Shown here piece by piece: positions 1 through 64,000 of a stretch of DNA of 64,000 bases. Position 1 is the first letter of the stretch. The number at the start of each line of letters is the position of its first letter. Source of the stretch: a virus. Taxonomy: Duplodnaviria > Caudoviricetes. A program made the translations under genes and the position numbers. Under the pieces are notes generated by a model. The model saw only the letters and a program-made list of their open reading frames with translations, was not told where the DNA came from and did not search any database. The stretch lies in the IMG/VR virus record IMGVR_UViG_3300040751_000875, positions 1,623 through 65,622 of that record. One strand, 5' to 3'.

Positions 1-144
1 AATGGTAGGGTATCAATTAATATTATTGGACCAACTGGTAAGAGAATTGTATCGTTCAACGTGAAAGAAGGCGAACAAAGAAAAGTAAGTGGATCTGTTT
101 CATTCGCAGGAATTGATCCAGAGGAGTATGACGAATACCTATGA
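1..144 (+). CDS. Partial CDS (3' end), hypothetical protein
   Basis: Frame 1 open from window start (NGRVSINIIGPTGKR...DEYL*); stop overlaps next ATG (ATGA). Confidence 0.6.
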   Translation, partial: NGRVSINIIGPTGKRIVSFNVKEGEQRKVSGSVSFAGIDPEEYDEYL

Positions 145-1382
145 AAACACTAACAGGTTACTTATCAGAGGCCGCAGGAAAGAATACTCATATGACTCAT
201 ATTGAGGATTTGATTCTTGACGGCGGGGTTAAGGGGGCGCGCCAGGCTATCCTAGCATTAAGGTCACTGCGGGATATGTTGAGTGGTAATTCAAAATCAC
301 CTGTGGATATCACTGTTAAATGGGACGGCGCCCCCGCCGTATTTGCTGGAGAGGATCCAAGAGACGGATCCTTTTTTGTAGCAAAGAAAGGCATCTTTAA
401 TGCCAATCCAAAAATTTATAAGTCACATGAGGATATAAAGGCTGATACTTCGGGTGACCTTACCAAGAAATTACTTCTTGCATTTGATGAATTACAGAAA
501 CTAGGAATTAAAGGTGTAATTCAAGGTGACTTCATGTTCGACAAGTCAGATTTAAAAAATGAGAAAATAAATGGAATACCACATATTGTTTTTCATCCTA
601 ATACCATTGCTTATGCTGTCCCTGATGGTACGCCCTTAGCTAGAGAAATTAAAGCAGCAAAAATAGGTATAGTATGGCACACAATATATACTGGAGCAAC
701 ATTTGAAACAATGCAAGCAGAGTTCGGAAGGGAAATTGTACCCAAGTTAAAGAAATCAAGTTCAGTGTGGATGCAAGATGCCACTCTGCCCGATTTGTCT
801 GGTACTGCTACATTTACTGCAAAGGAAACCGAAAAAGTAACTAAAAAGTTATCAGAGGCAGGTAAAATATTTAAACAGATTTCTTCTTCTACCTTAAAAG
901 AAATAGAACAGAACAAAGAATTAAATACAATTATTAATGTGTATAACAATAGAAAGGTAAGAGAAGGCCAAAGAATTACTGATACAAAGAAACATGCTAC
1001 TGGATTAATTATGTTCGTAAATGATAGGTGGCAAAAAGAGATAGATAAAGTATCCCGTCCAGAAACTAAGGCGGCAAAGGCTGGTAAAAGAGATGAATTA
1101 TTAAAGTTTTTTGATAAAAAGAACCTAAAAAATCTACAAAAAGTCTTTGATTTGCAGAATTTGGTGGTTGATGCGAAATTAATTATTATAAATAAACTTA
1201 ACAGTCTTAATAAAATTGGGACGTTTGTAAAAACTAAATCCGGATTTAGAGTAACCAACCCAGAAGGTTTTGTTGCTATTGATCGAATGGAAGGTGGCGC
1301 TGTTAAACTTGTTGATAGAATGGAATTTTCTACTAACAACTTTAGCAAAGATATTATAAAAGGTTGGGACAACCCCAACTAA
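141..1382 (+). CDS. Conserved T4-like phage protein (DUF6267-like) with ligase-type nucleotidyltransferase motifs
   Basis: VKWDG (motif I KxDG), IQGDFMF, PEGFVA, AVKLVDR; N-terminus MKTLTGYLSE resembles a capsid targeting sequence. Confidence 0.7.
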   Translation: MKTLTGYLSEAAGKNTHMTHIEDLILDGGVKGARQAILALRSLRDMLSGNSKSPVDITVKWDGAPAVFAGEDPRDGSFFVAKKGIFNANPKIYKSHEDIKADTSGDLTKKLLLAFDELQKLGIKGVIQGDFMFDKSDLKNEKINGIPHIVFHPNTIAYAVPDGTPLAREIKAAKIGIVWHTIYTGATFETMQAEFGREIVPKLKKSSSVWMQDATLPDLSGTATFTAKETEKVTKKLSEAGKIFKQISSSTLKEIEQNKELNTIINVYNNRKVREGQRITDTKKHATGLIMFVNDRWQKEIDKVSRPETKAAKAGKRDELLKFFDKKNLKNLQKVFDLQNLVVDAKLIIINKLNSLNKIGTFVKTKSGFRVTNPEGFVAIDRMEGGAVKLVDRMEFSTNNFSKDIIKGWDNPN

Positions 1383-1401
1383 ATGGGAAACCGAGGATAA
1401 A

Positions 1402-1785
1402 ATGAAATCATTCAAAGAATACACAGCTGCCAATGAAGCATTAAATATGGCGCAACGCCAGAAAAGAAAGGCTGCGTTTAGGAAGAATAAAGCTAAAATA
1501 ATGATTGCCCGTAAAAAGGCATCTAAGAAACTCGCCAGTCCAGAGAAATTAAAAGCACGAGCTCAAAAAGCGGCTCGTCAACTCATCATTAAAAAGATCC
1601 TTAAGAATAAAGGTAAAGACGACCTCTCCTTTGCTGCAAGACAAGAACTAGAAAAGAAAGTTGATAAGAAGAAATCTGCAATAAACAGAATTGCAAAGAA
1701 ACTTTTACCTCAAGTTAAGAAGAAAGATAGAGCAAAATTGAGTAGACATAAAACTCAAACACCTGGACAGACACGAGATGATTAA
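1402..1785 (+). CDS. Basic K/R-rich protein, putative internal head protein
   Basis: MKSFKEYTAANE N-terminus; GAGGA RBS; very basic. Confidence 0.6.
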   Translation: MKSFKEYTAANEALNMAQRQKRKAAFRKNKAKIMIARKKASKKLASPEKLKARAQKAARQLIIKKILKNKGKDDLSFAARQELEKKVDKKKSAINRIAKKLLPQVKKKDRAKLSRHKTQTPGQTRDD

Positions 1786-3154
1786 GAGTTTTAACGAATA
1801 TATAACAGAAGCGAAAGGAGAGATTACATTTGTCTTTGGCAGATTTAATCCACCTACGACTGGGCATGAAAAATTATTCGATACATTACAGAAAGTATCA
1901 GGTGGGACGTATAGAATATACGGCTCTAAATCACAAGACCCTAAAAAGAATCCCCTTACATTTAAACAGAAAGTAAAATTCTTGCGTAAGATGTTTCCTA
2001 AACATGCAAGAAAGGTTATGGCCGATTCTGATGTAAGACACGTAATGGATATTGCAGTTAAACTATACGACCAAGGATATACTAAGGTAAGTATGGTTGC
2101 CGGTTCTGATCGTGTACCAGAATTTAAGGCGTTACTTAATAAGTATAATGGCGTTAAGGCAAGACACGGGTTCTATGAATTCAAAGATGAAATCGAAGTA
2201 ATCTCTGCTGGAGAAAGAGATCCAGATGTAGAGGGTGTTACAGGTATGTCTGCTTCTAAAATGAGAGCAGCGGCAGAAGAGGGTTCACTACAAACATTTG
2301 CAAAAGGTGTTCCTGGTGGATATAATCCAAAAGAATTATTTAATGCTGTACGTAAGGGAATGGGAATTAAAGAATCTCCTAAATTTAGAGAGCATGTGGA
2401 ACTTCCTAAAGTATCCGAGACAAGAGAAGAATATGTTGAAGGTAATTTATTCTCTGAAGGCGATACTGTAGTATTAAAAGAAACAAGTGATGTTGGAAAA
2501 ATTCTTGTCTGTGGTAGTAATTATCTAGTAGTAGAATTTGGTCAATGGAAAAAGAGAGTTTGGTTAGACCAAGTCGAGTTATTAGAAAAATCAGGTGCTG
2601 GTGATTTTGGTACAGATGAAGTAACCAATGCATATAAGAAAGAAACCCCCGGCCAACAAGTAAAAGAAAAGATGACAGTTGCACAAAAAAGAAAGAAAAG
2701 CAACTATTATAATGATGATTCAAAGGATGGAAAGTTATCCAAATCAACTGCGGCAAAAAGACACGCACAATTTGCAAAACAGGCCAAGATGGATGATGAT
2801 AATCCAGCGGCATACAAACCTGCTCCTGGAGATGCAGATGCAAAAACAAAACCATCAACACATACAAAGAAATATAAGCAAATGTATGGGGAAGATTTGT
2901 TATCATTTGAGGACTATAATATAGATGAAGGTAAGGCAGACGCGGCCCTTAAAAAGAAGGCAGATAAATCTGGTATGCCTTTGGCAATTTTAAGAAAGGT
3001 TTATAATAGAGGAGTTGCTGCATGGAGAACAGGTCATAGACCTGGGACTACTCCACAACAGTGGGGCTTGGCAAGAGTAAATTCCTTTGTAACTAAATCG
3101 TCGGGTACATGGGGTAAGGCAGATAAAGACCTTGCGGCCAAAGTAAGAGGGTAA
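1778..3154 (+). CDS. Cytidyltransferase-like (HIGH-family) nucleotidyltransferase with C-terminal extra domains (DUF5824-like)
   Basis: FGRFNPPTTGH, AGSDR, MSASKMR motifs; C-terminal VYNRGVAAWRTGHRPG..QQWGLARVNSF. Confidence 0.8.
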   Translation: MIKSFNEYITEAKGEITFVFGRFNPPTTGHEKLFDTLQKVSGGTYRIYGSKSQDPKKNPLTFKQKVKFLRKMFPKHARKVMADSDVRHVMDIAVKLYDQGYTKVSMVAGSDRVPEFKALLNKYNGVKARHGFYEFKDEIEVISAGERDPDVEGVTGMSASKMRAAAEEGSLQTFAKGVPGGYNPKELFNAVRKGMGIKESPKFREHVELPKVSETREEYVEGNLFSEGDTVVLKETSDVGKILVCGSNYLVVEFGQWKKRVWLDQVELLEKSGAGDFGTDEVTNAYKKETPGQQVKEKMTVAQKRKKSNYYNDDSKDGKLSKSTAAKRHAQFAKQAKMDDDNPAAYKPAPGDADAKTKPSTHTKKYKQMYGEDLLSFEDYNIDEGKADAALKKKADKSGMPLAILRKVYNRGVAAWRTGHRPGTTPQQWGLARVNSFVTKSSGTWGKADKDLAAKVRG

Positions 3155-3155
3155 A

Positions 3156-3521
3156 ATGAAATCATTTAACGAATACAATGAAGGTAAATTATCGGATATT
3201 AAAAAGAAATTATCCAAGATAAAGGGCCTTAAGGCAGACCAATTACAAGTATTGCAAAGTTTGCCAATGCCTGTTATTATCTCTATTGTAAATCAGTTAA
3301 GTATGATAGTATCTGATACAGAATTACAAGAGGCTCCTTTGGTAATGAGCCATGCTGATATATTAGATACTATATGGAAAAAATTAAAACCAAATTTGGA
3401 AAAAGAATTAGGGAAAGGTAAAGTAGAAACAGTAAATAATCTTGCACGTATGGTAAAATATAAAGTGTCTACTAAGGGACAACAGAAAGGTCGTTCATAC
3501 AGATACGATTTAAAGAAATGA
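3156..3521 (+). CDS. Hypothetical protein, putative internal head protein
   Basis: MKSFNEYNE N-terminus; tight operon spacing. Confidence 0.6.
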   Translation: MKSFNEYNEGKLSDIKKKLSKIKGLKADQLQVLQSLPMPVIISIVNQLSMIVSDTELQEAPLVMSHADILDTIWKKLKPNLEKELGKGKVETVNNLARMVKYKVSTKGQQKGRSYRYDLKK

Positions 3522-4198
3522 TAACTCTTAAAGAATATTTAAAATTATCAGAAGGGGTTAATGATCCTTCTATTTTTAAGGCAGTATTCCTTGCAGGTGG
3601 CCCAGGCTCTGGTAAATCATTTGTAGTAGGTAAAACTTCCTTAAAGGCATTAGGATTTAGATTAATTAATTCTGATGATGCTTTTGAAAGGGGTCTTTCA
3701 AAGGCTGGTCTGACGACAGACCCAGATGATATTGCATCTGCCCAAGGTCAGGCAGTTAGAGGTAAGGCAAAGGCATTAACAGGTAAAATGCTCGATCGAG
3801 CCTTAAAGGGTAGAATGGGTATAGTAATAGACGGAACGGGTAAAGATTACGAGAAGATCAAGAAACAAGTTGACATGGTAAGAGATATAGGATATTCCGT
3901 ACATATGATATTTGTCAACACAGATTTAGAAACTGCATTAGACCGTAATAAGGCAAGACCTAGAAGTTTACCGGATGATATGGTAAAACAAATGTGGAAA
4001 GATGTTCAGAATAATATAGGTAAATTCCAAGGATTATTTAGAGGTAGAATGACTATTGTAGATAATTCAAAAGGTTCTGATATTAATACAGCCACTATGG
4101 CCGCGTATAAAAAAATTAAGACCTGGTCTGAAAAACCACCCGAAAATGCTATAGCAAAAAGTTGGATAAGAAGTCAGATACCAGGCCCGAGGAAATAA
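3518..4198 (+). CDS. P-loop kinase (zeta toxin / AAA_33 / polynucleotide kinase-like)
   Basis: Walker A GGPGSGKS, INSDD, IVIDGT, lid RNKARPR. Confidence 0.8.
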   Translation: MITLKEYLKLSEGVNDPSIFKAVFLAGGPGSGKSFVVGKTSLKALGFRLINSDDAFERGLSKAGLTTDPDDIASAQGQAVRGKAKALTGKMLDRALKGRMGIVIDGTGKDYEKIKKQVDMVRDIGYSVHMIFVNTDLETALDRNKARPRSLPDDMVKQMWKDVQNNIGKFQGLFRGRMTIVDNSKGSDINTATMAAYKKIKTWSEKPPENAIAKSWIRSQIPGPRK

Positions 4199-4199
4199 A

Positions 4200-4634
4200 A
4201 TGGATAAGAATAAAATAGTTAGTTCGTTTAATGGTAAATGGAAGTATAGGAAAGATAAAGAGCAGTACGGTATGGCCGATGCTTGGAAAATTATCTATTC
4301 GCCAAATGCAGAAGGTAAGTATGTAGGGGACTGTGAGGATTACGCCTTATCAATTCTTTACAGATTATGCGGAGAAAGTCACTTAAAGATGTGGTGGATG
4401 TTAATTACCCATCAGGCAGGAATCTGTTGTGTAGGTCCAAGTAAGTGGAAAATGTCTCATGCCGTATTAAGATATAAGGGCGAATACGTAGATAACTGGA
4501 CAAAGAAACTTGGTCCTAAATCTGCAATAGAAAAGAACCACACTTTCCATATTTTTTATGGACATGGATGGGCATACTTTACTGCATTAAAAATGATCAT
4601 AAGTAAAGTAGTGAGAACTATTAAGGGTATATAA
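4200..4634 (+). CDS. Transglutaminase-like cysteine peptidase (BTLCP/C93-like)
   Basis: GDCEDYA ... HAVL ... VDN Cys-His-Asp triad pattern. Confidence 0.65.
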   Translation: MDKNKIVSSFNGKWKYRKDKEQYGMADAWKIIYSPNAEGKYVGDCEDYALSILYRLCGESHLKMWWMLITHQAGICCVGPSKWKMSHAVLRYKGEYVDNWTKKLGPKSAIEKNHTFHIFYGHGWAYFTALKMIISKVVRTIKGI

Positions 4635-5005
4635 TGCATAGTTTTTTAGAACATATAGAAGAAAGATTTGGTATTTACGAGGGTAGACACGTACCTCTAG
4701 AGCAACCTATGATTGAATCCGAATATAAGGGTAAAGACATAGAATTGAATCAACCAAAAAGAGGCGGTAAGGCTAAATACTATGTATATGTTAAGAATGA
4801 TAAAGGTAACGTAATTAAAATCCAATTTGGAGATACTACAGGCCTTAGTGCAAAAATTAATGATAAAGGAGCGGCAAAGAATTTTGCTGCAAGACATCAG
4901 TGTCATTTAAAAAATGATAAAACCAAGGCAGGATATTGGGCGTGTAGGTTACCAAAATATGCTAAACAATTAGGACTTAAAGGTGGTGGAAATTACTTTT
5001 GGTAA
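4634..5005 (+). CDS. Conserved phage hypothetical protein
   Basis: FAARHQC...AGYWAC motif; MHSFLEHIEE N-terminus. Confidence 0.65.
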   Translation: MHSFLEHIEERFGIYEGRHVPLEQPMIESEYKGKDIELNQPKRGGKAKYYVYVKNDKGNVIKIQFGDTTGLSAKINDKGAAKNFAARHQCHLKNDKTKAGYWACRLPKYAKQLGLKGGGNYFW

Positions 5006-5261
5006 ACCGTACTGGGAAGACGGGGAAATAAGAAAATTTGATCCGACTAAGGATGATTCGGAGTTTGTCTGGCACCGAGACAATGAGGATAGAGAAATAG
5101 AAATTTTAGAGGGTGAAGGTTGGCAATTTCAAGTAGATAAATGTTTGCCTTGGCTACTAAAAGAGGGCATGGTATTTAATATTAAGAAAGAAGAATACCA
5201 TAGATTAATAAAGGGGGTAACTCCCCTAAAGTGTAGGGTTTATAAATATGCCAACAGCTAA
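4983..5261 (+). CDS. Small cupin-like protein
   Basis: VWHRD..DREIEILEG..W and YHRLIKG cupin-like motifs. Confidence 0.55.
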   Translation: MVEITFGKPYWEDGEIRKFDPTKDDSEFVWHRDNEDREIEILEGEGWQFQVDKCLPWLLKEGMVFNIKKEEYHRLIKGVTPLKCRVYKYANS

Positions 5262-5547
5262 TGAGCAACGTGCCGAACAGTCGGCAAGATTAGATAGAAT
5301 CGAACAGAAAATAGACCAAATGTCAGAGGCTATTATTGCTTTAGCACGTGCTGAAGAAAAAATTATAACTCTTACAGAATTTGGTAAACAACAAGGTGAG
5401 CAGATTCTAACCCTTATAAATAGAGTAGACAGATTGGAAGATTTAGTAAGACAAAATGCTTCTACTGTTAACATTATTAATAAAATATTCTGGATAGTCA
5501 TTGCGGCAGCTGCCACAGCTATTACAGGAATGCTTTTCATACAATAG
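5248..5547 (+). CDS. Coiled-coil protein with C-terminal transmembrane helix
   Basis: Heptad pattern followed by IFWIVIAAAATAITGMLFI. Confidence 0.65.
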   Translation: MPTANEQRAEQSARLDRIEQKIDQMSEAIIALARAEEKIITLTEFGKQQGEQILTLINRVDRLEDLVRQNASTVNIINKIFWIVIAAAATAITGMLFIQ

Positions 5548-5556
5548 GAGAAAAAT

Positions 5557-6456
5557 ATGAAACTCAATGATGAAAAAACTAGAAGCGTTGCTGCAGCAGT
5601 CAGTGATGTCCTAGAAGGAAAAAATAAAATGAAAAAAGAGGAAGTAAAATATCCTCATAAGATGTATTCTAAAGATGGTAAGGATGAAGTAGAAGTCAAA
5701 GATAAGGCTGAACACGACAAGTATGCTGCTAAAGGATATGTCCACGAAAAACCAGAGGTTAATGAAGTCGAAGAGCCAAGAGCAAAAGGCGAGAAAGACT
5801 TTAAGGCCAAACATGTGATTAAAAAGTCTGGCGAAAATAATGACGGTACTGTCACTAAAGAAGGTAAGAAAGTTGACGAGGTACTAGGGTTCGATAAGGA
5901 CAATCCTCATAAAGACGAAGACGAAGACGAGAAAGAAAAAGAGAAGAAGGAAGGTAATGCCTTTACTAAAGCTCTTAATGCTGCTCGTAAAAACGGCGAT
6001 GACGATTTTGTTGTTTCAGGAAAAAAATATAAAGTCGAAGATTATGATGAGGAAGAGGACGAAGATGAAGTCGAAGAAAGGTCAATGACTCCGATGAAAG
6101 ATAAGTTCGGCCCCGATAAAAACCTTGTTAAGAAAGCCGTTGCTCTTGCTACTAAAATGGGTGGTAATATGACAGGTGCTGTTAAAAAAATCGAAAAGAT
6201 GCAGAAAGGGTTGTCTAAAGATAAAGACGTGGCCGCTGCTCTACGACTTGCTAATGAAGAAGTAAGTGAATCAGTATTGGATGAAGCCAAACGAATGAAT
6301 GAAGCTGAAGATAAGAAAACTAAGTATAGAAAATTCTTTGACAAAGCTTTGAAAAAGTTTGGTGTAAAATCACCTGCTGAATTGAAAGGCGACAAGAAGA
6401 AGGAATTCTTTGATTACGTTGATGCAAATTATGAAGCGGAGAACGAGTCAGACTAA
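5557..6456 (+). CDS. Highly charged (E/K/D) protein, putative prohead core/internal protein
   Basis: AGGAG RBS; many (V/L/M)xE sites; acidic tracts. Confidence 0.6.
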   Translation: MKLNDEKTRSVAAAVSDVLEGKNKMKKEEVKYPHKMYSKDGKDEVEVKDKAEHDKYAAKGYVHEKPEVNEVEEPRAKGEKDFKAKHVIKKSGENNDGTVTKEGKKVDEVLGFDKDNPHKDEDEDEKEKEKKEGNAFTKALNAARKNGDDDFVVSGKKYKVEDYDEEEDEDEVEERSMTPMKDKFGPDKNLVKKAVALATKMGGNMTGAVKKIEKMQKGLSKDKDVAAALRLANEEVSESVLDEAKRMNEAEDKKTKYRKFFDKALKKFGVKSPAELKGDKKKEFFDYVDANYEAENESD

Positions 6457-6806
6457 TGAAATCTTTTAAGCAAATCAGAGAAGACATTTTCAAATTAAAG
6501 AACTTTAAGGATCGTGATCGTAAAGGTCATGAGGCTTATATGAATATCGAAATTGTTAAGGGTAATACCAGTAATAAGTATGATGATGATTTCGGTTTCA
6601 ATAAGCAAGAACTAGGTGTTATGGATAAGGTTATTAGTAAAATTAAGAATATGCATATTTCTAGTTTTGATGGTGGTAACACTGCTCCTGCATCTTTAGA
6701 GTTTTATGGGGATGAGGCTTCTTTAAAGAAATTTGCATCAGATAAAAATGTACAAAAGATTGTTAAAAAATACAAAGGTAAAGTATCTGGACCATATAAA
6801 GCTTAA
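6456..6806 (+). CDS. Hypothetical protein, putative internal head protein
   Basis: MKSFKQIRE N-terminus; TAATG coupling. Confidence 0.6.
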   Translation: MKSFKQIREDIFKLKNFKDRDRKGHEAYMNIEIVKGNTSNKYDDDFGFNKQELGVMDKVISKIKNMHISSFDGGNTAPASLEFYGDEASLKKFASDKNVQKIVKKYKGKVSGPYKA

Positions 6807-6827
6807 TTGACTTATATATAATATATA

Positions 6828-7196
6828 ATGAAAGTATTTGACGAATTAAATAGACGTAATTTTGAATTATATGCTTCTCAGAATTATAATAACCCTGAGT
6901 GCATTGACATAGAAGAATTCAAAGAGGACTTGGCAAGATTTAAATATCTAAAAAGACTTCTGAGAAGGTATGAGGTAACCGAAGACTTGCAAGAAAGATT
7001 GATTTTAAATCATCTGATTGTGTTATATAACGTCTTCGGTATAACTGCTGCCAATAAAATGATATGGTATAAAATAGAAAGGGAACACTGGACTTATATT
7101 AAACCATTTCTAGTCTTCCTTAATTACTTACCAGTGGATGAAAAGGTTGATATACCTTTAGATCCATATATTGTAGACGTACTTAGGAAAATTTAA
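6828..7196 (+). CDS. Conserved T4-like phage hypothetical protein
   Basis: YNNPEC..EEFKEDLARFKYLKRL...ERLILNHLI pattern typical of T4-like phages. Confidence 0.7.
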   Translation: MKVFDELNRRNFELYASQNYNNPECIDIEEFKEDLARFKYLKRLLRRYEVTEDLQERLILNHLIVLYNVFGITAANKMIWYKIEREHWTYIKPFLVFLNYLPVDEKVDIPLDPYIVDVLRKI

Positions 7197-7780
7197 TGAG
7201 TGTAGTATCAAGAACAGCTGATTTATTTTACGCCTTTAGGTTTCTAAAGTTGTTGGTTACTCCATGGGATAAAATGGGTGCATACGAATATGGTATTGTT
7301 GACGAGAATGGAAAAGTTTTAATTAAGGGTAAAGATATAACAGACCCTAAGGCAAAGGCAGAGTACACGGTTTTTCATAGGTTGGTATTTAACCTAAAAA
7401 GGATTTTAAATAAACTGCCTTTCGGTAAAACAAAACTGGCATCTTATGCTGCCGCTTTGTTTTTAATAAAGGAAAATACTGGACTAACAGAAGAACAAAT
7501 TAGAAAGGTATTGGAAGAAATTTTAGAGGATATGGATGAATCACTAAATGAGGAAGTATTCTTCGTTAAAGATGATGTCATTAATCCTGGTAAATATAAA
7601 TTAGTTTCTGAAATGGCTAGTATGGATACGGGAGAAATTATTGCTTTTCCTGGCCAAGAAGTGGTAATATCACTTCACAGTAAACCAGTAGACTATATGT
7701 TTAATACTGGAATTTACGAGGTAACACATACTTTAACACAACAGAAATTATATATAACTAGTGGAGATATACAAAAATGA
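7196..7780 (+). CDS. Conserved T4-like phage hypothetical protein
   Basis: FRFLKLLVTPW..AY..GIVDENGK; FHRLVFNLKR; coupled to upstream gene. Confidence 0.7.
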   Translation: MSVVSRTADLFYAFRFLKLLVTPWDKMGAYEYGIVDENGKVLIKGKDITDPKAKAEYTVFHRLVFNLKRILNKLPFGKTKLASYAAALFLIKENTGLTEEQIRKVLEEILEDMDESLNEEVFFVKDDVINPGKYKLVSEMASMDTGEIIAFPGQEVVISLHSKPVDYMFNTGIYEVTHTLTQQKLYITSGDIQK

Positions 7781-8220
7781 AAAAATTTAAAGACGTATGG
7801 GAAGATGCAGCGGCCAATTCCGTGGCAAAAGGCGGTGTCTCCCTGCCTGCAGATGCAGTTCATGATAAGAAAAAGAGGAAAAAAGCAGTGTACGATGGAA
7901 GAACAAAGGAAGGCCGTAAATTCGTAGAACGAATGTTGGCAAGAAGAAAGTCCAAAAATGAAAAGGCTCAAAAGAGTTTACAGGCGCAAAATTTAAAATC
8001 CGTTGAAGTAAAAGAAGACAGCGTAGAAGAAGCTAGAAAAGCCCCACAGATTAAACATTTAAATATTTACGGTTCAGAGATTAGTGGTTTAAGATCCGGA
8101 GGCAAATATTATATGGCAATGGCAATTGATATGAGAGGCAAACTTATGTATAAAGTAATCGATGAGTTTGGTTCTATTGAAACCATTGACCTTAAAACAT
8201 TCGCAAAAAGATTCGGTTAA
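7777..8220 (+). CDS. Hypothetical protein, putative internal head protein
   Basis: MKKFKDVWE N-terminus; YDGRTKE motif. Confidence 0.6.
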   Translation: MKKFKDVWEDAAANSVAKGGVSLPADAVHDKKKRKKAVYDGRTKEGRKFVERMLARRKSKNEKAQKSLQAQNLKSVEVKEDSVEEARKAPQIKHLNIYGSEISGLRSGGKYYMAMAIDMRGKLMYKVIDEFGSIETIDLKTFAKRFG

Positions 8221-8236
8221 TTATATAGGTTAGATT

Positions 8237-8629
8237 ATGTCAAAAATATTGATGGGTATTATAGGAGCAATGGGGCTGGCAGGTTTCATGTATTATAATT
8301 TTTCTGTAGTACCAATGAAGAATAAGTTGGAAGAACAAGCAAAGGTTATTATTGCTCAAGACCTACGTGATCAAGAACAAAGAGCTACTATAGAGTCAAT
8401 TCAAAGTAATCTGACTAGAACCACACAAGCCCTTTCTGGGTTACAAATTCAAAATCAACAATACGAAGTAGAGATGGCTGAATACTTGGATATATTCAGA
8501 CGTCATAACTTATCTAAATTGGCTAGTGCAAAACCTGGGATGGTAGAATTAAGAGCTAATAATGCAACTAAGGAGGTATTCGATGCGATTGAAGCAGATA
8601 GCGCTCGTATTTCTAGCCTTAACGATTAG
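8237..8629 (+). CDS. Putative inner-membrane spanin (Rz-like)
   Basis: N-terminal TM helix then long coiled coil; overlaps a downstream lipoprotein gene. Confidence 0.65.
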   Translation: MSKILMGIIGAMGLAGFMYYNFSVVPMKNKLEEQAKVIIAQDLRDQEQRATIESIQSNLTRTTQALSGLQIQNQQYEVEMAEYLDIFRRHNLSKLASAKPGMVELRANNATKEVFDAIEADSARISSLND

Positions 8630-9083
8630 TGGTTGTAGTTTACTTCAACAGTCTCCAAGAGAAGTTGAGATAATTACCAAACCAGTTAAAGTTGATATTG
8701 TTCAACCAGTACTACCTAGACCTATTGACTTAAAAGAACCTAAATGGTATGTGGTATCAGATACCAAAATTATAGAGGCATGTCTAAAGAGTCCAGAAAC
8801 TAATAAACCTGACTGTAAGTTAGGTAGAGAAGATAAGTATCCAGAAGGATACACATATTTGGATAGATTTATAGATGACATCAAAAAGAAACATGGCGGA
8901 GATATAGTATTTTATGCCATGACTGTGGACGATTATGAGTTAATGGCTTATAACACACAGGAAATTAAACGTTATATTAATCAACTCGGAGAAGTGATTA
9001 TTTATTATAGGAATGTAACTATCGATGATGAGAAAGGCGCAGCAGTTGGTATCAAAGTGGAGGAAGAAAATGGCAACGACTAG
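8583..9083 (+). CDS. Putative outer-membrane spanin lipoprotein (Rz1-like)
   Basis: AGGAGG RBS at 8571-8576, ATG 8583, lipobox ISG-C, Pro-rich region. Confidence 0.65.
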   Translation: MRLKQIALVFLALTISGCSLLQQSPREVEIITKPVKVDIVQPVLPRPIDLKEPKWYVVSDTKIIEACLKSPETNKPDCKLGREDKYPEGYTYLDRFIDDIKKKHGGDIVFYAMTVDDYELMAYNTQEIKRYINQLGEVIIYYRNVTIDDEKGAAVGIKVEEENGND

Positions 9084-9831
9084 AATGAAAGAAGAAATGG
9101 GCAAATGGGATAGAGCAGAAATAGCTGCACGTCTATCTGCAATTGCATATATGAATGAGAAACCAGCACAGACTGCTGCTAAGAAATTAGGTTTTGCATG
9201 GGTAAAATTAATCAGTAAAGATGGGGCAGAAGTATTAGTGGCTAAAGATAGAAATGATTTATGGTTTGCATTTAGAGGTACTGAACCTTCTAAAATGAAT
9301 GATGTTATGGCTGACCTTAAAATTATTAAGAATACTGCCAAGGCTGGTGGTAAAGTACACGGTGGATTCCAACAAGAAGTAAATGATTTATGGATGGACA
9401 TTGTAAAAGAACTAGAACACAACGACCAATTAAAAGTAAGAAAAGATGTGTATATGACTGGACATAGTCTAGGCGCCGCCATGGCAACTATTGCATCTAC
9501 TAGATATCAACCAGAAGAATTATTCACTTTCGGATCTCCAAGAGTTGGTGGGCCAAGATTCATTAAAAATATTAAGTGCCCACATTATAGATTTATGAAT
9601 AATAACGATATAGTATGTAGAATACCACCTGCATGGTTAGGGTTTAGACACCATGGAACTATGATTTATTTCGATAGAAATGGTAATAAGGCTCCTAAAC
9701 CAACATGGGGAGATTTGTTTTATGGTATTCTAAACTCGTGGAAACGATTTAAATTCTTCGATGGTGTTGTAGACCACGGAATGCCACACTACGTTAAGGC
9801 ATTGCGCAAACTGGCTAAGGTAGAAAAATAA
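9070..9831 (+). CDS. Class 3 lipase (alpha/beta hydrolase)
   Basis: AFRGTE, VHGGF, GHSLG nucleophile motif, TFGSPRVG, NDIVCRIP, DH. Confidence 0.9.
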   Translation: MATTRMKEEMGKWDRAEIAARLSAIAYMNEKPAQTAAKKLGFAWVKLISKDGAEVLVAKDRNDLWFAFRGTEPSKMNDVMADLKIIKNTAKAGGKVHGGFQQEVNDLWMDIVKELEHNDQLKVRKDVYMTGHSLGAAMATIASTRYQPEELFTFGSPRVGGPRFIKNIKCPHYRFMNNNDIVCRIPPAWLGFRHHGTMIYFDRNGNKAPKPTWGDLFYGILNSWKRFKFFDGVVDHGMPHYVKALRKLAKVEK

Positions 9832-10148
9832 TGTATTGGCTTCTTATTCTTACTGTTAAATCAATATTGAGTTCTGTTATAGGATCATCTTTCTATAACT
9901 GGTTTCAAGGTACTACATTAGGTATATGGTTTCAAAAACAAGTAGACAGATTTATGCAACACTTTGCAGAAAAATATAACTTAGAGGTTATAAAGAAAGA
10001 TGCCAAGTTTAGGAAGCAATTTCCTCTGGCAGCAGAGAAGTTGGATAGGGTTGTAAAAAATTCTCATCCATGTAAAGAACTGCATGAATTTGACGCTTAT
10101 CCCAAATTGATAGCTAGAATAGAAGAGCTAGAAAAAAAAGTAAAATAG
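9831..10148 (+). CDS. Hypothetical protein with hydrophobic N-terminus
   Basis: TAATG coupling; hydrophobic first 25 residues. Confidence 0.55.
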   Translation: MYWLLILTVKSILSSVIGSSFYNWFQGTTLGIWFQKQVDRFMQHFAEKYNLEVIKKDAKFRKQFPLAAEKLDRVVKNSHPCKELHEFDAYPKLIARIEELEKKVK

Positions 10149-10151
10149 TTG

Positions 10152-10180
10152 TTTACATTTCATGTGAAATGTGATATAAT
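10152..10180 (+). promoter_or_regulatory. Sigma70-type promoter for nrdA
   Basis: TTTACA-17-TATAAT. Confidence 0.7.
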
Positions 10181-10224
10181 ATATACTATTAAAACATGGA
10201 ATAATAATGAATGGGATAAATGCA

Positions 10225-12522
10225 ATGAAAATCAATGTCACTAAACGTGACGGTTCACAACAAGAATTTGACTTAGAAAAAGTACACAAGGTACTAGAAT
10301 GGGCAGTTGACGGTATTACGGGCGTTAGTATTTCCGAAATAGAGCTCAAGGCTAATATACAGTTATATAATAATATACCTGCATACGATATACATGAACT
10401 ATTAATTAAGTCAGCAGCAGAATTAATTTCTGAACAAACTCCTAACTACCAATTCGTGGCAGCTAGGTTAATCAATTACAAACTGCGTAAAGAAGTTTAT
10501 GGTGAATATGAACCCTGGCCTCTTGCTCAGTTAATTATAGAAAATATTTATCGTAATGTATATGACGGCGAGATTATGACAAATTATACTAGGGATGAAA
10601 TTGATGAGCTAGACAAATACATTAAACACGAACGTGATGATACCTTTACCTATACTGGTATGGAACAGTTTAGAGGTAAGTACTTAGTCCAAGACCGTAA
10701 GAACAAACTCCATTATGAAACACCCCAGATGTTGTATATGTTAGTATCAGCTACGTTGTTTATGAACTACCCTAAAGAAACCCGATTAAAATATGTCAAG
10801 GATTATTATGATGCTATATCTCAGTTCTATATCTCGCTCCCTACGCCGATTATGGCTGGTGTACGGACGCCGACCCGTCAGTTTTCAAGTTGTGTGCTTA
10901 TCGAATCTGGTGATAGTCTTGATTCTATTAACGCTACTGCCACTTCAATAGTAAAGTATATCAGTAAGAAGGCTGGTATCGGTATTGGTGCAGGTGCAAT
11001 CAGGGCAGAGGGTGCAAAAGTAGGAGACGGTTCCGTAGTGCACACTGGACTTATCCCATTCTTAAAATACTTTCAAGCGGCAGTTAAATCATGTTCACAA
11101 GGTGGTGTTCGTGGTGGTGCAGCGACAGTATATATTCCAGTGTGGCACTACGAATTCGAGGATCTGGTTGTTCTAAAGAATAATAAGGGAACAGAAGAGA
11201 ACAGAGTCCGACACATGGACTATGCATTCCAATTTAATAAACTAATGTATGAAAGGTTACTTACAGGTGGCAATATTACATTCTTTGATCCTAATGACGT
11301 CCCTGGTTTATATGATGCATTCTTTGCAGACCAAGATAAATTCAAAGAGCTATATGAGAAGTATGAAAGAAAAACATCTATTAGGAAAAAGTCATTACCA
11401 GCAATTCAGGTATTCTCACAATTCTTAACAGAGAGAAAGGATACGGGTAGAATATATCTAATGAATGTTGACCATGCAAATGAACATGGTGCTTTCTTGC
11501 CGGATCGAGCCCCTATTAGAATGAGTAATCTATGTTGTGAAATTGATTTACCTACTTCTCCGTTGGATGCATCTGATGAAAATGTAGGGGAAATATCACT
11601 GTGTACTTTATCAGCAATCAACTGGGGACTCATAAATGATCCAAAAGACTTTGAGAAATATTGTAATCTTTCTGTTAGGGCTCTTGATGAGCTTCTTGAT
11701 TATCAAGGGTATCCAGTACCTGCCGCTAAGAGAGGTACTCTCAGCCGAAGACCTCTTGGAGTTGGTATTATTAACCTCGCATACTTCCTTGCCAAACGTG
11801 GCCTAAAATATGATAAGTCTGCATTCGAGGTTGTGGATGAATATGCAGAGGCGTGGAGTTACTACCTTATTAAGGCATCTGCTGACTTGGCAGAAGAAAA
11901 AGGTAAAATTCCTTTAAATAATGAGACAAAATACGGCCATGGAGTTCTTCCAATTAATACATATAAGAGTGCAATAGATAATTTAATAGGGCACAAAGAA
12001 CGTATGAATTGGGACGAATTGAGAACTCAACTCAAGGCCACAGGAATTCGTAATAGTACCCTCATGGCATTAATGCCGTCAGAAACATCTGCACAGATTA
12101 GTAATAGTACAAATGGTATCGAGCCACCTAGAGCATTGGTATCATATAAACAAAGTAAGGATGGTGTTATGGCCCAAGTAGTGCCAGGGTATCATCACTT
12201 AAAGAATAAGTATGATTTACTGTGGGATCAAAAATCTCCTGAAGGATACTTGCATATCTGTGCCATCTTACAGAAGTATATTGACCAAGGTATCTCGGTT
12301 AATACTTCATACAATCCGGAACACTTCGAGGACAATAAAATCCCTATGTCAGAAATGATAAAGGATACAGTTACTGCCTATAAGTATGGATTAAAACAAC
12401 TGTATTACTTTAACACCTTTGATGGTGCTGGAGAAATGACAGACGAGACCACACATCACACATATTATGAAGGTGAGTCCGAAACATACGAAGATGATGA
12501 TTGCGAGAGTTGCAAGATTTGA
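10225..12522 (+). CDS. nrdA: Ribonucleotide reductase class Ia alpha subunit
   Basis: ATP cone VTKRDG, PTPIMAG, SSCVL, SNLCCEI, C-terminal CESC; start could be 10207. Confidence 0.97.
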   Translation: MKINVTKRDGSQQEFDLEKVHKVLEWAVDGITGVSISEIELKANIQLYNNIPAYDIHELLIKSAAELISEQTPNYQFVAARLINYKLRKEVYGEYEPWPLAQLIIENIYRNVYDGEIMTNYTRDEIDELDKYIKHERDDTFTYTGMEQFRGKYLVQDRKNKLHYETPQMLYMLVSATLFMNYPKETRLKYVKDYYDAISQFYISLPTPIMAGVRTPTRQFSSCVLIESGDSLDSINATATSIVKYISKKAGIGIGAGAIRAEGAKVGDGSVVHTGLIPFLKYFQAAVKSCSQGGVRGGAATVYIPVWHYEFEDLVVLKNNKGTEENRVRHMDYAFQFNKLMYERLLTGGNITFFDPNDVPGLYDAFFADQDKFKELYEKYERKTSIRKKSLPAIQVFSQFLTERKDTGRIYLMNVDHANEHGAFLPDRAPIRMSNLCCEIDLPTSPLDASDENVGEISLCTLSAINWGLINDPKDFEKYCNLSVRALDELLDYQGYPVPAAKRGTLSRRPLGVGIINLAYFLAKRGLKYDKSAFEVVDEYAEAWSYYLIKASADLAEEKGKIPLNNETKYGHGVLPINTYKSAIDNLIGHKERMNWDELRTQLKATGIRNSTLMALMPSETSAQISNSTNGIEPPRALVSYKQSKDGVMAQVVPGYHHLKNKYDLLWDQKSPEGYLHICAILQKYIDQGISVNTSYNPEHFEDNKIPMSEMIKDTVTAYKYGLKQLYYFNTFDGAGEMTDETTHHTYYEGESETYEDDDCESCKI

Positions 12523-12695
12523 AAAAGAAAGAACGAATTCCACTAAAAGGTGGAGAAGAGTTTGACGCACTTACACCAGCACGTAAACGGTATAAGTATT
12601 TAACTAGCCCTGGTGTTACCAAAAACATTAAAAAGGGTTATAATAAACGATTTAGAAAAAAAGGAAAAATTAATGTCAGTATTGAAGAAGAATAA
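12519..12695 (+). CDS. Small basic hypothetical protein between nrdA and nrdB
   Basis: TTG start overlapping nrdA stop; RIPLKGGEEFDALT..RKRY. Confidence 0.5.
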   Translation: MKKKERIPLKGGEEFDALTPARKRYKYLTSPGVTKNIKKGYNKRFRKKGKINVSIEEE

Positions 12696-13746
12696 AAAGT
12701 CCCATCTGGAGAAAAATATGTTCTTAGATGAAGGCGTAGATATTCAAAGATATGATGAACTAAAATACCCACAATTAGATAAGATTACCGAAAAACAATT
12801 AGGATTCTTTTGGAGACCCGAAGAGGTAGATATTTCAAAAGATAAAAAAGATTTCGATTCTCTTACCGAACATGAGAAGCATATTTTTACATCAAATTTA
12901 AAGAGACAGATTGTATTGGATTCGGTACAGGGCCGTGCACCTAATCTTGCATTCTTACCTATTGCATCTCTACCAGAAGTAGAGAACTGGATTGAAACTT
13001 GGTCATTCTTTGAAACAATTCACAGCAAGAGTTATACACATATCATTCGTAATATATATCCAGACCCTTCGAAGGTATTTGATGGCATTTTGGATACTAA
13101 AGAAATTGGCAATTGTGCAGATTCTATTAGTACCTACTATGATGATTTGGTTACATCAAATAATGGGCCGACTAATAAAATGCAACATAAGAGAGCTATT
13201 TGGATGGCGATGATGTCTGCAAATGCATTAGAAGGAGTAAGGTTCTATGTATCATTTGCATGTTCGTGGGCCTTTGCAGAGTTAAAGAAAATGGAAGGTA
13301 ATGCAAAGATTATCAAGTTTATTGCTCGTGATGAAAATGTGCACCTTGCATCAACTACTACAATGTTAAAACTCTTACAGAAAGAAGATAAAGACTTTGC
13401 AAAGATTGCAAAACAAACTGAAAAAGAATCCATTCAGTTATATGTAGATGTAATTGAACAAGAAAAGGCATGGGCCGAATACCTGTTCCGTGACGGTTCT
13501 ATGATTGGTCTAAATTCAAAACTCTTATGTGACTATATAGAATGGATTGGTTGTAAAAGAATGAGGGCAATTGGATTACCTTGTCCGTATACAGTTACTC
13601 AAATGAATCCATTACCATGGACAGAAAAATGGATTTCTGGAGGTAATGTTCAAGTAGCACCACAAGAGACCGAAATAAGTTCCTATGTGGTTGGGGGTGT
13701 AAAACAAGACGTAGATGACAACACACTAAAAGGACTCAGTCTATAA
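12673..13746 (+). CDS. nrdB: Ribonucleotide reductase class Ia beta subunit
   Basis: FFWRPEE, ETIHSKSY, LEGVRFYVSF, RDENVH, APQETE. Confidence 0.97.
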   Translation: MSVLKKNKKSHLEKNMFLDEGVDIQRYDELKYPQLDKITEKQLGFFWRPEEVDISKDKKDFDSLTEHEKHIFTSNLKRQIVLDSVQGRAPNLAFLPIASLPEVENWIETWSFFETIHSKSYTHIIRNIYPDPSKVFDGILDTKEIGNCADSISTYYDDLVTSNNGPTNKMQHKRAIWMAMMSANALEGVRFYVSFACSWAFAELKKMEGNAKIIKFIARDENVHLASTTTMLKLLQKEDKDFAKIAKQTEKESIQLYVDVIEQEKAWAEYLFRDGSMIGLNSKLLCDYIEWIGCKRMRAIGLPCPYTVTQMNPLPWTEKWISGGNVQVAPQETEISSYVVGGVKQDVDDNTLKGLSL

Positions 13747-13943
13747 TGCCAACACAACTTAAATTTAATTTTGACAAACCTCGAGATTGTACTCCTAAGG
13801 AACAAAAAGAGTGGATCGGCGGCGAACTTAAATATTGGGCTGATATTCAAGGCAATATTATTATAGGTTTATCAATTTTACAAGTAAGTCTTTTAGGATT
13901 CATGTTAGGTATGATGTGTGTCATAGAAAATACAATAGCTTAG
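13746..13943 (+). CDS. Small membrane protein
   Basis: TAATG coupling; C-terminal hydrophobic helix. Confidence 0.55.
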   Translation: MPTQLKFNFDKPRDCTPKEQKEWIGGELKYWADIQGNIIIGLSILQVSLLGFMLGMMCVIENTIA

Positions 13944-13952
13944 GAGAATATA

Positions 13953-14183
13953 ATGAAAATAGAAATTTTTAGTAAGGATAATTGCCCTTACTGTGATATG
14001 GCAGTGCACAAGGCACAGTCAATGATACAAGAAAGAAACGATATAGAATATTCAGTCTTTAAATTGGGAATTGATTTTGGTAGAGAAGAAATGCTAGAGA
14101 ATTTCCCAGGAGCAAGAACCTTTCCCCAAATAAGAGTTGATGGGGAGAATATTGGCGGGTGGTTAGAATTTCAAAAGATTTAA
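13953..14183 (+). CDS. Glutaredoxin
   Basis: CPYC, TFPQI, IGG motifs; next to nrdAB. Confidence 0.92.
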   Translation: MKIEIFSKDNCPYCDMAVHKAQSMIQERNDIEYSVFKLGIDFGREEMLENFPGARTFPQIRVDGENIGGWLEFQKI

Positions 14184-14200
14184 CAAATAAGGAGTTACTT

Positions 14201-14407
14201 ATGGCATACGGAACTGCACCGACACATTGGTACGTGCATGATTGTCAATTTTGTTATAAACGATCATTTATTTCAATAGAGGATGAATGGGATACGGACG
14301 ATAGATTCTGCCCTAATTGTGGTATATCATCAGAAGTGGATGCAACTTCAGACTATGGTGATACTACCGTAGAAACTTTGGATTATGACGAAGATTACGA
14401 GGAATAA
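14201..14407 (+). CDS. Small zinc-ribbon protein
   Basis: CQFC...CPNC; TAAGGAG RBS. Confidence 0.65.
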   Translation: MAYGTAPTHWYVHDCQFCYKRSFISIEDEWDTDDRFCPNCGISSEVDATSDYGDTTVETLDYDEDYEE

Positions 14408-14834
14408 TCCCCCATGGGTATATCAAGGCATCGAGTGGCAACCACCCGAAGACTTCGATCCGAGCGACGTATATGGTTTTGTCTACATAATAACCAATCT
14501 GAAAAATCAGAGGAAATACGTAGGGAAGAAGTTCTTTTGGAGTCAGAAAACTTTACCTATAACCAAGACAAGAAAACGCAGGAAGAAGCTTAAGGTTGAA
14601 TCTGATTGGAGAACCTATTGGGGCTCTAATAAACATTTAGTTGCAGAGATAGAAGAATTCGGTACAGATAATTATACCAGAGAGATTCTTCACTTATGTA
14701 AGACTAAAGGTGACTGTGCATATATGGAAGCTAAGGAACAATTCGATAGAGACGTATTACTTACCGAAGAGTATTATAACGGAATCATATCTTGTAAAAT
14801 CGGTGGACAAACCGTTAAAAATTTAATTAAATAG
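14385..14834 (+). CDS. GIY-YIG-like nuclease family protein
   Basis: GFVYIITN..RKYVGKK, YWGS, YYN motifs; start uncertain. Confidence 0.7.
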   Translation: MTKITRNNPPWVYQGIEWQPPEDFDPSDVYGFVYIITNLKNQRKYVGKKFFWSQKTLPITKTRKRRKKLKVESDWRTYWGSNKHLVAEIEEFGTDNYTREILHLCKTKGDCAYMEAKEQFDRDVLLTEEYYNGIISCKIGGQTVKNLIK

Positions 14835-14837
14835 GGG

Positions 14838-14866
14838 TTTACATTTATGGAAAAGTGTAGTATAAT
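14838..14866 (+). promoter_or_regulatory. Sigma70-type promoter
   Basis: TTTACA-17-TATAAT. Confidence 0.7.
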
Positions 14867-14875
14867 ATACCTATT

Positions 14876-15217
14876 ATGAAGAACAATATCATACAATTTC
14901 CGACTGGGCGAAGACAAGCACAGATTGAGGAAGAAAGGGACTGGGAGTATGAGAACTTCACAGACGAATGTGTAGATACTGCTCAGTTTGCTCTACTGCT
15001 ATTGGAAGATTATATTGATTCAGATGAAGGTAGTAATCTTAAAGAACTTGATTTTAGAAATCCAGAGTACGCAGAGTCCCGTGATATGTTTGTAGTAGTA
15101 AATTTATTGTCTTCTATGTTTATGCGTTATGGTGGTATAAAACACTTCTTGCAAAAAGACCTAGAAACTCTATTCACTAAAATACAAGAAACCCGAGAAC
15201 CTAATGATATTACTTGA
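14876..15217 (+). CDS. Hypothetical protein
   Basis: NIIQFP N-terminal motif; directly after promoter. Confidence 0.65.
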   Translation: MKNNIIQFPTGRRQAQIEEERDWEYENFTDECVDTAQFALLLLEDYIDSDEGSNLKELDFRNPEYAESRDMFVVVNLLSSMFMRYGGIKHFLQKDLETLFTKIQETREPNDIT

Positions 15218-16058
15218 CTATAGTCAGATCGCACTATCCAACATCATAGTGCAAAAACTTAATGATGAAAATATGATACGCCATATGATTCTTAATAGTA
15301 TCCGTATGTATAACAAGAGATACCGACAAGAGTATGGCCAAATGGTTATATGCGCTGATGGCATGAATACATGGCGAAGAGAATACTTCCCAGAATACAA
15401 GGCAATGCGCAGGAAAGGTAAAGAAGAATCTGATACCGATTGGTCTGAAATTTTTAGAATACTTAATCTAGTACGAGAAGAAATCCAAGAAAATTTACCA
15501 TATAAAGTACTGCATATGGAAGGGTGTGAGGCCGATGATATTATAGGCGCACTTACTATCCGTACCCAAGAATTTGGTCATGGAGAACCTGTAATGATTG
15601 TTTCATCCGATAAGGACTTTATTCAATTACAAAAATTCAATAATGTAAAACAATGGTCTCCTATTCAAAAGAAAGTAGTAACTGATAAGAACCCTAGAAT
15701 GTATTTATTTAATCACGTCATGCGAGGTGATTCCGGTGATGGAGTTCCTAATGTATTATCAAAAGATGATACGTTTATTACAGAGGCAAAACAAACTCCA
15801 TTAAGACAGACACGTATTGACGATTGGTTAGAAAGAAGTGATAATTTAAAAGACGCGATGCCAGAAGAAGTATATCGCAACTATCAGAGAAATAAAAAAT
15901 TAATTGACTTGACAGAAATCCCAGAGGACATACAAGAATCAATTATAAATAATTATGATAATCAAAAACTACCTATGAAAATGAAAGTTTTGAATTACTT
16001 AATTAAGAAAAGATGTAACAACCTGATTGAATGCGTGGAGGAGTTTTATAATGCGTAG
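15204..16058 (+). CDS. rnh: T4-like RNase H (5'-3' exonuclease)
   Basis: ILLDYSQI, WRREYFPEYK, EADDII, SSDKDF, GDSGDGVPN. Confidence 0.93.
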   Translation: MILLDYSQIALSNIIVQKLNDENMIRHMILNSIRMYNKRYRQEYGQMVICADGMNTWRREYFPEYKAMRRKGKEESDTDWSEIFRILNLVREEIQENLPYKVLHMEGCEADDIIGALTIRTQEFGHGEPVMIVSSDKDFIQLQKFNNVKQWSPIQKKVVTDKNPRMYLFNHVMRGDSGDGVPNVLSKDDTFITEAKQTPLRQTRIDDWLERSDNLKDAMPEEVYRNYQRNKKLIDLTEIPEDIQESIINNYDNQKLPMKMKVLNYLIKKRCNNLIECVEEFYNA

Positions 16059-16476
16059 AAAATTAATATCCGAGGTCTTTGTAGAGGCCGCAAAACTAAA
16101 TACTAAGAGTGCGAAGATTGCTTATTTGCAAAAGAATAATTCAGCGCCACTTAGAGATATTATCAGAATTAACTTTGATGATGATATCGTTTCACTATTA
16201 CCGAAAGGTGCACCACCCTATAAGAAAGATGATATGGTCGATGGCCATAATTATTCTACGCTGTATCATAAATTTAGACAGTTTAAATATTTCTTTAAGG
16301 GCCCAAAGACCAATATGAGCCAAGTAAAAAGAGAATCGGTATTTATTTCTTTACTTGAATCAATTCATCCAAATGATGCAGAATTGTTCATTCAGGCAAA
16401 AGATAAAAATTTGAAGTATAAGGGAATTACAAAGAAGCTTTGTCAAGATGCATTCCCTAATTTAATTAGTAAGTAA
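16051..16476 (+). CDS. Conserved T4-like hypothetical protein (DUF6433-like)
   Basis: LPKGAPPY, KRESVFISLLESIHP; follows rnh as in marine T4-likes. Confidence 0.7.
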   Translation: MRRKLISEVFVEAAKLNTKSAKIAYLQKNNSAPLRDIIRINFDDDIVSLLPKGAPPYKKDDMVDGHNYSTLYHKFRQFKYFFKGPKTNMSQVKRESVFISLLESIHPNDAELFIQAKDKNLKYKGITKKLCQDAFPNLISK

Positions 16477-16557
16477 TAATAACATGATAATAAGGAGGGC
16501 AGTCTATATAAAACCTTTATAATGATAGAATTCAATTAATCAACATGGAGAAACATT

Positions 16558-16722
16558 ATGCATGTACAAATTGAACGCCTTAAAAAAGACCAAAAAGAGG
16601 CAATATACTATCAAAAGAAACTGAAGCGTAAGGGGAAAGATGTTCTAGCATATAAGATGCAGAAAAAAATCGAATACCTAAATAAATTTATTGAAGATAT
16701 GGCGGCAGTTCAAGGAGGTTAA
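16558..16722 (+). CDS. Small basic hypothetical protein (54 aa)
   Basis: GGAG RBS; MHVQIERLKKDQKEAIYYQKKL...QGG*; below ORF track cutoff. Confidence 0.55.
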   Translation: MHVQIERLKKDQKEAIYYQKKLKRKGKDVLAYKMQKKIEYLNKFIEDMAAVQGG

Positions 16723-16736
16723 ATAACCGGGGTTAA

Positions 16737-16756
16737 GGCCCTGGTAAAACAGGGCC
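16737..16756 (+). terminator. GC-rich hairpin, possible terminator
   Basis: GGCCCTG-gtaaaa-CAGGGCC; weak U tail. Confidence 0.45.
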
Positions 16757-16764
16757 AATTACCT

Positions 16765-17076
16765 ATGACAGAAGAAATTAAATTTACTAAAGAAGAACTT
16801 GCAAATTCTAAAAGAATTTATAAGTCGGCAACACCAAAGTATACCTACGACTGGTATCTAAAATGGGTATCAAGTGTTATCATTCTATGTGCAATAACAA
16901 TCAGAGCGGCTGGAGTCCCAGAATTAATGTGGATGGATATGCTGTTATCTTGGATTGGAGCAATGGGCTGGTTTGTTGTAGGATTTATATGGCAAGATAG
17001 AGCACTTATCTTATTAAATGGAGTTATAGGCATTATATTATTTTCGGGGCTAATTAGATATTACTTTGGAATGTAA
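16765..17076 (+). CDS. Small multi-pass membrane protein (DUF6552-like)
   Basis: DWYLKW, GWFVVGFIWQDRALILLN; three TM helices. Confidence 0.7.
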   Translation: MTEEIKFTKEELANSKRIYKSATPKYTYDWYLKWVSSVIILCAITIRAAGVPELMWMDMLLSWIGAMGWFVVGFIWQDRALILLNGVIGIILFSGLIRYYFGM

Positions 17077-17092
17077 TGAATTTAAATAATGG

Positions 17093-17121
17093 TTGACAAA
17101 TACCAATTGATGTGATATAAT
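17093..17121 (+). promoter_or_regulatory. Sigma70-type promoter
   Basis: TTGACA-17-TATAAT. Confidence 0.8.
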
Positions 17122-17128
17122 ATACATT

Positions 17129-17704
17129 ATGAATATTTTTATACTTAACGAAGACCCAGTAATTGCAGCACAAGAACAGTGTGACAAACATGTGGTAAAA
17201 ATGATTGTAGAGTCGGCACAAATGCTATCTACTGTACACAGAATGTTAGACGGCTCGATCGAGCAACGTCCATCCAAATCAGGAAAAAGAATCTTAAAAT
17301 ATTACAAATTACCAGACGAAAGAGAGGACTTGTATTACAAGGCTGTACATCACAATCATCCATGTACTGTATGGACACGCGAGTCTTGTTGTAATTATTC
17401 TTGGCACTATGAACATTTTTGTGCACTTATGGATGAATATACATATAGGTATGGTAAGATACATTCAACGGATACTAAATTAAGAAAGGCCCTAAAACAG
17501 TTGCCAGATAATATCAATAGAACAGGTGGCAGAACTCACTTTAAATTGGCTATGGGTTCTAATCCAGAGTGTGTAGTATATGGGTTGGGTGGTACTGATC
17601 CTGTACAGTCTTACAGAAATTTCTATCAAACAAAGCAATCGAGGTTTAAAATGGATTGGACAAAACGTAAAGTGCCGGAGTGGTTTAACTATGCCGCTGT
17701 ATGA
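17129..17704 (+). CDS. Pyrimidine dimer DNA glycosylase / DenV-like protein
   Basis: MNIFIL..P..AAQ..CDKHVVKM..ESAQMLST, NHPC..W, EY..RYGK.H. Confidence 0.8.
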   Translation: MNIFILNEDPVIAAQEQCDKHVVKMIVESAQMLSTVHRMLDGSIEQRPSKSGKRILKYYKLPDEREDLYYKAVHHNHPCTVWTRESCCNYSWHYEHFCALMDEYTYRYGKIHSTDTKLRKALKQLPDNINRTGGRTHFKLAMGSNPECVVYGLGGTDPVQSYRNFYQTKQSRFKMDWTKRKVPEWFNYAAV

Positions 17705-17936
17705 TTTTGAAGATAAAGTAACGGGCGAAATCGTTACAAAAATGATTAAGATATCCGATAAGGATCAATTCTTAAAGGATAATCCTAATCTAAAACAAGT
17801 AATTTTATCTACACCATCAATTGTTGGTAGTGTAGGTGGAACACTGTCTCGTGCAGGAGACGGATGGAAAGAAGTGCAAGATAAAATTAAATCGGGTTTA
17901 CCCCCACGGTTAAAGGATAATATTAGAACAAAATGA
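17691..17936 (+). CDS. FmdB-like small protein
   Basis: MPLYDF..TGE, NP.LKQ, DGWKEV..KIK; GGAG RBS. Confidence 0.65.
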   Translation: MPLYDFEDKVTGEIVTKMIKISDKDQFLKDNPNLKQVILSTPSIVGSVGGTLSRAGDGWKEVQDKIKSGLPPRLKDNIRTK

Positions 17937-18625
17937 GTCAAAGACCTTCACGTTTAAGAACAGAACATTTAATTACATTAGAACCTCTCACAGAAGCACA
18001 AAGCTTTGTGTTTGAATCATGGAAAGATGGATTTAATCTAGTCTTATCTGGTTCTGCTGGTACAGGTAAAACCTTTATTTCAATTTACTTGGCATTATTG
18101 GATGTTCTAAATAAAGAACTTCCGCAAGATAAATTAGTCATAGTGAGATCGGCAGTACCTACACGAGATATGGGATTCTTGCCTGGAACATTAGAAGAAA
18201 AAGAAGATGCATATAAAATTCCATATAATGCAATTCTATCCGACCTCTTTGAAGACAAAGATGCATGGAAAAAACTAGAAACTGTAAAGAACATTGAATT
18301 TTTAACTACCTCGTTTATAAGAGGAGTCACACTTAATAATTGTATTGTTTTAATTGATGAATCACAGAATCTTAATTATCACGAATTGTGTTCGGTCATT
18401 ACTCGATTGGGTAATAATACCAGAATTATTTTATGTGGTGATTATTATCAAACAGACTTTACAAAAAATGTTGACATGTTAGGTTTGGCCAAGTTTACTG
18501 CAATTTTAGAAAATATGAAACACTTTGAACATATTACGTTTAAATGGAAAGACATTGTCAGATCGAGCCTTGTAAGGGACTTTATAATGACAAAGGAAAT
18601 GATGGAAAATGATGACTTTAAATAA
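17933..18625 (+). CDS. phoH: PhoH-family ATPase
   Basis: GSAGTGKT, GFLPG, FIRG.T, DESQN, TRLG, GD..Q.D, IVRS. Confidence 0.93.
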   Translation: MSQRPSRLRTEHLITLEPLTEAQSFVFESWKDGFNLVLSGSAGTGKTFISIYLALLDVLNKELPQDKLVIVRSAVPTRDMGFLPGTLEEKEDAYKIPYNAILSDLFEDKDAWKKLETVKNIEFLTTSFIRGVTLNNCIVLIDESQNLNYHELCSVITRLGNNTRIILCGDYYQTDFTKNVDMLGLAKFTAILENMKHFEHITFKWKDIVRSSLVRDFIMTKEMMENDDFK

Positions 18626-19322
18626 AGGGAATTTTATACATGAAAAAGTGGATTTGGGATATAACGACCTTTCTGCAAAGACAGGCTCTGGTGGTAGAAC
18701 ATACACCGCTCCTGATGGTAGTACTTATCCTTCTATTACAACAGTTCTGTCCATATTAGGCAGAGAGGCAATCCAGGCATGGAGAGCAAGAGTAGGGGAA
18801 GAAGAGGCAAATAAAATATCAAGAATTGCCTCAACAAGGGGTACAGCAGTACACGATATGTTAGAAAAGTATGTGGATAATGATCCGAACTTTTCTGAAG
18901 GTGTACTGCCACATATTCTACAATCATTTTATGATGTAAAAAATGTACTCGATACTAATTTACAAAAAGTTTATGCACAAGAGGCTCCTCTGTATTCGGA
19001 ACATTTAGGTCTGGCAGGTAGAGTGGATTGTGTTGGGGTATGGAATGGTAAAAATTCAATTATTGATTATAAAACATCCCGTAAACCCAAAAAGAAAGAA
19101 TGGATTGATGGTTACTTCATGCAGTGTGCAGCATATGCAATAATGTGGGAAGAAAGAACCGGAATGCCCATTACACAATTGGTTGTTATGATTGCTGTAG
19201 ATAACGAAGACCCTCAAGTCTTTATAGAACATAGAGATAATTGGGTTGATAAATTATTTGAAGTAATTGAACAGTATAAACTCGAAAAGAAACGAGAACA
19301 TATATTTGGAGAAAGGAGGTAA
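18609..19322 (+). CDS. PD-(D/E)XK exonuclease
   Basis: YPSITTVL, RGTAVH, AGRVDC, IIDYKTS, QCAAYA. Confidence 0.85.
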   Translation: MMTLNKGNFIHEKVDLGYNDLSAKTGSGGRTYTAPDGSTYPSITTVLSILGREAIQAWRARVGEEEANKISRIASTRGTAVHDMLEKYVDNDPNFSEGVLPHILQSFYDVKNVLDTNLQKVYAQEAPLYSEHLGLAGRVDCVGVWNGKNSIIDYKTSRKPKKKEWIDGYFMQCAAYAIMWEERTGMPITQLVVMIAVDNEDPQVFIEHRDNWVDKLFEVIEQYKLEKKREHIFGERR

Positions 19323-19323
19323 T

Positions 19324-19845
19324 ATGTTAAGTGTCGGAGATAAATTTCCTGCCTGTACTTTGCAGGGAGTAGATGAAAATAATGCTTTTGTCGAAGTAAA
19401 AATTGAGAATGGTTATACACCACATAAAAAAGATTGGAGTGTGGTTTATTTCTATCCAAAAGATTTTACCTTTATCTGTCCTACGGAAATTGCAGGAATG
19501 GATATGTTGGTAGAAGAAGCAAATGTTGTCGGTATTAGTGGTGATAATGAATTTTGCAAACTTGCATGGAAACAGAACAACGAATTAATCGGAAGTATTA
19601 ATCACGTTCTTGCTGCAGATTGTGGATTAGGATTATCACATAAGCTAGGTATTGTCAACGAAGAAGAAGGTGTGTGCTATAGAGCAACATTTATCTATGA
19701 TAGAGATATGGTGATTCAACACGTATCTGTCAATGCATTAGATACAGGTAGAAATGCACATGAAGTATTAAGAACTTTACAAGCACTTAAGGCTGGTGGT
19801 TTAACTGGCTGTGAGTGGAATCCAGGAGAGGAGTTTGTAGCATGA
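19324..19845 (+). CDS. ahpC: Peroxiredoxin (AhpC-type, 2-Cys)
   Basis: FYPKDFTFICPTE, GRN..E..R, C-terminal GCEW; AGGAGG RBS. Confidence 0.92.
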   Translation: MLSVGDKFPACTLQGVDENNAFVEVKIENGYTPHKKDWSVVYFYPKDFTFICPTEIAGMDMLVEEANVVGISGDNEFCKLAWKQNNELIGSINHVLAADCGLGLSHKLGIVNEEEGVCYRATFIYDRDMVIQHVSVNALDTGRNAHEVLRTLQALKAGGLTGCEWNPGEEFVA

Positions 19846-20066
19846 GAGAAAGAATGATAATTGCATTAAAGAATCATTATCACGGTGAGATTGGTAAACA
19901 TAAAATGAATGTTGAGACGTTTCTAGCCAACCCAGTAGGCGTTGGAGAACATATCGACATTATGGAAACCATATCTGGCGAGATTGGTAAGATTGCCGAA
20001 TATGAAGATAAATTAATGACTTTGGAAACACATTTTATTCTTCCAGAAAAAGAAATAAAAATTTAA
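19842..20066 (+). CDS. Conserved phage hypothetical protein
   Basis: NVE.FL.NPVGVGEH.DI motif. Confidence 0.7.
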   Translation: MRERMIIALKNHYHGEIGKHKMNVETFLANPVGVGEHIDIMETISGEIGKIAEYEDKLMTLETHFILPEKEIKI

Positions 20067-20073
20067 AAAAGTG

Positions 20074-20102
20074 TTGACAAAGTGTGGTATATTTGATATA
20101 AT
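20074..20102 (+). promoter_or_regulatory. Sigma70-type early promoter
   Basis: AAAAAAGTG-TTGACA-17-TATAAT. Confidence 0.85.
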
Positions 20103-20108
20103 ATACCC

Positions 20109-20573
20109 ATGAAAACAATTAAACATATTATCTTTGATATTGATGGAACCATTGCAAATGTACAGCATAGGCGTAAGTTTGTTGATGGTTCCCAACCCAA
20201 AGATTGGCCCGCCTTTAAAGCTGCTACAGTAAATGATACCCCTATTCAGTGGGTATGCGATGCGGCTAAACAACACGTACAGAATCAAGACGTTGTAATA
20301 TTCGTATCTGCAAGAAATACCACAGAAAGAGATATTACAGTAAAACAAATACAAGACTGGATTGGTATACAAGATCCTATCTTATTCTTAAGGCCTGAAG
20401 GTGATTACAGACCAGACCACGAATTTAAAAGTGATGTATTGGCTGAAATTAAGAATGCAATAGGTGGTAATCCAGACTTGGTTTATGATGACAGAAATAT
20501 GGTTGTTGATATGTGGAGATCACACGGAATAACCGTAAATCAAGTTGTTGATAGAGTTGCAGGTAATTTTTAG
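20109..20573 (+). CDS. HAD phosphatase, polynucleotide 3'-phosphatase-like (PseT C-terminal domain-like)
   Basis: FDIDGT, SAR, R.D...K, YDDR..VVDMWR..G. Confidence 0.85.
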   Translation: MKTIKHIIFDIDGTIANVQHRRKFVDGSQPKDWPAFKAATVNDTPIQWVCDAAKQHVQNQDVVIFVSARNTTERDITVKQIQDWIGIQDPILFLRPEGDYRPDHEFKSDVLAEIKNAIGGNPDLVYDDRNMVVDMWRSHGITVNQVVDRVAGNF

Positions 20574-20654
20574 TGAGGATACTAGGTTCGGGACATCATA
20601 CAGAGATTATAAACTACCCGGTAATCATCACCCTAGTATCCTCTCTAAAATTAC
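20563..20654 (+). other. Long inverted repeat enclosing a 45-nt loop
   Basis: GTAATTTTTAGTGAGGATACTAGG ... CCTAGTATCCTCTCTAAAATTAC. Confidence 0.75.
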
Positions 20655-20677
20655 TTGAAAAAAGTTTTAAAAAAGTG

Positions 20678-20706
20678 TTGACAAGATGTGTAAAATGTGT
20701 TATAAT
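20678..20706 (+). promoter_or_regulatory. Sigma70-type early promoter
   Basis: AAAAAAGTG-TTGACA-17-TATAAT. Confidence 0.85.
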
Positions 20707-20714
20707 ATACACAT

Positions 20715-21308
20715 ATGATAAGGAAAAATATGAAAGATAATATAATTTTAGTTGACTGTGATGGAGTGTTATGTGATTGGGAATATGCATTCACACAGTT
20801 TATGCACCACAAAGGGTTCCCAACCCTTGATACTACGGAATATAACGTAGGTAAAAGATTCGGATTTACCAGAGAACAAGGTCACACATTTGTTGAAGAA
20901 TTTAATGATTCTGCGGCCATTGCGTTCTTACCCCCTCTAAGAGATTCTGTGTATTACATGAAAAGGCTCAATATGTTACATGGGTTTAAATTTCATTGTA
21001 TTACATCACTCAGTACAAACAAGTATGCTCAGAAACTAAGAATTCAAAACCTAGAACTTTTATTTGGTAAAGAATTATGGGACGATTTTATTTTCCTACC
21101 ATGCGGCGCGGATAAAGACGAGGCACTTGAAAACTACGAAGATACTGGTTGTTTCTGGATTGAAGATAAACCAGCAAATGCTCAAGTAGGGCTTGATATA
21201 GGTCTTAATTCTATCCTAGTTGCCCATGAACATAACAGTTCCGAGACAAACATTCCTAGGTATTGGAAGTGGAAACATATTTACAAGCACATTGTGGGAG
21301 AACTATAA
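20715..21308 (+). CDS. HAD-family hydrolase (T4 gp30.2-like / 5'-nucleotidase-like)
   Basis: LVDCDGVL, ITS, K, WIEDK..N; upstream of DNA ligase; start may be 20730. Confidence 0.8.
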   Translation: MIRKNMKDNIILVDCDGVLCDWEYAFTQFMHHKGFPTLDTTEYNVGKRFGFTREQGHTFVEEFNDSAAIAFLPPLRDSVYYMKRLNMLHGFKFHCITSLSTNKYAQKLRIQNLELLFGKELWDDFIFLPCGADKDEALENYEDTGCFWIEDKPANAQVGLDIGLNSILVAHEHNSSETNIPRYWKWKHIYKHIVGEL

Positions 21309-22576
21309 TGCAACCATGGGAAATAATTAAACACATCGAATCGGATAACAGTAGGTTATTTAAAGAGGATGTCCTTAAACAACACATGGATAATCAAGAA
21401 TTCGTCAAGGGCCTACAGAAGTGTTTCGACCCTTTGATTACCTTTGGGACGAGGGAAGTACCTGTAAAGAAAGAACCCAACGGATTAATCGAGCCATGGT
21501 TTACATGGGATCAGTTTGAACAACTCTGTTATAATTTAGAGACCAGAACTCTTAGTGGTCATGCTGCAAGAGATGCCATACTTAATGCTATGGCAATTTG
21601 TGATCAAAATGCATGGAATTTCTGGTATCGTAGAATTCTATTAAAGTCAATCGATGCAGGATTTGGAGAAAGAACTATCAATAAAATTGCTAAGGGTACA
21701 ATCCCAAGATTTGGTTGTATGTTGGCAAAAGATGGTAAAGATGGTAAAGGTCTTGTAGGTAAGTGTCTTATTGAATACAAGTATGATGGTGTAAGGTGTA
21801 TTGCAATTGTAAAGAATAATATTGCTACTCTTTATAGTAGAAACGGTAAAGTATTTCCCAATTTTCCTCACATAGAGGCCGCTTTAAGTAAACCTGAATT
21901 TAATGATTGTGTCTTCGATGGCGAGATTATGAGTGAGAATTTTCAGGCATTAATGAAACAAGTTTATAGAAAGTCTGATGTCCAAACAGAAGATGCATTT
22001 ATGGCTCTATTTGATATAGTGGATTTACAAGAGTGGGAGAAAGGTAAAGGACATTTAAATACAATCGAAAGAAAAGAAATCATAGATAATATGAGCTTTG
22101 AAGATTGTATTAGACCAGTTGATTACACATTGGTAGACTTTGATGCCGAAAATGGTAACAAGACTTTCAAAGATATGAATAAAGAGGCATTAGAAAAAGG
22201 CTACGAAGGATTAATGGTTAAACCTATAGAGGCCTTATATGAATGTAAAAGATCTGCCTCTTGGTTAAAAATCAAACCTATTATTGAAGTCACTCTTATG
22301 GTAGAATACATAGAAGAAGGACAAGGTAAATTTATAGGTACAACTGGTGCCTTGGTTTGTGAAGGTGTTGATGATGGAGTACCTATTAAGGTTAATGTCG
22401 GATCTGGACTTACAGACGAATTACGAGATGCGATTTGGAATAATCAAGAAGATGTATTACATCAATTGGTTGAAATTAGAGCAGATGCCATTACTCAAAA
22501 TGAGGATGGTAATTACAGTTTAAGGTTCCCTAGATTTAAAACGTTTAGGGGTTTTGAAATAGGCGAAAAAATATAA
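21308..22576 (+). CDS. ATP-dependent DNA ligase
   Basis: EYKYDGVR, FDGEI, GYEGLMVK, WLKIK, SLRFPRF. Confidence 0.95.
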   Translation: MQPWEIIKHIESDNSRLFKEDVLKQHMDNQEFVKGLQKCFDPLITFGTREVPVKKEPNGLIEPWFTWDQFEQLCYNLETRTLSGHAARDAILNAMAICDQNAWNFWYRRILLKSIDAGFGERTINKIAKGTIPRFGCMLAKDGKDGKGLVGKCLIEYKYDGVRCIAIVKNNIATLYSRNGKVFPNFPHIEAALSKPEFNDCVFDGEIMSENFQALMKQVYRKSDVQTEDAFMALFDIVDLQEWEKGKGHLNTIERKEIIDNMSFEDCIRPVDYTLVDFDAENGNKTFKDMNKEALEKGYEGLMVKPIEALYECKRSASWLKIKPIIEVTLMVEYIEEGQGKFIGTTGALVCEGVDDGVPIKVNVGSGLTDELRDAIWNNQEDVLHQLVEIRADAITQNEDGNYSLRFPRFKTFRGFEIGEKI

Positions 22577-22585
22577 GGAGTTAAT

Positions 22586-22822
22586 ATGAGCTTTTCAGGA
22601 ACTAGCATAAAATATAGAGGCATTGCAAAGGATTCAACCATTGTGTGGAAACCTAAGACATATGCAATCGATGCATTTGATTACGATAAGGTTAAGGCCA
22701 GAGTAGAAAAATGTAAAGAAGAGGGTGATAAAAAGGCCCTAGAGGTAATCACAAAAAATATCAAAAGGGTATGTAAAGATAACCCAGAGATATTTGATGA
22801 TTTTTTAAAACTTGTAACATAA
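22586..22822 (+). CDS. Hypothetical protein
   Basis: TAAGGAG RBS, ORF. Confidence 0.65.
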   Translation: MSFSGTSIKYRGIAKDSTIVWKPKTYAIDAFDYDKVKARVEKCKEEGDKKALEVITKNIKRVCKDNPEIFDDFLKLVT

Positions 22823-22830
22823 GGAGAATA

Positions 22831-23025
22831 ATGCCAGTAAAATTAGGAAAGTCTTACAAGACTGTTGACAGAGCCACTAAAAAGGCGACTGTAGTAAATC
22901 CATACATAAAGGGTATGGCAAAAAAGGATCTCATAGAAAAGTATAACGATAAAAATACTAGACCGAGAGATAAAAGGAAGATTAAAAATGAGTTGGTTAG
23001 GAGAGGCGGCGTCGTCTTTAATTAA
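22831..23025 (+). CDS. Small basic hypothetical protein
   Basis: TAAGGAG RBS; KIKNELVRRG. Confidence 0.65.
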   Translation: MPVKLGKSYKTVDRATKKATVVNPYIKGMAKKDLIEKYNDKNTRPRDKRKIKNELVRRGGVVFN

Positions 23026-23118
23026 AGGTATATTCAATACCATCAAATGGGTAATCATATTCTGCACAGTCGTTGCAGTTTGTATGACTACTATCGAAGT
23101 ATTCTAATTATCTGGCTG

Positions 23119-23126
23119 TATAAATA
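23119..23126 (+). promoter_or_regulatory. T4-type late promoter
   Basis: Intergenic TATAAATA just before ATG 23132. Confidence 0.6.
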
Positions 23127-23131
23127 GATAT

Positions 23132-23290
23132 ATGGCCAGATCTGCAAAAATTATAAAGACAATTGTTTCTAAACCCAAGTGTACTTCACAGGGTATAGGT
23201 GGACGTGGTCGTTCAACCAAAATAGGGTTGAGTACTATGAATAAAGACAAAAAGAGGAGTCATAAGGCATATCGTGGGCAAGGTAAGTAA
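23132..23290 (+). CDS. Small basic protein ending YRGQGK
   Basis: MARSAKIIKT...KCTSQG...KAYRGQGK*; 52 aa, below ORF track cutoff. Confidence 0.65.
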   Translation: MARSAKIIKTIVSKPKCTSQGIGGRGRSTKIGLSTMNKDKKRSHKAYRGQGK

Positions 23291-23489
23291 AAACGATATT
23301 ACTGGAGACAGTATTCAAACAAAAGTAGCAAGTAATGCATATTGGGATAACTATGATGCAATATTTGGGAAAAAACAAAAACTAAAGCAACAGTCAATGA
23401 CTGAACTTAATTGGGATGGAAATGAAGACCGAGGCAGATATGGAGAAGACGAGTCGGCACAAAACAAGGTATCATCGGGTTCTGTTTGA
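23274..23489 (+). CDS. Small hypothetical protein
   Basis: KNDITGDSIQTK...YWDNYDAIFGKK phage-type motif. Confidence 0.55.
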   Translation: MGKVSKNDITGDSIQTKVASNAYWDNYDAIFGKKQKLKQQSMTELNWDGNEDRGRYGEDESAQNKVSSGSV

Positions 23490-23589
23490 TCAGGACAGTC
23501 CATTCAAGCGTCATCGAGTTGTTCCCAATAAAAAGAAAAATATACCCAGAAAGAATAAGAATGGGAATATAAATATAAGAGAGGATTAA
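23422..23589 (+). CDS. Small basic hypothetical protein (ArfA-like pattern)
   Basis: RVLFDQDSPFKRHRVVPNKKKNIPRKNK; start 23422 or 23440. Confidence 0.45.
   Translation: MKTEADMEKTSRHKTRYHRVLFDQDSPFKRHRVVPNKKKNIPRKNKNGNINIRED
23568..23575 (+). promoter_or_regulatory. T4-type late promoter
   Basis: TATAAATA upstream of ATG 23592. Confidence 0.55.
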
Positions 23590-23591
23590 AT

Positions 23592-23855
23592 ATGGCAGAT
23601 TTATTAGATTTTGATTTCGGGTTTACCGCAGTTGATGAAAATGAACTAGAAGCAGTCCAAAAGGTTACTACCGAGGCTTCTAGCACGTCCGCTTCTCTAC
23701 AAGAAACAGAAGAGAAACTTAATAAATTGTATAATTCGATCTTGCCACTTCTTACCAATTTAAAGAAGAATCCCGAAAAGGAATATATTCTCTGGCCAAA
23801 TAGAGTAGAAAAGATAGAGCAATTTGAAGATTTAATTTCGGGGATAATTAAATGA
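23592..23855 (+). CDS. Conserved phage hypothetical protein
   Basis: DFDFGFTAVDE, PLL.NLKKNPEKEYI.WPNR. Confidence 0.75.
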   Translation: MADLLDFDFGFTAVDENELEAVQKVTTEASSTSASLQETEEKLNKLYNSILPLLTNLKKNPEKEYILWPNRVEKIEQFEDLISGIIK

Positions 23856-25186
23856 CATTAATTTCAAGTGGGGCATTGGCATTAAAAGATAATGGCACAA
23901 ACCCGTCAAGTAGCACGATACATGATACTGGATATAATGCATTTTCTCTTGCATCTGATACGTCGTTTTCTTTACACCAAGCTTATCGGTTATTTTTTGA
24001 TGGCGAATTCAATCAGTGGGAATATGATGTCGATGTACTCGTTGATGGGACTGCATATGTATATAAAAGGTCATCAACTTCTGCATATCATGATTCAGGC
24101 CACCAAAACAATATATTTTCAACAAGCGGATTCAATGCCGATATAGGTACTGCATTACAATTATCCGGAACAGCAACTGGAAATGCATCACAAACTTATA
24201 TTTCTGGAATAGGTTTAAATGCTAGTTCAAGTTCTACACTAGGAAGTTTATCCGCATCTGCTCAAACATTTACATCACCTGATGGTAGTGGACGTACTAT
24301 TAGTGATTTCGGAATGTGCCAAAATACAAATTCAAATACGGGTTATAACACATCCCAAGATAAGGGTAATATAATTTGGTTCGGCCTAGTTGGTCAAGTA
24401 AGTAATAGTGATACTGCAGCATTTTATAATCTGACTTTGTATGATAATAATGGTAATGGAATAACCAGTCTTTTAAGATCAAATGCAACTTATAGATATG
24501 ATGGTAATGTTACAATTTGGACTTGGCATAATGTTGTCGATTCTAATATGAATTCTATAAACCAAAGTAATGTCACTAGAGTAATATTGACTAGTGCCTC
24601 TGCAGTAACATATAATAATGGTATTTCCGAAGAGATGTCAGGCGGTACCGATTCTAATCCAATTGAAATAAGTGATTATTATAAAGATGGTATATACCAC
24701 AATACAACTGGAATACCTACTTCCGGCCAAATAGAATTTTCAGACTTTTATGGAAAGGCAAGAGTTGGAGCAGGCGGCACTAGTATACATGCATCTGCCT
24801 GGGTTGGTGAATTTAATTGGAACTATGTGTCGTTTTCTGGATATAATAGCTCAACAAGTCTAGGATCTATAAGCAGTTCTTCTTTTACTTATCCAAGTAG
24901 CACTACTGCAACAATCATTACTCTTTACAATATTAATAACGGAACTACTTATTTGACTTTAAGTGGAGCTTCGTTTCCAAATAGTGGTTGGTCGAATTTA
25001 AAAATATGGACAAATAATTCCACCGGATCGGGTAGTCCGACTTATACTCTTACCCGAAGTAGTGCCACAGCGTCTTATAATACAGGTACTTCTCCGCATC
25101 AAGTCACTTGGTATTGGAGTGTTGCTCATGCATATGCACCGGCAAGTATTGGATCAACATATAATAACTATTTGGTAATCGACTAA
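23852..25186 (+). CDS. Putative tail fibre tip / adhesin-like virion protein
   Basis: S/T/N/G-rich beta protein; MTLISSGAL and NPIEISDYY..GIPTSGQIEFSDFYG anchor motifs. Confidence 0.65.
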   Translation: MTLISSGALALKDNGTNPSSSTIHDTGYNAFSLASDTSFSLHQAYRLFFDGEFNQWEYDVDVLVDGTAYVYKRSSTSAYHDSGHQNNIFSTSGFNADIGTALQLSGTATGNASQTYISGIGLNASSSSTLGSLSASAQTFTSPDGSGRTISDFGMCQNTNSNTGYNTSQDKGNIIWFGLVGQVSNSDTAAFYNLTLYDNNGNGITSLLRSNATYRYDGNVTIWTWHNVVDSNMNSINQSNVTRVILTSASAVTYNNGISEEMSGGTDSNPIEISDYYKDGIYHNTTGIPTSGQIEFSDFYGKARVGAGGTSIHASAWVGEFNWNYVSFSGYNSSTSLGSISSSSFTYPSSTTATIITLYNINNGTTYLTLSGASFPNSGWSNLKIWTNNSTGSGSPTYTLTRSSATASYNTGTSPHQVTWYWSVAHAYAPASIGSTYNNYLVID

Positions 25187-26070
25187 TGGAATATACATAT
25201 AAAAATTTGGGTGGTGAATCTATACTTGCGGATGAAAACTTACCGAGTCCTAAACATCCAATTATTAGAGTTACTGATAATAATGGTAATTTTTCTGAAA
25301 AACAAATGGTCTATACCGACAATGCATTAGACTTTGATAAAAGTGAAAGATCTGTTTTGGCAGGTTACGAAATGGCTATAGGTCAAGGTAAGACCCACAT
25401 GGACTATACTTTTGCAAATTTAGGAAAGGTATGGAGAGATGATGTATATATGGCTGGGGAATTAGCCAGACAAGATATTTCTATCTCAACAGATGAAGGT
25501 TCTTCTATAGTAGATAAATTAGAAGCAGGATGGGACGGATTTATTCCTGATTACAGGACACGGAATATTAATTTAGTATCAGAGTTTACTCCTTTGAGAG
25601 CGCCGTATGTCAATGATAGCATTTCTTTCTATGAACAGAATCCACCAAGCGAAGAATTAATTACTCAGTATGGTCTACCCTATGAAACATATTTGCCATG
25701 GTATGGTTTAAAATTCGACAAAGTTACTGATTCTGTTGCAATGAAGGCTGTATTACCATTATTTGAAATGCACAGAGTACACTCAGACATTGCTACGAAA
25801 ATAGAAAAGTTAATACCAGTTTGCGGTAATCATTTCTTTGCAGTTATATATAATACCGAGAAAGAAATAAATAGTAATATTGATGTTTATTTTTATGCAA
25901 GTCACGATACTGTTTCAAACTGGATTAATATTAAAAATCCGGACATGGTAATACCATATACAGATACTTCATTAAATGATAAACTATGGATTTGGGGCGC
26001 TGTATATAATACAGAATTAAATAGACTTACGCATCTTAAGGCGTATATAAGATATTATTTAGAGGATTAA
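25186..26070 (+). CDS. Hypothetical protein
   Basis: 294-aa ORF coupled to the adhesin-like gene. Confidence 0.65.
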   Translation: MEYTYKNLGGESILADENLPSPKHPIIRVTDNNGNFSEKQMVYTDNALDFDKSERSVLAGYEMAIGQGKTHMDYTFANLGKVWRDDVYMAGELARQDISISTDEGSSIVDKLEAGWDGFIPDYRTRNINLVSEFTPLRAPYVNDSISFYEQNPPSEELITQYGLPYETYLPWYGLKFDKVTDSVAMKAVLPLFEMHRVHSDIATKIEKLIPVCGNHFFAVIYNTEKEINSNIDVYFYASHDTVSNWINIKNPDMVIPYTDTSLNDKLWIWGAVYNTELNRLTHLKAYIRYYLED

Positions 26071-26071
26071 T

Positions 26072-26536
26072 ATGTTTTTTAATAGAGACAAAGAAATTGA
26101 CGTTGATCAATTAAGAGAACAACTAATTATTGACGAGGGACAGGTAAATGAAATTTATCATGACCATTTGGGTTATCCTACATTTGGGATTGGACATTTG
26201 GTTATCGAAGGAGACCCAGAACATGGGCTGGAGGTCGGTACTCCAGTGGCAGAGGATAGAGTTATTGAAGTCTTTGCCAAAGATGTAGAAACAGTTATAA
26301 AGGATTGTAAAAAATTACATGATGGTTGGGACGGTTACCCCCAAGAGGTAAAACAGATCGTTGCAAATATGATGTTTAATATGGGACTCACGCGCTTGAG
26401 CAAATTTAAGAACCACAACGCAGCGCTGCAATGTGGTGATTGGAAGGAGGCGGCCAAAGAAGGTCGTGATTCAAGATGGCACAAACAAGTGACAAATCGA
26501 GCAGAAAGACTTATGTCGAGACTAGAGGCGGTATAA
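26072..26536 (+). CDS. Lysozyme (GH24, T4 lysozyme-like)
   Basis: LIIDEG..EIYHDHLGYPTFGIGH, NMMFNMG, SRWHKQVTNRA. Confidence 0.93.
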   Translation: MFFNRDKEIDVDQLREQLIIDEGQVNEIYHDHLGYPTFGIGHLVIEGDPEHGLEVGTPVAEDRVIEVFAKDVETVIKDCKKLHDGWDGYPQEVKQIVANMMFNMGLTRLSKFKNHNAALQCGDWKEAAKEGRDSRWHKQVTNRAERLMSRLEAV

Positions 26537-26653
26537 AATACTATCAGACCGACGAACCTCAAACGGAAAGGGGATGGTATTGGTGTTACGAAAAGAAAGG
26601 TCTTTTCAGATACACTGATTGGAATTTAACAATAGAAGAAATGGAGAAAAAAT

Positions 26654-26902
26654 ATGGCTGAATCAGTCAAAATTTTAGGGACGGAAACAGATTTAACAGC
26701 TGCAACTGCTGTTGGTAATGCTACTTTGGTTAGAGTATATAATTCAGGCGCTGCTGCACAGGTTACACTAAAAACTGGAGCAACTATTGCAGGCACAGTT
26801 ACCTTAAAGCAATACGAATGTATAAATCTTCAAAAAGCCCCTACGCAAACATTAGAGGGTGGAGCAGCGTTTAAAGTAGTAAAAATAGCATTTACTAACT
26901 AA
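26654..26902 (+). CDS. Hypothetical beta-rich small protein
   Basis: GGAG RBS, ORF. Confidence 0.65.
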   Translation: MAESVKILGTETDLTAATAVGNATLVRVYNSGAAAQVTLKTGATIAGTVTLKQYECINLQKAPTQTLEGGAAFKVVKIAFTN

Positions 26903-26929
26903 TAACCATCTAACTTAAGGCCTCTTACT

Positions 26930-26937
26930 TATAAATA
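26930..26937 (+). promoter_or_regulatory. T4-type late promoter at head of curli-like cluster
   Basis: Intergenic TATAAATA 5 nt before ATG 26943. Confidence 0.65.
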
Positions 26938-26942
26938 GAAGT

Positions 26943-27239
26943 ATGGCCGAAATCTTTGAACTTATTGCTCAAGTTGGTGCTCCTATTGCTGGAGCACTTG
27001 CAATGGGCGTCTTTATTTTTCTAATTATAAAACAAATATTAGAAGGGCTAGTCGGTCAGATTAGAACCCTTACAATATTCTGCGAGTCCTTAGAAAATAG
27101 AGCTAGAACTATGGCGAATGAAATGATTAAAATTGATATGTTAGTCAGTAGTGCGCTAAAACTTAGGCCAGATATAGAAAGGGTTGCGCGCGCAGAAAAC
27201 TTTGTCGAAGACGGCAAGGTTGATGTGAGGCGCGATTAA
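26943..27239 (+). CDS. Single-TM plus coiled-coil protein (YvrJ/BhlA-like pattern)
   Basis: VGAPIAGALAMGVFIFLII TM followed by heptads. Confidence 0.65.
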   Translation: MAEIFELIAQVGAPIAGALAMGVFIFLIIKQILEGLVGQIRTLTIFCESLENRARTMANEMIKIDMLVSSALKLRPDIERVARAENFVEDGKVDVRRD

Positions 27240-27346
27240 TGGTAGATGAAATTGAAATGGTTCAATATTCATTTTCTAAAGACTTCATATTGGTATGCTC
27301 AATAGGGCTTAATATAGGGTTTTTAATTGGGTTATTATTCATATAG
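27239..27346 (+). CDS. Tiny membrane peptide (35 aa)
   Basis: TAATG coupling; FILVCSIGLNIGFLIGLLFI. Confidence 0.4.
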   Translation: MVDEIEMVQYSFSKDFILVCSIGLNIGFLIGLLFI

Positions 27347-27355
27347 GAGTAAACA

Positions 27356-27613
27356 ATGGATCAATTGGTAAACGGTATATCTGATTATGGTTTTCCTATT
27401 GTTGCATGTGTTGGATTTGGATACTTTTTATATTATATTTGGTGTTTTATTTCGGATGTGATAGAACCTGAAATTGAAAAAATGCATATGGCATTAATTA
27501 GAGTTATTGATCAAACAAGAATGCTGGATCAAGATTTAATAAGGTTACAGCAAAAGGTCAATGTGGTATTGGAATATAAGGAAAATGAAAAGAAAAGACA
27601 AACTGAAGAGTAA
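27356..27613 (+). CDS. Single-TM plus coiled-coil protein, paralogue of 26943
   Basis: YGFPIVACVGFGYFLYYIW; AGGAG RBS. Confidence 0.65.
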   Translation: MDQLVNGISDYGFPIVACVGFGYFLYYIWCFISDVIEPEIEKMHMALIRVIDQTRMLDQDLIRLQQKVNVVLEYKENEKKRQTEE

Positions 27614-28103
27614 ACTAGAACTGGGTACATTAATAGGTATATTCTTACTATCAGTAATATCTATTGTCCCAGTCAATGCTGATGAAATAAAATTTGGGTT
27701 TAAAAATCCATCTTTTTCTGGCGTAGGAACAGGAGCACATTATTTAACAATTGAGAACCAAGAGCACTCTCGTAAAAAGGCAATAGAAGATGCTTTAGAG
27801 GCAGCAAGAAAGGCCGCTGAAAGAGAGGAAAATAATTCAACACTAGCTAAATTTATTAGAAACTTAGAAAGTAGAATATATGCTCAAATGGCAAAACAAA
27901 TGGTTGAATCTATGTTCAGTAATGACGGTTCAGTAAGATATGGTTCATTTACATTAGAAGGTAACGTAGTAACATACGAAGTTATAACCAATGAAGATGG
28001 ATCGGAAGTTATTAGAATGACGATTGTGGATACTGATGGAACAGAAACTGTTATTGAAATTCCTGTCGGGACTGGTAATTTTGGGCAGGATCCAGATGGT
28101 TAA
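27585..28103 (+). CDS. csgF: Curli assembly protein CsgF-like
   Basis: Signal peptide, then FGFKNPSFSG; F..NLESRIYAQ; C-terminal T.IEIP; precedes csgG. Confidence 0.8.
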   Translation: MKRKDKLKSKLELGTLIGIFLLSVISIVPVNADEIKFGFKNPSFSGVGTGAHYLTIENQEHSRKKAIEDALEAARKAAEREENNSTLAKFIRNLESRIYAQMAKQMVESMFSNDGSVRYGSFTLEGNVVTYEVITNEDGSEVIRMTIVDTDGTETVIEIPVGTGNFGQDPDG

Positions 28104-29067
28104 GTACATACTCGTATTATCACTATTATTATCTGGGTGTGCATCATTTCCAGTATGGAGTCCTAATCCACAAGATTGTAATGATTTAGATGGTAAATAT
28201 GATGAGGGATTTAATAGGCATCTTCAAATGGGTATACAAAAGGCAATGGCCAGAAAGTATATCTGTGTTGATGAACCAACTGCAGTAAGGTTACCTGCAT
28301 ATGTAGACTTACTAATGTTACCACCTGCAAAGGAAAGACCCGTAGTTGCAGTATATGGTTTTGCAGATAAGACAGGTCAAAGAAAATCAGTAGATAATAT
28401 TGCGTCATTTTCTACTGCAGTTACCCAAGGTGGGACTGAATTGTTAATAGACGCTCTAAAAACAGCCGGAGGCGGCACATGGTTTAGAGTGGTCGAAAGG
28501 CAAGGAATTGATAATCTTGTAAGGGAAAGACAAATTGTGAGGTCTACCCGACAAGATGTAGCTAAACTCGAAGGGACTGATCCGAAAGGAGTAGGTCCAT
28601 TATTATTCGCAGGAATGATAATCGAGGGTGGTATTATAGGGTATGACTCTAACATGGAAACAGGTGGTCGAGGCGCACGAACACTTGGTGTTGGGTTTAC
28701 TAAAATGTATCGTAAAGATGTCGTGACTGTATCTGTGAGAGCAGTATCAGTTTTGACAGGTGAAGTATTATTAAACGTCCAGGCTAAGAAATCGGTACTT
28801 TCTTACGGCGGTGGGGGTGACCTATTCAGGTTTATTGAACAGGGAACTCAACTTGTTGAATATGAGGACGGAGTGGGAAATAATGAATCAGTGACGTATG
28901 CAGTACGTGCAGCTATTGAGGCCGCCGTGTTGGAATTAATTTACCAGGGCCATGACCGTAAATTCTGGGATATAAACGAGGGTCATAGACATCCGCATCA
29001 AATCAATGGCGCGAATGCTAGACACTCATTAAAAGAGGATAATAACGAAAATGAAGAAACTAATTAG
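28096..29067 (+). CDS. csgG: Curli secretion pore CsgG-like lipoprotein
   Basis: Lipobox LSG-C; VAVY.F.DKTGQRK, STAVTQG, WFRVVERQG..NL..ERQI.R, EGGIIGYD. Confidence 0.93.
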   Translation: MVKYILVLSLLLSGCASFPVWSPNPQDCNDLDGKYDEGFNRHLQMGIQKAMARKYICVDEPTAVRLPAYVDLLMLPPAKERPVVAVYGFADKTGQRKSVDNIASFSTAVTQGGTELLIDALKTAGGGTWFRVVERQGIDNLVRERQIVRSTRQDVAKLEGTDPKGVGPLLFAGMIIEGGIIGYDSNMETGGRGARTLGVGFTKMYRKDVVTVSVRAVSVLTGEVLLNVQAKKSVLSYGGGGDLFRFIEQGTQLVEYEDGVGNNESVTYAVRAAIEAAVLELIYQGHDRKFWDINEGHRHPHQINGANARHSLKEDNNENEETN

Positions 29068-29788
29068 TTTAAGTTTATTATTAATGACGACATCATTCGT
29101 TTTCGCACAGGCCACTGATGATAATGAAATCATGATAGAGCAAAGTGGTGACACTTTAACCCTATATATTGATCAAGTTGGATACGGTAACAAGATCGGT
29201 TTGGATGATTTTACATCTTCTGGTTCTGATATGACTATTACAGGTTCAAGTTTAACATTTGACCTGGATATGATTGGTAATGAAAATTTAATTTTTGGAC
29301 CAATTGAAATGGACTCATCAAGTTTAACATTTACTTTAACTGGTGATTCTAATGAAGTGGATTGGAATATTGGATATGTAGGAAGTGCAGATAGTTCTAA
29401 CTATAACTTTGCTATAACTGGTGATTCAAATACTTTTGATATTGATCAAGGTTATACAGTGAGTGCAGAAAGATTAGATGCAGATCTAGTATTACTTGGT
29501 ACTTCTAACGTATTTGATTTGGATTTTGAGTCTGATGACGCGACATGGAATTTTGATATTACTGGAGATAGTAATAACGTTAATACATTACAAAAAGATG
29601 GAGAACATCAACTAACAGTAGAATTAACGGGCGACAGTGCTGATATTGATATTAATCAATTATCTGGTACTTGTGCAACCGGTGCTGGAGTTGGATGTGC
29701 TACACCAAATGCAATTATTAATTTAGATATTACTTCCGATAATGCTACAATTCAAATTAATCAGAAAGACGTTTCTAACGACAGCTAG
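29051..29788 (+). CDS. Secreted curlin-like beta-solenoid repeat protein
   Basis: Signal peptide; repeated (Q/T/L)-G-x-x-N strands (QVGYGN, TGDSN x3); C-terminal Cys pair. Confidence 0.7.
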   Translation: MKKLISLSLLLMTTSFVFAQATDDNEIMIEQSGDTLTLYIDQVGYGNKIGLDDFTSSGSDMTITGSSLTFDLDMIGNENLIFGPIEMDSSSLTFTLTGDSNEVDWNIGYVGSADSSNYNFAITGDSNTFDIDQGYTVSAERLDADLVLLGTSNVFDLDFESDDATWNFDITGDSNNVNTLQKDGEHQLTVELTGDSADIDINQLSGTCATGAGVGCATPNAIINLDITSDNATIQINQKDVSNDS

Positions 29789-30857
29789 TCTTTTATTCAT
29801 TAGTGGGGTTACTCAAGCAAGTGACCCCATAGGTGATATAGTAGAATCAACTGGAATTGGATCTATTCTGAGAAACAATGTTGAGCTACCTCATCAGACC
29901 AATACTGAAATAGTTTTAAACGACGAAGCCCGTACGGGTAATGGTCGTATGAAAATTGAGTTTTTAGATAAGGCAGAACTCTCCTTAAAAGAACACTCGG
30001 AAGTATTAATTGATGAAATATATTATGACCCTGATCCATCATTATCAAAAATGAGCATGAAATTTACCATGGGAACTGCAAGGTTCGCATCAGGTAGATT
30101 AGGTCTTGTAAATAAAGCAAACATAGATATTCAAACTCCAACTGCATCTATTGCGGTAAGAGGGACTGACTTTACTACAACCGTAGATGAGTTAGGTAGG
30201 TCTTTGGTTATTTTATTACCTGATGCAAATGGAGACCCTTCCGGCGAGATAGAGGTATTTAATGAAGGAGGATCTGTTACACTAAAAGAAGCATATGCAG
30301 CGACAATGGTTTCATCATTAGACCAATCTCCAACACAGACTGTTAAGATTAATGGAATTACTCCAGCACTAATTGATAATATGTTTATTGTGTCACCCCC
30401 ACCAGAAGTCGAAGATAGAATAAAAGAAGAAATGGCTGACGAGGCCGATGATGACCAAGGCCTATTGGATATTGATTTTTTAGAATTTGATGAATTAGAA
30501 AAAGACGAACTTGCAGAATCCGAAGAGAATTTAGAATTTAACGAACTTGATATTAATGAATTGGATGTTGAGTATCTAGTGGATGTTTTAGATATAGTTG
30601 ATTCATCCGATCTATTTGATTCTATAGGAGAATTTGATATTAAAGGTGCAACGAGAGGCCTTAATGAAGAATCTCAGTTTAATGTATTCTTACAAGATGG
30701 CTCATTGGTTTTATATAGAAAAGTAAACGGCACGATAAGAATAAAAATTGCTGCAGGTGGTAATTTTACACTTGATACTATTACTCCAACATGGGAAGGT
30801 GTTATAACTGGTAATGAATCCGAGGATATTTTAATTTACATTAATCAGCAAAATTAG
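29742..30857 (+). CDS. FecR-domain periplasmic protein with acidic linker
   Basis: Signal peptide; D..RTG.GRM.I.F.D, GTARF.SG, IQTPTASIAVRGTDF. Confidence 0.85.
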   Translation: MLQFKLIRKTFLTTASLLFISGVTQASDPIGDIVESTGIGSILRNNVELPHQTNTEIVLNDEARTGNGRMKIEFLDKAELSLKEHSEVLIDEIYYDPDPSLSKMSMKFTMGTARFASGRLGLVNKANIDIQTPTASIAVRGTDFTTTVDELGRSLVILLPDANGDPSGEIEVFNEGGSVTLKEAYAATMVSSLDQSPTQTVKINGITPALIDNMFIVSPPPEVEDRIKEEMADEADDDQGLLDIDFLEFDELEKDELAESEENLEFNELDINELDVEYLVDVLDIVDSSDLFDSIGEFDIKGATRGLNEESQFNVFLQDGSLVLYRKVNGTIRIKIAAGGNFTLDTITPTWEGVITGNESEDILIYINQQN

Positions 30858-30866
30858 GATATAAAT

Positions 30867-31703
30867 ATGAATATGAAAGAGAAATTTTTTAAATATTGGA
30901 TCCAGCCCTGGCATCCTAATCATATACAATCAAATGAGGAGAGGGCATGGGAAATGTTAAAACAGGCACAAGGCCCAGGTATATGGACAGGTAAAGATTT
31001 GTTTAAGGCATTTCTTTTTGGTTTATTCTTAGGTTTATTAATGTTAAGTCCTGTTCTACTTGCAGATGATAATCAAATATCATTAGAGCAATCTGGTAAT
31101 AATTTATTACTAGAAATCGAACAAGTAGGATATAATAATCAGATCGGCATGCTAGATTCTGCATCGTATATTAATAATGCACCTAACCTAGATATTCACA
31201 TAGTTCAATATAATTTTACAGATAATACTAACAAAATATTATTTGATGAGGTATCGGGTTCAAACAATACATTCAAACTAGCACAAGGTGTTGCTTGGAC
31301 TGATTCAGAAGATTCATATACTTATGATGGCGCAGAGGGCGGTGGCCACTATATGGAAATAGATTTATATGGTAGTAATAATTCTGTTAAATGGCATCAG
31401 AGTGGCGCAACAGATGGTCACAATTTTAATTTTCATCTAGCTGGTGATTGGAATGAGGTTAATGGAAGACAACAATCAAGTGGCTCAAAAGAAATGGAAC
31501 TTACGATTTATAATGATGATAATTTAGTTAATATGAGACAGAAAGGTGCAAATGCAACCCATAGTGCAACAGTAACACTTGATGGAATATATGGAACGGA
31601 TTTAACACTTATACAATTAGGAACAACTACACAATCTTATTCACTATCACAGACTTGTAATACAGTAGGTGGTTGCACAGTATCAGTAACACAAGGGCAG
31701 TAA
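30867..31703 (+). CDS. Second secreted curlin-like repeat protein
   Basis: Mature N-terminus DDNQISLEQSGNN..EQVGYNN, paralogous to 29051; GSNN/GDWN repeats; terminal Cys pair; start uncertain. Confidence 0.7.
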   Translation: MNMKEKFFKYWIQPWHPNHIQSNEERAWEMLKQAQGPGIWTGKDLFKAFLFGLFLGLLMLSPVLLADDNQISLEQSGNNLLLEIEQVGYNNQIGMLDSASYINNAPNLDIHIVQYNFTDNTNKILFDEVSGSNNTFKLAQGVAWTDSEDSYTYDGAEGGGHYMEIDLYGSNNSVKWHQSGATDGHNFNFHLAGDWNEVNGRQQSSGSKEMELTIYNDDNLVNMRQKGANATHSATVTLDGIYGTDLTLIQLGTTTQSYSLSQTCNTVGGCTVSVTQGQ

Positions 31704-33541
31704 TGAAATACGTTACTTCGATATGGACTACATTTGTAATTATTGCATTAGGTCTCTTAATAAGAATACAAGACCCAGATTTCTTACAGCAGATACGTCT
31801 CACAGTATTTGATCAATATATAAATTCTCTGCCTGTAAAACATTCCGACCAGATTGTCCTAGTAAATATCGGAGAAGAATCACTAGGAGAGTTTGGTCAA
31901 TATCCATTTCCAAGACAATTATATGCTCAATTAATTTCAGATTTAAGAAGTGCCAATGCTGGTATTATAGGATTCACTATAATGTTTCCAGAGGCAGATA
32001 GATTTGGAGGTGATGAAGTATTTGCATCTTGGGTAAAAGACAATGGAATTATACTATCACAAGATGCTGACAATAGTGGTAGAAGTACAAAGGCGCCTTA
32101 TGTGGGTACTGCAACTTTTGGATCAGGAGATCCGTTGGATCATGTAATACGTTATAAAGGTCTTGTGACTAATATTTCGGAAATAGAAGAAGGTGCATGG
32201 GGCCATGGTTTAATAAACGCTATGCCAGAAGTTGATGGTGTTGTTAGAAGAATACCACTCATATCTCAAATTAATCAAGAATTATATCCATCCTTTGCAT
32301 TAGAAACAATAAGAATTCTTAACGAAAAGCCTTCTTATACTGTAAAGGTTAACGATGTAGGAATTGAAGAAATTATTTTAAGGCCTTATCGACTCCAAAC
32401 CGACGGGATTGGCTCGATCTGGATTAATCCTAGATACCATTTTCAGGATATAGAATATACTTCTGATCCATTTCCTGATCTGCAAGGGAAGACCGTTTTG
32501 ATCGGTCTAACGGCAAAAGGCTTGTCTTCTCAGATACCAACTTCTCAAGGATTAAAATCGGCACATCAGATTCAAGCATCTGCAATTCAGACGATAATAA
32601 ATGGGGATCAGATAACCCGTCCACTGTGGGCTGATATTCTGGAGATTGGGGTTTCTCTTGTTGGGGCTCTATTGATTGTACTGGCAGTTTATTATCTACC
32701 AATTTGGAGTAGTGGTTTAACCTTCTTTGCCGTTGTTGGTTTATCATCCTACGGCGCATGGACTTCCTGGAACGAATGGGGTATACTCCTTGACCTTAGT
32801 TATTCACTAATATTATATATACTTTCCTTTACCTCATCAGCATTCAACAACTTCTATAAACAGTTTGCTCTCAGACAACAAATTAAGAAACAGTTTGAAA
32901 CTTATTTGGATCCAAGACAGGTTATGTTATTACAGAAAGACCCATCTCTGTTAAAATTAGGTGGAGAAAGAAAAGACATGACCTTTCTGTTTATGGATAT
33001 AGTAGGGTTTACTCCTATATCAGAGCATTATAAAAACAATAATGACCCAGAAGGCCTAGTAAAGATTATAAATAGTTATTTGGACAGTATGACTAAGGTG
33101 ATACTAAAACATGGTGGCACAATTGATAAATACATGGGCGACTGTATTATGGCATTTTGGAATGCCCCTTTACCCTGTAAGAATCATGCTGAATGTGCAG
33201 TAGAAGCCGCAAAGGAAATATTAGAAACTGCTGATGAACTCATTAAACAACTTGAAGAACAAGGCCTTCCTCGTATTGATGTTGGCATTGGTGTCAACAC
33301 CGGCACATGCATTGTTGGAAACATGGGATCAGACTCTCGATTTGACTATTCCGTCATTGGAGATGCCGTCAACCTCGGTGCTCGACTCGAAGGACAAACT
33401 CGTAATTATGATGGGGTACGACTGTTGTTGGGACCCGAAACTTATAGAGGCTGTCCGAATGGAGCATTCTCTGAAGTCGATAGAATACTCGTTAAGGGTA
33501 AAACAGAGAAGGTACGAATATACACCCCAATCGTGGATTAA
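31703..33541 (+). CDS. CHASE2-domain class III adenylate cyclase
   Basis: N-terminal TM, GQYPFPR/DGVVRRIP CHASE2 motifs, 3 TM, FMDIVGFT, KYMGDCIMAFW, GVNTG, DYSVIGDAVNLGARLE. Confidence 0.93.
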   Translation: MKYVTSIWTTFVIIALGLLIRIQDPDFLQQIRLTVFDQYINSLPVKHSDQIVLVNIGEESLGEFGQYPFPRQLYAQLISDLRSANAGIIGFTIMFPEADRFGGDEVFASWVKDNGIILSQDADNSGRSTKAPYVGTATFGSGDPLDHVIRYKGLVTNISEIEEGAWGHGLINAMPEVDGVVRRIPLISQINQELYPSFALETIRILNEKPSYTVKVNDVGIEEIILRPYRLQTDGIGSIWINPRYHFQDIEYTSDPFPDLQGKTVLIGLTAKGLSSQIPTSQGLKSAHQIQASAIQTIINGDQITRPLWADILEIGVSLVGALLIVLAVYYLPIWSSGLTFFAVVGLSSYGAWTSWNEWGILLDLSYSLILYILSFTSSAFNNFYKQFALRQQIKKQFETYLDPRQVMLLQKDPSLLKLGGERKDMTFLFMDIVGFTPISEHYKNNNDPEGLVKIINSYLDSMTKVILKHGGTIDKYMGDCIMAFWNAPLPCKNHAECAVEAAKEILETADELIKQLEEQGLPRIDVGIGVNTGTCIVGNMGSDSRFDYSVIGDAVNLGARLEGQTRNYDGVRLLLGPETYRGCPNGAFSEVDRILVKGKTEKVRIYTPIVD

Positions 33542-33845
33542 CGAACCAGTAAATCCATACGTATACTATGGATTTTGGGTTCTACATATAGCAGATGTTT
33601 GGACAACAAATAGAGGAATGGATTATGATTGTGTCTTTGAAGCAAATCCTCTCTTACCTAAAGTCCCTCACATAAACAGATTACTATTACATAAGGCAGT
33701 CTTTTTATCACCTTTCAGTACTTTGTATTCAGAAAAAGTTATAACCAATGGTGAGATGATTTTTCCTATATTAATGACAGGATATGTTATCGATAATAAT
33801 TTGAGAGTAATAGACCGCGCGTCAACCAAATGTAATAAAAGGTAA
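33234..33845 (+). CDS. Putative exported/membrane protein overlapping the cyclase 3' end
   Basis: ADVWTT..G....EANP motif; signal-peptide-like N-terminus lies in the overlap; start uncertain. Confidence 0.55.
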   Translation: MNSLNNLKNKAFLVLMLALVSTPAHALLETWDQTLDLTIPSLEMPSTSVLDSKDKLVIMMGYDCCWDPKLIEAVRMEHSLKSIEYSLRVKQRRYEYTPQSWINEPVNPYVYYGFWVLHIADVWTTNRGMDYDCVFEANPLLPKVPHINRLLLHKAVFLSPFSTLYSEKVITNGEMIFPILMTGYVIDNNLRVIDRASTKCNKR

Positions 33846-33877
33846 TAACATTATAACAAAATATTCTTAAAAAAGTG

Positions 33878-33905
33878 TTGACAAATTGGATTGGCGTGGT
33901 ATAAT
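33878..33905 (+). promoter_or_regulatory. Sigma70-type early promoter
   Basis: AAAAAAGTG-TTGACA-16-TATAAT. Confidence 0.75.
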
Positions 33906-33937
33906 AATACCATAATTAAGTGATCAGAGAGAAGACC

Positions 33938-34186
33938 ATGCCATACTATACTCACACAGAGAACCCCATCGGAAACTTCATCGAGAAAGACTTCGGAAAC
34001 AACTTTGAATATAGCGTTAACGAGACTGGTATGTTCCCAGAGTATCCCCATATTGTATGGGTTGGAAGTATAGGAGACCAAGGATTTAGATTTGCCAAAG
34101 TCAAGAAGACCGTGGCATATATTCTTACTGGAGACGACACTTTGGAAAGATGGTTCTTAAAATCAAATCAGGAGTATGTAGTATAA
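33938..34186 (+). CDS. Hypothetical early protein
   Basis: F.EKDFGN.FEY, RFAKVKKTVAYI; first gene after promoter. Confidence 0.65.
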   Translation: MPYYTHTENPIGNFIEKDFGNNFEYSVNETGMFPEYPHIVWVGSIGDQGFRFAKVKKTVAYILTGDDTLERWFLKSNQEYVV

Positions 34187-34614
34187 TGCCAATGATACTA
34201 TTAAACGGGCAGGTTAAGGGAAAGGCATCAGGCCTCATAGACCTATATGTGTTTAACCTATGTAAAGAACTCGGCATAGGCCGTATGCATAGAAAACTCA
34301 TTGAAATAGATTTTGTTACGGACCAAGAAGGCCAGTTAGGTAATGCTTGGGGTGATGAAAAAGAAGGGTATGCTCACATTAACATTGCCCGTAAATGTGA
34401 AGGTGCCAAAGTAGAGTATGCTGAAATGATGCAGACCCTAGCACACGAAATGGTTCATGTGAAACAGTACTTCCGAAAAGAGCTTGACGGATCCAATTGT
34501 AGATTCAAGTGGAAGGGCCGCAATGCCGACGGATACAAGTACGAAAACCAACCATGGGAACGCGAAGCCTTCCGTAGAGAGGCTGACTTATACCAAAAGT
34601 GTTGGCCCTTATAA
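34186..34614 (+). CDS. Zincin-like metallopeptidase
   Basis: TLAHEMVHVKQY (HExxH) and PWEREA. Confidence 0.8.
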   Translation: MPMILLNGQVKGKASGLIDLYVFNLCKELGIGRMHRKLIEIDFVTDQEGQLGNAWGDEKEGYAHINIARKCEGAKVEYAEMMQTLAHEMVHVKQYFRKELDGSNCRFKWKGRNADGYKYENQPWEREAFRREADLYQKCWPL

Positions 34615-34658
34615 CAAAATGTTCCAAAAACATTGGAAATATTGGAACGAAAATTAAG

Positions 34659-34698
34659 TGTTACATTTGTGTTACAACTATGTTACATTTATGAAACT
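34659..34698. promoter_or_regulatory. TGTTACA direct repeats at 11-bp spacing (putative regulator boxes)
   Basis: TGTTACA at 34659, 34670, 34681; degenerate TGAAACT at 34692. Confidence 0.6.
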
Positions 34699-34712
34699 TT
34701 TTAAAAAAAGTG

Positions 34713-34741
34713 TTGACAAGTGGTGCTAGATAGGTTATAAT
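34713..34741 (+). promoter_or_regulatory. Sigma70-type early promoter
   Basis: AAAAAAAGTG-TTGACA-17-TATAAT. Confidence 0.85.
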
Positions 34742-34773
34742 AGTACCATAATTAATTGATAAGGAGTTAAATT

Positions 34774-35280
34774 ATGAAAAATATTGTTATTAATACCCAG
34801 TATATGGAAAACTATGGGGATTCTTTAAACCCATATATGAAATTTAAAGGTGGTTCTACCTATGTCGTTAAGACCCTTAACGATTCCATTAATGAGAACG
34901 AAGTAGCTACAATCGTGGCTCAAGTAAGACCTCTTATCCAAATGACTATGGCCGATACTAATGGCGGCTGTGAGGAATACATTATTGACTTCCAACTTTA
35001 CGATACTCTTGCAGATGCACAGATTCCTGAGTGGGAAGCAATTACAGAGCTTTGGTTTGATGATAAGCCTGGTGGTGGCTCATGGAAGGCCATTAAGGTC
35101 ACAGATAACCGTGACAACGGTTGGATGAAGAAAGAAATCCTTGAAAAAACAGAGGCATGGACTTGCGGTCTAGCCCAGGAAAGAAACGATTATTCTGTTT
35201 CCTTCCTCTTGGAAGATGGCGATATTGTCGACAGTAATGATGAACTCAAAGAGTGGTTGGATGCCAAGGAGGCAGCATAA
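34774..35280 (+). CDS. Hypothetical early protein
   Basis: TAAGGAG RBS; TQYMENYG...KFKGGSTY phage motif. Confidence 0.75.
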   Translation: MKNIVINTQYMENYGDSLNPYMKFKGGSTYVVKTLNDSINENEVATIVAQVRPLIQMTMADTNGGCEEYIIDFQLYDTLADAQIPEWEAITELWFDDKPGGGSWKAIKVTDNRDNGWMKKEILEKTEAWTCGLAQERNDYSVSFLLEDGDIVDSNDELKEWLDAKEAA

Positions 35281-35483
35281 TGAAGAATAAATTAAAAGGA
35301 ATTTTATACGGCACTATTTTAGGAGTGCTATTTGGATATGGTTTACATCTTGGGTTTTCAATACCCGAAGTACAGATGAGCCATTCAACTGGAGAGTGTG
35401 TTAAGGTTATTAACTATGACAAAGATGATCACTTCACTTGTGAAAACCTCCCATCTCGTTATAACCACGTGTGGGTTAAATGA
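35280..35483 (+). CDS. Small membrane-anchored protein
   Basis: N-terminal TM, Cys pair. Confidence 0.6.
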   Translation: MKNKLKGILYGTILGVLFGYGLHLGFSIPEVQMSHSTGECVKVINYDKDDHFTCENLPSRYNHVWVK

Positions 35484-35779
35484 TTAGGGTTCTCCAAGAA
35501 ATTACAGATTGGGGGGATTTAAAAATTGCCAATGGTATATACTATGTCAATGAACACGGACATCTTGTCCAGCACAATGACAAGGTATTCAAAACACCTA
35601 TGAAACAATTTTCTACAGCGCGTAGGAAGTTTAAGGAACTTCGTGTTATTGATAATGGCAATTCAGGCACTCCAGTAAAAGGATCAAAGGGTAATACATA
35701 TTATATTAAAAATGGTAAATGTACTTGCCCAGGATTTAAATTTAGAGGTAATTGCAAACATATATTGGAGGTAGCATAA
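35480..35779 (+). CDS. SWIM zinc-finger protein
   Basis: GSKGNTY...CTCPGFKFRGNCKH. Confidence 0.8.
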   Translation: MIRVLQEITDWGDLKIANGIYYVNEHGHLVQHNDKVFKTPMKQFSTARRKFKELRVIDNGNSGTPVKGSKGNTYYIKNGKCTCPGFKFRGNCKHILEVA

Positions 35780-35994
35780 TGGCAGAATTTTCACGAGCAC
35801 CTTATATTTCTTGGTCAATTATTCTTCCAGCATTAAAAACAGATGCAGAATCAAACCAAGGAATTATGGAAGGAGTAAGTAATCCTATTGAAGTTGCACC
35901 ACCCCGTGGGTATATCACTAATCACAAGCATGAAATTATTTGCAGTGATATGACTGGCAACAAGTATAAAATCACGGTACAAGATATTACATGA
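35779..35994 (+). CDS. Hypothetical protein
   Basis: GGAGG RBS, coupled ORF. Confidence 0.55.
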   Translation: MAEFSRAPYISWSIILPALKTDAESNQGIMEGVSNPIEVAPPRGYITNHKHEIICSDMTGNKYKITVQDIT

Positions 35995-37040
35995 AGATAC
36001 TAATGCCATATAAAGCCGATCGAGGATTTGATATCGGAAGTGATATGGTTACCGGTGGTATCGAGAAATTCATATCGGATGTGAACACCAACTTTGATGT
36101 AATACCCGTACGTTTACCTTTAGGTCATTCTAAATTTAATGGAAAGAACCGTAAACAAATTATGGCAGAAGCAGTTGCCCAATATAATCCAGACATCATA
36201 TTTTTAAACAGCATTGAATTAACTGGTGGTATGGTCAGACATGGTATTCCAATTGTTGCAATATTTCACATAGGTATAGAGAAGGGCATTACACTTCTTA
36301 GCAGTTTACCAGCACTTCAAAAGTTAACCAATGAAGGACACCACATATATTTTGTAAGTGAACATCAGCATGATTTCTGGAAATCTAACTCGGAAAGATT
36401 AAAGACACCCTTTGAAATTAAAGGATATATTAACCCATCTTACGTTTCTGTAACAGACAATATATCAAATATTGAGTATGATGTAGGTACGATTGGACGA
36501 TGTTCAACGTGGAAAAGGCCGTTTTTATTACATACCAAGAGTATGGATAACCTTTCTAGTTTAGTGATATCTACTGCCCCTAACGAATCTAGCATGCAAA
36601 AGGAACTAGATTATTATCAGAATAACCTTAATTGGTCACCACCCCAAACAACAATGTGGGACTTACCCCACACCCAAGTAATAAAAGAAATAAGTAAGGC
36701 ATCTGTTTATTGCTCTACCTGCCCCGATGAATCGTACGGTATCACGTCGCTAGAGGCGTTATCTCAAGGATTACCTATTATACTATTATGTGATAAAAGC
36801 ATGAATCATGCGAGCGAATGCATTCCAGCTAGTACTACGCATTATGTGAAGTTATCAAATAAGTGTAGTCCAGAAGAATTTAAGAGTGCCGTAGAATCAT
36901 TACAAGTGCTGGATCGAGCAGAGATTGCACAAATGACTAGGGAAAAACATTCATTGGAGAATTGGAAAAAGTCAATTCAAACCATATTTGAGAATAGGTT
37001 ATCAGATAAAAATATGCATAATTTAATGAACTTTTTTTAA
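35991..37040 (+). CDS. GT-B fold glycosyltransferase (GT4-like)
   Basis: GGIEKF, IGR...KR, ESYGITSLEALSQGLPII. Confidence 0.8.
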   Translation: MKILMPYKADRGFDIGSDMVTGGIEKFISDVNTNFDVIPVRLPLGHSKFNGKNRKQIMAEAVAQYNPDIIFLNSIELTGGMVRHGIPIVAIFHIGIEKGITLLSSLPALQKLTNEGHHIYFVSEHQHDFWKSNSERLKTPFEIKGYINPSYVSVTDNISNIEYDVGTIGRCSTWKRPFLLHTKSMDNLSSLVISTAPNESSMQKELDYYQNNLNWSPPQTTMWDLPHTQVIKEISKASVYCSTCPDESYGITSLEALSQGLPIILLCDKSMNHASECIPASTTHYVKLSNKCSPEEFKSAVESLQVLDRAEIAQMTREKHSLENWKKSIQTIFENRLSDKNMHNLMNFF

Positions 37041-37048
37041 AAAAAGTG

Positions 37049-37077
37049 TTGACAAGTATGTTTTTATGTGATATAAT
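37049..37077 (+). promoter_or_regulatory. Sigma70-type early promoter
   Basis: AAAAAAAGTG-TTGACA-17-TATAAT. Confidence 0.85.
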
Positions 37078-37111
37078 AGTACCTATAATTTAATGGATAA
37101 GGAGTTATTTT

Positions 37112-37390
37112 ATGAATAGATTAGAACTAATCAAAGCGGCCGCAGAAAAGGCCCAGATTAAAAAGGCAATAAACAATGTTGCTGCTCGTAAAGCCGCACT
37201 TAAGGCTGAAATGAAACTTCATAAGAAGTTAACCAAGTCAGTTAAGAAGGCTGAACATCAGGCCCCTAAAAGTTTAGAGGCATTTTCAGAAGAGAATTTA
37301 TATTACACGGATAAGGAAACCAAAGACTATTTGGCAGGAACCTCTTATATGGAAACCTATGAATCAATGAGGAGTCAAGATGAATACTAA
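37112..37390 (+). CDS. Hypothetical early protein
   Basis: TAAGGAG RBS; A/K-rich helix. Confidence 0.7.
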   Translation: MNRLELIKAAAEKAQIKKAINNVAARKAALKAEMKLHKKLTKSVKKAEHQAPKSLEAFSEENLYYTDKETKDYLAGTSYMETYESMRSQDEY

Positions 37391-37553
37391 AATTCACAGT
37401 GTCAGTTTAGAAGTAATTGAAAGGTTGGTAAAAGAAAACACCAATGATTATGATTTAGGCGAAGCGGTACGCGAGTTATATAATAAAATTGTCGACGGGC
37501 CAATTGTCGATGATGCCGGATGTGATATCAAGACAGGGAAGTTCCTAGGATGA
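37380..37553 (+). CDS. Small hypothetical protein
   Basis: GAGGAG RBS; NDYDLGEAVR motif; below ORF track cutoff. Confidence 0.55.
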   Translation: MNTKIHSVSLEVIERLVKENTNDYDLGEAVRELYNKIVDGPIVDDAGCDIKTGKFLG

Positions 37554-37714
37554 TGTCAATGGAATTAGCAGTAACTCGCCTTAATGCTTTAAAACGAGCA
37601 GAGCAAAAGGCAACGAATCCGGAGTTTAAAGAACTGTGGAAAAATAAACGAAAAGAACTTGTTGAATTATTACAATCCGGCAACTCTTATGACGAACATG
37701 GAGAACTATTATAA
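37550..37714 (+). CDS. Small hypothetical protein
   Basis: ATGA coupling; A.NPEFKELW..K motif. Confidence 0.55.
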   Translation: MMSMELAVTRLNALKRAEQKATNPEFKELWKNKRKELVELLQSGNSYDEHGELL

Positions 37715-37908
37715 TGGACTATATAGGTATGTTTTTTGTATTATTTTTTATGTTCCTTTTTAGTTATGTGGGATTTCACATAGCGATTGAAAAGGATATG
37801 AAAAAGCATATACCTTTGCCTTGGGAACCAGGTGGGTTTCTTAATAGGCAAGATGTAAAACCTTTTAACAAGAGCGATATTAAATATCGAGATGGAGATA
37901 ACACATGA
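37714..37908 (+). CDS. Small membrane protein
   Basis: N-terminal TM; IPLPWE. Confidence 0.6.
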   Translation: MDYIGMFFVLFFMFLFSYVGFHIAIEKDMKKHIPLPWEPGGFLNRQDVKPFNKSDIKYRDGDNT

Positions 37909-38147
37909 GTGACGGAAAAATGTCATATATGGAAATCAGTTCTTATTTTGAAAAGAACCGACAGGCTGATGTGATACGAACAGTAGGCCTTAACGAAGAC
38001 AATTATTTTGGAGTACGATATAGTATTGATAACCAGGTGCTAGGCATTGAATGGTATCCTACTAAATCTGAATCCTACTCCGAGAGTGCGGCAGAAAATT
38101 ATGTAATGGGAATAAAGGAATACCCTTCAAATCCTGCACTTGATTAG
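37905..38147 (+). CDS. Hypothetical protein
   Basis: KSESYSESAAENYVMG; GGAG RBS. Confidence 0.65.
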   Translation: MSDGKMSYMEISSYFEKNRQADVIRTVGLNEDNYFGVRYSIDNQVLGIEWYPTKSESYSESAAENYVMGIKEYPSNPALD

Positions 38148-38154
38148 TTTTGTG

Positions 38155-38216
38155 AACCCTCTGATGGCCCCTTCAACTCCTTATCACACGAATGCCATCA
38201 GGGGGTTTACTTTTAT
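38155..38216 (+). ncRNA. Stem-loop with anti-Shine-Dalgarno loop (candidate sRNA or terminator)
   Basis: 14-bp stem AACCCTCTGATGGC/GCCATCAGGGGGTT, 25-nt loop containing AACTCCTTATCA, T-rich tail. Confidence 0.5.
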
Positions 38217-38234
38217 TGAAAAGCGTGGTATAAT
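38206..38234 (+). promoter_or_regulatory. Sigma70-type promoter
   Basis: TTTACT-17-TATAAT with extended -10 TG. Confidence 0.7.
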
Positions 38235-38259
38235 ATACATATCACATTAAGGAGTAATT

Positions 38260-39435
38260 ATGGTTAGTAAAACATTAGAAAAGAAAAGAGTTCAAGGCAG
38301 GAAAAATCGTGTCACCATTGAAGATAAGTATTTAGGCCCAGAGCCATGGTGGGATGAAGATAATCCACCACCTACCGATAAAAGCGGCCGAAGTATTGCT
38401 TGGTCAAAGGCCGCCCATTGGTACGGGTACTTTTTAAAGACTAAGGATTATGTACCCTTTATTATCCGTTATGCAGAAGAAGTCCACGGGTTCAATAACA
38501 CCCAAATTGAAGCTATCAAGGCACTAAAAGATTACGAAATCATGCATCATTGTGGTGCAGTTGCACGTTTACATTTCCGTGGTTGGAATCATGAAGAGGA
38601 ATTGCACCAACGATTACTTGAAGAATTAAATAAAAAGGTAGAGAAAGGTAAAGAGCTCTTAAAAGAAAAGAAAGAAATTAAAAAGACTGCTCCGCCTGTT
38701 ATCAGTCCTGCTCAAAGGGCATATATGAATATGATGGAAACCATTCATGCCGATTGGGATGAAATGGTAATTGATAGTTGGATGGATGGAAACTTTAATC
38801 CAGTCTTTAATGTATACGAATTGTGGAAGAAACACGGCCTGAAAGGTAATGTAATTAATGCCTTTAAGGAAAAAGTTCAAATGGAATATGATATAGTATC
38901 TGATGCTTATAACAATAATTGTGACCAGGCTGTAGAGGCATATTCTCATATCACAAGGCGTAGACAAAAGAAGATGTTGAATCTCATGGATAATATCTTT
39001 GCAGATCTTGATAAATTAAAAGACAGTTTCAAGGCTGTAAGAATGCCTAGAGCTAAGAAACCAAAGTCAACAGATGCCCAAGTTGCAAATCTAAAATACT
39101 TGCAAGAGGACATCGATTCAAAAGTAACCTCTATTAACCCTGTACTAATACCAGGCAAAGAACACTTACTTGTATATAATGTAAAATACAAGTCACTTGC
39201 TCATTATGTCAGTACTGCTACTAAAGGGTTTGAGGTAAGAGGTACTACTCTTTATAACTTTGATGAAAAATTATCGAAGGGAGCAAAATTAAGAAAGCCA
39301 GAAGATGTATTACCTGAAGTGTTGAAACTCACGCCTAAACAAATTGATAAAAGAGTTTGGGATAAATTAACAACGAAGATAGGTAGTCCAAACGGTCGAA
39401 TAAACAAAGACTGTATACTACTTAGAGTAATATAA
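38260..39435 (+). CDS. Conserved T4-like hypothetical protein
   Basis: YLGPEP.W, KGFEVRGTTLYNFD, LRKPED.L, NGRINKDCILLR. Confidence 0.75.
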   Translation: MVSKTLEKKRVQGRKNRVTIEDKYLGPEPWWDEDNPPPTDKSGRSIAWSKAAHWYGYFLKTKDYVPFIIRYAEEVHGFNNTQIEAIKALKDYEIMHHCGAVARLHFRGWNHEEELHQRLLEELNKKVEKGKELLKEKKEIKKTAPPVISPAQRAYMNMMETIHADWDEMVIDSWMDGNFNPVFNVYELWKKHGLKGNVINAFKEKVQMEYDIVSDAYNNNCDQAVEAYSHITRRRQKKMLNLMDNIFADLDKLKDSFKAVRMPRAKKPKSTDAQVANLKYLQEDIDSKVTSINPVLIPGKEHLLVYNVKYKSLAHYVSTATKGFEVRGTTLYNFDEKLSKGAKLRKPEDVLPEVLKLTPKQIDKRVWDKLTTKIGSPNGRINKDCILLRVI

Positions 39436-39442
39436 GGAAGGC

Positions 39443-39679
39443 ATGATTGAGCAAAAAATTATGACACGTAAACGATTCTCTACTGCGGTAGAGAATCTTG
39501 TTTCAGAAGGTAAGGGGTTGTCCTACATTGAGGCAGCTGCTTACTTAATAGAGCAAAGGGGAATGGACTTTAAAAGTCTTAACAGATTGTTGTCTGATTC
39601 CCTTAAACAAAAAATTGAGGCGGAAGCCAGTGATTTAAATTTACTAAGGACTAAACAGACAAATAAGTTACCACTATGA
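39443..39679 (+). CDS. Late promoter transcription co-activator gp33-like
   Basis: FS..VE.LV...LSYIEAA, L...LKQKIEAEA..LNLL; upstream of gp59/gp32. Confidence 0.85.
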   Translation: MIEQKIMTRKRFSTAVENLVSEGKGLSYIEAAAYLIEQRGMDFKSLNRLLSDSLKQKIEAEASDLNLLRTKQTNKLPL

Positions 39680-40263
39680 TGGATCCCTTTGAATCTTATA
39701 AACTATATAATGCATTAAAACTTCATTTTGAAACAGATGGTTACGATGCCGTAAAATACAATTATAAATCAAACGTGACACCCCAGTCATTCTTTAAAAG
39801 AAAGGATAAGTACTTCTTTGCAAAGTTGGCCAAGAAGTATAATGGGAATTTAAAGGACTTTTACATTTCACAATTCGTTAACACAGAATCATATGTTGGC
39901 GATATGATGGATGAAGAGGCAGAAAAGAACTATTTAAATTATAAAAGAATTCAAGAAAGCATACATCGTGTGTTTTCAATTGATATAAATATACTAGGTG
40001 AACAAGAAAGGAAGTTTGATGAGCTCTTTAAGAGTTATCACGGACAACTACCCTTGGTCGTCAAGTTATGGCTTCAAGAGGAAATCAGTTTAGAAACTGT
40101 AGTGATTCTTGATTCCATATTGGGGTTTGTAGAACGTGAATCCGATAATATAACAGATACCATTATATGGCCTGATTTAAAACGGAGAATCAATAAATAT
40201 AAACCCTTCGTAAATTATACGGAAGATAAATGCATGAAGTTGTTGACAAATGTGTTTGTTTGA
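39676..40263 (+). CDS. Helicase loader gp59-like
   Basis: YKLYNALKLHF...YD..KY, F.KRKDKYFF.KL, ISLET..ILD. Confidence 0.88.
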   Translation: MMDPFESYKLYNALKLHFETDGYDAVKYNYKSNVTPQSFFKRKDKYFFAKLAKKYNGNLKDFYISQFVNTESYVGDMMDEEAEKNYLNYKRIQESIHRVFSIDINILGEQERKFDELFKSYHGQLPLVVKLWLQEEISLETVVILDSILGFVERESDNITDTIIWPDLKRRINKYKPFVNYTEDKCMKLLTNVFV

Positions 40264-40271
40264 TGTATAAT
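40243..40271 (+). promoter_or_regulatory. Sigma70-type promoter for gp32
   Basis: TTGACA-17-TATAAT. Confidence 0.8.
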
Positions 40272-40353
40272 ATACATATAATTATGAATAAAGTGAAATA
40301 CAACAGAAACGACTACACTAGAGTCGTAATACAACGCAATACGGAGAAATAAA

Positions 40354-41250
40354 ATGTCATTTGCAAATCTAAAGAGCACTCGAGGCTCGTCAATCGACAA
40401 ACTCGTAAAGGCTGCGGAAGCAGTATCAACTAAAACAGAATCTAATTCCTATGGGGATGACAGATTTTGGAAACCTACCAGAGATAAAGCAGGAAACGGT
40501 TATGCCGTAGTCAGATTCTTACCTGCCAAAGAGGGTGAAGACCTTCCTTGGGTAAGATATTGGGACCATGGTTTTAAAGGCCCTACTGGTCTATGGTATA
40601 TCGAAAACTCTTTAACTTCTATTGGACAAGATGATCCAGTATCAGAGATGAACTCTGTTCTTTGGAACTCTGGTCGTGATGAAGATAAAGCTATTGCAAG
40701 GGAGAGAAAAAGACGTTTACACTATGTAAGTAATGTTCTCGTTGTTTCTGACCCTAGTAATCCAGAAAACGAAGGAAAGGTATTCTTATACAAGTTTGGT
40801 AAGAAAATCTTTGATAAGATTATGGAGTCAATGCAACCTGCATTCGAAGACGAAGATCCTATCAATCCTTATGACTTCTGGGAAGGAGCGGAATTTAAAA
40901 TTAAAATCCGCAAAGTAGAAGGTTGGGTAAACTATGATAAGTCAGAGTTTGCTACACAGTCTGCATTATATGATGGTGATGAAGACAGATTAGAAGAAGT
41001 ATACAATAAATTGTATTCACTTCAGGATTTCCTGGATCCTTCTAATTATAAATCATATGATGAATTGAAATCCAAAATGAATAAAGTTTTGGGTATCGAT
41101 GCAGGTGCTCCTTCTATGGAAATGCCAGAAATGAATGTGGTTGAAGAAACTCCAGTGGCAGCCGTGTCAACGCCTGTTATGGAAGAACCAACTAGTGACG
41201 ATGAGGATGATACATTATCATACTTTGCTAAACTGGCTAAAGAATCATAA
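40354..41250 (+). CDS. Single-stranded DNA-binding protein gp32
   Basis: DDRFWKP..DKAGNGYAVVRFLP, WYIENSLTSIG, KFGKKIFDKI, acidic tail. Confidence 0.95.
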   Translation: MSFANLKSTRGSSIDKLVKAAEAVSTKTESNSYGDDRFWKPTRDKAGNGYAVVRFLPAKEGEDLPWVRYWDHGFKGPTGLWYIENSLTSIGQDDPVSEMNSVLWNSGRDEDKAIARERKRRLHYVSNVLVVSDPSNPENEGKVFLYKFGKKIFDKIMESMQPAFEDEDPINPYDFWEGAEFKIKIRKVEGWVNYDKSEFATQSALYDGDEDRLEEVYNKLYSLQDFLDPSNYKSYDELKSKMNKVLGIDAGAPSMEMPEMNVVEETPVAAVSTPVMEEPTSDDEDDTLSYFAKLAKES

Positions 41251-41272
41251 TAATAATAATTAGTATTCTTTT

Positions 41273-41297
41273 GGGGGACTTCGGTCCCCCTTTTTTT
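41273..41297 (+). terminator. Rho-independent terminator with cUUCGg tetraloop between convergent genes
   Basis: GGGGGAC-TTCG-GTCCCCC-TTTTTTT. Confidence 0.9.
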
Positions 41298-43161
41298 ATC
41301 TAGTGGCGTTTGCCTCTCTAGTTTTATTAGGTTTGGGTGGATTCATAATAACGGTATCTCCACCTCTAGTTTGTGAATTGTTTGTAGCAACTGATACGTT
41401 ACTTGCAGCTTGTTGTCCACCGGCCATTCTAAGGTCTACATTTTCTGCTGATACATTCATTAGCCCTACTCCAGTAGTATTTTGATTTGCATCTATTGAT
41501 GTACCATCTGGGGTGTCCATATTTAACACACCCTTCAGCCTATTAATGTTCAATACCGCTTGTTCTACATCATCAGAAATCTTTGCAAGACCTTCTACTT
41601 TAAAGTCATTGAACATGCCACCAATTTCTACTTTACCGCCCATAATGACGGTTTCTAAAATCTTGGAAGATGTGGCTAAATCTGTGGCAAACTTTTCGGC
41701 ATCAAACTCGACACCACCAATACCATTAAATCGTTCTACCGAATCGGCAAATCTTTCAAATGCATCAACACCTTTATTAACGGTATCTGCATTCTCTCCT
41801 AAATGGATTGCAGATTCTATAGGGGATTTATTACCACTTAAAAAGTCCAGTGCTGTAGAGGCTGCATTGGCTAGAGAACCTACGAATGAACCCCCACCAA
41901 ATGCGGCAAGTCCTGCACCTAATGCTCCTAGTGCAAGTACTGTTTCATCAATCTTGTCTATATTTCCCAGACCACCTATTGAAAGTAAAGTAGCAACTTC
42001 ATTCTTAATTGATTCTCCACTCATCACTCCATCGCCGATTCCTGCAAAGAATGAACCAACGCCAAAGGCCGCAAGTCCAGTACCTAATGCAGTTAATGAT
42101 CCTACTGCCTTAGTTACTCCTTCTCCTGTTGCATTTGGGTCTTCTGCAATAGAAAGTAAATGGCCAACTGTTTCACGTATTGCCTCTCCCTGGCCTTCGT
42201 GTGAACCTTTTGCAAAGAATGCACCTACTCCGAATTTAAGTAATCCACCTGATAAGGCTCCTAAATCATCAGAAACTGCTTGACCTGATCCTAAATTAGG
42301 ATCTTGTGATATAGAAAGTAGTGTTGCAACCGAGTCTTTTACCTCTTGTGCCTGAGTTGCACTTGCTGCATTTGCAAAGAATGATCCAATACCAAAGGCA
42401 ACGAGTCCAGTTCCTATAGCGCCAAGAGTACCGAATACTCTTAAAGTATCTCCTTCTTTACCTGGCAATTGAGCAATACTTAAATATGTGGCTACTGCCT
42501 TCTTAACTTCCTGTGCAGTGTCATCAGAAGCGGCCTTTGCAAAGAATGACCCTATTCCAAATGCAGCGAGGCCAATGCCTATTGCACCTAGTGTTCCCAT
42601 TACTCTTAAGGCATCACCTTCTTCGCCTGGTAATCTAGAAATTTCTAATAGGTCTTTTACATTAGCAACAATCTTTTTGCCATCCATCTTTTCTAGTGTA
42701 TCAAGTAAGAATGCACTAGAGGCAAATACTGCTGCTACACCTGCAGCTGCTGCACCAACTCCGATACCTGCACCACTAAGTAGTTTACCTACCCCGGCCA
42801 TCTTACCACCGCCTGAGTCACCACCAGAAGATGAGCCACTATTTTCTGGTATACCAGAAGACCTCATGGCCTTTAATTCATCACGTATTTCTTCAAAGAT
42901 ACTGGCTCTTTCAGTGGCCTTTTCTTGGTCTGACAATTTATTTGCATTCATTGTCTCGAAGAAATTATCAAATCCTATATTAACCCTATCACTCATTTCC
43001 AAAGAGGCTTGTTGGATCTTTTTCATCTCCAATAAGTGTCTTCTTGTATTTCTACCATCACGCTCAATCTCGCTAGTCGCACGATTATTCTCGGTCATGA
43101 GTTCTACAAGTTTAGATAAACTTTGCTCTTCTTTATTCGGTGGTGTAGGATTATCTTTCAT
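41296..43161 (-). CDS. Tape-measure / baseplate hub gp29-like protein
   Basis: Helical A/G-rich protein with about 50-aa repeats LGAxGxGLxxFGxGSFF; downstream of gp26/gp51. Confidence 0.6.
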   Translation of the reverse strand: MKDNPTPPNKEEQSLSKLVELMTENNRATSEIERDGRNTRRHLLEMKKIQQASLEMSDRVNIGFDNFFETMNANKLSDQEKATERASIFEEIRDELKAMRSSGIPENSGSSSGGDSGGGKMAGVGKLLSGAGIGVGAAAAGVAAVFASSAFLLDTLEKMDGKKIVANVKDLLEISRLPGEEGDALRVMGTLGAIGIGLAAFGIGSFFAKAASDDTAQEVKKAVATYLSIAQLPGKEGDTLRVFGTLGAIGTGLVAFGIGSFFANAASATQAQEVKDSVATLLSISQDPNLGSGQAVSDDLGALSGGLLKFGVGAFFAKGSHEGQGEAIRETVGHLLSIAEDPNATGEGVTKAVGSLTALGTGLAAFGVGSFFAGIGDGVMSGESIKNEVATLLSIGGLGNIDKIDETVLALGALGAGLAAFGGGSFVGSLANAASTALDFLSGNKSPIESAIHLGENADTVNKGVDAFERFADSVERFNGIGGVEFDAEKFATDLATSSKILETVIMGGKVEIGGMFNDFKVEGLAKISDDVEQAVLNINRLKGVLNMDTPDGTSIDANQNTTGVGLMNVSAENVDLRMAGGQQAASNVSVATNNSQTRGGDTVIMNPPKPNKTREANATR

Positions 43162-43164
43162 TTC

Positions 43165-43287
43165 TTATTCCTTATCTTTAAATCGGCTATCTATCCAACA
43201 TTTTCCGTAGTATATAATACCTAACCAAACGGTAAGAACAATGCCATCAAAGTAACTTAGATTATTTAATTCTGCTAAACCTTCCAT
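43165..43287 (-). CDS. Small membrane peptide (40 aa)
   Basis: MEGLAELNNLSYFDGIVLTVWLGIIYYGKCW...; GAGGA RBS, coupled. Confidence 0.5.
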   Translation of the reverse strand: MEGLAELNNLSYFDGIVLTVWLGIIYYGKCWIDSRFKDKE

Positions 43288-43895
43288 TATTTTATCCTCT
43301 TTACATTACCATTTTTATCAGCCAAATAGGCAAACATTTCAACCTGTGGATATTTACTCTTTAAATCCAACAAAGCTTGTAAATTTTCTTTATGGTCATC
43401 AAACAATCTGACCCTTGCATATTCACCTGTATCTAAATACTTTTTAAACACTACTGTTTTATTTTGTGCGCTGTTTCCACCACCAATATTACCAGCTCTC
43501 TCAACATAAACATTTTTCATTGGTATTCCATGTGATTCAAATGTTTTGATAAAGAGTTTTTTATCGTCCATGTCTGCTCTTGCAGTAACGATAATCACTT
43601 TACTACCTTTTGCTGTGGCATTTTTAATTATTGCCTTTGCTTTTGCAATCATTCTTGCGATTGGAGTTGCTGTTTGGTAGAATATTTTGGCTGATTTAAA
43701 TTCACCAAAATCATATTCCTCTTGGTTACTTAATTTATAATCATTGAACTGTTGAGGAGTTAATGGTTTTGTTTTACCAGTAGTTTTGTTTTTAACCAAT
43801 ACACGAGCTTTTGATACAAACATAGTATCATCAATATCAAAGATTGTTAAACCTTTGCCTGCAGCTTCTATAATGTATTGTTTAAAACTTTGCAT
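43287..43895 (-). CDS. HAD-superfamily phosphatase with capsid-targeting-like N-terminus
   Basis: FDIDDT, VTAR, K, LFDD; MQSFKQYIIE. Confidence 0.8.
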   Translation of the reverse strand: MQSFKQYIIEAAGKGLTIFDIDDTMFVSKARVLVKNKTTGKTKPLTPQQFNDYKLSNQEEYDFGEFKSAKIFYQTATPIARMIAKAKAIIKNATAKGSKVIIVTARADMDDKKLFIKTFESHGIPMKNVYVERAGNIGGGNSAQNKTVVFKKYLDTGEYARVRLFDDHKENLQALLDLKSKYPQVEMFAYLADKNGNVKRIK

Positions 43896-44221
43896 TATTT
43901 CTTACTCGAAAATGCCTGTGAACCAAAGAATGCGGCCACAATACCTGCAACGGCTACAAAATAAGTTGCCGCCATATCTCCTAGTATATTACTTGCTTGT
44001 TCAAGTCCTGCCAATACTGCGATAACAACTGCAAATGGATATAATAACATCCCACCTAGGGCAAACCATGCCATTTTACGTTGTGCATCTCGCATTGCAT
44101 CTGCATCTTCGAGTTCTTTTCTTTTGAACTCCATATACATTTCTTGTTCTTTACGAGAAACTTTGCCGTCACCATTTGTATCAGCTGGATGATGACCACT
44201 TGCCTTAATTTCTTCTTCCAT
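43895..44221 (-). CDS. EF-hand plus two-TM membrane protein (holin-like)
   Basis: DTNGDGKVSRKE loop; two hydrophobic helices. Confidence 0.65.
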   Translation of the reverse strand: MEEEIKASGHHPADTNGDGKVSRKEQEMYMEFKRKELEDADAMRDAQRKMAWFALGGMLLYPFAVVIAVLAGLEQASNILGDMAATYFVAVAGIVAAFFGSQAFSSKK

Positions 44222-44361
44222 TACATACCTCTATAACCCGTTTTGGATTTATGTTTTAAATTTTCTTCCTCTATATGTTGTTTTAAAAGGGCAACATATA
44301 TTTGCCTCTCCCATGGTATCATACCTTCTAATTCAGTCAACCTATATCCATGATGTTGCAT
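44221..44361 (-). CDS. Baseplate hub assembly protein gp51-like (short; possibly a frameshift extension of gp26)
   Basis: FALMQHHGY.LTELEGMIPWERQIYVALL. Confidence 0.75.
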   Translation of the reverse strand: MQHHGYRLTELEGMIPWERQIYVALLKQHIEEENLKHKSKTGYRGM

Positions 44362-44411
44362 TAATGCAAAATTAGTTTGGTAAAAATTTTCCAAACTTTC
44401 ATGTGAGAGGC

Positions 44412-45131
44412 CTATGAAAAAAAACTATTCAGTCCTTTCAGTTCGACCTCATTCACTGTTTTACACTTATTACAAGTAAACTCAGTATAGTATGATACTG
44501 CTGGAGTATCTTGGAAGAATGCCTGAACCAACTTAAACTGTTCTGAACTTAGACTTTCAATGAATTCTTCCAAATCTTCTTTGGTTTCATTCTTTGCATC
44601 GAACACATTATCATCATCAAAGATAGAATCAATACACTCTATAATTAAATCCATAATTCCTTCAACAGAATTAAATTTTTCTGGATTAATTCTTCCAATT
44701 GTGTCAACAGATGGGTATTTCATTTTAATACCAACACCTTGTTTCTTATCAAGGATAATGGTATCACTCATTTCTTTTTCAGGTTTAGAGATAACCACAT
44801 CATCTATGTTAACAGAAATAGGATTCATTGTTCCACATTCTTCTGTCTTGCATTTGATTTGGATATTCATTTCTTCTCCAACAGACTTTGCTCTTAGTTG
44901 TAAAAACAACATTTCGATATCAAAGACTGTTAAATTATCTAATGTATCCAATTCATAACAAGACTTGATGATATTTCTAACTGCTTGAGTTATCTGTTCG
45001 GGGTCATTCGACTCCAAGGCAATCATCAGTACCTTTTCTTCTTTTACCAAATATGGTCTCATATTTAATTTGGCTCCAGTAGAGGGTAATTCAACCGTAT
45101 ACCGAGGCACATTCATTTTTGGTAATGCCAT
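44412..45131 (-). CDS. Baseplate hub subunit/chaperone gp26-like
   Basis: MALPK..P.Y..ELPSTG...RPYLVKEEK.L, LRAKSVGE, C..C zinc pairs, GL.SFF. Confidence 0.88.
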   Translation of the reverse strand: MALPKMNVPRYTVELPSTGAKLNMRPYLVKEEKVLMIALESNDPEQITQAVRNIIKSCYELDTLDNLTVFDIEMLFLQLRAKSVGEEMNIQIKCKTEECGTMNPISVNIDDVVISKPEKEMSDTIILDKKQGVGIKMKYPSVDTIGRINPEKFNSVEGIMDLIIECIDSIFDDDNVFDAKNETKEDLEEFIESLSSEQFKLVQAFFQDTPAVSYYTEFTCNKCKTVNEVELKGLNSFFS

Positions 45132-45149
45132 TATATTCTCCTAATTATA

Positions 45150-45776
45150 TTATATTCCTAAAGCACCCAATGCACTTCTAAATCCAGATAGGGTAGAAGA
45201 TAGTGGGCCTTCGGGAACGTAGTTATCGTAACTAAATGTTACAGTCATTTTCTGGGCAGCATTTTCACTATTGTTGTCCAGAGTAATTCCAGCCACAGTA
45301 GTAGGAAAGGCATTCTCTAACCTTACTCCATAAACTGGAATGTTCTTTGAATTCAGTTGCTGTATTACAACATCTGAAGTAAATTCTGTTTTATATTTTG
45401 CGTGATACTTATCCGTATCAAAAACTTGTTCTAACCAATTATCAAATAATGTTTTCATATAATAATCATTGGTTAGTAAAAACGTGCACTGTACATCCTC
45501 ATTGATAAATGTATATGGAATCTTTACTGCCTGTTTTTCTGCAATGTAATCTAGGGTCGTAACATTACGACCAGGGATTGTTACGTTTTCACATAACATA
45601 GATATGTCTCTAGGATCATTAACTAAAGATTTAAGGCCGCCACCTGATGTCAACGCGCCAATGATATTTCCACCTAACAAAGATCCTTGTGGAGGAGTAA
45701 AGATAATTTGGAATCTATTTGGCTTTGCAAGACCACCACGTTTACCTATAGTACTTTTTAATTTATCAATCGACAT
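45150..45776 (-). CDS. Baseplate-tail tube initiator gp54 / tube-fold protein
   Basis: GLAKPNRF, CE...IPG, L.NAFP, V.F.Y. Confidence 0.75.
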   Translation of the reverse strand: MSIDKLKSTIGKRGGLAKPNRFQIIFTPPQGSLLGGNIIGALTSGGGLKSLVNDPRDISMLCENVTIPGRNVTTLDYIAEKQAVKIPYTFINEDVQCTFLLTNDYYMKTLFDNWLEQVFDTDKYHAKYKTEFTSDVVIQQLNSKNIPVYGVRLENAFPTTVAGITLDNNSENAAQKMTVTFSYDNYVPEGPLSSTLSGFRSALGALGI

Positions 45777-45779
45777 ACG

Positions 45780-46373
45780 TTATCTCCCTGAGTAAATCTT
45801 TCTGGAATCTGCCCATACCGTTCTAGAGCTCTTCTTCTTAAACTGTTGAATTGGTAGATATATTGCTGTTTCCCAATCCGTCATAGGCACTCTGGTTATT
45901 TGAGATTTAACGTGAGAGGCTAAATATCGTTTGAAACATGGTTCAAATTCTTTATACTTTCTTACACCTTGCAATAAGTCATATTTAAGTCTCATTAATC
46001 TGCTATCAGGTTTTAATTCTTTAGGGGCAAGTTTAAATAATTCGTTAAGTAATCTTGCACGTGCTACGGGATTTATATAGTGTAAATTAAGACCTGTAAA
46101 TCCACCCGGTGCTGGGCCTACAATAATTGTAAGAGGGAATCTATCATAATATGGTAAATCCTCTTTTGTTTTAGGGTCATAGAAATACATACACATATCG
46201 CCAACAAGAGGCTTACTTCTCTTTTCTAAGGCAGGATCCTTAAGAATTTTAGTCCTTGAGGGTATTGCTAATTCCTTTACCTTTTTTGAAAACCATTCTT
46301 CAGACTTAGGAGTCCTAGAACGGATTCCTGCCCTAAAAGCCGCTGCACTGATTGTATCGAATATTGATGCCAT
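45780..46373 (-). CDS. DNA end protector gp2
   Basis: YFYDPKTK..LPYYDRFPL, GLNLHY, CFKRYL..HV. Confidence 0.92.
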   Translation of the reverse strand: MASIFDTISAAAFRAGIRSRTPKSEEWFSKKVKELAIPSRTKILKDPALEKRSKPLVGDMCMYFYDPKTKEDLPYYDRFPLTIIVGPAPGGFTGLNLHYINPVARARLLNELFKLAPKELKPDSRLMRLKYDLLQGVRKYKEFEPCFKRYLASHVKSQITRVPMTDWETAIYLPIQQFKKKSSRTVWADSRKIYSGR

Positions 46374-46378
46374 ATAAC

Positions 46379-46386
46379 TATTTATA
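46379..46386 (-). promoter_or_regulatory. T4-type late promoter for gp2
   Basis: TATAAATA on minus strand, intergenic. Confidence 0.7.
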
Positions 46387-46833
46387 TTAGCCTTTAAGTA
46401 GTTTTATACCAAGATTGGATAAAGTGTCTTCGGTCCAGACCTGAAATTTCCAACCTTTGTGATCTGCATATTGCTGTGCTGCAGTCCATTTGGAAGTATT
46501 TTTGATATAAGTAGTCACCTCGTTAATATATCTTTTTGTCTTACGAGATGGCTTTTTAGGTGGTTGGGTTTCTTTTTTGGGTTTAATTTCAACCAAAATA
46601 ATCTCTTTATTATCTAGTTCTACCAATAGGTCTACATAATATCTATGGAGTTTATTATCTGTTTTACATTTATAGGGTACTACAATCTCTTCCGAATTCC
46701 ATTTCTTTACTCTCGGATTTGATTCACACCATCTAAATGCTTGTCGTTCCCATAGAGAACGATAAACAACTTTATATGGATCGCCCATATACTTTGCTTT
46801 ATTCTTAATTGTGTATTTCCCTTTATAAGCCAT
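46387..46833 (-). CDS. Head completion nuclease gp4
   Basis: YKGKY..KN..KY.GD, YRSLWE, WNSEE, HRYYVD, EIKP. Confidence 0.92.
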   Translation of the reverse strand: MAYKGKYTIKNKAKYMGDPYKVVYRSLWERQAFRWCESNPRVKKWNSEEIVVPYKCKTDNKLHRYYVDLLVELDNKEIILVEIKPKKETQPPKKPSRKTKRYINEVTTYIKNTSKWTAAQQYADHKGWKFQVWTEDTLSNLGIKLLKG

Positions 46834-46868
46834 TATAAATACTCTTATATGTTAAAATATTATTTATA
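46834..46868. promoter_or_regulatory. Pair of face-to-face T4 late promoters serving the divergent gp4 and gp48 genes
   Basis: TATAAATA on + at 46834 and on - at 46861-46868. Confidence 0.75.
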
Positions 46869-46880
46869 AGGTAAATTTAC

Positions 46881-47660
46881 ATGGCCGGAGAACAAAAAAC
46901 CGAGGAAAATAAGCAGACCCAAGAAACCAAAACATTTGTATTCCCCTCAAGGCTAAGAAGTGAGGTGGATGGAGGGGCTGCTCATATTAGAATTCAAACA
47001 CTAGACGCAGATGGTATAGGGCCTACTGTTCACTTATATATGCCACAGGGAGTTAACGTACCCGATGCTGCAAACTTTACTACAATGGATTTAGGACTTA
47101 TAGGTGGTGCAGAAGGAGTTGCTGAAGGTAGGGCAACTGAAGCAGATGCAATTGCAAAGGCCGCTATGGCTGGTGGGTTGATAGATTTAAAGGCTGGTGG
47201 TGCAACTTTAGGATTAGGAGCGGCCGCAGGTGGAGTTACTGCACTGAGAGCAGGTATTGCATCTAATCCATATACTGAAACTCAATTTGTAAATAGTAAT
47301 ATTAGGTCATTTGGACTTACGTTTAAACTCGTATCTGAATCAGAAGAAGAATCTGACACAGCATTAGAAATTGAAAACTTCTTTAGAGAAAATATGTACC
47401 CTGAGATTGCAGGTGCACAGGCATTAAAATATCCTAATAAATTTTCAATTAAATTTTTCAATGGTGGTCAGCCAAATAAATTCATGCCGACTATTGCAGA
47501 GTGTTATCTAGCTACTTTTAACACTACATATAATTCAACGGGTAATTCTTTTCACAAAGGAGGTCAGCCAGTAGAAATTGATATGGCATGTACTTTCCAA
47601 GAAACAAGAACTCTAACGAAAGGTGATTTATATCCCGATGAAGATACAGGAGAAGAATAA
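46881..47660 (+). CDS. Baseplate tail tube cap gp48-like
   Basis: LYMP, NPY...F....RSF.LTFKL...E.E, YP..F, C.L, FQE. Confidence 0.8.
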   Translation: MAGEQKTEENKQTQETKTFVFPSRLRSEVDGGAAHIRIQTLDADGIGPTVHLYMPQGVNVPDAANFTTMDLGLIGGAEGVAEGRATEADAIAKAAMAGGLIDLKAGGATLGLGAAAGGVTALRAGIASNPYTETQFVNSNIRSFGLTFKLVSESEEESDTALEIENFFRENMYPEIAGAQALKYPNKFSIKFFNGGQPNKFMPTIAECYLATFNTTYNSTGNSFHKGGQPVEIDMACTFQETRTLTKGDLYPDEDTGEE

Positions 47661-48475
47661 TGGCCTTTTTTAGATTATTTCCAAAGGTAGGATATGACTT
47701 AAATAATACTGGCGTATTACAAAATATTGTTAATATCTACCGATCAGTAAGACCTTTACAGGAATTTGTTGATGATATTAGTTCTTATAAATTATATGAA
47801 ATAAAAAATGGAGAAAGGCCAGATATTGTCTCTCAAAGATTATATGATTCTCCGGATTTTTATTGGACATTTTTTATTGTGAATGAATATTTACACGACG
47901 GTCTTGCATCATGGCCTATCTCACAAGAAGATTTACAGACATATATGGCCAAAGAATATAATGGATTTGCAATTACAACAAGACCTATTATTAGAAGAAA
48001 CAGTGATCAACTTATTATCGACCATGAAAATTCTTTATCAGGTAGATTTCAATTAGGAGAAACACTTACAGGTTCAGCAAATAATGCAACAGGCACAATT
48101 ACAAGAAAGAATATTGATTTAAATCAATTAATTGTACAAGATTGTACAGGTACTTTTGTAGGTGACCCAGATGCAAATCCCAATATTACAGAAACCGTAA
48201 CAGGTGGCACTACAGAAGATTCAGTAGATACTTATAGAGTATTTAAATATATTGATGCTCCATATTATTATTATAGAGAGAACGATCCAGAAAAAAGAAT
48301 TTCAGATAATGGAATTTTTATTGAAGGAGCTACACCCGAAAGTGATTTAAATTATGTAACCAACAGAGAATATTTAATTAATTCTAATGATGAAAGATCA
48401 AGAATGAGAGTAATTGATCCACAATATATTGGCCAGTTTGTTGACAAGTTTGAAGAAATTATAAACAATGAGTAG
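47660..48475 (+). CDS. Baseplate wedge subunit gp53-like
   Basis: FF.LFP...Y, I..GERPD.VS..LY....YW...VN, WP. Confidence 0.85.
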   Translation: MAFFRLFPKVGYDLNNTGVLQNIVNIYRSVRPLQEFVDDISSYKLYEIKNGERPDIVSQRLYDSPDFYWTFFIVNEYLHDGLASWPISQEDLQTYMAKEYNGFAITTRPIIRRNSDQLIIDHENSLSGRFQLGETLTGSANNATGTITRKNIDLNQLIVQDCTGTFVGDPDANPNITETVTGGTTEDSVDTYRVFKYIDAPYYYYRENDPEKRISDNGIFIEGATPESDLNYVTNREYLINSNDERSRMRVIDPQYIGQFVDKFEEIINNE

Positions 48476-49799
48476 AAACACTTCCAGATTATTTGGGGAA
48501 AAGTCGGTAAGTCCCTCTTCCTTTTATCTATCGAAATGCATTTTAACGACTGCAGTCCTTGGTCAAGAGATAGATATACGAGAACTTGTAACCAACATTA
48601 CCATTACTGAAAGTCTTTATATGGGATCAATTGATGCTGATCTTATAATTCTTGATGGTGTAAATTTATTGGAGTCATTTAAAATTAATGGTGACGAAAA
48701 AATTAAAATAGAAATTAAAAGAAAGCCAATTGATAATCCAGTTAATGAAGTACATAAACATGAGTTTTATATTTCAGAAATATTAAATTATAGTAGGTCG
48801 AATCCAGGATCAGCATCATATATATTCAGATGTGTTTCACTTCATGCATATGTAAATAATTCTGTTACTATAAAGGGATATAAGAGCGGCACTATAGGAA
48901 AGATAGTAAAAGATATTTGCAAAGATTTAGGGGTTACTACATCAGATATAAATGAAGCAACTGATAAAGTAGTAAATTGTATTATCCCTAGGTTAAGACC
49001 TCTTGCTGCAATTAAATGGTTAAATTCTAATGCATTTACTACTACTGGTGCTCCTTTTTATTTTTATGAGACCTTAAAGAATAAGGTTAAATATAAATCA
49101 TTTGAAGATTTTATTGATGAAGATATTATTGCAGAATTTGAGCATAGACCCACACTTCAAAAAACAATTGGAGAAGAAGAATACTTTACTGAATCAGCAA
49201 AAAGAATCCGAAAGGTTTCATCTGAACTTAATTTGTCAAAATATATATCCACAGGCGAAGGTGCATTCGCCTCTACCACACATTCAATTGACATTTCAAC
49301 AAAGACATATAAAGAACCTAAAGAATTTGCATATAGTGGTAAGATAAAGAAAATAAACAAGAATAAACCATATCCCGATCGAGCAGATAATACACAATAT
49401 GGTGGAAGAAAAATTGATGAAATAAAAACTGGCAAAAATTATTTCATTTCGGAAAATGATTTGGCATTTGGAAATGCTAATAATTTTCACTCTCCTGTAC
49501 GGGATAATATTTCTACTTCACAATCATATTTGTCAACCGAAGATACCTTAACACATGATATAACCATTAATGGTAATTTTAATTTAGAGGTTGGTAATAT
49601 CATTAAGGTAAGAGTAGAAAAGACAAATATATCTGATCATAAATCTGATCCAGTAGATAAAATGCAATCGGGTAATTATTTAATTACTTCTATTATACAT
49701 GATTTTGGAGATGAATATACCCAACAATTAGAAATTAAAACGAATTCTTTTAATCCACCATTGGAAGATATATTACAAATTGAGAAGAATACAGCATGA
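48468..49799 (+). CDS. Baseplate hub protein (gp27/gpD-like)
   Basis: I.ES.....D...L.E...I.G.E, FYFYE, GN..L.VG, SG.YLIT.I.H; between gp53 and gp5. Confidence 0.7.
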   Translation: MSRNTSRLFGEKSVSPSSFYLSKCILTTAVLGQEIDIRELVTNITITESLYMGSIDADLIILDGVNLLESFKINGDEKIKIEIKRKPIDNPVNEVHKHEFYISEILNYSRSNPGSASYIFRCVSLHAYVNNSVTIKGYKSGTIGKIVKDICKDLGVTTSDINEATDKVVNCIIPRLRPLAAIKWLNSNAFTTTGAPFYFYETLKNKVKYKSFEDFIDEDIIAEFEHRPTLQKTIGEEEYFTESAKRIRKVSSELNLSKYISTGEGAFASTTHSIDISTKTYKEPKEFAYSGKIKKINKNKPYPDRADNTQYGGRKIDEIKTGKNYFISENDLAFGNANNFHSPVRDNISTSQSYLSTEDTLTHDITINGNFNLEVGNIIKVRVEKTNISDHKSDPVDKMQSGNYLITSIIHDFGDEYTQQLEIKTNSFNPPLEDILQIEKNTA

Positions 49800-50287
49800 G
49801 AAAAGACGAATTTATAGGCGGACAGTTTGAGTGGTTTACTGGTATCATAAAAGATATTGATGACCCAAAAGGACTTAATAGAGTAAAGGTTCACTGTTTA
49901 GGATTTTATGATGGTGTATCTACTAATGACTTACCATGGGCTACTGTAATGATGCCAACAACTACTGCATCTCTTAAAGGTAATGGCGGTAATCATCACT
50001 TGGAAGAAAATTCTTGGGTAGTTGGATTCTTTAGAGATGGCCCTAGTGCGCAAGACCCTATTGTTATGGGTTCTATTGCAACACAAACTGATGGTACAAA
50101 AGATTTACCATCTGAGGCGTCAGTTGATAATAAAGTATATAAATCCAAATCAGGACACTTAATAGAAATTGATAATAGTGATGGCGGAGAGAGAATTAAT
50201 ATTAAACATAAATCCAATTCAAGGATTACAATGAATGCAGATGGTACTATTACTATCGTTGCCTCTAATATTAAATTAAATGCGTAA
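49796..50287 (+). CDS. Short gp5-like baseplate spike (OB fold, no lysozyme domain)
   Basis: WFTG...D..DP....RVKV, LPWA, VVGFFRDG..AQ.P..MG, SGH.IE.D. Confidence 0.85.
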   Translation: MRKDEFIGGQFEWFTGIIKDIDDPKGLNRVKVHCLGFYDGVSTNDLPWATVMMPTTTASLKGNGGNHHLEENSWVVGFFRDGPSAQDPIVMGSIATQTDGTKDLPSEASVDNKVYKSKSGHLIEIDNSDGGERINIKHKSNSRITMNADGTITIVASNIKLNA

Positions 50288-51636
50288 TGACAAGTACAAC
50301 TATTACAATACCATGCGAGGGAAGTTTATTACCAAAACCTGCTGATCTGACTAATATATTTAATCAGATTACAAATTCTATTGCAACTTTAGAATTGGCA
50401 GGACTTCCTGAAGAAGCACAAAAGGTTAGAGATATATTAGATGATATAGAATCCGTCTTGGGTAATTTTCCTGTTTCTATTTCTAAGCCAGTATTTGGTA
50501 CATTAGAAATTCCAGAAGTAGAATGGGAAAAAAGAATTAATGCGATGATAGAAGAATATCATCTTTTTATTCAAACCAAATTTATGGAAATAATTAATAG
50601 TGTATTACCTATTTCTTTTGCTGTACCCGTACCACCTTTTGGAATATCAGTAGATGTTGTAAAATTATTCTCTGACCCTGCATATAAAGGTACTATTAAA
50701 CAACAATTTGTGGATGAAGTAGAGACATTCTATCCCATATTACCAGATATTTATAAATCATTTGATGGTACTTATGGATTAGAATCTGCAGATATGAAAG
50801 CAGAGGCAGTATGGGAATATGTAATGACACAATTAAATAAAGGTGCATTGGCAATTCTCCACGGAGCATTTGGTGGCCTGATAGATAAGTTTGATGAAAT
50901 ATGGGACGCACTTGGTTTACCTTCTCTCCCAGGGTTGACAAATTTAAATGTCCAGAGTATAATAGAAGGAAAAATAGCCTCAATTGAGGAACAAATAAAG
51001 TCTGCACCGGACGACCTAAAAGATGAATTAAGAAAACAAGCAATTGCTCAGTTGGAGTCCATTTCTATTGTAGGTTATTCTCTTATGGATTTATTGGGTG
51101 GAGAACCTAATGACTTTGTTGAGAGTATGGAAAGAAAGATGGATAGGTTTAAACGAAGACTGAAAAACTTTGGAGAAGAATGGCCTAAATATCTTATACA
51201 AGAATGGATGCAATTAGTACAAAAATTCTTTAAGGCTATTGGACTTGGTGCTCTTATAGAATGGATTACATTTACGTTCTGCGATTTCTTAAAATTAATT
51301 GGTTTACCGAGTAGTATTACACTCAGTACTGAACAAATTATTACTGGTGTTATAGGTGCAACTGCAACCTCACTTCCGAGTTTATCTCCTGTAACAACTG
51401 TGATGATTGGAGATCCAGACAGTCCGGATATACATGAATATACAGCGTCCGAAGGTCAAACAGATTTTGTATTCCCAGGTGGTACTCCGACTCTCGTTAC
51501 TGTCAATGGAGTTGCACAACATACAATAGTCGAAGAACCTTACAGCAAGACAGTACATTGGACAGTAATAAATACTATACTTCGACTTGATAATTCTACA
51601 AAAGAAGGCGACCAGGTTCTTATAATCCTTGAATAA
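50287..51636 (+). CDS. Hypothetical baseplate-region protein
   Basis: 449-aa ORF between gp5 and gp25; amphipathic LGLP repeats. Confidence 0.65.
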   Translation: MTSTTITIPCEGSLLPKPADLTNIFNQITNSIATLELAGLPEEAQKVRDILDDIESVLGNFPVSISKPVFGTLEIPEVEWEKRINAMIEEYHLFIQTKFMEIINSVLPISFAVPVPPFGISVDVVKLFSDPAYKGTIKQQFVDEVETFYPILPDIYKSFDGTYGLESADMKAEAVWEYVMTQLNKGALAILHGAFGGLIDKFDEIWDALGLPSLPGLTNLNVQSIIEGKIASIEEQIKSAPDDLKDELRKQAIAQLESISIVGYSLMDLLGGEPNDFVESMERKMDRFKRRLKNFGEEWPKYLIQEWMQLVQKFFKAIGLGALIEWITFTFCDFLKLIGLPSSITLSTEQIITGVIGATATSLPSLSPVTTVMIGDPDSPDIHEYTASEGQTDFVFPGGTPTLVTVNGVAQHTIVEEPYSKTVHWTVINTILRLDNSTKEGDQVLIILE

Positions 51637-51641
51637 AAGTG

Positions 51642-51649
51642 TATAAATA
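51642..51649 (+). promoter_or_regulatory. T4-type late promoter
   Basis: Intergenic TATAAATA before gp25. Confidence 0.7.
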
Positions 51650-51654
51650 GTTAT

Positions 51655-52116
51655 ATGGCAACTACAGGTTCAACAAAGATATTATCCGATAAAAGTATTA
51701 TCGGTGATTTGACTAAGGCAAAAATCACTTCTCGTATTAAGGGATGGAGAGATTTAGACTTGTCTTTAAAACTACATCCCATTAGAAAGGATATTATGCC
51801 TCTAAAGGATGATAATGCAATTAAAAATGCTGTAAAGAATTTGCTTATCTCAAATTTTTATGAAAGACCTTTTAGTAAAGATAAGGGTGCAAATTTAAGA
51901 GCTCTACTCTTTGAACCTGCAGATGCAATTACTGAAATTTCTATAAAAGAAAATATTAGAAGGGTAATAAGAAAATACGAACAGAGAGTACAGGTTAAAA
52001 ATATTCGTGTATTATACATGGATGACCAAAATGCATATCGTATTACGGTAAATTTTAAAATTAAAGAACACGACACTAGACAAGATGTTGAAATCGTGTT
52101 AAGAAGGTTAAGGTAA
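51655..52116 (+). CDS. Baseplate wedge subunit gp25
   Basis: DLDL....HP, AIKNAVKNL...ERPF, G..L..LLFEP, YE.RV. Confidence 0.92.
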   Translation: MATTGSTKILSDKSIIGDLTKAKITSRIKGWRDLDLSLKLHPIRKDIMPLKDDNAIKNAVKNLLISNFYERPFSKDKGANLRALLFEPADAITEISIKENIRRVIRKYEQRVQVKNIRVLYMDDQNAYRITVNFKIKEHDTRQDVEIVLRRLR

Positions 52117-52119
52117 AAT

Positions 52120-54000
52120 ATGGCGAGTAATTTAAATGTAACAGAGCTAGATTTTGATCAGATTAAACAGAATCTAAAAAATTATTTAAAAACTCAATCA
52201 GAGTTTAACGGTTATGATTTTGAAGGTTCTGGTTTAAGTACCCTTCTCGATGTATTAGCATATAATACTCACTATAATGCCGTTGCTGCTCACTTTTCTT
52301 TAAACGAGGCATTCTTGGACTCAGCACAAATTCGTGGTAATGTAGTTACAAGAGCAAAACTTTTAGGTTATGTACCACGTTCGGTACTTGCGCCTAGAGC
52401 AAAAGTAAATGTTGTTATTGATGTTACATCAGAAGTTGGTACTTTACCTAATACGCTTACAATGAATAGAGGCACTAAATTAAGTACTTCTGTTGCACAA
52501 GAACAATATCAATACGTAACACTACAAACACAAACTGCAACACTTATTGTTGATACTACAACAAACCCACCTACAAAAACATATTCATTTAATAATGTGG
52601 ATATTGCACAGGGGTATTATAAGTCATTAAGGTATAGAGTTGATAATGATATAGAAAACCAAAAATTTCAATTATCTGATGAAGATGCAGATACGAGTAC
52701 ACTTAGAGTTCGTGTGCAAGAAAACGAAGAATCGTCCTCATTTGACATTTATACAAGATTTGAAACACTATTAAATGTGAATTCTACATCACAGGTTTAT
52801 TACTTACAAGAAAATTCATCTAATTATTTTGAAATATATTTTGGAGATGGAGTTACAGGTAAGAAGCCAAATAACAATAATATTATTACTTTGGACTATG
52901 TATATACCGAGGGTGCAGAATCAAATGGAGCAAATGTATTTACTCTTTCAGATTCTATTGGAGGATTTGGCACTTCATCCGTCACTACCGTAACGGCAGC
53001 TGTAGGTGGTTCAGAACAAGAAACTTCCGAATCAATTAGATTTAATGCTCCTCTTACATTTACATCACAGAATAGAGCAGTTACTTCTGACGATTATAGA
53101 GCAATTATTCAAAGAGAATTTACAAATATTTCATCCATTTCATGTTGGGGCGGAGAAGATAACGATCCACCTGACTATGGTACTGCATATATTTCTATCA
53201 AACCTATTATTGCAGAAACTTTAACACAGGCAGAAAAGGATGAAATAACGGGTACTATATTAAAGGGTAAGAACGTAGTATCTATTACTCCAGAAATTGT
53301 GGATCCAAACTATACATATTTGGAACTCGATGTGTTCTTTAAATATAACCCCAATCTTACAGATAGAACTGCAGTAGAATTAACATCGGTTGTCAGAGAT
53401 ACAATTTCAGATTATAATTTTAATAACCTAAATAAGTTTGATGGTGTATTCAGACACTCTCAATTAACATCATTAATTGATAATTCGGATCCTGCAATAC
53501 AAAACTCAACTGTACGTCCTTATATGTTTATGAATATTACGCCTTCTATAACTGAAGGTGCAAATAACTTTACCTTAAAATTTACCTCACCATTTTATAA
53601 GAGTGGCGCTAGTATAGATTTTATTTTATCATCAACTTCATTTAAACTGGCATATTCTTCAAGTATTGAACACTACTTTGGAGATATACCACTTGCTGGT
53701 ACAGTAAACAGACAAGTAATTATTTACAAAATTGTTGATGGAGTAAATGTCACGGTGGTTAATGATGCTGGACTTATTGATCCAGATAAAGGCACAGTTA
53801 CCTTAAATAATTTTACTTCATATAATACAGATCCGATTAGAATTACCATCACACCAAATTCATTGGATCTTGCACCTAAAAGAGATCAGTTAATTGCAAT
53901 TGATCCACTCAGAGTTCAAATTACTCCAAGTGTTGACACGATTTCTGTTTCAGGTTCTACTGGTACAATTAATTACACCACACCATCGAGATTAAGATAA
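52120..54000 (+). CDS. Baseplate wedge subunit gp6
   Basis: LDFD.IK.NL, YDFEGSG...LLDVLAYNTHY, FGDGV.G, QNRAVT..DY, WGGEDNDPP. Confidence 0.95.
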   Translation: MASNLNVTELDFDQIKQNLKNYLKTQSEFNGYDFEGSGLSTLLDVLAYNTHYNAVAAHFSLNEAFLDSAQIRGNVVTRAKLLGYVPRSVLAPRAKVNVVIDVTSEVGTLPNTLTMNRGTKLSTSVAQEQYQYVTLQTQTATLIVDTTTNPPTKTYSFNNVDIAQGYYKSLRYRVDNDIENQKFQLSDEDADTSTLRVRVQENEESSSFDIYTRFETLLNVNSTSQVYYLQENSSNYFEIYFGDGVTGKKPNNNNIITLDYVYTEGAESNGANVFTLSDSIGGFGTSSVTTVTAAVGGSEQETSESIRFNAPLTFTSQNRAVTSDDYRAIIQREFTNISSISCWGGEDNDPPDYGTAYISIKPIIAETLTQAEKDEITGTILKGKNVVSITPEIVDPNYTYLELDVFFKYNPNLTDRTAVELTSVVRDTISDYNFNNLNKFDGVFRHSQLTSLIDNSDPAIQNSTVRPYMFMNITPSITEGANNFTLKFTSPFYKSGASIDFILSSTSFKLAYSSSIEHYFGDIPLAGTVNRQVIIYKIVDGVNVTVVNDAGLIDPDKGTVTLNNFTSYNTDPIRITITPNSLDLAPKRDQLIAIDPLRVQITPSVDTISVSGSTGTINYTTPSRLR

Positions 54001-56522
54001 TGGCTGGAGATTCTCACTGGACAAATGATGTATCATCCCCTGGGTATGTTGAATTAACTGCATCTACTACTCGTAAGAGTAAAGAAAAATTAAGAATTGA
54101 TTCACTCATACCATCAGAGATACTAGAAAATTCAGAAGGTATAAAAAACCTATTAGAGGCATATTATACTTTTATGAATCTGGATGAATTTATTTATGCA
54201 GAGAATGAATCATTTGAAGATGTAGTACTTGATGGAAAAGCAGTATTTAGAATTTCAGATCCAAAAAATGAAAATGACGAATTCTTTACTGATGAACAAG
54301 GAGCAGATTCTACTTTACAAATTACAACAGCTTCGGGTTCAATAGTAAATATACCTCTTACTGATATTAATGTTAATATATCGAACGGTAATGAATTACC
54401 TGGGTCTTTGGCAAATTTAACTTCGGAAATAGGTAAAACATTTCAAGTTAATGGTCTTGATTCTTATAATGGGGGGACTGCAAGATTAACTACTCCTGTA
54501 AAACATTGGGTAGGCCCTGGGCCATCTCATGTAATGAATAATATTGAAAGGGCAATGGACATTGATTCTAATAGCCAAAAATATTTGGAGTTAATGCAAA
54601 AAGAAATCGCATCAGTAATTCCAAGGGATATTACAGTTAATAAAAGAAACCTTTATAAAAATATTATTGACTATTATAAGGTAAGGGGATCTGCAGATTC
54701 TATTGAAATCTTTTTCCGACTATTGTTTAACGATGAAGTGGAAGTACAATACCCATGGGATAAAACACTAATACCTTCATCTGGTAATTGGGATGTAAAT
54801 CCTGCACTACCAAGGGGTGGTCAGTATCTGGATAATAAAGGCCAATTATCTAACGTAATTCGATTACAAGATTCATTACGATACCAAAAATTCTCATATC
54901 TGATTAGAACAGGGCAGAACGTTTCTACTTGGGAAAATGTATTTAATAGATTAGTACACCCTGCTGGATTTAAATTCTTTGGAGAAATTCTAATGATTAT
55001 AGAATTATCCAAAGCAATATTAGGTGAAGATACTACAGAAGGTGATACATTAATTCGTAAAGTACTCTCAGCAATGCCAGACAGACAACCTGGTGCAATT
55101 GGCTTAGAGGACATCCCATTACTCGTACAAATGTTTGCTTCAGTGTTCTTACCATCCATACAAGGTAAAATACATAAACATGGAGCAATTGCACTAAGCA
55201 TTAATAATGGTGTAATTACTACGGTAAATATAACTAATCCGGGAAGTGGATATTTAACTTCTCCAACAATTAGTTCAACAGATCTTGGTGTACCTGCAGG
55301 ACATACTCCTGCTACATTTACTACGACATTGTTAAATGGTGGTATTGATAGTATAACAATATCCAATGGTGGTAAAGATTTCCAAAGTCCATCAGTAACT
55401 GCAGCTGCACCACCTCCAATTATATTTGATGGTAGTACTGCTCCAATAGTGGATGTGACTAACGATACAATTTTACTTACTACAGAACAACAAGAGGCGC
55501 TCCCTCCAGGATCACAAGTAACTTATGATTCGGGTGGTGGTACATCAATTGGTGGTTTAGTATCAGGTAATCAATATTATGTATTGTCATCTGCAGCTGG
55601 ATTAATTACCCTATCAGCAACAAGTGGTGGGTCTATTATTAATATTACATCTGTAGGTAGTGGGACAACTCATTCATTTACAGGTACTACTGCCACATTT
55701 ACTGCCTCTAAAACGGATGGTCAAATAGGTGGTGTAGAAATTAGAGATGCTGGTTTTGGATATACCTCTGCTCCTACCATTACCGTTAACGGACAACCAA
55801 CAAGTGGTAATACTCTTACTACTGCAACTATTACAATAGGTATCGACTCTAAGGGCAGATTAGAAATTGATACAGTTAATATAACGAATCCGGGTGCAAA
55901 CTATGCATCTGCATTTGGAAATGTAGCGGCTAACCCTAATGCTGGTTCATTGGCCTCTATAGAAATTGCTGGAGGTGCAGATAAAAATTATAGAACTGCT
56001 CCTTCGATTATTGTATCAGAACCTACTGCAACAGATGCCGATGGTGTCTTACTATCTTCTAACGTACAGGCAACTGCTAATTTCACAATCGCGCCTGATA
56101 ATATACTATATACTGCACAAGAGGAAACAGATGATTTAGCATTACCAGAAGGAGAAAGAATTGGTGCAATTGAGGGTAATATTAAAATACATAAAGGAGA
56201 AATAACTGGAGTACAAATTCCTACTCCTGGATCTGGCTATACTGCTGATCCAATTTTAAGAATCGACTCAAATGCAAATAATGAGATTAGAGGAAAGGAT
56301 CTTAGACCAATCCTCATTTTATATCTTAACCATTTGCTAGACAGATCAAGAACTCAACCTGACAATAATTATTTTAATTTAAAAGGTAATACATATCTTG
56401 ATTCAACTAAGAAGTTTGATTTTAACGAGAGGATAGAGGTATTTGGAGACGTACAAATCCAAAGTACTGATACAACCAATATAAATAAATATAATGTGAA
56501 TTCTTTTATTCATACTAATTAA
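54000..56522 (+). CDS. Baseplate wedge initiator gp7-like
   Basis: YYKVRGS..SI..FFRLLF, QDS..YQ.FSY, VHPAGFK.FG; I.NPGSGY repeats. Confidence 0.8.
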   Translation: MAGDSHWTNDVSSPGYVELTASTTRKSKEKLRIDSLIPSEILENSEGIKNLLEAYYTFMNLDEFIYAENESFEDVVLDGKAVFRISDPKNENDEFFTDEQGADSTLQITTASGSIVNIPLTDINVNISNGNELPGSLANLTSEIGKTFQVNGLDSYNGGTARLTTPVKHWVGPGPSHVMNNIERAMDIDSNSQKYLELMQKEIASVIPRDITVNKRNLYKNIIDYYKVRGSADSIEIFFRLLFNDEVEVQYPWDKTLIPSSGNWDVNPALPRGGQYLDNKGQLSNVIRLQDSLRYQKFSYLIRTGQNVSTWENVFNRLVHPAGFKFFGEILMIIELSKAILGEDTTEGDTLIRKVLSAMPDRQPGAIGLEDIPLLVQMFASVFLPSIQGKIHKHGAIALSINNGVITTVNITNPGSGYLTSPTISSTDLGVPAGHTPATFTTTLLNGGIDSITISNGGKDFQSPSVTAAAPPPIIFDGSTAPIVDVTNDTILLTTEQQEALPPGSQVTYDSGGGTSIGGLVSGNQYYVLSSAAGLITLSATSGGSIINITSVGSGTTHSFTGTTATFTASKTDGQIGGVEIRDAGFGYTSAPTITVNGQPTSGNTLTTATITIGIDSKGRLEIDTVNITNPGANYASAFGNVAANPNAGSLASIEIAGGADKNYRTAPSIIVSEPTATDADGVLLSSNVQATANFTIAPDNILYTAQEETDDLALPEGERIGAIEGNIKIHKGEITGVQIPTPGSGYTADPILRIDSNANNEIRGKDLRPILILYLNHLLDRSRTQPDNNYFNLKGNTYLDSTKKFDFNERIEVFGDVQIQSTDTTNINKYNVNSFIHTN

Positions 56523-56536
56523 TAGGAAATAGAAAA

Positions 56537-57940
56537 ATGACTGCAATAGTAACATCAAATTTTAGGGTAGTAAATGCCGAAAATTTTAAGGAAGATGTCG
56601 CTGATGCTAATACCAGTGTATATGTGGGAATTGGTAAATCTGATGTTTGGTCTTTAACAACATCAGATACAACCGATACTACACCATTTACTCCGGTTGA
56701 TGCATTAGACGGCTTAGGTGAGGCATACCAAAACATGATTGGTATGAAATTAATAGGAGCGGCAGATATCTCGCATGTAGTGCCAAGATACACTTGGGCA
56801 TCAGATACGAGTTATTATGCATGGGATTCTGATGATGGTTCAATCTTCGATAAGAAATTCTATATTGTAACCTCAGAATTTAAGGTTTATAAGTGTATTA
56901 AGGCAGGTGGTTCAGTATCTACTGTTCAACCTACTCAAACTCTTACTGATCCTCAGGCAGAATCGGATGGATATATTTGGAAATATATGTATACCATTTC
57001 TGTTGCAGATGCAGAGAAATTTTTAACCAATTCTTATATGCCAGTTAAAACAGTAGATCCTAGAGCAGGAGGGCAGTCATCCGATTACTCTAGTGATAGT
57101 ACTGCAGAGGCCGCATTATCTGAGGCAGATTATGCACAATATCTAAACCAAAAGGCTTCAGTACAGTCAACTACAGCCGCTGGTATTGAAAGAATTGAAG
57201 TAACAGACGGAGGTACCTATTCCGTAACACCTACTGTTACTATTTCTGGAGATGGAACAGGCGCTACTGCTACAGCAGTTATGAGTGGTAGTGGATCTAA
57301 CCAAACTGTTGCAAGTATCACAGTAAATAATAAAGGCACTAATTATACAGTTGCTGACATTACTTTCAGTTCTGGAGATGCAGCTGCAAGAGCAGTTATT
57401 GCACCCGAACTTGGACATGGCACTCAACCTATTAAGGAATTGGGAGCATTCTTTATTGGTCTTAATACTCAATTAACTGGTACTGAAAATAATGACCTTA
57501 CAGTAGGTAATGATTTCAGACAGGTTACACTTATTAGAAATCCAAAATTATATGGCCCAGGTGCAGTAGCAACTGCAAGTACTCTTAAGGCATTAAAATA
57601 TTTGGACTTTTCTAGTGGTGTTACAGTAACAGATTATCAAGTTGATGAATTAATTGTTGGAGGTACATCAGGTGCACAGGCATATGTTGTAGAAATTGAT
57701 TCTGGTTCTGGATATATCTATTATCATCAGAATTCAAAAACTGGTTATAAGGCATTCCAAAGCGGAGAGACTATTACAGGACAAACAAGTAATACTGCAG
57801 GAGCACTAGAAAGTTCTAATGCATTAGGTACTCCTGAAGTGCATCCTGGTACAGGAGATATTATGTTCTTGGAGAATAGAAACCCTATTAATAGAACAAC
57901 TACACAGATTGAAGATATTAAAGTTATTATTGAATTCTAA
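56537..57940 (+). CDS. Baseplate wedge subunit gp8
   Basis: AIVT..FR..NA, VPRY.W, VYKCI, DGYIWKYMY, ENR.PI.R...Q.EDIK.IIEF. Confidence 0.9.
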   Translation: MTAIVTSNFRVVNAENFKEDVADANTSVYVGIGKSDVWSLTTSDTTDTTPFTPVDALDGLGEAYQNMIGMKLIGAADISHVVPRYTWASDTSYYAWDSDDGSIFDKKFYIVTSEFKVYKCIKAGGSVSTVQPTQTLTDPQAESDGYIWKYMYTISVADAEKFLTNSYMPVKTVDPRAGGQSSDYSSDSTAEAALSEADYAQYLNQKASVQSTTAAGIERIEVTDGGTYSVTPTVTISGDGTGATATAVMSGSGSNQTVASITVNNKGTNYTVADITFSSGDAAARAVIAPELGHGTQPIKELGAFFIGLNTQLTGTENNDLTVGNDFRQVTLIRNPKLYGPGAVATASTLKALKYLDFSSGVTVTDYQVDELIVGGTSGAQAYVVEIDSGSGYIYYHQNSKTGYKAFQSGETITGQTSNTAGALESSNALGTPEVHPGTGDIMFLENRNPINRTTTQIEDIKVIIEF

Positions 57941-57979
57941 TATACATATTAGTGTATTACTAAAAAGAGAAAGGACAAC

Positions 57980-60900
57980 ATGAGCACAACTACAATCAAA
58001 AATTATTCTATAGCGCCCTATTATGATGACTTTGATGAAACAAAGAATTATCATAGGATTCTATATCGTCCTGGGTATGCAGTACAAGCAAGAGAACTTA
58101 CTCAAATGCAAACTGCACTTCAGGCGCAACTTGATAGATTTGGCCAGTATGCCTTCAAACATGGCTCCAGGGTTGTAGGGGGTAAAGTAACGGTTAATAC
58201 CGAATATGACTTTATTAAAATAGATTCGGCATTTACACATACAGTAGGCGGTACACTTAATTCAGATGGTTATCTTTCTAATTTTGTGGGTACTACTATT
58301 ACCGGTTCTGCTAGTTCGGGCACTCAACTTAAAGCTAAAGTTATTGCAATAGTTGCATCTGATGGTTCTGACCCAAACACTCTTTATATAAAGTATATCA
58401 ATAAGGGTGGATCGAATAGAAACATTGCTACATTTGCAGCAGGTGAAGAATTCCAAAGTGATGGATCGACCACATATTACGGTAAAGTACAAAGCACAGG
58501 AACTCCCACCGGACAGGGATCCAGTGCAAATATAGAAGAAGGTGTTTACTTTATTTCTGGTACATTTATTTATGTTCCAGCCGCTTCTCTAATTTTAGAC
58601 AAATATACTAATACTCCATCATATACAGTAGGTCTTAATGTCTCTGAGACAATCGTTGATACCGATGTTGATGTAACACTTAAAGATAATGCGCAAGGTA
58701 CTCCTAACGAGGCTGCACCTGGCGCGACAAGATATAAAATTTCAACAACTCTTGTTAAAGAATCTCTCACAAATCTTAATAGTTCAAACACAAATTATGT
58801 AACTCTTTTAAGAATTGAAAATGGAATTACACAAGTTGATAAGACAGATGCAACAAATGTAAGTACTGAATTATCTAAAAGATTGGCCAGAAGAACATTT
58901 GAAGAATCTGGTAACTATGCAGTTAAACCATATCAGTTGGATATTAAAGAGCATCTTGACGACGGCACTAATAACGGATATTTAATAAGTGCTAACGGCG
59001 GTGATGCTGCTAAACTTGCAATAGGTGTTGAACCTGGGGTGTCTTATGTACAAGGTTTTAGAAATGAAAATATTGCTACAAAATATATCATTATTGATAA
59101 ACCCAGAGATGCTTCAGATTCTATTAACATTGATGCTAATGCAAATGTTGCAACACCTGTAGGTAATTATGTAAGAGTTACAGAATCAAGTATTACTGGA
59201 GTTCCAGATTTATCTACGTTTACTCCAATGGATTTATATAGTGGCCCTAATCAAACTGGTTCTACTGTTGGTGCTGCACGTGTAAGAGCCATGGAAAAAA
59301 TCGGTAATGAAATTCGATTACATTTATTTGATATTGCCATGGCAAATGGAGACTTTAGTGCAGTAGAAAGCTTTCAACAAACTGCGGCTAATGGAATTAA
59401 TTTTAAAGGTAATATTTCAGATGCAACTGCATTAAGATTTGATATTGGTAATAATGGTTTAGTATTTAAACTTCCATATACTGCCATTAATACCCTTTAT
59501 AACGGATCTGCAAATACTACTGAATACACAGTAAAAAGAGATTTTAGTACAACCGTAACATCTAACCAATGTACTATTAGTATACCTTTAGGTGAAGGCC
59601 ATTTTACAAATGTAAATACTGCAACAATGATTTCGGTTGGTACTACTGTACTTGATACAACTCCTACCTTTGTGGGTAGTAGCAATGACGGTGTTACCTC
59701 ATTAACCTTCTCAGTATCTGCAGCTAATGGTACTGCAGTTCGTGCTCTTGCAGATGTAGAGGTTGATGGTTCGGACAAAGTACAGAAAGAAAAACTTAGA
59801 CAAAATAATGCTGTAGTAACAAACCAAGTAGTAAACCCTGACGGAATTTCTTATAATTTAAATAAGGCAGATATTATTAGAATTGTTAGTGTAGTAGATG
59901 CAACAGGTACTGACGTAACTGAGAGATTTACTCTTGACAATGGCCAAAGAGACAACTTTTATGACACTGGTAAGATTATAAAGAATGCTGGTACATCACC
60001 AGTATCTGGTAACCTCACTATTACCTTTGATTATTATACACATGGTGCAGGAGATTACTTTACCGTTGACTCATATCCACCTGCAGACTATGATAGTATT
60101 CCTACATTTAACTCTGCCCAAGGTCTTGTAGAATTAAGAGATTGTATAGACTTTAGACCAAGAAAGGCAGATACAGTAAATGACTTTACAAGTACCGGTG
60201 CGGCACTTTCTTTTGCACCGGATCCTTCTCATGCAATTTCAATGTTCATTAAATATTATATGCCTAGAATTGACAAATTATATATTACAAAAGAAGGCGA
60301 AATTAAAACTGAAAAAGGTGTACCATCTGATAATCCTAAGGCTCCTGCAGCACCGGATGATTCGATGGGATTATATGACTTAAAACTTGCCCCATACGTA
60401 TTTGACGTAGGTGATGTTATTCCTAGACTTATTGATAATAAAAGATACACCATGCGAGATATTGGTGCTATTGATAAGAGAGTCAAGAACCTAGAATATT
60501 ATACATCACTTTCTTTATTGGAACAACAAGCGGCAAATACTCAATTATTTGATAGTGGTAATTTTAGTAGAACAAAGAACGGATTTGTTGTAGATGGATT
60601 TAGAGGCCATAATGTTGGCGATACTGCTAATCCAGATTATGAAATTGCCATAGATAAATCAACTGGTACTTTAAGACCTAAATTCGATGAAAGAAATATT
60701 AATTTAATTCGTAAACCAGGAGATACTGGAACCGTAGTACAGAATGCATCTTTATGCACACTACCACATACAACTGCTAATTATATTAATCAGCCATATT
60801 CATCTGTTGCTGTTAATGTGAATCCTTATAATGTATTTACTTGGAGTGGTATGATTACACTATCACCCGAATCCGATGAATGGAAAGAAACTGATGTTAG

Positions 60901-63187
60901 GCCAGATGTTATTATTAATGACGAGGGCTTATATGATCAATTCGTGGCCATGGCAGAAGAAACTGGTATATTAGGAACAGTATGGAACGAATGGGAAACA
61001 AATTGGACTGGAGTTGAAACCGACGTAAGTGTTGAAAGAATTACTGGAGGTGGTCGTGGTGGTGATTTCTGGTGGGATTTTGGTGAAGAACAACGAGGAA
61101 GATTTAGAGCACCTGGCCGTGGTGGTAGATTAGGAACTCAAACAACTACTGCAGTAACTGTTACTGAACAACAATCAAGGACTGGTCTTACTACTTCTAT
61201 TTCAGCCGATACGGTTAATAAAGAATTAGGGTCTAAGGTAGTAGAAGTCAACTTCGTGCCATTTATGAGATCAAGAAAGATTTACTTTAAAGCAGAGTTA
61301 CTAAAACCTGATACTAAAGTTTATCCATTCTTTAATAATACTGATGTTTCAACATATTGTAGAGAAGAAACTTTCCAAGAATTTTCCGGAAGAACAGACG
61401 TGGTAACATATGAAGGTGCGACTACTCACCCAGCTGGAAGTACAGCATTGATATCAGATTCAACAGGTAGAATCGAGGGGTCGTTTGTAATACCTAGAAA
61501 TAGTTCCTTAAGATTTAAAACAGGAACAAGAACATTTAAATTAACTGATTCTCCTACAAATAATTCTAGCGATGGTAGTGAAACAACTTTTGCAGAAGCG
61601 CAATTCCATGCAGAAGGTCTAATCGAGTCAGTACAAAAAGAAATTCTATCTACTAAGGTTCCATCATTCGTGACTACGGAATTAAACGCCAGTAGAACAA
61701 TAGTAGACACAACAGTAAGTACACGAACTGAATGGGTAGATCCACTTGCCCAGACATTCTTAATTGATACAGATGGTGGTATATTCTGTAAGTCTCTTAA
61801 TTTATATTTTAATACCAAAGACCCATTAATTCCTGTGAGGGTAAGCATCAGGTCAGTAGAGAATGGTATTCCTACTCAAAAGATTGTCCCAGGTGCCGAT
61901 AAAGTAGTTTATCCATCTAGTGTTAATACAAGTTCGGATGCATCTGCAGCAACTACAATTACATTTGATCATCCTATTTACTTGGCTCAAAACCAAGAAT
62001 ACGCAATTGTTATTATGGCACAGTCTGATAATTATGAGGCATGGGTTGCTGAGATGGGCGGATTTGATAAGACAAACCCAAATAATAGAATTACAAAACA
62101 ACCATACGGTGGTGTATTCTTTACTTCACAGAACGCTTCTACATGGACTCCAGAACAAAGTAGAGACCTTAAATTTACATTAGAAAGATGTGTCTTTAGT
62201 GGATCAGGTGGTGAATTAAACTTAGTGCATGATAGTGTTCCTGCAAGACTTTTACCTCTTAACCCTATGTCAACTACTAGTGGTAGTGGAGTAATTACAG
62301 TACAGCACAAAAACCATGGTATGCAAAATGCAAATAATCCTATAGTGGTAATTAGTGGTGCAGCTGCATTTAATGGAATAGCCGCGGAAAATATTAATGG
62401 TAGTCACTCAATTACTAGTGTAACACATGATACTTATCAGTTTACTGCAAGTAATTCAGATACTGCTAGTGCAACAGGTTCTGGAGGTGGTTCAGGAGTT
62501 TATGCTACAGAAAATCAACAAATGGATGTAGTAAGACCAGTTATTCAGGCATTGGCAGTTCCAGGGACAAACATTAGATACTTCATGACACCGTATAGTG
62601 AAACAGAAGTTGCATCGACAGAAGGAGAAGTACTTGCAAATCAGAACGTGACATTTGCAACACCAAAATCAATTGCTTCTAATGCAAACTCAAGTACAAA
62701 AACATTTAATTTGAGATGTGTGTTTAATACAACCAAAGATACTATATCACCTATTATTGATATGAACAGAACATCATTATTCTGTATTCAAAATAGAATT
62801 ATTGATAATACAGTAGGTGATGAATTGTCTTCAACTGGCGGTAACCAATTGGCAAGATATATAACTAAGAAAGTAGAACTTGCCGAAGAGGCCGATAAGA
62901 TTGATGTATTTATTAATGTTAATAGACCAAGATCTGCAGCAGTTGACTTATACTGGAGAGTATTAGAAGGTGGTTCAAGTGTGGAAATTGCTGATAAATC
63001 GTGGACTGCTGCCACTCCAAATGAGGCAATTCAAGTAAATGATAACCCATCTGTATTTAAAGAGGTGCAATATTCAATTGATCCTACAGGAAGTTTTGGT
63101 ACTATGCAATTTAAAATCGTGCTTCGATCCAGCAATAGTTCAACAGTACCTTTAGTGAAAGATTTTAGAGCAATTGCATCAACATAG
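57980..63187 (+). CDS. Large virion structural protein (VrlC / DUF4815-like)
   Basis: PYYDDFD..K.Y.RIL.RPG.AVQARELTQ.Q, LARRT.EESG.Y, RYTMRDIG, DPLAQTF. Confidence 0.85.
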   Translation: MSTTTIKNYSIAPYYDDFDETKNYHRILYRPGYAVQARELTQMQTALQAQLDRFGQYAFKHGSRVVGGKVTVNTEYDFIKIDSAFTHTVGGTLNSDGYLSNFVGTTITGSASSGTQLKAKVIAIVASDGSDPNTLYIKYINKGGSNRNIATFAAGEEFQSDGSTTYYGKVQSTGTPTGQGSSANIEEGVYFISGTFIYVPAASLILDKYTNTPSYTVGLNVSETIVDTDVDVTLKDNAQGTPNEAAPGATRYKISTTLVKESLTNLNSSNTNYVTLLRIENGITQVDKTDATNVSTELSKRLARRTFEESGNYAVKPYQLDIKEHLDDGTNNGYLISANGGDAAKLAIGVEPGVSYVQGFRNENIATKYIIIDKPRDASDSINIDANANVATPVGNYVRVTESSITGVPDLSTFTPMDLYSGPNQTGSTVGAARVRAMEKIGNEIRLHLFDIAMANGDFSAVESFQQTAANGINFKGNISDATALRFDIGNNGLVFKLPYTAINTLYNGSANTTEYTVKRDFSTTVTSNQCTISIPLGEGHFTNVNTATMISVGTTVLDTTPTFVGSSNDGVTSLTFSVSAANGTAVRALADVEVDGSDKVQKEKLRQNNAVVTNQVVNPDGISYNLNKADIIRIVSVVDATGTDVTERFTLDNGQRDNFYDTGKIIKNAGTSPVSGNLTITFDYYTHGAGDYFTVDSYPPADYDSIPTFNSAQGLVELRDCIDFRPRKADTVNDFTSTGAALSFAPDPSHAISMFIKYYMPRIDKLYITKEGEIKTEKGVPSDNPKAPAAPDDSMGLYDLKLAPYVFDVGDVIPRLIDNKRYTMRDIGAIDKRVKNLEYYTSLSLLEQQAANTQLFDSGNFSRTKNGFVVDGFRGHNVGDTANPDYEIAIDKSTGTLRPKFDERNINLIRKPGDTGTVVQNASLCTLPHTTANYINQPYSSVAVNVNPYNVFTWSGMITLSPESDEWKETDVRPDVIINDEGLYDQFVAMAEETGILGTVWNEWETNWTGVETDVSVERITGGGRGGDFWWDFGEEQRGRFRAPGRGGRLGTQTTTAVTVTEQQSRTGLTTSISADTVNKELGSKVVEVNFVPFMRSRKIYFKAELLKPDTKVYPFFNNTDVSTYCREETFQEFSGRTDVVTYEGATTHPAGSTALISDSTGRIEGSFVIPRNSSLRFKTGTRTFKLTDSPTNNSSDGSETTFAEAQFHAEGLIESVQKEILSTKVPSFVTTELNASRTIVDTTVSTRTEWVDPLAQTFLIDTDGGIFCKSLNLYFNTKDPLIPVRVSIRSVENGIPTQKIVPGADKVVYPSSVNTSSDASAATTITFDHPIYLAQNQEYAIVIMAQSDNYEAWVAEMGGFDKTNPNNRITKQPYGGVFFTSQNASTWTPEQSRDLKFTLERCVFSGSGGELNLVHDSVPARLLPLNPMSTTSGSGVITVQHKNHGMQNANNPIVVISGAAAFNGIAAENINGSHSITSVTHDTYQFTASNSDTASATGSGGGSGVYATENQQMDVVRPVIQALAVPGTNIRYFMTPYSETEVASTEGEVLANQNVTFATPKSIASNANSSTKTFNLRCVFNTTKDTISPIIDMNRTSLFCIQNRIIDNTVGDELSSTGGNQLARYITKKVELAEEADKIDVFINVNRPRSAAVDLYWRVLEGGSSVEIADKSWTAATPNEAIQVNDNPSVFKEVQYSIDPTGSFGTMQFKIVLRSSNSSTVPLVKDFRAIAST

Positions 63188-63195
63188 GAATTATT

Positions 63196-63399
63196 ATGCC
63201 AAGAATTAAGAAAATAAAAGACAATCCTGACTTAATTAAGGATACCACTTCTCAAGCAGTTATAAATACTAATAGAACTGCAATACAGGCTAGAAGAGCA
63301 CAACTTGCTGTTAATAAAGAAAGAGAGCAAGAATTACAGTTAATAAAAGATGATATTGCAGAGATCAAATCATTGTTAAAAAAGTTAGGTAGCAAATAA
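63196..63399 (+). CDS. Small hypothetical structural-region protein
   Basis: L.KD..S.AVIN, DIAEIKSLL. Confidence 0.7.
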   Translation: MPRIKKIKDNPDLIKDTTSQAVINTNRTAIQARRAQLAVNKEREQELQLIKDDIAEIKSLLKKLGSK

Positions 63400-64000
63400 T
63401 GGCCAATAAAGAAACAAGAGTATTAAAGTCAAATACCTTTGAGGAATTTAGACAGAAGTCTAATGAGGTATCTTTACATTTAGGTGACAACGAACAATTA
63501 AATGCATCTCTCAAAGATAAAACATTTAATTATGATAATGTTAGTGCAGGTAGTACATTATTTGATGGCCTAGATGATAATACAAAATCTGTATTGTTTG
63601 AAATTAAACCTGAAGAAACTCTGGACAATACTGGCGGATATATTATACTTACAGGTTCTCCATCTGTTTCAGGATTCGATGCAGGAATTACTTTAACACA
63701 AAGTGGTGGTTATAGTGCGACTATTGTGTCTTCATCTACTACTAAAATTCTCGTAAAGAATTCAACAGGTACATTTAATACTTCACAAGACCTTACAGCT
63801 GGTACAGATACTATTAGTTCTTCAAATGTTGCAAGAATTATTGCAGAGGCATATCCGGTTGGTGTGGTTAGGGTTTATGTTAATGGAACAGAAATAAACC
63901 AAGACCTCAATGCTGGTGGTTTCCACGTTGCAAATAATAGTGGATATATTAATCTTTCAAATAATCCTACTATTACAGACTTTATAGAAGGTTCTACAAT
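63399..64000 (+). CDS. Partial tail fibre/baseplate protein (runs off window)
   Basis: ATG 63399, MANKETRVLKSNTFEEFRQKSNE; TFEEFRQK.N is typical of T4-like fibre N-termini. Confidence 0.7.
   Translation, partial: MANKETRVLKSNTFEEFRQKSNEVSLHLGDNEQLNASLKDKTFNYDNVSAGSTLFDGLDDNTKSVLFEIKPEETLDNTGGYIILTGSPSVSGFDAGITLTQSGGYSATIVSSSTTKILVKNSTGTFNTSQDLTAGTDTISSSNVARIIAEAYPVGVVRVYVNGTEINQDLNAGGFHVANNSGYINLSNNPTITDFIEGST

Follow-up and report, generated by a model that had tools for sequence, protein, structure and literature searches.

A conserved operon-end hairpin and its co-changing early leaders suggest an RNA switch on early protein synthesis in T4-like phages

The 64,000-nucleotide stretch of viral DNA analysed here, which we call the window throughout, carries at the 3' end of a five-ORF early operon (promoter 37049-37077) a hairpin whose apical loop is complementary to the Shine-Dalgarno (SD) leaders of the phage's own early genes. 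This complementarity is correct and far from chance. On the basis of comparison with related phages, the loop most likely base-pairs with early mRNA leaders; the element is genuine, a structured RNA conserved among these phages, and the comparison also supports a particular RNA as its partner. Our preferred reading, held with moderate confidence, is that the hairpin is an operon-end structure that pairs with early SD leaders, most likely lowering initiation on those leaders and possibly marking the mRNAs for decay.

The source record is a 65.6-kb viral record of 35.6% G+C, in which the + strand carries nearly all genes and for which completeness is estimated at 38% (CheckV). The genes 3' of the hairpin encode a 391-aa protein, a gp33-like late-transcription factor and a gp59-like helicase loader. 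The closest cultured relatives of the gp59-like protein are those of Methylophilales phage Melnitz and the cyanomyophages, at 37-40% identity, and a DNA-level search of 50,697 phage records returned no match to the window. The source is an uncultured, distant T4-like phage, and public runs containing this sequence carry the labels estuary, freshwater, seawater, marine and marsh metagenome. Neither ribosomal protein S21 nor RegA was matched in the 38%-complete record; the RegA control query matched 0 of 14 control genomes, and these negatives carry no weight. The 391-aa protein (38260-39435) belongs to phrog_11903, a family of unknown function, and reaches only 24-34% identity to proteins of phage records, with nothing above cut-off in Pfam and no PDB sequence below E 0.07. 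Its AlphaFold2 model (pLDDT 78, pTM 0.38) is helical in the N-terminal domain and rich in beta structure in the C-terminal one, and a Foldseek search with the model against the PDB gave no hit at E up to 0.001. The family is widespread in these phages (313 IMG/VR relatives), and the gp33/gp59-like genes are always downstream of it. The features that the analysis draws upon are listed below in order of position.

34713-34741, + strand: early promoter of gene 34774, a perfect 12/12 sigma-70-type promoter (promoter scan)
34757-34768, + strand: leader/SD TGATAAGGAGTT of gene 34774, 12 nt complementary to the loop
37049-37077, + strand: early sigma-70-type promoter of the hairpin operon, TTGACA-17-TATAAT, 12/12 (promoter scan)
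37096-37106, + strand: leader/SD GATAAGGAGTT of the first operon gene (start 37112), 11 nt complementary to the loop
37905-38147, + strand: last operon ORF, 80 aa, no family; its TAG stop (38145-38147) lies 4 nt 5' of the stem
38145-38151, + strand: conserved TA(A/G)GTTT-type sequence (stop codon and U-run) immediately before the stem; 29 of 34 unique hairpins have it
38152-38168, + strand: hairpin 5' arm (fold; compensatory changes counted among relatives)
38169-38193, + strand: hairpin loop, 25 nt (fold)
38175-38186, + strand: anti-leader motif AACUCCUUAUCA (AACTCCTTATCA), with its exact complement at 34757-34768
38176-38182, + strand: conserved loop core ACUCCUU, invariant in 33 of 34 unique hairpins
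38194-38210, + strand: hairpin 3' arm, its end overlapping the -35 hexamer (38206-38211) of the next promoter
38206-38234, + strand: promoter TTTACT-17-TATAAT with extended -10 TG, 10/12, serving the 391-aa gene
38211-38217, + strand: U-rich tail TTTTATT, a possible intrinsic-terminator tail (6 T among the first 8 bases)
38248-38255, + strand: SD TAAGGAGT of the 391-aa gene (38260-39435), 8 nt complementary to the loop and hence a rival target in cis

The hairpin (38152-38210) consists of a 17-bp stem and a 25-nt loop. A first-pass annotation of this DNA had described a loop of the same size on a 14-bp stem; the loop stands, and the 14 bp are the core of the longer stem (38152-38168/38194-38210). 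The + strand folds with -31.6 kcal/mol in a 91-nt context (z -4.4, with 0 of 200 shuffles as good), and the - strand fold of the region gives -24.9 kcal/mol. Within the 64 kb it is the most stable perfect hairpin, at -27.6 versus -16.5 kcal/mol for the runner-up, and it is present in a single copy; the other nine early promoters have no such stem-loop and carry an A/T-rich upstream element. The canonical terminator of the genome, at 41273, is built from a UUCG tetraloop and a long U-tract, and given that tetraloop, the 25-nt loop is unlikely to serve termination alone. An Rfam 15 search of 36000-40500 yielded three hits at E up to 10 with no family reaching its gathering score, the hit over the hairpin being mir-136 at 19.8 bits versus a gathering score of 64. 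RNase E prefers R-N↓W-U-U beside a stem-loop, and the TA(A/G)GUUU that precedes the stem could be a site of this type, marking the 5' end of a processed hairpin RNA.

Two coding uses of the region were considered and rejected. A translated minus-strand ORF with the motif as its ribosome-binding site had been named at the outset as grounds for abandoning the regulatory reading; no ORF of at least 25 aa follows the inverted SD, and no conserved start codon lies at a usable distance. A plus-strand ORF (38140-38250, 36 aa, TTG start) has its frame broken by loop indels of 1, 2 and 3 nt among relatives. Elsewhere in the window, a 12-bp hairpin with a 45-nt loop (20575-20643) sits immediately before early promoter 20678, with much the same stability whichever strand is folded (-16.5 and -18.0 kcal/mol), and may represent a further stem-loop/promoter cassette, of a different type.

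Both leader sites matched by the loop sit between a perfect TTGACA-17-TATAAT promoter and the first start codon. The coordinates originally given for the complementarity hold, with the motif at 38175-38186 finding its exact 12/12 complement at 34757-34768 and 11 nt at 37096-37106, and ATAAGGAGTT is indeed found before starts 14201 and 22586. When duplex energies with the loop were calculated for the 91 predicted + strand gene starts (median -7.1, sd 3.4 kcal/mol), the 34774 leader ranked first at -17.2 kcal/mol and the 37112 leader second at -16.6 kcal/mol, and the placing of the two best targets behind strong early promoters is borne out by the 12/12 promoters at 34713-34741 and 37049-37077. 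The two leaders are paralogous copies of one promoter-leader cassette and are therefore not independent hits, and when the loop flanks were shuffled 200 times with the core kept, a fraction of 0.08 reached the match observed in the window. The evidence from the window genome alone is thus thin. The + strand between promoter 34713 and the hairpin holds no terminator-like site except a weak 5-bp one, and for want of a convincing terminator between the promoters and the hairpin, the 34774 and 37112 leaders can each belong to an RNA that has the hairpin at its 3' end.

Perfect or near-perfect early promoters with an ATG only 6-12 nt past the -10 and without an SD occur at 14838-14880, 17093-17130, 20074-20105 and 40243-40285, an example being TATAATatacccATG at about 20103. 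These may give rise to leaderless or near-leaderless early mRNAs which, if real, would escape any anti-SD regulation.

For the comparison with relatives we used IMG/VR loci of the 391-aa protein at 48-99% identity; 153 and then 313 were detected, 80 being taken each time, and 72 of the 80 taken from the 313 had enough upstream sequence to be usable. The hairpin is present at the same place between the same two genes in 53 of these 72 loci. In 50, the unconstrained fold places ACUCCU in a hairpin loop enclosed by 10 or more pairs, and three further loci (clade E) show the ACUCCU loop in local analysis. Twelve loci are without the hairpin, 3 have an altered loop and 4 a deleted loop, and 4 of these 7 retain no complementarity; the element is thus dispensable. 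Many loci are near-identical, and the unique hairpins number 34. All of these fold far better than shuffles (z -4.8 to -8.8), and the stems of different clades share no sequence yet always pair. RNAalifold on the close clade reveals changes on both sides in 7 of 16 pairs. The + strand is the more stable in 27 of the 34, and G.U pairs, which would be A.C mismatches on the opposite strand, account for 57 of 649 pairs; together these observations indicate that the + strand is the one that acts as RNA.

In the loop, 33 of the 34 unique hairpins keep the heptamer ACUCCUU without change, the exception reading ACUCCUC, so that the lack of loop conservation, which the first-pass annotation had said would refute its reading, is not what is found. 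The SD core is part of the complementarity and is fixed by the host 16S rRNA, and for that reason conservation of the core alone is uninformative. The hairpin persists over 391-aa proteins that are only 48-54% identical, and an ORF homologous to the 80-aa last ORF precedes it in the relatives read. A promoter like that at 38206-38234 is conserved in clades A, B, C and F and absent in L018, D2, D1 and E. The first 8 bases past the stem contain from 1 to 7 T among the 34 hairpins, and terminator quality therefore varies by lineage. A covariance model built from the close clade (R1) finds clade F, L036 and L018 at E 1e-5 to 0.3 and does not find clades C, D, E and K; the wider hairpin family is defined by structure-guided hairpin calls made with custom scripts. 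A motif scan of IMG/VR returned at least 116 stretches, mostly chance hits.

Some lineages show further peculiarities of the locus. The loop of L177 (1430-1481) and L185 has two ACUCC copies (UACUCCUUUAUUUUACUCCU), and L179 has a further, partial repeat (CUCAUCAAUUUG) after the first; the loops of these lineages may hold two seeds. Upstream of the 391-aa gene in L138/L004, at about 2900-2990, the hairpin-gene promoter is tandemly duplicated, with two copies GTTGACAAA..GTGATATAATATACACATAT, an arrangement that would fit recombination between promoter cassettes.

The variable loop flanks are complementary to the stretch immediately preceding the SD in the early-promoter leaders of the same phage. 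This covariation is visible only with 7-kb flanks; within 1.5-kb flanks, SD context by clade showed no shift. In clades A, B and F the leader (A)AUUGAUAAGGAGU(U) faces the loop ACUCCUUAUCA(AUU), with matches of 12 and 11 nt in the window, 13 nt in L226, 14 nt in L018, 12 nt in L277/L280 and 9-10 nt in clade B. Lineage K (L179/L254) has a changed-core loop, CUCCUCAAUCAAU, and two early leaders reading AUUGAUUGAGGAG/GA. Here the loop makes a 13-nt perfect match to the leader of its own operon's first gene (-20.1 kcal/mol), and the change from AA to UGA in the leader and from UU to UCA in the loop amounts to a one-base insertion on both sides. The loop CUCCUUUUAUUU of D1 (L269) is matched by the leader AAAUAAAAGGAG, which is present twice (-19.6 kcal/mol), the loop ACUCCUUUUU of D2 (L248) by the leader AAAAAGGAGU, and in D3 (L257) the sequence GUAAAUUAA..AAGGAGU is matched by both loop halves. 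Clade C (L245) pairs the loop ACUCCUU-U-AUUUAUA with the leader UAUAAAU-UG-AAGGAGU, and the variant ("degenerate") locus L228 has a loop with UAUCAUUUA and UUCCU that corresponds to its own altered leader, UAAAUGAUA-AGGAA. In every lineage examined, the motif is antisense to the leaders and lies inside a hairpin loop. Often the strongest partner is an early leader 2-3.4 kb upstream of the hairpin, with the leader of the operon itself (0.8-1.4 kb upstream) mostly in second place. These data support the proposal of an anti-RBS loop directed against early leaders of the same phage, for which loop/RBS covariation in related phages had been suggested as a check. The match was also said to extend beyond the core SD; the flanks do match their own leaders clade by clade, while the exact 12/12 match is clade-specific, clade B reaching only 9-10 nt.

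The strength of the extended match differs among clades. When only the flanks were randomised (200 shuffles, core retained), no shuffle equalled the real match in L179 or L018 (0 of 200), and the fraction doing so was 0.01 for L014 and 0.015 for L002; the clade B values, 0.2-0.5, are unremarkable. When six loop groups were permuted against six leader groups, the true assignment ranked 3rd of 720 permutations, with a pairing energy of -98.4 kcal/mol where the mean was -77.4 kcal/mol. Four of the 6 leader groups pair best with their own loop, and in C and D2 other U-rich loops do as well. Since the groups were defined after seeing the loops and the statistic ignores phylogeny, we regard this swap test as supportive of a co-change of loop and leader, not conclusive. 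In the L088 sub-clade, the own-operon leader has become GAUGAGGAA with the loop unchanged, leaving 9 bp with wobble, and another early leader keeps 10 nt. Finally, the clade F loci L276, L281, L283 and L036 show no extended loop match in the sequence at hand.

The RNA-library data consist of assembled metatranscriptome contigs from four runs, at depth 1-14, which cover parts of 37109-39600. The contigs start at 37109-37142 in three runs, and 36900-37081 is covered by no RNA-library run (contigs, depth 1-14). A contig that stops at 38154 and another that runs across the hairpin (38125-38311) are both shallow, and DNA carry-over is possible. As these are contigs only, which show neither RNA ends nor levels, and may include carried-over DNA, the metatranscriptomes count neither for nor against a small RNA.

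Several other explanations have to be weighed against pairing with early leaders. The GC-rich stem, the U-rich tail and the 3' arm lying over the -35 of an early promoter would also suit a plain PeSL-type terminator/attenuator that insulates the early operon, its pyrimidine-rich loop being conserved as a protein site (for S1, Hfq or a translational repressor, for example), and the arrangement fits the PeSL architecture as set out in the pertinent part of PMC2839356. However, the PeSL definition includes no conserved loop, the hairpin occurs once in 64 kb with nine other early promoters lacking such a stem-loop, and a protein site is not expected to co-change with the leaders of each clade. Moreover, with a tetraloop in the canonical terminator (41273), loops of 17-33 nt would be costly for termination, and we consider this explanation unlikely. 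The neighbouring gene offers a target in cis, in which case the loop would pair as a pseudoknot with the SD of gene 38260 in read-through RNA, and the gene would be translated only from its own promoter, like T4 e, soc, 49 and I-TevI. The complementarity to this SD, some 60 nt downstream, runs from 8 nt in the window to 10 nt in clade B, the synteny of the hairpin with the 391-aa gene is strict, and one RNA-library contig spans 38125-38311. Against this, L018, D1, D2 and E have no intervening promoter, and their downstream SD is weak or absent with at most 4 nt of complementarity; the downstream RBS of lineage K, ACAGGAAAC, has no match versus 13 nt with the upstream leader; in clade C the loop reads CUCCUUU and the downstream SD is still UAAGGAG; and the 391-aa gene falls outside the 12 best loop partners in the window. 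Masking of the adjacent gene's SD was rejected on the grounds that this SD shows no covariation with the loop (L018/D1/D2/E, clade C, lineage K), and we hold such a role in cis to be quite improbable.

A protein that reads the motif as double-stranded DNA would give a similar pattern by a different route, one phage regulator binding downstream of the early promoters and, in inverted orientation, upstream of promoter 38206, where some 55-66 bp separate the motif from the expected start downstream of it. Sites and protein changing together would also explain the co-change of leader and loop within a genome. It is difficult to reconcile an operator, however, with a motif that is inverted relative to the leaders in every lineage, that always occupies the unpaired loop of a stem covarying with + strand G.U pairs, that is present without a downstream promoter (L018 and the D and E clades), and that stands at varying distances from the promoter. 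The 391-aa protein, without a Pfam, PDB or Foldseek match, lends the operator idea no support, and we judge it very improbable. Chance, finally, would predict that any CUCCUU-containing loop matches strong SD sequences; a complement of the SD core is expected to match ribosome-binding sites, and the two best targets in the window are paralogous cassettes. Conservation over 48-54%-identical proteins, covariation of the stem and clade-specific extended matches make this scarcely credible.

Returning to pairing with the early leaders, the hairpin would form the 3'-terminal structure of the early operon mRNA, with the shape of a leaky terminator/attenuator of the PeSL kind, and its large apical loop would form a duplex of 10-14 nt (about -15 to -20 kcal/mol) with the SD leaders of early mRNAs. 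The partners would include the 5' leader of the hairpin-carrying transcripts and the paralogous early leaders. Pairing would cover the ribosome-binding sites and result in less translation initiation on the early leaders, and the paired mRNAs may in addition be marked for decay. The effect would start only after the 1-3.4 kb operon had been transcribed to its end. The interaction could be an intramolecular one between the 5' and 3' ends, as in icaR or hbs, or it could take place in trans through a 3' hairpin that outlives the mRNA and survives 3' exonucleases, which is the model that the first-pass annotation had put forward. Considering that both leaders can head RNAs ending at the hairpin, intramolecular pairing is allowed, and trans action is equally allowed. 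Consistent with an icaR-like arrangement, a 3'-UTR anti-SD motif faces an SD of what promoter and terminator scans indicate is the same transcript (11 nt with the 37112 leader, 13 nt in L179), and the partners co-vary (3rd of 720, own loop best in 4 of 6 groups). Consistent with a trans-acting small RNA, the conserved seed has complementary targets on other transcripts. Pairing in vivo, repression and the intramolecular (icaR-like) or trans mode are what we infer from these data; so is the sign of the effect, given that the hbs pairing can protect its mRNA.

In a more far-reaching form of the trans model, the 3' hairpin would outlive the mRNA as a small RNA of about 65-70 nt, whose loop would out-compete the 16S anti-SD (10-14 versus about 7 bp) on every cassette-type early leader, seed and leaders co-evolving by clade. 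We regard this as tentative and, on balance, doubtful. If true, it would do with RNA alone what RegB does in T4, the shutting off of early mRNAs, and would be the first regulatory RNA to act in trans in a T4-type phage. The original interpretation, a feedback timer acting through a 3'-UTR-derived small RNA, is partly supported as a whole, the discrete small RNA, its action in trans, the repression and the timer role being putative parts of it.

The conserved hairpin and its co-changing leaders suggest an RNA switch on early protein synthesis. The analysis defines by sequence an RNA element in at least 53 environmental T4-like contigs, with fold and RNA partner backed by comparison, and it offers a concrete idea, cheap to test, of how early gene expression may be held down in phages that have no known RegB-type nuclease. 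The 5'/3'-UTR pairing known from bacteria (icaR, hbs) would thereby be extended to phage operons, where the cassettes of early promoter and leader can evolve in concert with a 3' element far away.

Hairpin loops that pair with the SD regions of several mRNAs are familiar from the C-rich loops of staphylococcal RNAIII and RsaE and from the c4 antisense RNA of phages P1 and P7, the last being processed from a transcript shared with its target. Those are dedicated sRNA genes or processed sRNAs that have been shown experimentally, whereas the phage hairpin is known from its sequence. In T4 itself, as the relevant sections of PMC3014915 describe, SD-sequestering local hairpins time the translation of genes e, soc, 49 and I-TevI. 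The present element resembles these in that RNA structure is predicted to hide an SD in a T4-type phage, but the T4 hairpins are local and hold the adjacent SD, whereas here an anti-SD loop lies 1-3.4 kb downstream of its best partners and changes in the loop are not mirrored in the SD of the neighbouring 391-aa gene. In the T4-type PeSL, as described in part of PMC2839356, a strong sigma-70-like early promoter adjoins or is overlapped by a GC-rich stem-loop that acts as a terminator/attenuator, and an SD and start codon come next. The overlap of the hairpin 3' arm with the -35 hexamer (38206-38211) agrees with this description. PeSLs, however, are repeated and mobile combinations of a promoter with any stem-loop, as far as that account goes, whereas the phage hairpin is syntenic and has a conserved leader-complementary loop; in place of many repeats in plastic regions, a single copy is found.

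Pairing between the ends of an mRNA has bacterial precedents, which together with the PeSL cassettes are the nearest analogues of the phage element. In hbs of B. subtilis, according to the portion of PMC5737220 concerned with it, a 14-bp long-range pairing of both mRNA ends modulates RNase Y cleavage and stabilises the mRNA; the long-range 5'/3' pairing is shared with the phage element, but the hbs SD is not masked. In icaR of Staphylococcus aureus, a pyrimidine-rich 3'-UTR anti-SD motif pairs with the SD region of its own mRNA, blocking initiation and creating an RNase III substrate, as reported in the corresponding part of PMC3868564. The likeness lies in a 3'-UTR anti-SD motif opposite an SD region of the same mRNA. 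The predicted phage pairing differs in that the motif is in the apical loop of a terminal hairpin on a polycistronic early operon and faces several paralogous leaders over 10-14 nt. Among phages, small RNAs are reported for lambda-type, Pseudomonas and filamentous phages, and T2 uses a host sRNA, in those parts of the literature that we drew upon. According to the 2010 review of post-transcriptional control in T4 (PMC3014915), functional characterisation had been achieved for neither a riboswitch nor a small trans-acting regulatory RNA of that phage. A literature search, which was not exhaustive, found no description of a phage terminal-hairpin loop complementary to early leaders. Taken with these comparisons, the hairpin would be the first candidate for anti-SD pairing of this kind in T4-type phages.
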